Source of the DNA: Sminthopsis crassicaudata | Lineage: Eukaryota | Direction of reading: 5' to 3' | DNA: 64,000 nucleotides | Assembly: GCF_048593235.1 (NCBI RefSeq) | Contig: NC_133620.1 | Coordinates: 444,693,261 to 444,757,260 of the forward strand | In this document: piece by piece, positions 1 to 64,000 of the stretch | Numbering within the stretch: the stretch's first letter is position 1 | How the letters are laid out: each line of letters opens with the position of its first letter | Program-made: the position numbers and the translations under genes | Notes under the pieces: model-generated | Told to the model about the DNA's origin: nothing | Seen by the model: only the letters and a program-made list of their open reading frames with translations | Databases searched by the model: none

Positions 1-2524
1 ACTGCTTTCTGGGCTTGTCTGGAGAGAAAAGAACAGCATTTTGTTTTAGTAATAAATTTAAAAAAGATTGATGAAATTTATTTTATGCCAGAATATCTGC
101 AGGCACTATTGAGCATGAGATTTGTGTTAACAAATTTACAATTCATTATAACCATAAAAGGGAAGAAAGCATTTCAAGCTGGTACAGTCTCCAATGCCAT
201 TCACCAGCCACGAAGGGCAGAGTGTCAGAGGTATTGTCAAGACCTCACTAGTCTTGGAGTCTTCCAATAGCTGTGACTAAAGTCCCAGGAACCTCTCCCT
301 TGGTTTTCTCAGGGCGGCCAAGGATAAAAGGTTTATAGCAGTATAGTATATAGTACAATGCCCCCACAATTGCTATCTGACATAAAGGGAGATAAGATCA
401 AGTTAAAAATAAGAATTTTATTTGCTGTAGAGTATTTATGGCACTGCATATTTCATGTGCCTTGAAAAAGGAATGCTGTCTAAAATAATTTTTTTTTTGT
501 TTTTATGATGTTAGCAAAAAAGGCTACAAAATTCTAGGGAATTACTAATGAAAAAAAAGATTTTGCATGTTACCAATTTTATTTTGTGTACTTCATTTTA
601 TGGATTATTTCTTGGTCACTGTGTTAGGAAAAGTACAAATGATCAGAATCAGTATTACTCCAGGCAAGACAAGTCACTTCATTTCTATTTGCCTGAATTT
701 TCTTAACTATAAAATGGGATAAGAGCAGCACCCACTTCCCAAGGTTATTGTGAGGATCGATTTTTGGTTGTTAAATAGCATGCCTCTGCCTGTATGTAGC
801 CCTTGTCTCAGAGACTCTCTCTTGACAGGCCCAAGAACACAGTGAAAGATTTTTCTACTTTCTCACTTCAGAGCCCCCATTCAGGAAACTGAAGGAATGT
901 ATTCACAGCATCTTTCAATATAATGAAGCAGATTTTCCACATATAGGAGAAGAGTTCACACTATTTCATTTGCTATGCTATTTACATTCAAATAAGTGGC
1001 TTTTGATTAATAAATGTCATAATGTTTAAATTGTTTCCTTTAGAATTCTTTGTTTATAATCTATTCCTATCCACTCTCTCATGTGACTGTAAATGGTTCC
1101 TTCTGTTTTTCTAGATCTATTTTTTAAAAAAAAGCTTAACCTTATTTCATAAATCTTTTTTTCATAAAGGTCTTTCAATATTTCTATCTCTCACACTTAT
1201 TGATCTTAACTAAGCTATAAAATTCATTACATTAACATTCTTCAATTTATTTCCCATTCCTCTCTTGTTGGACATTCACAATCATAGAATTAAATAGTTA
1301 GAGCTTAAAGAAACATTAAAGGCTAGTGAATCTAACCACTTCACTTTCCAAAAGAGGAAACTGAGCTCTATTGAGGTTCAGCAATCTGTCCAGTGCTACA
1401 CAGGGGTTACAGTGTCTGAGGGAGGATTTAAACTCTGTTCTCCATGTTTCCAAAACTATGCCCTCTCCCCTGCTCTTCTAAAAACAGCTGGTACTTTAAT
1501 GGATTGAGTGTTTTTACTGTGTGACTTTGGACAAATCATTTAACCTCAATTTTCTTCATTTCCTTAACTGTCAGAAGAAGATAATAAAAACATCGACTTT
1601 GCAGAATTATTGTGAGGATCAGGAAAATCTAAAAAGCACTTAGAAGAGTGCAAGACACATAGTAGGTACTGTATAATTATTCATTCCCTTCCCTTTTGCC
1701 TTCTCCATCGACCATGTTATGTTGCTTCTCCATCTGATTGCTCTAAAGTGTTTTTGAGGTTTTTGTTTTTGCAGTTACAAATAATACTCTGTAGAATTCT
1801 TGGAACAGGCTGCCCTTTGGTTTGATTGTATTTAATAACGCTTCCCTGAGTACATTGCCAATGATGGAATTGTTCAATTGCTTTAGTTCTTCAGTTAATT
1901 AGTATTTCTCCATGTTCTCAGACAGTTTGGACAACAAGGCTGGAAGGTATGTCTTGAAAACCTAAAACCATCAAGCATTCAGAAGCCATGAGAGAACTGT
2001 AGATTCCAAATGACATTCAGACCCAAACTATCTATTTCTTTAGATGTCTGGAGAAGCAGTTGTTCTGTGTCCATCTTCCTTTCACATTTGAAATAAAGTT
2101 CCAGCTCCCAGAAGATCCAGGGCTGGCTAATGAAGCTGGTCCCTAGAGAATGGCAATGAGAGAGAAAATTTCTCAGTGCTGTAAAGGTGGGGAGGGTCTG
2201 AAAGAACCTTAATTTCTCCCTTTTTTGTCTCCTCAAAATCTCAGTGGGATCAGTCTCAAAATGGTAGGGAAAGGGATGGATGAACCCCTTTGCTTATATT
2301 TCTTCAGGAATTCCCAGAGTACATCCTTCTTGGACATGGTGAGGGAATACATTGAAGTTAAGGTGACCCAATAATCCCAAGGTTAATAATAATACTGACC
2401 CCTTTAAAGTTTGCAAAGAGATTCCTATTCTTATTTGAGTCTCATGATACCACTGTGAGGATATTATTATGCCCATTTTATAGACAGAAAAACTATAGCT
2501 CAGAGAGGTTAAATCATAATATTG

Positions 2525-2750
2525 TGGTTCAGTCATTTCAATCGTGTCTTTCTCTGTTAGAGATCCCCATTTGGGATTTTCTTAGCTGAGATACTGGAGT
2601 GTTTCGCCATTTCACTCTAGGTCATTTTACAGATGAGGAACCTTAGGCAAATAGAGTTAAGTGACAGGCTCAGTGTCACACAGCTGGTAAGTCTCTGGGG
2701 CCAGATTTGAACTGAGGTGTTCCTAATTTCAGGTCCAATGGTCTAGCCCC
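2525..2750 (-). mobile_element. MAR1-type SINE
   Basis: ccccatttgggattttcttag...gatactggagtgtttcgccattt...cattttacagatgaggaa. Confidence 0.65.
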
Positions 2751-3029
2751 AAGTCATAATAGCTAGCATTTAATACAGGGCCTTATGGGTTGAAAAATGA
2801 ACATCAATGAGCTAGAAAGAGCCAGGAGCAGTAGGTGGTTTTGTTAGAAATAGAAGTAGGAGCAAACCCCCAAATTCATAATAAGGTTCTAGAGATATCT
2901 TGGAAAGAAACAAAATCTGAGTTTTGGGCTTCAAGTGTTCATTTCAAAGCCACAGTTGAGAATTTGAGCTAGAAAGGGATACAGAATTAGTCAGCAATTA
3001 TTCATAATGATAGCTTTTGTCACTGAGTC

Positions 3030-3480
3030 ATTTCAGTCACATCTGACTATGACCTTATCTGGGGTTTTCTTGGCGAAGATACTAGAATGGTTTGCCATTT
3101 CCTTCTCCAATTCATTTGATAGAGGAAGAACTGAGGCAAACATGGTTAAGTGACTCACTAAGTATCCCCCAGCTAGAAGGTATCTGAGACTGGATTTGAA
3201 CTCAGCTCCTCCTCACTCCAAGGTCAAGGCTCTGCTTTGCCACTTAGCTGCCTCAGTAATTATAGTTAACACTAGCATACCACTTTGTGAGTCACAAAAT
3301 ACCGTACATATGTTATCTAATTTGATCCTCACAATAATCCTGCAAGGTGGGGGCTATTATTATCCCCATTTGACAATTGAGGAAACTGAGGCAGACTGAA
3401 GTTAAGTGATTTACACAGAGTCACTGAGACAGGATTCTAACTCAGACTTCCCCAATGCCAGATCAGTTGTGTGTGCCATC
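3030..3480 (-). mobile_element. MAR1-type SINE followed by a MIR-type SINE
   Basis: ggggttttcttggcgaagatactagaatggtttgccatttccttctcc; cacaataatcctgcaagg...ccccatttgacaattgaggaaactgaggc. Confidence 0.6.
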
Positions 3481-4009
3481 ATCTATTTGCCTTTGTAGTG
3501 CTGAAGGTCTGTGTAACAGGTTCATGCAAGGTTTTAGCCTGGACTTTCACCAGTTGGCCCTGCTCTCCTGGCTCTCTTCAGCTGGAGATCTCTATGCTGT
3601 TACTTCCTTTATTAATCATCTTGGAATCTATAGGGTGGTGGATAAACCTGGAATGCTAAACTGGAAGAAAACCAGGGTGAACATCAAAATGAATCTGTAA
3701 GGCAGTGTTTAGGGGGCATGAGTAAAAAAAAAAAAAAAACCCAAAAACAAAAAAACAAAAAACAAAACAAAAAAAAAGAAAAAAGAAACTTGTTATATCA
3801 GAATTTTTCTGTGGAGCGTAAACTAGTCATCTTGATACAGTGGTGTCATAGAATCCTAGATTTAGAGACAGAAATGACTTGAAAGGCTGTCTACCCAACC
3901 CTCCTCACCCCCACTTCATCTTACAGATGAGTCCTGAGGAGGTTGTGATTCGTTTGAGATCACACATGTAGGAAGCAACCAGAGATGTTATTTAATTGAG
4001 GTTTTGTTT

Positions 4010-4150
4010 AGTTTTGTTTTTGAGAGACACTTTGGGATTAAATGATTTGTCCATAGTCACACAGCTAATAAGTGTTAAGTGTCTGAGGCCGGATTTGATC
4101 TCAGGTACTCCTGACTCCAGGGCCATCCACTGTGCCATCTAGCTGCTCCC
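4010..4150 (-). mobile_element. WSINE1-type SINE
   Basis: agtgttaagtgtctgaggccggatttgatctcagg...ccactgtgccatctagctgc. Confidence 0.75.
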
Positions 4151-6124
4151 CAGACTTTATGTGAATCCAGAAAATCTGACTCTTTAGACACTGAAACAAG
4201 TTGTTACATTCTGTTTGTCCCTCTCCAGGTGATAGGCAGTAGCCAGGTAAATTTTTACCTAAAGATACTGCACTTCAAAAGTATAAAATCAACTAGGGTC
4301 TAAGCTGGAGTTAAAGTGGGAGGGGGACACAACAGATCCAGAAAATTTCCAGAGAACTGCACTGTAGCATGGATGGTAAGGAATTTAAAATTTTTTTTCT
4401 TTTATTTTTTGTTATCTTTATATGTATATTAAATACATTATATTATAATTAATATATTATATACACATAATATATATTATATATTGAATATAGATTTATT
4501 ATCTTGATCAAGTTGTCAGAGACCACATGGAAATCATCGTGCTTGTGGATAAGGGCAAGCCAGTTGTGAGATGCAACACTGCTACTCCCCAGGAACACAA
4601 GGGATTTGGCAGAGAAGGTAGCAAACCTTTGGGTTTCTCTATGGGATCCCTGGCTTAGTCCCACTCTGCTCAAGATTGCATAAGAGACACACAGCTGTAG
4701 CTACCCTAATCCCAGAAGAAGAGCCCATATTTCAAGGTACTTTTAGGTCTGTCCCTGGGAACTGCACTTGCTTTGTAGGACAGGGAAAGGCTGCAACAAT
4801 AGCAGGAACAGGTCAGTTGAACTGGGTGGAGCTGTATAGACTTGAGAGTTTATACTGTTTCCTGTACTATTCAAAAAATACAAACCTTGCATCGGAGATC
4901 AAAGGATGAGAAGTGCCTGTGGAAATGGCACACTTTTATCCAGAAAACTAAAGAAGTCTCTTATTGGACTACCCAGTGAACAAGCATCGACAATGGTCAT
5001 GGTGTGCCTCAAGGAAGTTATCTTACCAGAAAAGTAAAATAGAAACACTCAGACATTGTGCAACTGGTAAAGCCCCAAATTGCTACATCGTTGAATTTTC
5101 ATTAAGAAATGTTTTTAGATGCCTGATGGACATGTAAAAATGGGGGAAAAAAGAAGACAGTTTTCAGAAGCAGGATGATGACATGCCTAAAGAGCTGACT
5201 TCAGAGTCAGGAAGAGCTGAGCACCTGATGGCTTTATTACTCTAGGATGCAAATCTCTTAGCTTTTCATAGCTTGGTGTCAAACTCAAGTAGAAATGAGA
5301 GTCACTAAGCCACGTGGAAGGACCTCTATGGGAAGCATACTGACTTAAAAATCACATATTTTTAATATTTTTATTTATAGAAAAAGCATATTAAAATCAC
5401 ATAGAAACTATATTTTAATCTAATTTGGGAGATACTTTGAAAGTATTGTGGACCACATGAAGTTCATGAGCCACTTATTTGATACCTCTGCTCAAGACAA
5501 CTCTTTTTATGTTTCTTTTTTTATTAAAGTTTTTTTTTAATTTTTAAAATATATGCATAGATAATTTTCAAAATACACCCTTACAAAACTATAACTTATT
5601 CAGCCATTCTCTAACTGATGGGCATCCACTCAGTTAAGGCAACTCTTTAAGGGGGAGAGAGGAAGGAAAGAAGGAAGGGCCAAGTTCTGTGCCAAGTATA
5701 TTATCTCATTTTATTCTCACAACAACCTTGCAAAGTAGGTGCTATTTGAAAAATGGCAAGTAGCTGAAAAATTGAAGCAAACAGAGTTTAAGACTTTAAG
5801 ACTATAAAATTGCAGAGAAGGGTTCCATCTGCACTGGTTTAGTCCCTAAGGGCTCATTACACTGATGAAATCACAAGTCTGGTTTAAAAAATAATACAAG
5901 ACCCAGAAACAAAGCAGCTCTGTCTAAAGCCACTGAACTCAAGCAGCTGACATTCCATTGTTAATTTTAATTATTTTAATTTTTTAAATGTCATTTTAAT
6001 CATTTTAATATCATCGACTTCTTTGGCAGGCTAGACAGTCTATGGATCCCTTTTCAGAAGAATGCTTTTGAATGATTGAAGCTAATGCCAAATTTCAGTT
6101 AGAGGTGAGTGAAAATAAAAATAC

Positions 6125-6332
6125 ATTTCCCCCTCATTTTACTTAGCATCAGTTCATGTAAGTCTCTCCAGACCTCTCTAAAATCATCCTGCTGGTCATT
6201 TCTTATAGAACAATAATATTCCATAACATTCATAGACCATAACTTATTTAGCCATTCTCCAGCTGTTGGGCATCCATTCAGTTTCCAGTTTCCTGCCACT
6301 ACAAAGAGGGCTGCCACAAATATTTCTGTCAA
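6125..6332 (-). mobile_element. L1 ORF2 C-terminal fragment
   Basis: The peptide IFVAALFVVAGNWKLNGCPTAGEWLNKLWSMNVMEYYCSIRNDQQDDFREVWRDLHELML matches the L1 ORF2 C-terminus. Confidence 0.9.
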
Positions 6333-6569
6333 ATAGTGAGTTCTTATCCCAGAAGAAACAGACTTGGAATTTTGATATTGTCTTACTCGTCTTTTTCAGT
6401 TCTAGGTACAGGGAGTAGAGTCTCGGACCCAGTTGCTCCAGCCATGGAGACGTAGAAACTCAGGATGCCAAGCCAGAAGCTGCAACCAGTTTTTCAATCA
6501 AACCCTGTGAGAACAGGATCCCAGAGATGGGGCAGGATATTGATTTGGCATTTGATGAGAGAATGGTAT

Positions 6570-7260
6570 GTAGGAACTGAGCTGTAATCTAGATTGGGAG
6601 CTCCTAGACAGTTGGAACTATCTCTATCCCCAACACTTAACACAGCACTCTGCACATAGTAGAGGTATAGCAAATGATTTTTGATTAATTAGTATATTTA
6701 TTCATTCATTCAAAAATAAAACTGGATAAGTAGAATCAGATTGTAGAAAGCTTTAAATAGCAGATTAAGGAATTTTTTTTATCCTAGAGACAAATAGGGA
6801 CATTGAAATTTTTGAGCAAGAGAGTGACATGACTAGACCTCTGCTTTATGTAAGTTATTTTTGCCTCTGTGCAGAAGAATTATAAAAAAGAACAGAAATG
6901 ATTACAATAAGCTAGATGAGAGTTGATAAAAGCCTGAGATAAAGTGTTGACTATGTATGTGGAATGAAGGGAATAGACACCAAAGATGATATGGAGGAAG
7001 AACCGACATGATTTAGGATTAATTGGATACTGGGGTGAGGAAAGGGAAAGAGTAGAAAATAACTCTGAGGTTACAAATCTCAGCAACAGTCAAGATGAAG
7101 GGCCATTTAGCAGAAGAAGGAAAGTTCAGAGGAAGGTAGGATTCAGAGAGAAAAATAATGAGTTCTGCTTTAAACATGTTAAATTTGAGATGTCTAGCAG
7201 GCAGATGATAAGGCAGAACAAGAGTTAGAAAGATAAGTGAAGGGTTTATATACAGATTTG
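6570..7260. mobile_element. Old L2/MIR-type fragments
   Basis: Characteristic phrases such as cttaacacagcactctgcacatagtag and gagcaagagagtgacatgactagacct. Recognised by eye only. Confidence 0.55.
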
Positions 7261-9799
7261 GAAGACTGGTATAAAAATGTTGCTTGGATCAATGGAAACA
7301 GACTTAAGATGAGGCTTGATAAAGTTTGTTAAAGAGCATGCTTATCTATGAGAGTTTCGTCTATATTAAAAGAATCAATACTGAAATTCTGAATGTATAG
7401 TCTGTAATAGCTAATCTATTACCCAGCTGGCTAGAATACTAATGTTATTTTTAAGTTCTAATTGTCTCAATCCCTGGCAGATTTGTTAATGTGTAGAGTC
7501 TCCTGGCAACTGTTCAGATGAAATGGATGGCTGGAAACTCATAAATGTTAGTACATTGGGTCCTCTTGTTACTCATTCCATTACTTTCTGTAGCTCAGTT
7601 CAACAATACCTTCCACTCTATTATGTCACTTGGTGTTCTGTTATAAACATCTAGAATAGTTCTTATCCCATTTTTTGGTGCATCCATTGTTTTAAAACAG
7701 AACACTGAAAAACTCCATATTTTTGATTAACTAGAGCAAACATGTTTTTTGTTGTAAGATGCAAATCAAAATAGTAGAATAATAAATATGTTACGCTACA
7801 AATAATTAGATTTAGAAGCATAAAGGGAGGGGAGAATTATGGAAGGATATTATGTTCTTCATTTATATTTTAACCAAAAATATTAATAAAAGGAGCCCGA
7901 TGGCAGAGTAGAGATAAGGATTCATCAAAACCCAATAGTCCTTTCCAAATAACTTTAAAATAAGATCTTAAATCTTATTCTGCAGTGTCAGAGATAAGAA
8001 AAGATCAAGATGAGACATTTTTCTGGCTTAAAACAACTTAGGAGGTCAACAGAATAGTGACTTCTATCTCCTTATGTGATAATATTACCAGCAAACATTT
8101 GTGTAATATTTTAAGGTGACAAAGTACTTTTTCATCTATTATCCCATTACATCTTTTTTCCCCTAAAGCAAAAATTGAAATTAAATGATTTCCTTGGGGT
8201 CACATCCCTAATAAGTATCTGAGGCCACATTTAAACTCAAGTCCTTCTTACTTCAGAGCTGGTACTCTATCCACTATGACACATAGCCACTCCACTTCAT
8301 TTCACCATAAAGAGCTCAATTAATCAATTTATTATTAACAATAAGTATATATAATTATAATTAACAAGTTCAATTAAATAATTAATTTGGCTTCTGAGGT
8401 AGGCAGGCTTATTGTTATCACCATTTTATTCATGGTGAAATTGTGTCTTGAAATACATGTGAGATCTTGTCTAAATTATTTTTTTCAGACTTTTTTGGTT
8501 TTCCCAGCAGTTTGGCTGAAGAGAGTTCTTACCTAGTAAGTGCTGTCTTTGGGTTTACATAATCTGTGCTGTCATTTCTTTTTAATTTCTATATGAGAGT
8601 TAAGTGAAAAGGAGACAGGGAAAAATTCATACAATGACAGCGAAATCTGGAAAGAAGTAACTTTGAAATAACTGAGAATGCTGATCAGTGGAATGATTAA
8701 TCATGTTTTCCAAAAGACTGATGGTAAAACTTGTTTCCCACTTTTTCCAGAGTGTACATACTTAGCACTAGAAAGGGGCAAACATTACAACCATGATTGT
8801 TTATTATGCTTATTTGTTACATTTGGCAAGTTTTTTTGGGGAGGAACGAATGGAAATTTGTGGGAGTAATCATGATGCAAAAAAGAAAAAGACAAAAAAG
8901 TATCAATGAAAAAATAATACATAGAAGAGAGTAGAAGAAAGAAGAAAGTTCAAAAGGGGATCCAGACAGGCAAGGGAATTTACTGACCCTTGTGACAAAT
9001 TACCTACATACCAAATAGACCACTAAGAGCAGTTCAGGAAATTTTAATTTTTATCTATTGCTTCTAAAATCACATATATAACCATTTGTTTGGGATTTCA
9101 TACTTCTGCCTCTGTCTCTCTGTCTGATTCCCTTTAGCACTCTGTCTCTGTTTTGCTGTCTATCCATCTATCTCTTTCTCTGACTCTGCCTTTCTATGTC
9201 TCTATCTCTGACTTTCTGCTTCTTTCTCTGTATCTCTATCTCTATGTCTTGATTCCCTCTAGCATTCTGTTTCTATGTCTGTGTCTTTCTATCTGTCCAT
9301 CTGTCTATCTCTCTCTATCTCTGTCTCTTTGAATGATTTCCTCTAGCACTTTGTCTGTTTCTGTATCCGTGTCTTTCTATCTGTCCATCTGTCTATCTGG
9401 CTCTCTCTGATTGTATCTGTCTTTCTTTCTCTTCAATTTAACCTCTTCCTCTTCCTCACCCTCTTTGAGCCTGTGTTTGATAAGAGAAACACAAGATATG
9501 AATAAGTATCCTCACTCAATCCAAACATTTCTTCTGTCTTCATACCTCTTCATCCAAGGATTTTTCTAATTTAACCTCAAGTGTTTGATTGATGGTTGCT
9601 TGAGACTGGTCATCTGTCATCCATTTACTTTGAGAGGTGGGGTCACTTGACTTTTTTTTTTTTTTTTTGCTCAATCAACAGCCTGACCCATATGGATAGA
9701 TAGATAGATAGATATTGATTTTCTTTTCCATTGTGACATTGATTTTCCATTGTGTCTTGAGCATATCCCTTACGTATATACTCTTTCCTGACAGTTTTC

Positions 9800-10300
9800 T
9801 CTCAGCATCATAAAATCATAGAATTGAAGATTTGAAAGGACCCACTAAACATACTCTTCTACAACTTCCTCTATAGGTGTCACCCACTCTCTGTTTAATG
9901 ACCTCAAAGCAGAGGAACTAAGTGCCATTTGAGGCAGTTGGTTTTAGTTTTGGACAGCTTTAATTATTGGGAAGTTGTCTTATTATTAAGTTTCTATTTA
10001 TTTCTTTGTTCTTCTACCCATTGCTCATGGTGGGCACAAGCAGAAACTTTTCCTCATGATAGCCTTTCAGATACTTGAATATCAGTACAATGAATGTCCT
10101 GAATTTTTTTCTCTCTTCACTGGCCATCCTATAATCCATTCTTAAATGACAGGGACTCTCGACTCTTTTTCTTCCTAATTGCTTTCCTTGGCACACTATC
10201 AGCTTCCAAGTATTTTTCTTAAACTGTGTGCCCAGAACTGAACGTGGCCCACATGCCAGAATATGACGGCATTAGCCATTCTTATTCCTGGAAGCCATGT
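9800..10300 (-). mobile_element. CR1/L3-like fragment carried in every gene's 3' flank (also ~15830-16340, 23020-23520, 34360-34860, 45740-46240, 59330-59780)
   Basis: Recurrent diverged block ctctgtttaatgacctc..aggaac..ccatttgaggc..ttttggacagct.taatt..ggaagtt. The family assignment is from memory. Confidence 0.55.
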
Positions 10301-10480
10301 TTCTCCATGTAGATTAGACATTTGTAACCATTCAAAGTGCTGAGTCAAAATAAGATTGTCATACACGTCAATGATCAAATTTTATTTTCCTTAGAACAAA
10401 TGCTGTCTGACGAGTCTTCCCTTATGTGGTATGATAATATAGGAAATCCACCTAAATAATCCTATTTCTGTCACAGTAAC

Positions 10481-10625
10481 TTTTTTCCCCTGAAGCAATT
10501 GGGTTTAAGTGACTTGCCCAGGGTCATACAGCTAGGAAGTGTTAAATGTCTGAGGTCACATTTGAACTCAGGTCCTCCTGACTTAAGGGCTAGTGCTCTA
10601 TCCACCGCATCACCTAGCTGCCCCC
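10481..10625 (-). mobile_element. WSINE1-type SINE just downstream of the gene A polyA signal
   Basis: Full SINE body ending cacctagctgcccc. It is absent at the homologous site in the B1 and C flanks. Confidence 0.85.
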
Positions 10626-10686
10626 AACAATTCTATTTGTGCTGAGAAAACCAAAAACACTCAGAAAACATATGGCTTGAAAAAGT

Positions 10687-10692
10687 TTTATT
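10687..10692 (-). terminator. AATAAA polyadenylation signal, gene A
   Basis: Sits in the conserved context AATAAA(A/G)CTTTTTCAAGCC shared by A, B1 and C, downstream of an AU-rich block (~10843-10868). Confidence 0.75.
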
Positions 10693-10945
10693 ATGAAATC
10701 TTTGTCCAAAAGATGTTTATGGAATCCAACAAATGGCCCCAGGATTCAAAGAACCAAGGGTTGGCTGCTAACAGAGATCTCCATGGGGGACAAGTATCCT
10801 CCAAAAGTGCAAATAGTACCAATAAATACCCAAGATTACCACCAAATAATTTATATAAATTAAATTTCACTTATATAAAGGCTGGAAGGCTGGGGTGTGA
10901 GGAGATTGTTTCTGAATGCGGAATCCTTTTGTGCAGTCTCTTTTC

Positions 10946-12255
10946 CTATAAGGCTAGATCTTGATTCAGGTAATTAATATACTCCTGAACCCAGGCGTCT
11001 CTGGGGTTGGCACACACGTTCTTTTCACTCTTAGTTGTGAACCTGTGGAGTGAGGGGAGAGAACATGAGAGACCAAAGACCTTTTTCAGCTGGAGATGAA
11101 AGGAACAATTCTCTGTTAGCCTCTTCCCAACTCCCTGTAGATTTCTAGAAGGGATTAAGGAACCACTATTCCATCTTTTGAAACCTCCATCAGACCCATT
11201 GAGTCCACCTGTTTCTAGAGACATCTTTAGAAGAGATTATCTCAGTCTCCTCAGCCTCAGATTCCTGTTTCCCTTTATCTCTCCATTGGAGGGATTTGCT
11301 TCCATCTTGTTCTTGGGAGGACCAAACCTGAGCATGGGACCACATGGACCACTGCTCTTCCTTTTATCTACCTGAGTTGCCTCATGTAGCCATTTGGCCA
11401 AATTGCCCAACAGCTTCATTTTCTCTTCTCATCATCTCATCCTTTTTCACCCTAAGGAAACTCAGTAGGTAGATACTCACACCACAGCTGGTTTGGCACA
11501 CTGGCTGCTGATCTCAACATAACTTTTCACACGATGTCTTGGGATCTGCCTTTCATAGGTGTAGCAGCAGAAGGGAGAAATCATGACGCTGTCTGTAAAG
11601 GAAAGAGAGTCATAAAATTAGTAAGGTCATACCTTTAGGTGCTGCAATTATCTCAGGAACATTCTTTCCATCAGGCCCACTGTGGATGTGGTCTCTCATG
11701 TCTCCCTACCCTGGTTCTCTCCAGCACCAGGTCTGACTCTCATCCCACCTGGAGGAGGTCAGACCTGCTCTTCTCCTCCGCAGAAGGGAACACAGAAAAA
11801 ACCTGAAATATGAGAGCTAGAAAGGATGTCAGAGATCCATGCAATTTCTAACTTATAGAGGAATCCAGTTGCTTCAGATCTTATGGCTATTTAGTGTCAG
11901 AGTCATTAGAAGTCAGTCTTGGGCTCCTTCTACTCTTTTCTCCTGCCTTGAACTTACATATTTACTAGCACATGTTGTTAAAGTTAGGTTAATGTTTTCA
12001 AGTCCAAAATGCTTAGAAGGCCTCCCTGTTTCTACCTTCCCACTCTCCCCTCTTCATCCTCCCTCTCCAAACCTTTATCAGACTCCTTTGATCATACTAT
12101 GGGTGCTCTTTGGCCAGAGCTCTATTTAGCTCATAATTGGAGCCTAAACACAACTATAGAAGGCAAGAGGAAGCCCACTTACGTGGTGCAGAGGATGCCA
12201 GAGAGCTGAAGGCCATGACCATGAGGATGGAGAGGGCAGCCACAGAGACCTTCAT
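10946..12255 (-). CDS. CC chemokine gene A (MIP/CCL3-4-5 family), 3 exons: 12183-12255, 11481-11592, 10946-11042; 93 aa
   Basis: Spliced by hand with GT-AG introns in phases 1 and 2: [93 protein letters not shown]. It has a signal peptide, the CC motif, C3, C4 and the CANP..WV motif. Confidence 0.95.
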
Positions 12256-12339
12256 GATCCTGAGAGAGAGCAGCTGGAGGAGCAGAGCACAGGCTGAGAG
12301 ACACTGCAAATCTGTGCCTGGATCGTGTCTGGATCCTCT

Positions 12340-12418
12340 TTTTATACAGGACTGAGAGTTCATGAAAAGATGGAATCAACAGAAAATGAAGGAAATTTCC
12401 AAGAAAAAGATGATGCCA
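12340..12418 (-). promoter_or_regulatory. Gene A core promoter: TATAAAA (12340-12346), kappaB-like GGAAATTTCC (12391-12400), degenerate ATF/CRE (12411-12418)
   Basis: Motifs read directly. The TATA box lies ~85 nt upstream of the ATG, a position shared by all nine paralogs. Confidence 0.75.
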
Positions 12419-13828
12419 TAGTGAGAGTTTGGAAACTGAAATTCAAACTTGTCTATCAAGAGCTGACATTTTCTTCCTCATTGTGGTCTCATCTTGGTGG
12501 GTGGGACGCTTATGAAGAGACAAGATAAAGAGAGAAGGATGGGGGGAGTGGGAGAATGGTGCTAACTTGAGTTAGTAGCAGAGACAAGCAAAACCAAACA
12601 GGAAGGGAAGTAATATTAATCATCAATTTAAAGGGGGGGTATTTAGAATGAGTTCCATATTGACATGTCTTTGCCTACTAAATCATGAGATTTTAGATTT
12701 AGATGTAGAAGTGATCACCTAGCCCAAATTTCTCATTGATTATATCCTATGTAGGCACTATGGATCTTTATCTGAACACGCTAACCCACTGAGAAGTTAA
12801 ATTCCCTGAATTTGGCTCCATATTTTCCCCATCCCTTCACCTTAGTTTAAAAAAAAACTTCTTCAGAGGGTTCAGAGGGTATTCCCTAATTCCATAAAAT
12901 GGAGCTCCCATTAGTTTGTTTCCCTCCGAAATTATCTGTTGAGAATCAATTGAATCGTTCAGATTTTACAAAGGAATATTAGCTAAAGCGGTTCCATAAA
13001 AACAGCTGGTACAAAAGTCTGTGACATTTTCTCAAGGACATTCAGAGTCCAGGGGAAAGTGAGTTCCAGCTTAGAGAGTATAAAAATGATTAAGCAGTGT
13101 GGTGACTGAGAGTTGTACTTGTGACAAAGGTAAAAATCAGAGCCTCCTTTCATGGAACAGTTAAACAGCTCTATTAAGCATGATGAATCTTCGTCACGTG
13201 TGATGTGGACAGTGACATCCAGGTGAAACAAAGGAATTGGTAGGAAAGAAGGAAAAAGATAGGAAGTCCAAAATCTTTCAGAAACATTGCACGAATACAT
13301 GATATAAGCTATCAATAAAGCAAGCATGATATTCATCCAGCCAATTCAAGGATGTAGACTAAGAGTGGTAAGAAGACTGGCCACGGTTTAAGCCAAAATC
13401 TCTCCTTAGGGATTTCCTTCTGCACCGCTGAGTTACTCTAGGAAGCCACACTTACCCCAGATTCTGGAATTTATCTCTTCTCAACTTCCTTGATAATTTG
13501 TAGATAATTCTTGGACTGAGACTGTTTCCTTGACCTATCCCAACATAATTCATATGTAAAGTCATTCCAATTCAAAGGACATTTAGCCCCCAGTTTATTG
13601 CCAATATGTGATTGAGTTATGATTTAAACTAAAGTACTCCCGTTTAAATGGCATTAAGTGGTTTAGTCATATACATATCACAAGTTTTTTTATATAATAT
13701 GTATATATATACATATGTGTACATATGTATATACACACAGAGATAGATATCCTTCTTCCACCCGCTGCTTTTCTTATGCCAGCCTAAAGATATCCACGAA
13801 TTATGTGATAGAGTATACATATATTTTA

Positions 13829-13975
13829 TTTTATTTATTTATTTATTTTTTTGCTGAGGCAATTAGGATTAAGTGACTTGCCCAGGATCACACATCTAGG
13901 AAGTGTTAAGTTTCTGAGACCAGATTTGAACTCAGGTCCTCCTGACTTCAGGGCTGGTGCTCTATCCACTGTCCC
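13829..13975 (-). mobile_element. WSINE1-type marsupial SINE with a 16-bp target-site duplication
   Basis: gctgaggcaattaggattaagtgacttgcccagg...gaactcaggtcctcctgacttcagggctggtgctctatccactg. TSD gtatacatatatttta at 13813-13828 and 13976-13991. Confidence 0.88.
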
Positions 13976-16558
13976 GTATACATATATTTTAAATTCACAG
14001 ACCCCATGTTTCACCAAATGAACTCTGGAAAAATTTATTACAAATGGTGATCTACAGAGATAAAGAATATGGATTCTGAAGTCCTGGCTTATTCCTCTGT
14101 CTCCTTAGTTGATAATATTAACAGTAGATATTTGTATAGCATTTTAAGGTCACAAAATACTTCTATTATCCCATTTCATTTTTTTTTCCTAAAGAGAAAT
14201 TTGAAATTAGATGATTTCCCTAGGGTCACATACCTAGTAAGTATCTGAGGCTGCACTTGAACTCAGTTCCTCCTGATTCCAGGAGTGGTATTCTAGCCAC
14301 TGTACCACCTAGCCACCGCATCTCATTTTGCCTTAAAGAGTTCAATTAATCATGATGAAACTTCTTGGCTTCTGAGGCAGGCAGGCTTATTATTTTTATC
14401 CCCATTCTATTCATGGTGAAATTGTGTCTTGAAGTATGTGGTGTGAGATCTTGGTGTAAATCTGTTTTTTCCAAATTTTTCTGGTTTTCCCAACATTTTG
14501 GTTGAAGAGAGTTGAAGTGTTGTCTTTGGTTTACCATAGTTTGTGCTGCCATTATTTTTCTACTTCTCTATAGAGAGTTAAGTGAAAAGGAGACAGAAGA
14601 AGAATTTATACAATGACAGCAATAATGGGGAGATCTTTGAAATAATTAAGAATCCTGATTAGTGAAATGACTAACCATGTTTTTCAGAAGACTGATGATA
14701 AAGCTTGCTTCCTACTTTTGCTGGAGTGTATATAGACAACAGAGGACTAGAATAGGGGCAACAATTTTCAACCATGGCTAATATTTCCATTTATTTTGTG
14801 TGATTATGCTTATTTGTTACATTTGGCTTCTTTTGGAGGAAAGAATGGCAAAGATTGTGTAATAATGATGTGTAAAGAAAAGAGTACTAACAGAAAAAAA
14901 TACATAGAAGATAGGAGAAGAAAATTCAAAAGAGAATCCAGACAAGGGTATTTACTTACCATCATGATAAATTACATATATACTTAACAGACCATTTGGA
15001 GCAGTTCAAGAAAATCAAGTGTTTCTCTATTGCTTCTAAAATCATATATATAACCATTTTTTTTTGGTATTTTATACTCTGCAACAGTCTTCTGTGTCTA
15101 TTTCTCTATATATCTTTCTGTTTGTCCATCTTTCTATCTCTGAATCTATATCTTTCTCTGTCTTTCTGTTTCTGTCTCTCTGTCTCTGTCTTTCTCTTTA
15201 CTTTGGTCTCTCCTCTTCCTCATCCTCTCTGAGCTTCTTTTTGATAAGAGAACGATAAGATATATATAAGTATCCTCAATTAATCCAAAAATTCTTTCTG
15301 TTTTCATATCTGTTCATCCAAGGATTTTTTATTATTTAACCTAAAGTGTTTGATTGCCTATTGCTTGAGACTTGTTGCTTTTGACCTTTTAACTTATTTT
15401 AAGAGAAGTGGGGCTACTTGGTCTTTTTGCTCATTCAGCAGCCCACCCTTATTTTAAAAAAAAGACTATGTATACGAAAATCTATGTTTTTATAAAATAT
15501 TTGAAAGCTACAAAGTGTCAGAGTCAAGACAAAAATTCAAACCTACTGATTCCAAATTAAAATCAGGTTAAAACAAGTACTTGGTAGGTTAATGTTAAAT
15601 ATACTGAATCTTTGTAGAAGCCCAGCTTAGCTAAGCTCTGCATCAGAACTCAGACAGTAAAGACGGGATTTGGATCTAATAATTCTGACTCCAAATGCAG
15701 GATTTTTTCCTGCAGTCATGTGAAATAATTCCTGTTTTGATGATCTCTTTCCTCATTATTTTTTCCTCTCTGACATTAATTTTCCATAATACTGTGAGAA
15801 TATCTCTTACATATACACTATTTTTTGACAATTTCCTAACAACATCAAAGAATTGAAAAGCTGGAACTGATGCAATTGTCTAGTCCAAGATATATTCTAC
15901 TAGTACTTCCTCTTTAGATAGTCACCCAACCTCTGTTTAATGATCTCCAAAGGAGAGGAACCAACTGCCATTTGAGGCTGCTGGTTTCAGCTTTGGACAG
16001 CTCTAATTGTGGGGAAGTTTTTATTGTTATTAAGCCTTTATTTATCTCTTTGTCACTTCTAATTGCTCTTAGTAGGTACAGACAGTACAAGTGTGAACAT
16101 CTTCCTCATGATAGCCTTTCAAATACTTGAATACTAGTACAATGACTGCCCTAAATCTTTCCTTTCTTCACTAACTATCCTTCCACTCATTCTTAAATGA
16201 CAGGAACTCAAGACTTTTCTTATTCCTGATTACTATTCTTTAAACATTATTAGATTTCCAATTATCTTGCTTAAACTGTGGTGTTTAGAGTTATAATAGA
16301 GGCCAGAATATGGTGAGATTAGCAATCGTTATTCCAGGAACATATGCCTCTTGATGTAAATTAGACATTTAGGGGGCCAGTCAGGGTGCTGCATCAGAGA
16401 TTGTCATACACTTCAACCACTAATTTTTTTTTCATTCAGAACAAATGCTGTCTGAGTAATCACTCCTTATCTGGGATGATAATAAGAGATCCAATGGAAC
16501 AATCTGATTTCTTCTGAGAAAACCAAAAACACACAAAAAGCATTTGGCTTGAAAAAGT

Positions 16559-16564
16559 TTTATT
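16559..16564 (-). terminator. AATAAA polyadenylation signal, B1
   Basis: Same conserved context as in gene A. Confidence 0.7.
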
Positions 16565-16867
16565 CTGAACTCTCTGTCCAATACATATTCGTGGAATCCA
16601 GCAGATGGCTCCAGAATTCAAAGGAACCAAAGTTTAGGTACTAATCAAAGTCTCCATGGGGGACAGGCATCCTTCAAATGTGCAAATAGGACTAATAAAT
16701 ACCCCAAATGCTCTCCCAATAATTTACATAAATTAAATTTCACTGATAAAAATATCTCAGGAAGGCTGGTATCTGGGGAGATTATTTCTGAATGTGGAAT
16801 TCCTAAGCTTGGTCCATTTCCTTTTAAGATTCATTGTTCTAAGCCTCTGAAGCCTTCAATTCAGCTC

Positions 16868-18132
16868 TCAGTCATGTATGTACTTCTGAACCCAGCCATC
16901 ATTTGGGTTGGCACACTTCTCCTGCCCTTTTTTGGTCAGGAAACTGTAGAGTAAGGAAAGAGAATATGAAAGATCAAGGACCTTTCCAACTGGAAATTAA
17001 GGGGAAGTCTCTCTGTTACCCTTTTCTCAACTTTCTGTAGATATCTGGAAGGGACTAAGGAAACACTCTCCCAAGTTCTGAAACCTCCATCAGATCCACA
17101 GAGTCCATCTGTCTCTTTCTAGAGACATCTCCATGAGAGATTTTCTCAGCCTCCTTTCTGACCTCGAATTATTGTTGCTTCCATTCATCCCTCTCCATTG
17201 GAGAGTGTTGTTCACCTCTTGCTCCCAGAAAGACCAAACCTGGACATGGACCACATGGGCCACTGCTCTCCCTTTTATCTCCCTGAGCTGTCTGATGTAG
17301 CCATTTGGCCAAATTGCCAAACAGGTTCATTTTCTCTTTCCATCATCCTACCCGAATCCTCTAAGAAATCTCAATGGGTAGATACTCACACCACAGCTGG
17401 CTGGGAACACAGGCTGCTGGTCTTATAATAGTCTGTCACAAATTTTCTGGGGATCTGCTGTCTGACATGGGAGAAGCAGCAGGCGGTGGGAGTGTTGGAG
17501 CCCAATGTAAAGAAAAGAGTTGCATGAAATCAGTAAGACCATACAGATTCCGTGGGTAAGGTTCTTCATCAGACACACACTGGGGATGTCCTTTCTCATA
17601 TCTCCCCTCTAGTACTAGGCATGGTTCTCTGGGAAGGAGGAAGATGAGACCTGACATTCCCATTCCCAGGTGGGTATCGATGGAGAAAACATAAAAAACT
17701 AGAGATGGATGGGATGTCAAACATCACACTGTTCAGATTCTTTTTTAGAGAGGAAAATGCTTGTCACAAGTAATTTAGTATCAGAGCCAGAACTAGGACC
17801 AAGCTGGATAAAGGCTCAGTCTAGTGATTCTTGCTTGTCTTGATGTTACGTATTAAATAGCAAATCAAGTCAAGAGCATATTCTTAATTACAAGTCTAAA
17901 GGCATTAAAAACCCTATGTGCTCTTGCCCCTGTCATTCAGGGCTCCCCCTCCCCATACTCCCAAATCTCTGTGATCATATCAAGCTAATCTGTCAGCGTT
18001 GTCCCAGAGTATGACTAGAGCCTGGGTACAGACACAGAGGCAGGAGGAAACTCACTTACTTGGTGTAGAGGATGCCAGAGAACTGAAGATCATGACTATG
18101 AGTATGGAAAGGGCAGCCACAGAGACCTTCAT
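16868..18132 (-). pseudogene. CCL4-like gene B1; exons 18060-18132, 17390-17504, 16868-16943; intron-1 acceptor AG>AT
   Basis: Exon frames give [87 protein letters not shown]. The acceptor reads tttacAT|TGGGC at 17505-17506, where gene D has cccAG|TGGGC. It may still make alternative transcripts. Confidence 0.8.
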
Positions 18133-18221
18133 GATCCTGAGAGGCAAAAGGGGCTGTGGGAGCAGAGCACAATCTAAGAGACTCTGCAGATCTCTGTCTC
18201 AGTCTCATGTTTGGACCCTGA

Positions 18222-18304
18222 TTTTATAGGGGCATCTGAGAGAACCCAGGGAGATGGAGGCAACATAAGAAAGTAGAAATTCCTGTGTAAAATGTATGAT
18301 ATCA
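18222..18304 (-). promoter_or_regulatory. B1 core promoter: TATAAAA 18222-18228, degenerate kappaB, mutated ATF/CRE TGATATCA (copies: TATA 29529-29535 and 40908-40914)
   Basis: Positional homology to the A and D promoters. Confidence 0.65.
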
Positions 18305-20832
18305 TGGGGGGATTGTTAACTCAAAAGTGAACATAGGAAATACAAGGCTGGTGTCAAGAAACTGAGGTACTCACCCGCAGGGCAGTTTCATCATGGGAGA
18401 AAAAGGAGGGGGGATAGAGAGAGAAGTGTGCATGTGATAGAGCGGCAAAGGTGTTAAGGGGGAAGTGGTGAACTTGTGTTAGAAGCAGAGACAGATAAGA
18501 AAAGTACAAAATCAAATAGCAAAGGGTTAAGCTCATCCTTTATCTAAAGGAGTATTCCTACTGCCTCGATATCAGAACAGCCTATATTTTAAGTGTGTAG
18601 ATTTAAAACTAGAAATGTCATTAGTGATTTAGTCCAACACTTTCTTTTTAAAACTAAAGAAACTGGGCTCTAAAAAGATGTGACTAATGCTAGATCACAA
18701 TGACAGTTAGAAGCACTTCTTGGATCTCATTCCTTATCTGCTGACTATACATCTTTTCACTCAAAAAGACTAGCCCATACAAGAAATTCGTGTCCCCTTA
18801 TCAATACTCCCAAGGAAAATTTTTGTGGAAATGAGGACAGAACAGCACCAGGCAATGGGGACATTTAATTTTGTTCCATTCCTTTCTATATGATGCCATT
18901 AGCATCAATTTGCATAACTTTTTAAGGGCACAAATTTTTTTTGACATTGACCATTTAAGCTTAGTATTTTTATCCCCTTCTTTCTAAACCTTACTAGTTG
19001 TATGGTCTTTAATGTCCCAGCTAACAGTCTAATAAGAGGTATTGGAAAAGAGTGGCTACAAAATTATTGGTTATTGTAATGAAGCATCTAACAGATTCTG
19101 GATCCAATCTTGGCCATTCTGACATCAAGGAAATTTACATAAACTGTGGGGGGCACTTAAAGGGAAGGAGGCAATGTGATACTGTAGTGGGCCTGTAGGT
19201 ATGAAATAATGAGCAGAATTGCTAGATATTAATACAACATCATCATAGACATGTCCTTTTTAAAAAAAGAAAATGAAATTGATTTATAATCAACAAAACA
19301 TTATGTGGAGAAATGCTTGAGATGTGGATATAATAGATAATGTTGCCACTAGATGAATTCAGGAATGATTGTAAGGTATCTCCTTCCATTTCCCTCCAGT
19401 TTGCTTTTGATACAATCTTTCATGTCTAGTTATGGTGATGCTTTGGAGGATATTGCACTATATTATATAAGATGCTATATCTGATTTCTGTCTGCCTGCC
19501 CTCCAGTTTTCCTAGAATTTTTGTCACATACTAATCTTTCCCCAAATGGGTGACATTCTTGAGTTGGTCAAACTCTCTTTTGGAATATATACAAGCCCCT
19601 TCAGAATGAAGGAAATGGAAGTAGGAGAAAAACTGATGAAATGACTTTAATATCGTAGAGGAAAGCAACTTTGAATGAGTTAAGAATGCTGATGATTGCA
19701 ATGACTCATTATTCCATGAGAAGACTGAAGATGACACCTTTTTTCCTCTCTTTTGGCATGGAGGTGACAAATTAGAAGTATCAAATCAGTCAAGCATTTT
19801 CAGTCATTGCAATGTTTTCGATTGCTTTGCTATTTTTACTTAATCTGTTATATGAAAGGTTTTCTTTTGGGAAATGATGGCAATTAGTGGATAACAATGG
19901 CCATCTAAAAGGAAAATGAAAGCTCAGGAATGAAAAAAATAAATTAGAAACACAAAGAGAACAGAGCAGAAGTAAGGACAGAAGGAGATGCCAACAAGCA
20001 GGGGAGTTTCCCTACCATTGTGATAAATTTAATATATACTTTAAAATAGCCAAATATGAGCATTCACTGATATTTTATTATTTGTAATGAAAAGGAACAC
20101 TTTATGGTCTCTGAGTGTCATAGCAATGTTTTTGTATGAAAGAAATTAGAGGAGACACTACAACATGGGTTTAGGGATTACTCCCTTTTAGTCAATGGTT
20201 CTTCTTGAAAAATTCTGCTTAGTCATTGTATAGGTTTGGACTGTGGCTCTTCCCTATGACTCTTTCCATGTGCAGAGAGTCCCAAGTTACTTTTTCTTAT
20301 GCTCAGTGTTGTCTGAGTCATGGGAGAGGAAAAAAAGAGAAGGAAAGAAGATCTTCTCAGCCAAGAAGGAAGAGGGAGAAGAAAATCAAAACAGATCTAG
20401 GATTCTTCCTTCATAGTGTAATTTTTTAAAAATGGACTTCTCACATTTTGAACTCAGCATATTTCAGGCAAGTGTTACCTCATACAAAAATCCATTTCTA
20501 ATTCCCCATGTATACAATGCTTCTCTCCATCCTCTGTAGTTAATGTAAATTTATTTTGTAAATAAAATTTAAAATTTACTTCTCTGGCTATGTAGAGTTT
20601 CCTTACACTGGACTTCACATTCACTTGAACGACATATTCCTTCTGGGTAGGGATTGTTTTATTTTTTTTTCTATCTGGGACTTTGCCACCTAGCACACAT
20701 CATATGGTAGCTACTTAATAAAACTTGTGTAATACCAATAAATGTTGTAGAGGGATTTGCTGTCCAAGGTAAAAGATTGGCCTCATTGACCTCAAAGTTC
20801 TTGCCAGTCCTGCATTTCTTCGGTTCTATTCT

Positions 20833-21975
20833 TGGTTTTGTTTTTTGTTTTTTGTTTGTTTTTTGTTTTTTTCATTTTATATTCTCTTTTTTTCTCTTTT
20901 TTTTAAAAAGCTTTTTCTTTTCAAATGTGGTATTTAATTGAGGGTTTTTAATTTGCCCTTTTTTTAGTTGTAAAGCCAACTCACTGATCTCTTTTTCTCT
21001 TTTATGGAAGTAAGCATCTAGAGATATAAAATTTCCCATAGTAATCACTTTGGCTGCATCCACAAAGTATAGTATGTTGTCTCATTCCCTTGGATGAAAT
21101 TACTAATTGTGTCTATGAATTGTTGTTTTGCCCATTCATTCTTTAGTATAGGGTTATTTAGTTTCCAATTAATTTGGGGGCTATTTTCCTCTAGCCTTTT
21201 ATTGCATATGCTATTTATTGCATCATGATCTGAAAAAATGCATTAATATTTCTACCTTTCTGCATTTGATTTTGAGTTTTCATGCCCTAATATGTGGTCA
21301 ATTTTTGTATACTTTCCATGAATCACTGAGAAAAAAGGAAACTCCTTTTTGTCTCCATTCAATTTTCTCCAAAGACTTCTTACCTAAGTTTTCTAACATT
21401 CTGTTTACCTCCTTAACTTCTTGCTTATTTATTTTGTCTTTTGATTTATCTAGTTCTGAGAGAGCAACGTTGAGACCCCCAGTAGTGTGGTTTTGCTGTC
21501 TATTTCTTCTTGCATCTCTCATAACTTCTCCTCTAGGAATTTGGCTGCTACACCACTTGGTCCATATATGTTTAGTACTGATATTCATCTTCATTAGTAT
21601 TGATGTTCATCTTCAATATCTATAGTAGCCTTTAGCAAGATATAGTTTCTTTCCTTGTTTCTCTTAATTAGATCAATTTTTGCTTTTGCTTGATCTGAGA
21701 TCAGGATTGCTACCCCCACTTTTTGTATCACCCTGTTTCAGGTGTGTTTCCTGTAAACAACATATTGTAGGATTCTGGCTTTTAATCCAGTCTGCTAATT
21801 GCTTCCTCTTTATGGGGGAGTTTACCCCATTCATATTTATGGTTAAAATGACTAATTCTATATTGCTTGCCATCCTGTTAACCCCTACTTATGCTTTTCT
21901 CCTTTCCTTTCCTCTTACCCCCCTTCCCAGTATTAAACTTGTGAGCACCACTTGCTTTTCACAGCCCTCCCTTTT
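20833..21975 (-). mobile_element. Degenerate L1 fragment: inter-ORF region plus ORF2 endonuclease region with an A-rich tail
   Basis: Frameshifted EN motifs: NGVNSPIKRKQLADWIKSQNPTICCLQETHLKQ, GVAILISDQAKAKIDLIKR, LNVALSELDKS..KINKQEVKEVNR, FFSDHDA, NWKLNN. Confidence 0.92.
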
Positions 21976-21984
21976 TAGTATCCT

Positions 21985-22320
21985 TTCCATTCCAAATTTT
22001 TTCCTCCTTCCATCCACTTCCTCCCCTAGGTGGCAGGTTGTCCAAGACATCTTAAATATGTTAAAATATATGTTAAATCCAATATATGTATACGTATTTA
22101 TACATTTATCTTGCTAAAGAAGAAAAAGGAGGGAAAAAATCTGGGAAAGAAAACAAAATGCAAGTAAATATCAACAGAAAGAGGGAAAATGATATATTGT
22201 GATCCACACTCAATTCCCACAGTCCTCTCTCTGGGTTGTATGGCTCTCTTCATCACTTAACAATTGTAAGTGGTTTGAATCATCTCACTGTTGAAGAGAG
22301 TCATGTTCATGAGAATTTAG
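21985..22320 (-). mobile_element. L1 3'UTR fragment abutting the ORF2 fragment
   Basis: Contains ccaaattttttcctccttcc...cccctaggtggcagg...ttaaatatgttaaa, typical of marsupial L1 3' ends and similar to 53040-53140. Confidence 0.7.
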
Positions 22321-23744
22321 TTTTATCTATCATTTTCTTTACCTCAACTTCCCATCTTCCTCACCCTCTCTGAGCTTCTGGTTGATAAGAGAAACAAGAT
22401 ATGAACATATTTCTTCAGCCAATCCAAACACTCCTTCTGTCTTCACACTCTTCATCTAAAGATTTTTTCTAATTTACCCTAAAGGATGGGATTAACTAGT
22501 TGCTTAAGACTTTTATCTAGTACCTTATGACTTACTTTAAAAGAGTTAGAGCCACTTGATTTTTTTTCTTGGCTAAATCAACAGCTCATCTTTATACTAT
22601 ATAGCATATATACACATTGACATGCAGATTCCTGTCTTTATAAACTCTCATTTGAAAACAAATTCAGAGGCAGGATAAGGATTCACATCTACTGAATCTA
22701 AATCAAAAGTAATCAATTTAGTACAGATGCCTCCAACATTAAAAGAAGTACTTGTTAGGCTAAAGTTAAATATACTGAATCTGTGTAGAAGCCCAGCTTA
22801 GGTAAGCTATACATGGTCACTCAGATAGTGAAGCCAGGATTTGGCCTAATTATTCTGACTCTACATGTAACACTTTTTTCTGCTATTATGTCATGAGAAA
22901 TAATTCCCATTTGATGACCTCTTCCCTCATTCTCTTTTTGTGTGACACTGAATTTCCATTGTGCCCTGAGCATATCCCTTTCATATACACTGTTTCCTGA
23001 AAGTTCTCTGACAACATCTCAAGATCATAGGATTGGAGACACAGAAGGGAACCCACCAGACATCTAGTTCAAGACATAAGCAACTAGAGCGTCTCTATGA
23101 CTGGTCACCTGACCTCTGTTTAATGACCTCCAAAGAGAGGAGCCAATTGCCATACTAGGCATCTGATTTCAGGTTTGGAAAGTTCTAATTAGTGGGAGGT
23201 TGCTATTTATCCTATTATTAATCCTCTACCTCCTTGTCATTTTTACCCATTGCTCATTTGGGCAGAAACACTACAAGCCTGACCCTCCTCCTCATAATAG
23301 CTCTTCAAATACTTCAGTAAAACTACCATAACTGCCATGAATTCTTTCCTTTCTTCATTAGCCATCCTTCAACTCATCCTTAAGTGACAGGGACTCTGGA
23401 CCATTCTTCTTCCTGATTAAACACTACTGCTAACCCAATATCTTTCTAAACTGTAGTGCACAGAATTGAACATAGTATTAGAGGCCAGACTATGGTGGGA
23501 TTAGCAATCCTTCTTCTGGGAACCTATGCCTCTCGATGTAGATTAGACATTTGGGGGCATTGAGTTTGCTGAATCAAAATGAGATAGTAATACACTTCAA
23601 CAACCATTTTTTTTCATTCAGAATAAATGCTGCCTAAATCATCTCCCCCTTTCTAGTATGATAGTAAAGGAACTCTATCTGAGCAATCCTATTTCTCTTG
23701 GGAAAACAAAAAAAAACACAGAAAACATAATGGCTTGAAAAAGC

Positions 23745-23750
23745 TTTATT
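23745..23750 (-). terminator. AATAAA polyadenylation signal, C1 (copies at 35076-35081 and 46457-46462)
   Basis: Same conserved context as in gene A. Confidence 0.75.
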
Positions 23751-24003
23751 CTGAACTCTTTTTGTCCAACACATATTCATGGAACTCAGCAGATGGCCCC
23801 AGGTTTCAAAGGAAGCAAAGGTTAGGGCCTAACCCCCATGAGGGACAGGTGTCCTTCAAAGTGAAACTAGTACCAACAAATACCAAAACTTCCAGCTAAT
23901 AATTTAAATAAATTAAATTTAACTGATTAAAACAAGCCAGGAAGGCTGGGTTCTGGGGTGATTTCATCTGAATGTGGAATTCCTTGGGTTAGTCCATATC
24001 CTT

Positions 24004-25262
24004 TTAAGATTCATTGTTCTGGACTCCTGTGGCCTTTAATTTCAGGTCATTCATATAATCCTGAACCCAGGCATGTTTAGGGTTGGCACATATTTCCCAA
24101 TTCTCATTGTTGAAAAACCTGTGGAGTGAGAGAAGAGATGAGAGACCCAGAAGCTTTTCAGCTGGAGGTGAAGGGAAGGTTTCTCAGTTCCCCACTTCCC
24201 AATTTCCTCTAAATGTCTGGAAGCGATTACCCACTTTTCCATTTTCTGAAACCTATTGAGTTCATCTGTCTCTTTCTAGAGACATGCCCGGGAGACATTT
24301 CTTAGCCTTCTTCCACTTATCACTGGAACTTGGAGGCAATTATTCCTGGGAGAACCTAACCTGGGCATGGAACCACAGGGGCTATGGCAGCCTCACCTGA
24401 GTTGCCTCAGCGACCCCTTAGGCCAAATTCCCAAATGGTTTCATTTTTCTTTCCTTTATCCCCTTTATTCTTTAAGGAGACTCGGGGGTAGATACTTACA
24501 CCACACCTGGTTGAGAACAACGGCTGCTGGTTTTATAATAGCCAATCACAGAGTTTCTGGAAATTCGGTTTTTGACATAGTGGAAGCAACAGGTATCAGA
24601 ATGGCCGGGACCAGCTGTAAAGGAAAGAGTTGCCTTAAGTTAGTTTGGCCATAGTCTCACATAGCACATTCCTTAGATGCTTTTCATCAAGTACACTCCT
24701 TCATGTCTCCCTAACCCTGGTTCTCTCCAGCACCAGGTATGATTCCCATTGCACCTGGAGGAAGGCAGACCTGCTCTCCTCATCTCCATAAAGGGACCTA
24801 GGGAAAAACCTGAAATAGGAGAGCTAGGAAGAATGGCAGAGATCTACTCATGCAACTCCTATCTTTTATGGAGGAATCCAGTTGCTGCAGAAACCAAGAG
24901 TATTTAGTATCAAAGTCAAAACTAGAACCTAGTTGGACTAGAGGACAATCTAATGCCCCTTCTTCTCTTTTCTCCTGCCTTGAACTTACATGTTAACCAG
25001 CACATATTGTCAAGGGCATGTTAATGCTTTCAAGCCCCAAATCTATAGAAAACCTCTTACATCTTCACTCCCCTCTACACCCTCATCAGATTCCTTTAAT
25101 CACACTATGGCTCTCTCTGATCAAGGCTCTGTCCAGCTCACAACCAGAACCTGGGCAAAGCCACAAACATTAGGAACAACCCCACTTACTTATTGCCGAG
25201 CATTCAGGAAAATTGAAGGCCATGACCATGAGGATGGAGAGTGCAACCACAAAGAACTTCAT
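24004..25262 (-). CDS. Divergent CC chemokine gene C1; exons 25190-25262, 24500-24614, 24004-24118; 100 aa
   Basis: Canonical GT-AG splicing gives MKFFVVALSILMVMAFNFPECSAI-TGPGHSDTCCFHYVKNRISRNSVIGYYKTSSRCSQPGVV-FFNNENWEICANPKHAWVQDYMNDLKLKATGVQNNES*. All four chemokine cysteines are present. Confidence 0.93.
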
Positions 25263-25349
25263 GATCCTGAGAGGAGAGAGGAGCTGGAGGAGCAGAGCAC
25301 AGGCTTAGACACACTGTAGCTTTGTGTCTATCTCATTTTTTGGTCCCCT

Positions 25350-25428
25350 TTTTATAGGATTTTGGGAGTTCATGAAAAGAGGGAACCAACAGAAAATGAA
25401 TGGAAATCCTAAGAAAGAGATGATGTCA
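25350..25428 (-). promoter_or_regulatory. C1 core promoter: TATAAAA 25350-25356, GGATTTCC, ATF/CRE-like TGACATCA 25421-25428 (copies: TATA 36679-36685 and 48059-48065)
   Basis: Motifs read directly at positions homologous to the other paralogs. Confidence 0.7.
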
Positions 25429-27319
25429 TTGTGAGTAATCAGAAACGAAAATGCAAAGTTGCTACCAGGAGCTGACATTTTCTTCCTCATTGCAGTTTTA
25501 CCATTTTGTATATGTGTGTGTGTGGGGGTGGGGGTTGTAACTTATAGCGAGAAGGAATGAAGAGAGAAGGTGTTGAGGAGTGGAGATTGGTGCTCAGTGG
25601 GGTGTGATGAACTTGAGTGGTAGTAGACACGGGCAAAGCTAAATAAGAAGGTTAGTATTAATCACCAATTGGAAGTTGGCATTCAGAATGAATTCTAGAT
25701 TGTAAGATTACAGATTTAGATTTAGATCTAGCAGGGCCCTTAGTGATCATCTAGTTTAACTTCTCATTGATTATAGCCCATGTGTCCTCTATGGCTCTTT
25801 ATCCAATCACTCAGTTCCACTGATGAACCGCTGAACTTGGCTCCGTATTTTCCTTATCCTTACACCCTCCCTTACCTTATACAAGCTTGTTTGGAAGATT
25901 CAGATGTTGTTCCCTAATGCCATAAATTGGACCTTTAATTAGTTCCTTTCTCTTTGAGATTATCAGCTCAAAATCAATTGAATCGTGCAGATTTAAGCGA
26001 TTTTTGCAATAATGTATAAGCTATGGTGGTTCCATAAAAACAGCTGGTACAAAGCATCTTTCAAAAGTCTGGGACACACTCTCCCAGAAGAACATCGAGA
26101 ATCCAGGGGGAAATGGGCTTCAGCTTAAAGAGTGTAGAGATGATTAGGCGACTTGATGACTGTGAGTTTTACTTGTGGCAAAGGCATAAATCATAGCCTC
26201 CAGTTGCTGGAAAGTTTTTTCCATTCATGGAGTAAAGTTCCATTAAGCATGATGAAACTTCTTGGTTTGTGATGTAGACCATGATGAAACAAGGGCATTG
26301 ATAGAAAATAATGGAAAAATAAGAAGTCCAAAATCTTCCAGAAGTATTGCACCCATATATGATGTAATCCATCAATATTTGCAAGCTTGCTCTTCTTCTA
26401 GCCACATCGGGGATGTAGTTTAGGAGAAGTAAACACATCTTAATTAAAAATCTCTCCTTAGTCATTTCCTCCTGCACAGCAGAGATATTGTTGGAAAGCA
26501 GGGAAACAGCCCAATTTCTGGAATTGATCTCTTCTCAACTCCCTTGATAATTCATAGATGATCCCTGGGCTGAGGTTGTTTCCTTGACCTATCCTAATAT
26601 AATTCCTGTGTAAAGTCATTCTAATTCAAAGGTGAGTTGAGACATTACACCTACACAGGCTAAAGGGATTGTGTGCTTTAGTTTCCCTCATATAATAAGT
26701 TTTATAGATAGGTAGATATAGATGTACACACACACACACACGCCTAACAAAAGTATGAGGCTGGATTTAAGCTCAGGTTCTTCTCACTCTAAGGTTGATA
26801 TTGTGCCATCTAATGACCTCACCTAATTTTGCCCTAAAGATTTCAATTAAGCATGATAAACTTTCTTGGCTTCTGAGGAAGGCAGGCTTATTCTTTTTAT
26901 CTCCACTTTATTCATGGTAAAATTGCATCTTGAAGTATATGGTGTGAGATTTGGGTCTAAATCTATTTTCCCAGCAGTTTCAAGGAAGAGAGTTCTTACC
27001 CAATAAGTGATGTCCTTAGATATACTATGGTATGCTCTGCCATTTTTTTCTGCTTCTGTGTGAGAGTTCAGTATAAATGAGAAAGGGGAAGAATTTATAC
27101 CATGATAGCAAAATATCTGTGGAAGTTACTGAGTATGCTGATCATTGAGATGACTTATCATGTTATTCAAAAGACTGATGATAAAATTTGCTTCCCACTT
27201 TTGTCTGGCTGTACATAGACTCGAGAGCACTAGAACGAGGCAAACATTGCAGCCACAGCTGATGTCTGAAATTGTTATGTTTGATAATACTTATTTGTAC
27301 ATTGTACCTTGTTATTGTG

Positions 27320-27590
27320 TCTCTGTTTCTCTGTCTCTTTCTATCTCTGTCAATCTCTTCCAACTCTCTGCCTTTATGTGTCTCTTTTTTCTGTCTCTGT
27401 GTCTCTCTTTTTCTGTCTCTATCTCTGTCTTTGTCAATCTCTGTATCTGTCTCTGTGCATGTCTCTGTTTGTCTATGTCTCTTTCTGACTGTGCGTGTGG
27501 TTCTGTTTCTGTCTCTCTGTCTCTATCTGTCCGTCTGTCTCTGTCTTTCTTTCTCTCTTTTCCAATCTAGTATTATTTGTCACTCTCTCT
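27320..27590. repeat. CT/TCTG-rich degenerate microsatellite (homologues at ~9100-9430, 15080-15200, 38660-38935, 50025-50305)
   Basis: Low-complexity tctctg repeats. These explain the spurious S/L/C-rich ORFs in the track. Confidence 0.85.
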
Positions 27591-27771
27591 CTTAACCTCC
27601 ACTTCCTATGTTCCTCACCCTTTCTGAGCTTCTGGGTGATAAGAGAAAAAAGATATGAATATGTTTCTTCAGCCAGTCTTCACACTGTTTATCCAAAGAT
27701 TTTTTCTAATTTACCCTCAAGGGTGAGATTGGCTAGTTGCTCAACACTTCTTATATATTACCTTATGATTT

Positions 27772-28010
27772 ACTTTATTTTATAAGTATAACTTTTTTTG
27801 ACAGTATATATGCATGGGTAATTTTTTATACCATTATCCCTTGCAGTTACTTCTGTTCTGACCTTTTCCTTTCCTTCCCTCCACCCCTTCCCCTAGGCTG
27901 CAGGCAGTCTTATACATGTTAGATATGTTATAGTAGATCTTAGATACAATATATGTGTGCAGAACCGAATTTCTTGTTGCACAGGAAGAATTGGATTCAG
28001 AAGGCAAAAA
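27772..28010 (-). mobile_element. L1 3'-end fragment in the B2 3'UTR with AATAAA at 27774-27779 (copies at 39131-39368 and 50501-50740)
   Basis: Marsupial L1 3'-end sequence (ttctgaatccaattcttcctgtgcaacaagaa...aggggaaggggtggagggaagg...aataaa on the minus strand). It is absent from the B1 flank. Confidence 0.75.
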
Positions 28011-28194
28011 TTCTAATAATATAAATACCCCAAACTGTCATCTCATAATTCATATAAATTAAATTTCATTGATTAAAAACAACCCAGGAAGGCTGGGGTC
28101 TGGGGAGATTGCATCTGAATGTGGAATTCCCTAGCTTGGTCCATTTCCTTTTAAGATTCATTGTTCTAAGCCTCTGAAGCCTTCAATTCAGCTC

Positions 28195-29439
28195 TCAGTC
28201 ATGTATGTACTTCTGAACCCAGCCATCATTTGGGTTGGCACACTTCTCCTGCCCCTTTTTGGTCAGGAAACTGTAGAGTAAGGAAAGAGAATATGAGAGA
28301 TCAAGGACCTTTCCAACTGGAAATTAAGGGGAAGTCTCTCTGTTACCCTTTTCTCAACTTTCTGTAGATATCTGGAAGGGACTAAGGAAACACTCTCCCA
28401 AGTTCTGAAACCTCCATCAGTCCCACAGAGTCCATCTGTCTCTTTCTAGAGACATCCCTAGGAGAGATTTTCTCAGCCTCCTTTCTGACCTCGAATTATT
28501 GTTGCTTCCATTCATCCCTCTCCATTGGAGAGTGTTGTTCACCTCTTGCTCCCAGAAAGACCAAACCTGGACATGGACCACATGGGCCACTGCTCTCCCT
28601 TTTATCTCCCTGAGCTGTCTGATGTAGCCATTTGGCCAAATTGCCAAAGAGCTTCATTCTCTCTTACTATCATCCTACCCTAAATCCTCTAAGAAGCCTC
28701 AGTGAGTAGATACTCACACCACAGCTGGCTGGGAACACAGGCTGCTGGTCTTATAATAGTCTGTCACAAATTTTCTGGGGATCTGCTGTCTGACATGGGA
28801 GAAGCAGCAGGCGGTGGGAGTGTTGGAGCCCAATGTAAAGAAAAGAGTTGCATGAAATCAGTAAGACCATACAGATTCCGTGGGTAAGGTTCTTCATCAG
28901 ACACACACTGGCGATGTCCTTTCTCATATCTCCCCTCTAGTACTAGGCACAGTTCTCTGGGAAGGAGGAAGATGAGAAGTGACATTCCCATTCCCAGGTG
29001 GGTATCGATGGAGAAAACATAAAAAGCTAGAGATGGATGGGATGTCAAACATCACACTGTCCAGATTCTTTTTTAGAGAGGAAAATGCTTGTCACAAGTA
29101 TTTTAGTATCAGAGCCAAAACTAGGACCAAGCTGGATAAAGGCTCAGTCTAGTGATTCTTGCTTGTCTTGATCTTACATATTAAATAGCAAATCAAGTCA
29201 AGAGCAAGGCATTAAAAACCCTATGTGCTCTTGTCCCTGTCATTCAGGGCTCCCCCTCCCCACACTCCCAGATCTCTGTGATCATATCAAGCTAATCTGT
29301 CAGGGTTGTCCCAGAGTATGACTAGAGCCTGGGTACAGACACAGAGGCAGGAGGAAACTCACTTACTTGGTGTAGAGGATGCCAGAGAACTGAAGATCAT
29401 GACTATGAGTATGGAAAGGGCAGCCACAGAGACCTTCAT
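28195..29439 (-). pseudogene. CCL4-like gene B2; exons 29367-29439, 28718-28832, 28195-28270; acceptor AG>AT at 28833-28834
   Basis: Near-identical to B1 (offset ~11.33 kb), with the same acceptor lesion and the same early TGA. Confidence 0.8.
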
Positions 29440-32164
29440 GATCCTGAGAGGCAAAAGGGGCTGTGGGAGCAGAGCACAATCTAAGAGACTCTGCAGATCT
29501 CTGTCTCAGTCTCATGTTTGGACCCTGATTTTATAGGGGCATCTGAGAGAACCCAGGGAGATGGAGGCAACATAAGAAAGTAGAAATTCCTGTGTAAAAT
29601 GTATGATATCATGGGGGGATTGTTAACTCAAAAGTGAACATAGGAAATACAAGGCTGGTGTCAAGAAACTGAGGTACTCACCCGCAGGGCAGTTTCATCA
29701 TGGGAGAAAAAGGAGGGGGGATAGAGAGAGAAGTGTGCATGTGATAGAGCGGCAAAGGTGTTAAGGGGGAAGTGGTGAACTTGTGTTAGAAGCAGAGACA
29801 GATAAGAAAAGTACAAAATCAAATAGCAAAGGGTTAAGCTCATCCTTTATCTAAAGGAGTATTCCTACTGCCTCGATATCAGAACAGCCTATATTTTAAG
29901 TGTGTAGATTTAAAACTAGAAATGTCATTAGTGATTTAGTCCAACAATTTCTTTTTAAAACTAAAGAAACTGGGGTCTAAAAAGATGTGACTAATGCTAG
30001 ATCACAATGGCAGTTAGAAGCACTTCTTGGATCTCATTCCTTATCTGCTGACTATACATCTTTTCACTCAAAAAGACTAGCCCATACAAGAAATTCGTGT
30101 CCCCTTATCAATACTCCCAAGGAAAATTTTTGTGGAAATGAGGACAGAACAGCACCAGGCAATGGGGACATTTAATTTTGTTCCATTCCTTTCTATATGA
30201 TGCCATTAGCATCAATTTGCATAACTTTTTAAGGGCACAAATTTTTTTTGACATTGACCATTTAAGCTTAGTATTTTTATCCCCTTCTTTCTAAACCTTA
30301 CTAGTTGTATGGTCTTTAATGTCACAGCTAACAGTCTAATAAGAGGTATTGGAAAAGAGTGGCTACAAAATTATTGGTTATTGTAATGAAGCATCTTGTC
30401 TAGTTTCCATAACTAGTGAGTAACAGATTCTGGATCCAGTCTTGGCCTTTCTGACATCAAGGAAATTTACATAAGCTGTGGGGGGCACTTAAGGGGAAGG
30501 AGGCAATGTGATACTGTAGTGGGGCTGTAGGTATGGAATAATGAGCAGAATTGCTAGATATTAATACAACATCATCATAGACATGTCCTTTTTAAAAAAA
30601 GAAAATGAAATTGATTTATAATCAACAAAACATTATGTGGAGAAATGCTTGAGATGTGGATATAATAGATAATGTTGCCACTAGATGAATTCAGGAATGA
30701 TTGTAAGGTATCTCCTTCCATTTCCCTCCAGTTTGCTTTTGATACAATCTTTCATGTCTAGTTATGGTGATGCTTTGGAGGATATTGCACTATATTATAT
30801 AAGATGCTATATCTGATTTCTGTCTGCCTGCCCTCCAGTTTTCCTAGAATTTTTGTCACATACTAATCTTTCCCCAAATGGGTGACATTCTTGAGTTGGT
30901 CAAACTCTCTTTTGGTATATATACAAGCCCCTTCACAATGAAGGCAATGGAAGTAAGAGAAAAACTGATGAAATGACTTTAATATCGTAGAGGAAAGCAA
31001 CTTTGAATGAGTTAAGAATGCTGATGATTGCAATGACTCATTATTCCATGAGAAAACTGAAGATGACTCCGTTTTTCCTCTCTTTTGGCATGGAGGTGAC
31101 AAATTAGAAGTATCAAATCAGTCAAGCATTTTCAGTCATTGCAATGTTTTCGATTGCTTTGCTATTTTTACTTAATCTGTTATATGAAAGGGTTTCTTTT
31201 GAGAAATGATGGCAATTAGTGGATAACAATGGCCATCTAAAAGGAAAATGAAAGCTCAGGAATGAAAAAAATAAATTAGAAACACAAAGAGAACAGAGCA
31301 GAAGTAAGGACAGAAGGAGATGCCAACAAGCAGGGGAGTTCCCCTACCATTGTGATAAATTTAATATATACTTTAAAATAGCCAAATATGAGCATTCATT
31401 GATATTTTATTATTTGTAATAAAAAGGAAACACTTTATGGTCTCTGAGTGTCATAGCAATGTTATTTGTATGAAAGAAATTAGAGGAGACACTACAACAT
31501 GGGTTTAGGGATTACTCCCTTTTAGTCAATGGTTCTTCTTGAAAAATTCTGCTTAGTCATTGTATAGGTTTGGACTGTGGCTCTTCCCTATGACTCTTTC
31601 CATGTGCAGAGAATCCCAAGTTACTTTTTCTTATGCTCAGTGTTGTCTGAGTCATGGGAGAGGAAAAAAAGAGAAGGAAAGAAGATCTTTTCAGCCAAGA
31701 AGGAAGAGGGAGAAGAAAATCAAAACAGATCTAGGATTCTTCCTTCATAGTGTAATTTTTAAAATATGGACTTCTCACATTTTGAACTCAGCATATTTCA
31801 GGCAAGTGTTACCTCATACAAAAATCCATTTCTAATTCCCCATGTATACAATGCTTCTCTCCATCCTCTGTAGTTAATGCAAATTTATTTTGTAAATAAA
31901 ATTTAAAATTTACTTCTCTGGCTATGTAGTTTCCTTACACTGGACTTCACATTCACTTGAACTACATATTCCTTCTGGGTAGGGATTGTTTTATTTTTTT
32001 TCTATTTGGGACTTTGCCACCTAACACACATCATATGGTAGCTACTTAATAAAACTTGTGTAATACCAATAAATGTTGTAGAGGGATTTGCTGTTCAAGG
32101 TAAAAGATTGGCCTCATTGACCTCAAAGTTCTTGCCAGTCCTGCATTTCTTCAGTTCTATTCTT

Positions 32165-33660
32165 AGTTTTGTTTTTTGTTTTTTGTTTTTTGTTTTTTCA
32201 TTTTATCTTCTCTTTTTTTCTCTTTTTTGTTTTTTTTTTTTTTTTTAAAAAGCTTTTTCTTTTCAAATATGGTATTTAATTGAGGGTTTTTAATTTGCCC
32301 TTTTTTTAGTTGTAAAGCCAACTCACTGATCTCTTTTTCTATTTTATGGAAGTAAGCATCTAGAGATATAAAATTTCCCATAGTAATCACTTTGGCTGCA
32401 TCCACAAAGTATAGTATGTTGTCTCATTCCCTTGGATGAAATTACTAATTGTGTCTATGAATTGTTGTTTTGCCCATTCATTCTTTAGTATAGGGTTATT
32501 TAGTTTCCAATTAATTTGGGGGCTATTTTCCTCTAGCCTTTTATTGCATATGCTATTTATTGCATCATGATCTGAAAAAATGCATTAATATTTCTACCTT
32601 TCTGCATTTGATTTTGAGTTTTCATGCCCTAATATGTGGTCAATTTTTGTATACTTTCCATGAATCACTGAGAAAAAAGGAAACTCCTTTTTGTCTCCAT
32701 TCAATTTTCTCCAAAGACTTCTTACCTAAGTTTTCTAACATTCTGTTTACCTCCTTAACTTCTTGCTTATTTATTTTGTCTTTTGATTTATCTAGTTCTG
32801 AGAGAGCAACGTTGAGACCCCCAGTAGTGTGGTTTTGCTGTCTATTTCTTCTTGCATCTCTCATAACTTCTCCTCTAGGAATTTGGCTGCTACACCACTT
32901 GGTCCATATATGTTTAGTACTGATATTCATCTTCATTAGTATTGATGTTCATCTTCAATATCTATAGTAGCCTTTAGCAAGATATAGTTTCTTTCCTTAT
33001 TTCTCTTAATTAGATCAATTTTTGCTTTTGCTTGATCTGAGATCAGGATTGCTACCCCCACTTTTTGTATCACCCTGTTTCAGGTGTGTTTCCTGTAAAC
33101 AACATATTGTAGGATTCTGGCTTTTAATCCAGTCTGCTAATTGCTTCCTCTTTATGGGGGAGTTTACCCCATTCCTATTTATGGTTAAAATGACTAATTC
33201 TATATTGCTTGCCATCCTGTTAACCCCTACTTATGCTTTTCTCCTTTCCTTCCCTCTTACCCCCCTCCCCAGTATTAAACTTGTGAGCACCACTTGCTTT
33301 TCACAGCCCTCCCTTTTTAGTATCCTTTCCATTCCAAATTTTTTCCTCCTTCCATCCACTTCCTCCCCTAGGTGGCAGGTTGTCCAAGACATGTTAAATA
33401 TGTTAAAATATATGTTAAATCCAATATATGTATACGTATTTATACATTTATCTTGCTAAAGAAGAAAAAGGAGGGAAAAATCTGGGAAAGAAAACAAAAT
33501 GCAAGTAAATATCAACAGAAAGAGGGAAAATGATATATTGTGATCCACACTCAATTCCCACAGTCCTCTCTCTGGGTTGTATGGCTCTCTTCATCACTTA
33601 ACAATTGTAAGTGGTTTGAATCATCTCACTGTTGAAGAGAGTCATGTTCATGAGAATTTA
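32165..33660 (-). mobile_element. L1 composite, U2 copy
   Basis: Same ORF-track peptides as 20.8-22.3 kb (32640-32936, 33015-33215). Confidence 0.9.
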
Positions 33661-35332
33661 GTTTTATCTATCATTTTCTTTACCTCAACTTCCCATCTTC
33701 CTCACCCTCTCTGAGCTTCTGGTTGATAAGAGAAACAAGATATGAACATATTTCTTCAGCCAATCCAAACACTCCTTCTGTCTTCACACTCTTCATCTAA
33801 AGATTTTTTCTAATTTACCCTAAAGGATGGGATTAACTAGTTGCTTAAGACTTTTATCTAGTACCTTATGACTTACTTTAAAAGAGTTAGAGCCACTTGA
33901 TTTTTTTTCTTGGCTAAATCAACAGCTCATCTTTATACTATATAGCATATATATGCATTGACATGCAGATTCCTGTCTTTATAAACTCTCATTTGAAAAC
34001 AAATGTCAGAGGCAGGATAAGGATTCACATCTACTGAATCTAAATCAAAAGTAATCAATTTAGTACAGATGCCTCCAACATTAAAAGAAGTACTTGTTAG
34101 GCTAAAGTTAAATATACTGAATCTGTGTAGAAGCCCAGCTTAGGTAAGCTGTACATGGTCACTCAGATAGTGAAGCCAGGATTTGGCCTAATTATTCTGA
34201 CTCTACATGTAACACTTTTTTCTGCTATTATGTCATGAGAAATAATTCCCATTTGATGACCTCTTCCCTCATTCTCTTTTTGTGTGACACTGAATTTCCA
34301 TTGTGCCCTGAGCATATACACTGTTTCCTGAAAGTTCCCTGACAACATCTCAAGATCATAGGATTGGAGACACGGAAGGGAACCCACCAGACATCTAGTT
34401 CAAGACATAAGCAACTAGAGCGTCTCTATGACTGGTCACCTGACCTCTGTTTAATGACCTCCAAAGAGAGGAGCCAGTTGCCATACTAGGCATCTGATTT
34501 CAGGTTTGGAAAGTTCTAATTAGTGGGAGGTTGTTATTTATCCTATTATTAATCCTCTACCTCCTTGTCATTTTTACCCATTGCTCATTTGGGCAGAAAC
34601 ACTGCAAGCCTGACCCTCCTCCTCATAATAGCTCTTCAAATACTTCAGTAAAACTACCATAACTGCCATGAATTCTTTCCTTTCTTCATTAGCCATCCTT
34701 CACCTCATCCTTAAGTGACAGGGACTCTGGACTATGCTTCTTCCTGATTAAACACTACTGCTAACCCAATATCTTTCTAAACTGTAGTGCACAGAATTGA
34801 ATATAGTATTAGAGGCCAGACTATGGTGGGATTAGCAATCTTTCTTCTGGGAACCTATGCCTCTCGATGTAGATTAGACATGTGGGGGCCCTTGAGTTTG
34901 CTGAATCAAAATGAGATGGTAATACACTTCAACAACCATTTTTTTTCATTCAGAATAAATGCTGCCTAAATCATCTCCCCCTTTCTAGTATGATAGTAAA
35001 GGAACTCTATCGGAGCAATCCTATTTCTCTTGGGAAAACCAAAAAGACACAGAAAACATAATGGCTTGAAAAAGCTTTATTCTGAATTCTTTGTCCAACA
35101 CATATTCATGGAACTCAGCAGATGGCCCCAGGTTTCAAAGGAAGCAAAGGTTAGGGCCTAACCCCCATGAGGGACAGGTGTCCTTCAAAGTGCAACTAGT
35201 ACCAACAAATACCAAAACTTCCAGCTAATAATTTAAATAAATTAAATTTAACTGATTAAAACAAGCCAGGAAGGCTGGGTTCTGGGGTGATTTCATCTGA
35301 ATGTGGAATTCCTTGGGTTAGTCCATATCCTT

Positions 35333-36591
35333 TTAAGATTCATTGTTCTGGACTCCTGTGGCCTTTAATTTCAGGTCATTCATATAATCCTGAACCCAGG
35401 CATGTTTAGGGTTGGCACATATTTCCCAATTCTCATTGTTGAAAAACCTGTGGAGTGAGAGAAGAGATGAGAGACCCAGAAGCTTTTCAGCTGGAGGTGA
35501 AGGGAAGGTTTCTCAGTTCCCCACTTCCCAATTTCCTCTAAATGTCTGGAAGGGATTAACCACTTTTCCATTTTCTGAAACCTATTGAGTTCATCTGTCT
35601 CTTTCTAGAGACATGCCCGGGAGACATTTCTTAGCCTTCTTCCACTTATCACTGGAACTTGGAGGCAATTATTCCTGGGAGAACCTAACCTGGGCATGGA
35701 ACCACAGGGGCTATGGCAGCCTCACCTGAGTTGCCTCAGCGACCCCTTTGGCCAAATTCCCAAATGGTTTCATTTTTCTTTCCTTTATCCCCTTTATTCT
35801 TTAAGGAGACTCGGGGGTAGATACTTACACCACACCTGGTTGAGAACAACGGCTGCTGGTTTTATAATAGCCAATCACAGAGTTTCTGGAAATTCGGTTT
35901 TTGACATAGTGGAAGCAACAGGTATCAGAATGGCCGGGACCAGCTGTAAAGGAAAGAGTTGCCTTAAGTTAGTTTGGCCATAGTCTCACATAGCACATTC
36001 CTTAGATGCTTTTCATCAAGTACGCTCCTTCATGTCTCCCTAACCCTGGTTCTCTCCAGCACCAGGTATGATTCCCATTGCACCTGGAGGAAGGCAGACC
36101 TGCTCTCCTCATCTCCATAAAGGGACCTAGGGAAAAACCTGAAATAGGAGAGCTAGGAAGAATGGCAGAGATCTACTCATGCAACTCCTATCTTTTATGG
36201 AGGAATCCAGTTGCTGCAGAAACCAAGAGTATTTAGTATCAAAGTCAGAACTAGAACCTAGTTGGACTAGAGGACAATCTAATGCCCCTTCTTCTCTTTT
36301 CTCCTGCCTTGAACTTACATGTTAACCAGCACATATTGTCAAGGGCATGTTAATGCTTTCAAGCCCCAAATCTATAGAAAACCTCTTACATCTTCACTCC
36401 CCTCTACACCCTCATCAGATTCCTTTAATCACACTATGGCTCTCTCTGATCAAGGCTCTGTCCAGCTCACAACCAGAACCTGGGCAAAGCCACAAACATT
36501 AGGAACAACCCCACTTACTTATTGCCGAGCATTCAGGAAAATTGAAGGCCATGACCATGAGGATGGAGAGTGCAACCACAAAGAACTTCAT
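35333..36591 (-). CDS. CC chemokine gene C2; exons 36519-36591, 35829-35943, 35333-35447; 100 aa
   Basis: Offset 11329 from C1. The coding exons read identical to C1 and the splice sites are intact. Confidence 0.93.
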
Positions 36592-39552
36592 GATCCTGAG
36601 AGGAGAGAGGAGCTGGAGGAGCAGAGCACAGGCTTAGACACACTGTAGCTTTGTGTCTATCTCATTTTTTGGTCCCCTTTTTATAGGATTTTGGGAGTTC
36701 ATGAAAAGAGGGAACCAACAGAAAATGAATGGAAATCCTAAGAAAGAGATGATGTCATTGTGAGTAATCAGAAACGAAAATGCAAAGTTGCTACCAGGAG
36801 CTGACATTTTCTTCCTCATTGCAGTTTTACCATTTTGTATATGTGTGTGTGTGGGGGGGGGGGGGGTTGTAACTTATAGCGAGAAGGAATGAAGAGAGAA
36901 GGTGTTGAGGAGTGGAGATTGGTGCTCAGTGGGGTGTGATGAACTTGAGTAGTAGTAGACACGGGCAAAGCTAAATAAGAAGGTTAGTATTAATCACCAA
37001 TTGGAAGTTGGCATTCAGAATGAATTCTAGATTGTAAGATTACAGATTTAGATTTAGATCTAGCAGGGCCCTTAGTGATCATCTAGTTTAACTTCTCATT
37101 GATTATAGCCCATGTGTCCTCTATGGCTCTTTATCCAATCACTCAGTTCCACTGATGAACCGCTGAACTTGGCTCCGTATTTTCCTTATCCTTACACCCT
37201 CCCTTACCTTATACAAGCTTGTTTGGAAGATTCAGATGTTGTTCCCTAATTCCATAAACTGGACCATCAATTAGTTCCTTTCTCTTTGAGATTATCCGTT
37301 CAAAATCAATTGAATCGTGCAGATTTAAGCGCTTTTTGCAATAATGTATAAGCTATGGTGGTTCCATAAAAACAGCTGGTACAAAGCATCTTTCAAAAGT
37401 CTGGGACACACTCTCCCAGAAGAACATCGAGAATCCAGGGGGAAATGGGCTTCAGCTTAAAGAGTGTAGAGATGATTAGGCGACTTGATGACTGTGAGTT
37501 TTACTTGTGGCAAAGGCATAAATCATAGCCTCCAGTTGCTGGAAAGTTTTTTCCATTCATGGAGTAGTTAAAGAGTTCCATTAAGCATGATGAAACTTCT
37601 TGGTTTGTGATGTAGACCATGATGAAACAAGGGCATTGATAGAAAATAATGGAAAAATAAGAAGTCCAAAATCTTCCAGAAGTATTGCACCCATACATGA
37701 TGTAATCCATCAATATTTGCAAGCTTGCTCTTCTTCTAGCCACATCGGGGATGTAGTTTAGGAGAAGTAAACACATCTTAATTAAAAATCTCTCCTTAGT
37801 CATTTCCTCCTGCACAGCAGAGATATTGTTGGAAAGCAGGGAAACCACAGTTGGCCCAATTTCTGGAATTGATCTCTTCTCAACTCCCTTGATAATTCAT
37901 AGATGATCCCTGGGCTGAGGTTGTTTCCTTGACCTATCCTAATGTAATTCCTGTGTAAAGTCATTCTAATTCAAAGGTGAGTTGAGACATTACACCTACA
38001 CAGGCTAAAGGGATTGTGTGCTTTAGTTTCCCTCATATAATAAGTTTTATAGATAGGTAGATATAGATGTACACACACACACATGCCTAACAAAAGTATG
38101 AGGCTGGATTTAAGCTCAGGTTCTTCTCACTCTAAGGTTGATATTGTGCCATCTAATGACCTCACCTAATTTTGCCCTAAAGATTTCAATTAAGCATGAT
38201 AAACTTTCTTGGCTTCTGAGGAAGGCAGGCTTATTCTTTTTATCTCCACTTTATTCATGGTAAAATTGCATCTTGAAGTATATGGTGTGAGATTTGGGTC
38301 TAAATCTATTTTCCCAGCAGTTTCAAGGAAGAGAGTTCTTACCCAATAAGTGATGTCCTTAGATATACTATGGTATGCTCTGCCATTTTTTTCTGCTTCT
38401 GTGTGAGAGTTCAGTATAAATGAGAAAGGGGAAGAACTTATACCATGATAGCAAAATATCTGTGGAAGTTACTGAATATGCTGATCATTGAGATGACTTA
38501 TCATGTTATTCAAAAGACTGATGATAAAATTTGCTTCCCACTTTTGTCTGGCTGTACATAGACTAGAGACCACTAGAACGAGGCAAACATTGCAGCCACG
38601 GCTGATGTCTGAAATTGTTGTGTTTGATAATACTTATTTGTACATTGTACCTTGTTATTGTGTCTCTGTTTCTCTGTCTCTTTCTATCTCTGTCAATCTC
38701 TTCCAACTCTCTGCCTTTGTGTCTCTCTCTTTTTCTGTCTCTGTGTCTCTCTTTTTCTGTCTCTGTCTCTGTCTTTGTCAATCTCTGCATCTGTCTCTGT
38801 GCATGTCTGTTTGTCTATGTCTCTTTCTGACTGTGCGTGTGGTTCTGTTTCTGTCTCTCTGTCTCTATCTGTCTGTCTGTCTCTGTCTTTCTTTCTCTCT
38901 TTTCCAATCTAGTTTTATTTGTCACTCTCTCTCTTAACCTCCACTTCCTATGTTCCTCACCCTCTCTGAGCTTCTGTGTGATAAGAGAAAAAAGATATGA
39001 ATATGTTTCTTCAGCCAGTCCAAACACTGATTCTGTCTTCACACTGTTTATCCAAAGATTTTTTCTAATTTACCCTCAAGGGTGAGATTGGCTAGTTGCT
39101 CAACACTTCTTATATATCACCTTATGATTTACTTTATTTTATAATTATAACTTTTTTGACAGTATATATGCATGGGTAATTTTTTATACCATTATCCCTT
39201 GCACTTACTTCTGTTCTGACCTTTTCCTTTCCTTCCCTCCACCCCTTCCCCTAGGCTGCAGGCAGTCTTATACATGTTAGATATGTTATAGTAGATCTTA
39301 GATACAATATATGTGTGCAGAACCGAATTTCTTGTTGCACAGGAAGAATTGGATTCAGAAGGCAAAAATTCTAATAATATAAATACCCCAAACTGCCATC
39401 TCATAATTCATATAAATTAAATTTCATTGATTAAAAACAACCCAGGAAGGCTGAGGTCTGGGAAGATTGCATCTGAATGTGGAATTCCTTAGCTTGGTCC
39501 ATTTCCTTTTAAGATTCATTGTTCTAAGCCTCTGAAGCCTTCAATTCAGCTC

Positions 39553-40818
39553 TCAGTCATGTATGTACTTCTGAACCCAGCCATCATTTGGGTTGGCACA
39601 CTTCTCCTGCCCCTTTTTGGTCAGGAAACTGTAGAGTAAGGAAAGAGAATATGAGAGATCAAGGACCTTTCCAACTGGAAATTAAGGGGAAGTCTCTCTG
39701 TTACCCTTTTCTCAACTTTCTGTAGATATCTGGAAGGGACTAAGGAAACACTCTCCCAAGTTCTGAAACCTCCATCAGACCCAGAGTGTCCATCTGTCTC
39801 TTTCTAGAGACATCCCTAGGAGAGATTTTCTCAGCCTCCTTTCTGACCTCGAATTATGGTTGCTTTCATTCATCCCTCTCCATTGGAGAGTGTTGTTCAC
39901 CTCTTGCTCCCAGAAAGACCAAACCTGGACATGGACCACATCAGCCACTGCTCTCCCTTTTATCTCCCTGAGCTGTCTGATGTAGCCATTTGGCCAAATT
40001 GCCAAAGAGCTTCATTCTCTCTTACTATCATCCTACCCTAAATCCTCTAAGAAGCCTCAGTGGGTAGATACTCACACCACAGCTAGCTGGGAACACAGGC
40101 TGCTCGTCTTATAATAGTCTGTCACAAATTTTCTGGGGATCTGCTGTCTGACATGGGAGAAGCAGCAGGCGGTGGGAGTGTTGGAGCCCAATGTAAAGAA
40201 AAGAGTTGCATGAAATCAGTAAGACCATACAGATTCCGTGGGTAAGGTTCTTCATCAGACACACACTGGGGATGTCCTTTCTCATATCTCCCCTCTAGTA
40301 CTAGGCATGGTTCTCTGGGAAGGAGGAAGATGAGACCTGACATTCCCATTCCCAGGTGGGTATCGATGGAGAAAACATAAAAAGCTAGAGATAGATGGGA
40401 TGTCAAACATCACACTGTCCAGATTCTTTTTTAGAGAGGAAAATGCTTGTCACAAGTATTTTAGTATCAGAGCCAGAACTAGGACCAAGCTGGATAAAGG
40501 CTCAGTCTAGTGATTCTTGCTTGTCTTAATGTTACGTATTAAATAGCAAATCAAGTCAAGAGCATATTCTTAATTACAAGTCTAAAGGCATTAAAAACCG
40601 TATGTGCTCTTGTCCCTGTCATTCAGGGCTCCCCCTCCCCACACTCCCAGATCTCTGTGATCATATCAAGCTAATCTGTCAGCGTTGTCCCAGAGTATGA
40701 CTAGAGCCTGGGTACAGACACAGAGGCAGGAGGAAACTCACTTACTTGGTGTAGAGGATGCCAGAGAACTGAAGATCATGACTATGAGTATGGAAAGGGC
40801 AGCCACAGAGACCTTCAT
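39553..40818 (-). pseudogene. CCL4-like gene B3; exons 40746-40818, 40076-40190, 39553-39628; acceptor AG>AT at 40191-40192
   Basis: Same lesions as B1 and B2, plus a private CCA>CTA change (SQPAVV>SQLAVV) in exon 2. Confidence 0.8.
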
Positions 40819-43539
40819 GATCCTGAGAGGCAAAAGGGGCTGTGGGAGCAGAGCACAATCTAAGAGACTCTGCAGATCTCTGTCTCAGTCTCATGTTTGG
40901 ACCCTGATTTTATAGGGGCATCTGAGAGAACCCAGGGAGATGGAGGCAACATAAGAAGGTAGAAATTCCTGTGTAAAATGTATGATATCATGTGGGGAAT
41001 TGTTAACTCAAAAGTGAACATAGGAAATACAAGGCTGGTGTCAAGAAACTGAGGTACTCACCCGCAGGGCAGTTTCATCATGGGAGAAAAAGGAGGGGGG
41101 ATAGAGAGAGAAGTGTGCATGTGATAGAGCGGCAAAGGTGTTAAGGGGGAAGTGGTGAACTTGTGTTAGAAGCAGAGACAGATAAGAAAAGTACAAAATC
41201 AAACAGCAAAGGGTTAAGTTCATCCTTTATCTAAAGGAGTATTCCTACTGCCTCGATATCAGAACAGCCTATATTTTAAGTGTGTAGATTTAAAACTAGA
41301 AATGTCATTAGTGATTTAGTCCAACATTTTCTTTTTAAAACTAAAGAAACTGGGCTCTAAAAAGATGTGACTAATGCTAGATCACAATGACAGTTAGAAG
41401 CACTTCTTGGATCTCATTCCTTATCTGCTGACTATACATCTTTTCACTCAAAAAGACTAGCCCATACAAGAAATTCGTGTCCCCTTATCAATACTCCCAA
41501 GGAAAATTTTTGTGGAAATGAGGACAGGATAGGACCAGGCAATGGGGACATTTAATTTTGTTCCATTCCTTTCTATATGATGCCATTAGCATCAATTTGC
41601 ATAACTTTTTAAGGGCACAAATTTTTTTTGACATTGACCATTTAAGCTTAGTATTTTTATCCCCTTCTTTCTAAACCTTACTAGTTGTATGGTCTTTAAT
41701 GTCCCAGCTAACAGTCTAATAAGAGGTATTGGAAAAGAGTGGCTACAAAATTATTGGTTATTGTAATGAAGCATCTTGTCTAGTTTCCATAACTAGTGAG
41801 TAACAGATTCTGGATCCAATCTTGGCCATTCTGACATCAAGGAAATTTACATAAACTGTGGGGGGTACTTAAGGGGAAGGAGGCAATGTGATAGTGGGGA
41901 TGTAGGTATGGAATAATGAGCAGAATTGCTAGATATTAATACAACATCATCATAGACATGTCATTTTTAAAAAAAGAAAATGAAATTGATTTATAATCAA
42001 CAAAACATTATGTGGAGAAATGCTTGAGATGTGGATATAATAGATAATGTTGCCACCAGATGAATTCAGGAATGATTGTAAGGTATCTCCTTCCATTTCC
42101 CTCCAGATTTCTTTTGATACAATCTTTCATGTCTAGTTATGGTGATTCTTTGGAGGATATTGCCCTGTATTATATAAGATGCTATATCTGATTTCTGTCT
42201 GCCTGCCCTCCAGTTTTCCTAGAATTTTTGTCACATACTAATCTTTCCCCAAATGGGTGACATTCTTGAGTTGGTCAAACTCTCTTTTGGAATATATACA
42301 AGCCCCTTCAGAATGAAGGAAATGGAAGTAGGAGAAAAACTGATGAAATGACTTTAATATCGTAGAGGAAAGCAACTTTGAATGAGTTAAGAATGCTGAT
42401 GATTGCAATGACTCATTATTCCATGAGAAGACTGAAGATGACACCATTTTTCCTCTCTTTTGGCATGGAGGTGACAAATTAGAAGTATCAAATCAGTCAA
42501 GCATTTTCAGTCATTGCAATGTTTTCGATTGCTTTGCTATTTTTACTTAATCTGTTATATGAAAGGGTTTCTTTTGGGAAATGATGGCAATTAGTGGATA
42601 ACAATGGCCATCTAAAAGGAAAATGAAAGCTCAGGAATGAAAAAAATAAATTAGAAACACAAAGAGAACAGAGCAGAAGTAAGGACAGAAGGAGATGCCA
42701 ACAAGCAGGGGAGTTTCCCTACCATTGTGATAAATTTAATATATACTTTAAAATAGCCAAATATGAGCATTCATTGATATTTTATTATTTGTAATAAAAA
42801 GGAAACACTTTATGGTCTCTGAGTGTCATAGCAATGTTATTTGTATGAAAGAAATTAGAGGAGACACTACAACATGGGTTTAGGGATTACTCCCTTTTAG
42901 TCAATGGTTCTTCTTGAAAAATTCTGCTTAGTCGTGGTATAGGTTTGGACTGTGGCTCTTCCCTATGACTCCTTCCATGTGCAGAGAGTCCCAAGTTACT
43001 TTTTCTTATGCTCAGTGTTGTCTGAGTCATGGGAGAGGAAAAAAAGAGAAGGAAAGAAGATCTTCTCAGCCAAGAAGGAAGAGGGAGAAGAAAATCAAAA
43101 CAGATCTAGGATTCTTCCTTCATAGTGTAATTTTTAAAAAATGGACTTCTCACATTTTGAACTCAGCATATTTCAGGCAAGTGTTACCTCATACAAAAAT
43201 CCATTTCTAATTCCCCATGTATACAATGCTTCTCTCCATCCTCTGTAGTTAATGTAAATTTATTTTGTAAATAAAATTTAAAATTTACTTCTCTGGCTAT
43301 GTAGTTTCCTTACACTGGACTTCACATTCACTTGAACTACATATTCCTTCTGGGTAGGGATTGTTTTATTTTTTTTTCTATCTGGGACTTTGCCACCTAG
43401 CACACATCATATGGTAGCTACTTAATAAAACTTGTGTAATACCAATAAATGTTGTAGAGGGATTTGCTGTTCAAGGTAAAAGATTGGCCTCATTGACCTC
43501 AAAGTTCTTGCCAGTCCTGCATTTCTTCAGTTCTATTCT

Positions 43540-45040
43540 TGGTTTTGTTTTTTGTTTTTTGTTTTTTTTTTCATTTTATCTTCTCTTTTTTTCTCCTTTT
43601 TGTTTTTTTTTTAAATCTTTTTCTTTTCAAATGTGGTATTTAATTGAGGGTTTTTAATTTGCCCTTTTTTTAGTTGTAAAGCCAACTCACTGATCTCTTT
43701 TTCTATTTTATGGAAGTAAGCATCTAGAGATATAAAATTTCCCATAGTAATCACTTTGGCTGCATCCACAAAGTATAGTATGTTGTCTCATTCCCTTGGA
43801 CAAAATTACTAATTGTGTCTATGAATTGTTGTTTTGCCCATTCATTCTTTAGTATAGGGTTATTTAGTTTCCAATTAATTTGGGGGCTATTTTCCTCTAG
43901 CCTTTTATTGCATATGCTATTTATTGCATCATGATCTGAAAAAAATGCATTAATATTTCTACCTTTCTGCATTTGATTTTGAGTTTTCATGCCCTAATAT
44001 GTGGTCAATTTTTGTATACTTTCCATGAATCACTGAGAAAAAAGGAAACTCCTTTTTGTCTCCATTCAATTTTCTCCAAAGACTTCTTACCTAAGTTTTC
44101 TAACATTCTGTTTACCTCCTTAACTTCTTGCTTATTTATTTTGTGTTTTGATTTATCTAGTTCTGAGAGAGCAACGTTGAGACCCCCAGTAGTGTGGTTT
44201 TGCTGTCTATTTCTTCTTGCATCTCTCTTAAATTCTCCTCTAGGAATTTGGCTGCTACACCACTTGGTCCATATATGTTTAGTAATGATATTCATCTTCA
44301 TTAGTATTGATGTTCATTAGTATTGATGTTCATCTTCAATATCTATAGTAGCCTTTAGCAAGATATAGTTTCTTTCCTTATTTCTCTTAATTAGATCAAT
44401 TTTTGCTTTTGCTTGATCTGAGATCAGGATTGCTACCCCCACTTTTTGTATCACCCTGTTTCAGGTGTGTTTCCTGTAAACAACATATTGTAGGATTCTG
44501 GCTTTTAATCCAGTCTGCTAATTGTTTCCTCTTTATGGGGGAGTTTACCCCATTCATATTTATGGTTAAAATGACTAATTCTATATTGCTTGCCATCCTG
44601 TTAACCCCTACTTGTGCTTTTCTCCTTTCCTTCCCTCTTACCCCCCTCCCCAGTATTAAACTTGTGAGCACCACTTGCTTTTCACAGCCCTCCCTTTTTA
44701 GTATCCTTTCCATTCCAAATTTTTTCCTCCTTCCACCCACTTCCTCCCCTAGGTGGCAGGTTGTCCAAGGCATGTTAAATATGTTAAAATATATGTTAAA
44801 TCCAATATATGTATACGTATTTATACATTTATCTTGCTAAAGAAGAAAAAGGAGGGAAAAATCTGGGAAAGAAAACAAAATGCAAGTAAATATCAACAGA
44901 AAGAGGGAAAATGATATATTGTGATCCACACTCAATTCCCACAGTCCTCTCTCTGGGTTATATGGCTCTCTTCATCACTTAACAATTGTAAGTGGTTTGA
45001 ATCATCTCACTGTTGAAGAGAGTCATGTTCATGAGAATTT
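43540..45040 (-). mobile_element. L1 composite, U3 copy
   Basis: Same peptides (43751-43990, 44005-44301, 44396-44773). Confidence 0.9.
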
Positions 45041-46713
45041 AGTTTTATCTATCATTTTCTTTACCTCAACTTCCCATCTTCCTCACCCTCTCTGAGCTTC
45101 TGGTTGATAAGAGAAACAAGATATGAACATATTTCTTCAGCCAATCCAAACACTCCTTCTGTCTTCACACTCTTCATCTAAAGATTTTTTCTAATTTACC
45201 CTAAAGGATGGGATTAACTAGTTGCTTAAGACTTTTATCTAGTACCTTATGACTTACTTTAAAAGAGTTAGAGCCACTTGATTTTTTTTCTTGGCTAAAT
45301 CAACAGCTCATCTTTATACTATATAGCATATATATGCATTGACATGCAGATTCCTGTCTTTATAAACTCTCATTTGAAAACAAATGTCAGAGGCAGGATA
45401 AGGATTCACATCTACTGAATCTAAATCAAAAGTAATCAATTTAGTACAGATGCCTCCAACATTAAAAGAAGTACTTGTTAGGCTAAAGTTAAATATACTG
45501 AATCTGTGTAGAAGCCCAGCTTAGGTAAGCTGTACATGGTCACTCAGATAGTGAAGCCAGGATTTGGCCTAATTATTCTGACTCTACATGTAACACTTTT
45601 TTCTGCTATTATGTCATGAGAAATAATTCCCATTTGATCACCTCTTCCCTCATTCTCTTTTTGTGTGACACTGAATTTCCATTGTGCCCTGAGCATATAC
45701 ACTGTTTCCTGAAAGTTCTCTGACAACATCTCAAGATCATAGGATTGGAGACACGGAAGGGAACCCACCAGACATCTAGTTCAAGACATAAGCAACTAGA
45801 GCGTCTCTATAACTGATCACCTGACTTCTGTTTAATGACCTCCAAAGAGAGGAGCCAATTGCCATACTAGGCATCTGGTTTCAGGTTTGGAAAGTTCTAA
45901 TTAGTGGGAGGTTGTTATTTATCCTATTATTAATCCTCTACCTCCTTGTCATTTCTACCCATTGCTCATTTGGGCAGAAACACTACAAGCCTGACCCTCC
46001 TCCTCATAATAGCTCTTCAGATACTTCAGTAAAACTACCATAACTGCCATGAATTCTTTCCTTTCTTCATTAGCCATCCTTCAACTCATCCTTAAGTGAC
46101 AGGGACTCTGGACCATTCTTCTTCCTGATTAAACACTACTGCTAACCCAATATCTTTCTAAACTGTAATGCACAGAATTGAACATAGTATTAGAGGCCAG
46201 ACTACGGTGGGATTAGCAATCTTTCTTCTGGGAACCTATGCCTCTCGATGTAGATTAGACATGTGGGGGCCCTTGAGTTTGCTGAATCAAAATGAGATGG
46301 TAATACACTTCAACAACCATTTTTTTTCATTCAGAATAAATGCTGCCTAAATCATCTCCCCCTTTCTAGTATGATAGTAAAGGAACTCTATCGGAGCAAT
46401 CCTATTTCTCTTGGGAAAACCAAAAAGACACAGAAAACATAATGGCTTGAAAAAGCTTTATTCTGAATTCTTTGTCCAACACATATTCATGGAACTCAGC
46501 AGATGGCCCCAGGTTTCAAAGGAAGCAAAGGTTAGGGCCTAACCCCCATGAGGGACAGGTGTCCTTCAAAGTGCAACTAGTACCAACAAATACCAAAACT
46601 TCCAGCTAATAATTTAAATAAATTAAATTTAACTGATTAAAACAAGCCAGGAAGGCTGGGTTCTGGGGTGATTTCATCTGAATGTGGAATTCCTTGGGTT
46701 AGTCCATATCCTT

Positions 46714-47971
46714 TTAAGATTCATTGTTCTGGACTCCTGTGGCCTTTAATTTCAGGTCATTCATATAATCCTGAACCCAGGCATGTTTAGGGTTGGCACA
46801 TATTTCCCAATTCTCATTGTTGAAAAACCTGTGGAGTGAGAGAAGAGATGAGAGACCCAGAAGCTTTTCAGCTGGAGATGAAGGGAAGGTTACTCAGTTC
46901 CCCACTTCCCAATTTCCTCTAAATGTCTGGAAGCGATTACCCACTTTTCCATTTTCTGAAACCTATTGAGTACATCTGTCTCTTTCTAGAGACATGCCCG
47001 GGAGACATTTCTTAGCCTTCTTCCACTATCATTGGAACTTGGAGGCAATTATTCCTGGGAGAACCTAACCTGGGCATGGAACCACAGGGGCTATGGCAGC
47101 CTCACCTGAGTTGCCTCAGCGACCCCTTTGGCCAAATTCCCAAATGGTTTCATTTTTCTTTCCTTTATCCCCTTTATTCTTTAAGGAGACTCGGGGGTAG
47201 ATACTTACACCACACCTGGTTGAGAACAACGGCTGCTGGTTTTATAATAGCCAATCACAGAGTTTCTGGAAATTCGGTTTTTGACATAGTGGAAGCAACA
47301 GGTATCAGAATGGCCGGGACCAGCTGTAAAGGAAAGAGTTGCCTTAAGTTAGTTTGGCCATAGTCTCACATAGCACATTCCTTAGATGCTTTTCATCAAG
47401 TACACTCCTTCATGTCTCCCTAACCTTGGTTCTCTCCAGCACCAGGTATGATTCCCATTGCACCTGGAGGAAGGCAGACCTGCTCTCCTCATCTCCATAA
47501 AGGGACCTAGGGAAAAACCTGAAATAGGAGAGCTAGGAAGAATGGCAGAGATCTACTCATGCAACTCCTATCTTTTATGGAGGAATCCAGTTGCTGCAGA
47601 AACCAAGAGTATTTAGTATCAAAGTCAGAACTAGAACCTAGTTGGACTAGAGGACAATCTAATGCCCCTTCTTCTCTTTTCTCCTGCCTTGAACTTACAT
47701 GTTAACCAGCACATATTGTCAAGGGCATGTTAATGCTTTCAAGCCCCAAATCTATAGAAAACCTCTTACATCTTCACTCCCCTCTACACCCTCATCAGAT
47801 TCCTTTAATCACACTATGGCTCTCTCTGATCAAGGCTCTGTCCAGCTCACAACCAGAACCTGGGCAAAGCCACAAACATTAGGAACAAGCCCACTTACTT
47901 ATTGCCGAGCATTCAGGAAAATTGAAGGCCATGACCATGAGGATGGAGAGTGCAACCACAAAGAACTTCAT
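46714..47971 (-). CDS. CC chemokine gene C3; exons 47899-47971, 47209-47323, 46714-46828; 100 aa
   Basis: Offset 11380 from C2. The coding exons read identical to C1 and C2 and the splice sites are intact. Confidence 0.93.
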
Positions 47972-50923
47972 GATCCTGAGAGGAGAGAGGAGCTGGAGGA
48001 GCAGAGCACAGGCTTAGACACACTGTAGCTTTGTGTCTATCTCATTTTTTGGTCCCCTTTTTATAGGATTTTGGGAGTTCATGAAAAGAGGGAACCAACA
48101 GAAAATGAATGGAAATCCTAAGAAAGAGATGATGTCATTGTGAGAAATCAGAAACGAAAATGCAAAGTTGCTACCAGGAGCTGACATTTTCTTCCTCATT
48201 GCAGTTTTACCATTTTATATATGTGTGTGTGGGGGGGGTTGTAACTTACAGCGAGAAGGAATGAAGAGAGAAGGTGTTGAGGAGTGGAGATTGGTGCTCA
48301 GGGGGGTGTGATGAATTTGAGTGGTAGTAGACATGGGCAAAGCTAACTAAGAAGGATAGTAACATTAATCACCAATTGGAAGTTGGCATTCAGAATGAAT
48401 TCTAGATTGTAAGATTACAGATTTAGATTTAGATCTATCAGGGCCCTTAGTGATCATCTACTTTAACTTCTCATTGATTATAGCCCATGTGTCCTCTATG
48501 GCTCTTTATCCAATTACTCAGTTCCATTGATGAACCGCTGAACTTGGCTCCGTATTTTCCTCATCCTTACACCCTCCCTTACCTTATAAAAGCTTGTTTG
48601 GAAGATTCAGATGTTGTTCCCTAATTCCATAAACTGGACCATCAATTAGTTCCTTTCTCTTTGAGATTATCAGTTCAAAATCAATTGAATCGTGCAGATT
48701 TAAGCGATTTTTGCAATAAGGTATAAGCTATGGTGGTTCCATAAAAACAGCTGGTACAAAGCATCTTTCAAAAGTCTGGGACACACTCTCCCAGAAGAAC
48801 ATCGAGAATCCAGGGGGAAATGGGCTTCAGCTTAAAGAGTGTAGAGATGATTAGGCGACTTGATGACTGTGAGTTTTACTTGTGGCAAAGGCATAAATCA
48901 TAGCGTCCAGTTGCTGGAAAGTTTTTTCCATTCATGGAGTAGTTAAAGAGTTCCATTAAGCATGATGAAACTTCTTGGTTTGTGATGGAGACCATGATGA
49001 AATAAGAGCATTGATAGAAAATAATGGAAAAATAAGAAGTCCAAAATCTTCCAGAAGTATTGCACCCATACATGATGTAATCCACCAATATTTGCAAGCT
49101 TGCTCTTCTTCTAGCCACATCGGGGATGTAGTTTAGGAGAAGTAAACACATCTTAATTAAAAATCTCTCCTTAGTCATTTCCTCCTGCACAGCAGAGATA
49201 TTGTTGGAAAGCAGGGAAACAGCCCAATTTCTGGAATTGATCTCTTCTCAACTCCCTTGATAATTCATAGATGATCCCTGGGCTGAGGTTGTTTCCTTGA
49301 CCTATCCTAATGTAATTCCTGTGTAAAGTCATTCTAATTCAAAGGTGAGCTGAGACATTACACCTACACAGGCTAAAGGGATTGTGTGCTTTAGTTTCCC
49401 TCATATAATAAGTTTTATAGATAGGTAGATATAGATGTACACACACACACATGCCTAACAAAAGTATGAGGCTGGATTTAAGCTCAGGTTCTTCTCACTC
49501 TAAGGTTGATATTGTGCCATCTAGTGACCTCACCTAATTTTGCCCTAAAGATTTCAATTAAGCATGATAAACTTTCTTGGCTTCTGAGGAAGGCAGGCTT
49601 ATTCTTTTTATCTCCACTTTATTCATGGTAAAATTGCATCTTGAAGTATATGGTGTGAGATTTGGGTCTAAATCTATTTTCCCAGCAGTTTCAAGGAAGA
49701 GAGTTCTTACCCAATAAGTGATGTCCTTAGATATACTATGGTATGCTCTGCCATTTTTTTCTGCTTCTGTGTGAGAGTTCAGTATAAATGAGAAAGGGGA
49801 AGAACTTATACCATGATAGCAAAATATCTGTGGAAGTTACTGAGTATGCTGATCATTGAGATGACTTATCATGTTATTCAAAAGACTGATGATAAAATTT
49901 GCTTCCCACTTTTGTCTGGCTGTACATAGACTAGAGAGCACTAGAACGAGGCAAACATTGCAGCCACGGCTGATGTCTGAAATGGTTATGTTTGATAATA
50001 CTTATTTGTACATTGTACCTTGTTATTGTGTCTCTGTTTCTCTGTCTCTTTCTATCTCTGTCAATCTCTTCCAACTCTCTGCCTTTGTGTCTCTCTCTTT
50101 TTCTGTCTCTGTGTCTCTCTTTTTCTGTCTCTATCTCTGTCTTTGTCAATCTCTGCATCTGTCTCTGTGCATGTCTCTGTTTGTCTATGTCTCTTTCTGA
50201 CTGTGCGTGTGGTTCTGTTTCTGTCTCTCTGTCTCTGTCTGTCCGTCTGTCTCTGTCTTTCTTTCTCTCTTTTCCAATCTAGTTTTATTTGTCACTCTCT
50301 CTCTTAACCTCCACTTCCCATGTTCCTCACCCTCCCTGAGCTTCTGGGTGATAAGAGAAAAAAGATATGAATATGTTTCTTCAGCCAGTCCAAACACTGA
50401 TTCTGTCTTCACACTGTTTATCCAAAGATTTTTTCTAATTTACCCTCAAGGGTGAGATTGGCTAGTTGCTCAACACTTCTTATATATCACCTTATGATTT
50501 ACTTTATTTTATAAGTATAACTTTTTTGACAATATATATATGCATGGGTAATTTTTTATACCATTATCCCTTGCACTTACTTCTGTTCTGACCTTTTCCT
50601 TTCCTTCCCTCCACCCCTTCCCCTAGACGGCAGGCAGTCTTATACATGTTAGATATGTTATAGTAGATCTTAGATACAATATATGTGTGCAGAACCGAAT
50701 TTCTTGTTGCACAGGAAGAATTGGATTCAGAAGGCAAAAATTCTAATAATATAAATACCCCAAACTGCCATCTCATAATTCATATAAATTAAATTTCATT
50801 GATTAAAAACAACCCAGGAAGGCTGGGGTCTGGGGAGATTGCATCTGAATGTGGAATTCCCTAGCTTGGTCCATTTCCTTTAAAATTCATTGTTCTAAGC
50901 CTCTGAAGCCTTCAATTCAGCTC

Positions 50924-63244: not shown

Positions 63245-63580
63245 CCTAAATCTACACTCTTAAGACTCAGATGATTATGATGTCCGAGTAGTAAGATGTT
63301 TATGCTGTACAGTCATTCAAACCAAAAGCCACCCTCACTCTCCTTCCTAGTTGGTTTTGCATTTGTTTCATCATTCTCTGCTACTCTCTTTATTACTTTC
63401 CCACAGTTCCATTATCACACCACCACACACACATTTATTCTCTCTCTGTCCATCCCATTCTTTCTCCCAGGAGGAAACTGCCCTGGGGAACAAAACCTCA
63501 GCCCTTGCACAGCCTTGCATTCCCTGGGTTTTTTGTTGAGTTTCCAGTTTCCACTATGACACGTGCAGCTTCTTGTGGTA
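63245..63580 (+). promoter_or_regulatory. Inverted, diverged copy of the CCL upstream/promoter region with no gene attached
   Basis: Colinear plus-strand matches to the reverse complement of 61770-62085 (see finding). Confidence 0.6.
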
Positions 63581-64000
63581 TATGATGTAAGACATCGCTC
63601 TAACCCTGATTTCTCTCTGGCTGGTTTTCATGTTTCCCAGTAGTCTGGGTCACATACAGAATGCTGACCCAAGTGCATGATTTCTTTGGGTTTGCTCAAC
63701 ACCCTGCATTCATCTTCACTTGCTTGTTTTTTGATGAACAAAGTCTGGAGAAGAGCGAATGAAATGAGTGAAGCAATTTTAATGAAAAGAAATTCAAATG
63801 ACTCCATCCTTGCAATAAGTGACCGTTCCAGCAGAAGACTGAAAATGAAGCCTGTTTCCCACCTTTTGATGGAGAGGTAATAGACTAGAAATGCTACATG
63901 AGACAGACATTTTCACCTATGGTAAATACTTTTCTTTTCTTTGATTATACATTATATAAATGAGGACTTTGTTGAAACAACTGACAACAATGCAAAAACA

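What the first reader, a model, noticed from the sequence alone, without database searches (positions are those of the whole stretch)
24088..24117. C genes: basic 40s loop replaced by an acidic one, apparently through a compensated frameshift
Between the exon-3 Phe and Cys4, D has [11 protein letters not shown] has FLTKKGQEKC and A has FTTKSEKNVC. C has FFNNENWEIC, the same length but with no basic residue and no conserved Thr. Shifted by one base, the DNA reads T TTT TCA ACA ATG AGA ATT GGG AAA TA TGT, i.e. F-S-T-M-R-I-G-K, with Thr and basic residues back in register. By my count this matches gene A at 14 of 27 nt against 9 of 27 in frame. One T gained in the T-run plus one A lost from the A-run would convert FSTMRIGKIC into FFNNENWEIC. 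The 40s-loop BBXB motif is the established GAG-binding site of CCL3/4/5, so C may be a GAG-independent, freely diffusing or decoy/antagonist chemokine. It is the gene amplified as three intact copies.
Basis: partly seen in the sequence, partly recalled or inferred. Interest (0 to 1): 0.8.

Follow-up and report, generated by a model that had tools for sequence, protein, structure and literature searches.

The report
Acidic-loop chemokine, no frameshift needed
Three identical, highly expressed copies of a dunnart CCL3/4-like chemokine gene have swapped the usual basic sugar-binding loop for an acidic one, but relatives show this came from ordinary in-frame point mutations, not a compensated frameshift.

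Summary
The window is the CC-chemokine cluster of the fat-tailed dunnart (Sminthopsis crassicaudata). Minus-strand codons 24117-24088 encode FFNNENWEIC in three intact C copies with identical coding sequence. The mRNA is abundant and spliced as modelled.

The frameshift reading fails. Orthologues have the same 100-residue length. Their loops are FVTKMKREIC and FVTKMEWDIC (Antechinus) and FVTKRNRSIC (Tasmanian devil). Dunnart codons 6-9 (AAT TGG GAA ATA) each match an orthologue codon in the present frame. The T-run comes from a G>T substitution, and GGGAAATATGT is unchanged, so no A was lost. The shifted match to gene A arises in 22-34% of shuffles.

What remains is a dunnart-lineage charge reversal (loop net +2/+3 to -2, no Lys or Arg) in a fast-evolving dasyurid-specific subfamily (dN/dS about 1, exons faster than introns). 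Weaker loop-mediated glycosaminoglycan binding and oligomerisation is plausible but untested. The mature protein stays basic (net +2).

The parts
24088..24117 (-). C1 40s loop, codons 64-73 (F F N N E N W E I C). It forms the beta2-beta3 hairpin turn of the chemokine fold.
   Evidence: Searches give the sequence. (AF2 model) places beta2 at 62-65, the turn at 66-70 and beta3 at 71-74, with pLDDT about 90. One search shows no variant letters here in RNA contigs.
24004..24118 (-). C1 exon 3 coding part, from the split Val63 codon to the stop TAA at 24006-24004. Includes the dasyurid-specific C-terminal extension (codons 88-100, 24045-24007).
   Evidence: One search shows the splice joint 24500|24118. 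One search shows a net -5 nt indel relative to B and D that takes the ancestral TGA out of frame.
24500..24614 (-). C1 exon 2: mature N-terminus, CC motif, N-loop, beta1 and Cys3.
   Evidence: One search gives the sequence. One search shows the joints 25190|24614 and 24500|24118, both GT..AG on the minus strand, in a 482-nt contig of depth 1173.
25190..25262 (-). C1 exon 1 coding part: ATG at 25262-25260, signal peptide, donor GTAAGT starting at 25189.
35333..36591 (-). C2 gene from ATG to stop, with coding sequence identical to C1. Loop at 35417-35446.
46714..47971 (-). C3 gene from ATG to stop, with coding sequence identical to C1. Loop at 46798-46827.
24595..24612 (-). Second dunnart-specific substitution cluster, codons 26-31 of the mature N-terminus (GPGHSD against SPTDPG in relatives). 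All changes are in frame.

Best explanation
The C genes are functional, strongly transcribed members of a dasyurid-specific CCL3/CCL4-like subfamily. Members are 100 residues long and carry a C-terminal extension. On the Sminthopsis lineage the 40s loop changed from an ancestral FVTK(R/M)(N/K)R(E/S)IC-like basic state to FFNNENWEIC. This took about seven in-frame point substitutions in codons 65-68 and 70: GTG>TTC, ACC>AAC, AAA>AAT, AGG>GAG and AGG>TGG. The change is part of a gene-wide acceleration at the surface segments (N-terminus, N-loop, 30s region, 40s loop). The derived gene was then recently amplified with its roughly 11.3-kb unit into three near-identical copies. No frameshift is needed or indicated. 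Inferred, not shown: without Lys or Arg and without the nearly invariant Thr, the loop can no longer provide the BBXB contacts. In CCL3/4/5 those contacts bind heparan sulfate, support higher-order oligomers, and are gripped by receptor N-termini and by viral chemokine-binding proteins. The protein therefore probably binds matrix differently or more weakly through this site.
For: Species and gene identity:
- P0001 is 100% identical to the modelled protein and is named 'C-C motif chemokine 4-like', Sminthopsis crassicaudata, with Pfam PF00048.

Orthologues:
- They share the length, signal peptide and C-terminal extension, and have basic or intermediate loops.
- Loop DNA: dunnart TTT TTC AAC AAT GAG AAT TGG GAA ATA; Antechinus Ca TTT GTG ACC AAA ATG AAA AGG GAA ATA; Antechinus Cb TTT GTG ACC AAA ATG GAA TGG GAT ATA; devil TTT GTG ACC AAA AGG AAT AGA AGT ATA.
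- Matches out of 30: present frame 22, 21 and 19; reader-implied ancestor 18, 16 and 18. The best compensated pair adds at most 2 matches and sits at a different place for each outgroup.
- A gain of 2 or more occurs in 30% of substitution-only simulations.
- There are no indels in the 300-nt coding sequence across four lineages, against 13 indel events in 990 intron columns.

Phylogeny and rates:
- Tree: the C family is supported 100/100, and dunnart C1-3 (100/100) is sister to the Antechinus plus devil clade (98/97).
- Dunnart-specific changes: exons 28 of 251, introns 54 of 829, Fisher p=0.02. Of the exon changes 22 are nonsynonymous and 6 synonymous.
- Given the exon rate, the loop cluster is not exceptional (permutation p=0.23).

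Expression and structure:
- A spliced mRNA contig of depth 1173 has both joints at the modelled GT..AG sites.
- The derived exon is held by 20 runs of the same species from seven studies.
- The fold matches CCL4, CCL5 and CCL3 with target-normalised TM-score about 0.85.

Literature on loop function:
- PMC7138053 covers the BBXB motif and the 44AANA47-CCL5 mutant.
- PMC3145792 covers viral chemokine-binding proteins.
Against: - Five to seven changes in 12-18 nt is a marked local cluster when measured against the intron rate (binomial p=6e-4). A single complex multi-nucleotide event cannot be excluded.
- No orthologue from another Sminthopsinae species was available, so the order of steps on the dunnart branch is unseen.
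- Changes were polarised from paralogues and distant outgroups, not from a rooted C-family tree.
- dN/dS is about 1 (0.94-1.07). This fits neutral drift as well as a mix of purifying and positive selection.
- The functional effect is inference only. The mature protein remains net +2 with pI 8.4. It keeps the basic N-loop sequence KNRISR and has Lys/His in the 50s region, so GAG binding may be relocated rather than lost.
Confidence: 0.85

Rival explanations
1. One T was gained in the T-run and one A was lost from the A-run, converting an ancestral FSTMRIGKIC into FFNNENWEIC. This would be a compensated +1/-1 frameshift across the whole loop.
For: The +1 frame reads F-S-T-M-R-I-G-K. Against paralogue A, matches rise from 12 to 17 of 30.
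Against: No orthologue has the predicted state. The 3' anchor GGGAAATATGT is identical in Antechinus Ca and is read in the same frame (R/W-E-I-C). TTTTT differs from the orthologues' TTTGT by a G>T substitution at equal length. The implied ancestor matches orthologues worse than the present frame does: 18, 16 and 18 against 22, 21 and 19. Shifting lowers the match to B and D. The gain against A is within chance, at 22-34% of shuffles.
Confidence: 0.02
2. A shorter compensated frameshift or a single complex multi-nucleotide event confined to codons 65-70. One example is loss of AA from the A-run and gain of two bases near TTGG. Another is a template-switch type mutation.
For: Against Antechinus Ca, an offset of 2 nt over columns 5-19 raises matches from 22 to 24 and brings a shared AATGA into register. 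The changes are tightly clustered, and 4 of the 5 scored loop changes are transversions.
Against: The shared ATG is Antechinus-specific. The devil, a second species' RNA contig (loose end reading GTGACCAAAAGGA) and paralogue D all have AGG, so the AATGA register match is coincidental. The best offset differs for each outgroup. A gain of 2 or more arises in 30% of substitution-only simulations. Codons 69-72 match orthologue codons in frame. An equally dense in-frame cluster sits at codons 26-31.
Confidence: 0.06
3. The loop change is neutral decay. The C subfamily is under relaxed constraint and drifting toward pseudogenes, so the acidic loop has no adaptive or functional meaning.
For: dN/dS is about 1 over the whole coding sequence. 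The nearly invariant Thr66 is lost.
Against: The reading frame is intact in all six gene copies compared at the DNA level across three species. There are no indels in the coding sequence, where 3.6 frameshifting ones are expected at the intron rate (P=0.026). All four Cys and W80, V81, Q82 and Y84 are invariant, and the signal peptide is conserved. The mRNA is correctly spliced and very abundant. The three-copy amplification keeps identical coding sequences while introns and UTRs differ at 8-11 sites. The nonsynonymous rate exceeds the intron rate (0.110 against 0.065, p=0.03).
Confidence: 0.2
4. A micro gene conversion copied the acidic loop from another chemokine paralogue.
For: Clustered differences within an otherwise similar exon are the usual signature of short conversion tracts.
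Against: No sequence within 4 mismatches of the 18-nt derived core exists in the window, apart from the three C copies and one unrelated 4-mismatch hit. None of paralogues A, B or D resembles the core. Only this window was searched.
Confidence: 0.02

Closest known systems
Human CCL4 (MIP-1beta), CCL3 (MIP-1alpha) and CCL5
   Same: Same CC chemokine fold; the best Foldseek hit is 3tn2 (CCL4 P8A) with target-normalised TM-score 0.85. Same four Cys, same three-exon structure and same FxxxxxxxxC spacing of the 40s loop. The gene lies in a CCL3/4-like cluster.
   Different: CCL3/4/5 carry a BBXB motif in the 40s loop that binds GAGs: R46/R48, K45/R46/K48 and R44/K45/R47 respectively (PMC7138053). 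Dunnart C has no Lys or Arg there, a net charge of -2 and a Trp. It lacks the conserved Thr and has a 9-residue longer C-terminus.
Engineered 44AANA47-CCL5 and CCL4 K45A/R46A/K48A
   Same: The basic 40s-loop residues are removed while the fold is retained. Dunnart C is a natural counterpart of this kind of change.
   Different: The mutants are neutralised to Ala. The dunnart loop is charge-reversed (two Glu) and evolved together with many other surface changes. The mutant phenotypes (less heparin binding, no higher oligomers, no in vivo recruitment) are only a guide.
Antechinus flavipes Cb (P0004) and Ca (P0002); Sarcophilus harrisii P0005 and P0006
   Same: Orthologous subfamily: 100 aa, the same signal peptide, the same C-terminal extension and the same B/C tandem arrangement. 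Cb also has Trp70 and a net -1 loop.
   Different: All keep Val65, Thr66 and Lys67. Ca and the devil copies keep three basic residues.
Tasmanian devil CCLD5-CCLD10 expansion (Morris et al. 2015, PMC4662006)
   Same: A published devil-specific tandem expansion of CCL4-related genes without opossum orthologues. It shows that this part of the dasyurid chemokine repertoire is known to be dynamic.
   Different: Correspondence of those genes to the C subfamily was not checked. No loop charge change is described in the passages read.
Teleost CC chemokines with non-basic 40s loops (e.g. mudskipper ccl38 duplicate 6, P0134)
   Same: Natural CC domains with no Lys or Arg, or with net negative charge, in the 8 residues before Cys4.
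   Different: They are distant fish (and one lizard) lineages, not the mammalian CCL3/4 group. Among the 187 CC domains examined, the only mammalian loops with no Lys/Arg or with net negative charge were dunnart C and Antechinus Cb.

Membership tests
CC chemokine (Pfam PF00048, IL8-like fold) | Adjacent CC motif plus two further Cys at canonical spacing | tested here: met
   C33, C34, C57 and C73 are invariant in the alignment.
CC chemokine (Pfam PF00048, IL8-like fold) | Profile match to PF00048 | tested here: met
   A precomputed PF00048.26 hit is listed for P0001.
CC chemokine (Pfam PF00048, IL8-like fold) | Three-stranded sheet plus C-terminal helix | tested here: met
   The AF2 core has pLDDT about 90, with E49-52, E62-65, E71-74 and H79-85. 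Foldseek hits CCL4, CCL5, CCL3, CCL14 and CCL16 at probability 1.00.
CC chemokine (Pfam PF00048, IL8-like fold) | Signal peptide and three-exon gene that is transcribed and spliced | tested here: met
   Gene model. Spliced contig with both joints at GT..AG.
MIP-1 group (CCL3/CCL4/CCL5-type GAG-binding, polymerising chemokines) | BBXB basic motif in the 40s loop | tested here: not met
   The loop FFNNENWEIC has no Lys or Arg and a net charge of -2.
MIP-1 group (CCL3/CCL4/CCL5-type GAG-binding, polymerising chemokines) | Closest sequence and structure relatives are CCL3 and CCL4 | tested here: met
   The source names it CCL4-like. The top structural hit is CCL4, at 45% identity.
MIP-1 group (CCL3/CCL4/CCL5-type GAG-binding, polymerising chemokines) | Pro8 before the CC motif, required for CCL3/4 polymerisation (PMC4355285) | tested here: inconclusive
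   The predicted mature N-terminus is ITGPGHSDTCC, with Pro at -7 rather than -4/-3. The signal cleavage site is only predicted.
MIP-1 group (CCL3/CCL4/CCL5-type GAG-binding, polymerising chemokines) | Heparin binding, oligomerisation and CCR1/CCR5 agonism | not testable with these tools
   These need recombinant protein assays.
Compensated frameshift | Orthologues or outgroups align better with an offset between two indel sites than in register | tested here: not met
In-register matches are 22, 21 and 19 of 30. The best offset of any kind gains 2 or fewer and is inconsistent between outgroups. The null gives such a gain 30% of the time.
Compensated frameshift | Flanking indel sites differ in length from the ancestral sequence | tested here: not met
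   TTTGT against TTTTT is a substitution. GGGAAATATGT is identical in Antechinus Ca. Exon 3 has the same length in all four lineages.

The most novel reading that the evidence does not exclude
Dunnart C is a naturally evolved, positively selected, 40s-loop-null MIP-1-family chemokine. The charge reversal, together with the remodelled N-terminus, would uncouple it from heparan-sulfate presentation and polymerisation through the loop. It could also help it evade pathogen or tick chemokine-binding proteins that grip the basic loop. The result would be a soluble long-range agonist or a dominant-negative modulator, whose advantage drove the recent three-fold amplification.
Probability: 0.2. Interest if true: 0.6.

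Novelty: new variant of a known kind. Interest (0 to 1): 0.35.

Why it matters
The basic 40s loop is the textbook GAG-binding and oligomerisation site of CCL3/4/5. Until now it has been studied by engineered alanine mutants. A natural, expressed and amplified mammalian paralogue with a charge-reversed loop, plus orthologues holding the basic and intermediate states, gives a ready-made evolutionary series: devil, Antechinus Ca, Antechinus Cb, dunnart. That series could test how much chemokine function depends on this site. The negative result matters as well. An apparent compensated frameshift inferred from a distant paralogue in A/T-rich sequence disappears once orthologues are consulted.

Tried and rejected
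- Any compensated indel pair of 1-2 nt: scanned exhaustively. It gains at most 2 matches, is inconsistent between outgroups and lies within the substitution-only null.
- Micro-conversion donor: none in the window.
- Assembly error or single-individual artefact: rejected. The derived exon is held by 20 runs of the same species from seven studies and is in spliced RNA contigs.
- Dead pseudogene: unlikely, given an intact frame in every copy and species, conserved scaffold residues and abundant spliced mRNA.
- Transversion excess as a sign of a special mutational event: not significant.
- Search for the derived loop in another species: only the dunnart's own runs hold it. Other Sminthopsis species may simply not be indexed, so this is uninformative.
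- P0005 (second devil copy): DNA was not on record.
- Notebook search by words found nothing further.

Full report
**What is at the coordinates**

The feature lies on the minus strand. After the acceptor cacag, exon 3 starts at 24118. Positions 24117-24088 read TTT TTC AAC AAT GAG AAT TGG GAA ATA TGT, which is FFNNENWEIC.

A tblastn of the exon against the window finds nine CC-chemokine third exons, all on the minus strand:
- A, at 11041
- B1-B4, at 16942, 28269, 39627 and 50998
- C1-C3, at 24117, 35446 and 46827
- D, at 60405

The C1 model is:
- exon 1: 25262-25190
- exon 2: 24614-24500
- exon 3: 24118-24004, stop included

The three C copies have identical 300-nt coding sequences and differ at 8-11 intron or UTR sites.

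**Identity**

The mature part of the protein finds a 100% identical 100-residue protein, P0001. It is named 'C-C motif chemokine 4-like' from Sminthopsis crassicaudata and carries Pfam PF00048.

An AlphaFold model built on alignment A1 has a confident chemokine core. Strands lie at 49-52, 62-65 and 71-74, and a helix starts at 79. The turn at residues 66-70 (NNENW) is the 40s loop. Foldseek puts CCL4, CCL5, CCL3, CCL14 and CCL16 on top, with target-normalised TM-score about 0.85.

**Expression**

Contigs of public RNA runs of the same species were laid on 23700-25400. One 482-nt contig of word depth 1173 joins 25190 to 24614 and 24500 to 24118. Both joints are GT..AG on the minus strand, and intron depth is about 3. 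No variant letters are reported inside 24088-24117.

Intron and UTR markers that distinguish C2 and C3 from C1 also appear in the runs. The derived exon is held by 20 runs of this species from seven studies. The gene is therefore real, spliced as modelled, abundant in some libraries and not an assembly artefact.

**Orthologues decide the mechanism**

A search with the Antechinus protein recovers a 100-residue subfamily. Members share the signal peptide and a C-terminal extension ending ..K(A)(S/T)GVQ(N/K)NES.

| Gene | Protein | Loop | Loop DNA (codons 64-72) |
|---|---|---|---|
| Dunnart C | P0001 | FFNNENWEIC | TTT TTC AAC AAT GAG AAT TGG GAA ATA |
| Antechinus Ca | P0002 | FVTKMKREIC | TTT GTG ACC AAA ATG AAA AGG GAA ATA |
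| Antechinus Cb | P0004 | FVTKMEWDIC | TTT GTG ACC AAA ATG GAA TGG GAT ATA |
| Devil | P0006 | FVTKRNRSIC | TTT GTG ACC AAA AGG AAT AGA AGT ATA |
| Devil | P0005 | FVTKRNRSIC | DNA not on record |

The DNA was fetched. Four points follow from it:
- Dunnart codons 69-72 each equal a codon of an orthologue in the present frame: AAT (devil), TGG (Antechinus Cb), GAA (Antechinus Ca) and ATA (all).
- The T-run differs from TTTGT by a G>T substitution, not by length.
- Exon 3 and the whole coding sequence have the same length in all lineages.

A contig from a second, unnamed species ends in GTGACCAAAAGGA (V T K R). This again matches the ancestral-type sequence.

**Quantitative comparison of frames**

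Matches out of 30:

| Compared with | Present frame | Reader-implied ancestor |
|---|---|---|
| Antechinus Ca | 22 | 18 |
| Antechinus Cb | 21 | 16 |
| Devil | 19 | 18 |

An exhaustive scan of compensated 1-2 nt offsets gains at most 2 matches. The best position differs for each outgroup. Such a gain arises in 30% of substitution-only simulations.

But it reverses against B (16 to 12) and D (15 to 14). It also occurs in 22% of composition-preserving shuffles against A, and in 34% for any of the three paralogues.

Antechinus Cb (net -1, with Trp70) is an in-frame intermediate.

**Evolutionary context**

A whole-gene maximum-likelihood tree gives the C family 100/100 support. Dunnart C1-3 (100/100) is sister to the Antechinus plus devil clade (98/97). 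The three dunnart copies are therefore a recent lineage-specific amplification.

Thr66 and Lys67 are present in the other C genes, in marsupial CCL4-like proteins and in a flamingo. A gecko keeps Thr66 but has Leu at 67. This polarises the dunnart state as derived.

The gene is fast evolving:
- Exon K2P distances are 0.18-0.22, against 0.10-0.13 for introns. NG86 dN/dS is 0.97-1.07 for dunnart against the others.
- Dunnart-specific changes number 28 of 251 exon sites against 54 of 829 intron sites (p=0.02). Of the exon changes 22 are nonsynonymous and 6 synonymous.
- The changes cluster at codons 26-31 (N-terminus), 41-46 (N-loop), 54-59 and 65-68 (loop).

Against the intron rate, five changes in 12 nt is unusual (p=6e-4). 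Given the exon rate, a cluster of that size is not unusual (permutation p=0.23).

There are no indels in the coding sequence, against 13 events in 990 intron columns. The probability of no frameshifting indel at the intron rate is 0.026. With invariant cysteines and an invariant WVQ.Y motif, this argues for a maintained protein.

**Function (inference)**

Reviews state that the BBXB motif of the 40s loop is the GAG-binding site of CCL3, CCL4 and CCL5. They also report that 44AANA47-CCL5 loses heparin binding, higher oligomers and in vivo recruitment while keeping CCR5 binding (PMC7138053).

Viral chemokine-binding proteins also engage the basic 40s loop (PMC3145792). Pro8 is needed for CCL3/4 polymerisation (PMC4355285).

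Dunnart C has no Lys or Arg in the loop, which carries a net charge of -2. Loop-mediated GAG binding and polymerisation are therefore probably reduced.

However, the mature protein is still net +2 with pI 8.4, because basic residues were gained elsewhere. A 'GAG-independent' protein is therefore not established.

**How unusual**

Nine have no Lys or Arg in the eight residues before Cys4, and 15 are net negative. The six such proteins that were looked up are five teleosts and one lizard. The only mammalian loops with no Lys/Arg or with net negative charge in this set were dunnart C and Antechinus Cb.

A CCL4-related expansion in the devil is already published (PMC4662006).

**Verdict**

The sequence observation is confirmed. 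The compensated frameshift is refuted. What remains is a modestly interesting natural charge-reversal variant of a MIP-1-type chemokine.

Noticed in passing
window 24004-24048 (C1); likewise in C2 and C3; L001:11240-11284: The C-terminal extension of the C subfamily (..LKLKATGVQNNES) arose by a real, uncompensated frame change. Relative to B and D there is a net -5 nt indel around the ancestral ..ELN-TGA. That stop is now out of frame, and former 3'UTR sequence is translated up to a new TAA. The change is shared by dunnart, Antechinus and devil.
   Followed up: partly
L002:10001-11284 (Antechinus Cb, P0004): A second C-family gene has independently acquired Trp at the same loop codon (AGG>TGG) and an acidic drift (FVTKMEWDIC, loop net -1, mature protein net -1). 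Loss of loop basicity therefore recurs in this subfamily.
   Followed up: partly
window 24595-24612: The mature N-terminus, which determines receptor activation in chemokines, carries a dunnart-specific in-frame substitution cluster as dense as the loop cluster (GPGHSD against SPTDPG).
   Followed up: partly
window 10945-12254 (gene A): RNA contigs that overlap C exon 3 only at 24041-24090 run on into sequence encoding FTTKSEKNV. Gene A is therefore also transcribed, with word depth 673 in one run.
   Followed up: no
window 16862-16942 and the other B copies; L001:4268-4348 and L002:18039-18092: The B-type exon 3 has an in-frame TGA after ..YIHD, two codons before ELN-TGA. The same TGA is present in an Antechinus B-like copy whose exon 2 also carries a stop. 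The truncation therefore predates the split of the species.
   Followed up: no
window 23864, 24168, 24182, 24224, 24230, 24420, 24695, 24919: Sites that distinguish C1 from C2 and C3 appear as alternative letters in the RNA-run contigs. More than one C copy is therefore represented in the libraries. The abundant spliced contigs carry the C2/C3 letter at 23864.
   Followed up: partly
window 25200-25202: There is a dunnart-specific Cys at residue 21 (PECSA against PESSA or PKPSA in relatives), just before the predicted signal cleavage site. It would be an unpaired fifth Cys if cleavage occurred upstream of it.
   Followed up: no
window 57640-57981: A run of 342 N (assembly gap or masked stretch) lies between B4 and D. 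It was left untouched.
   Followed up: no
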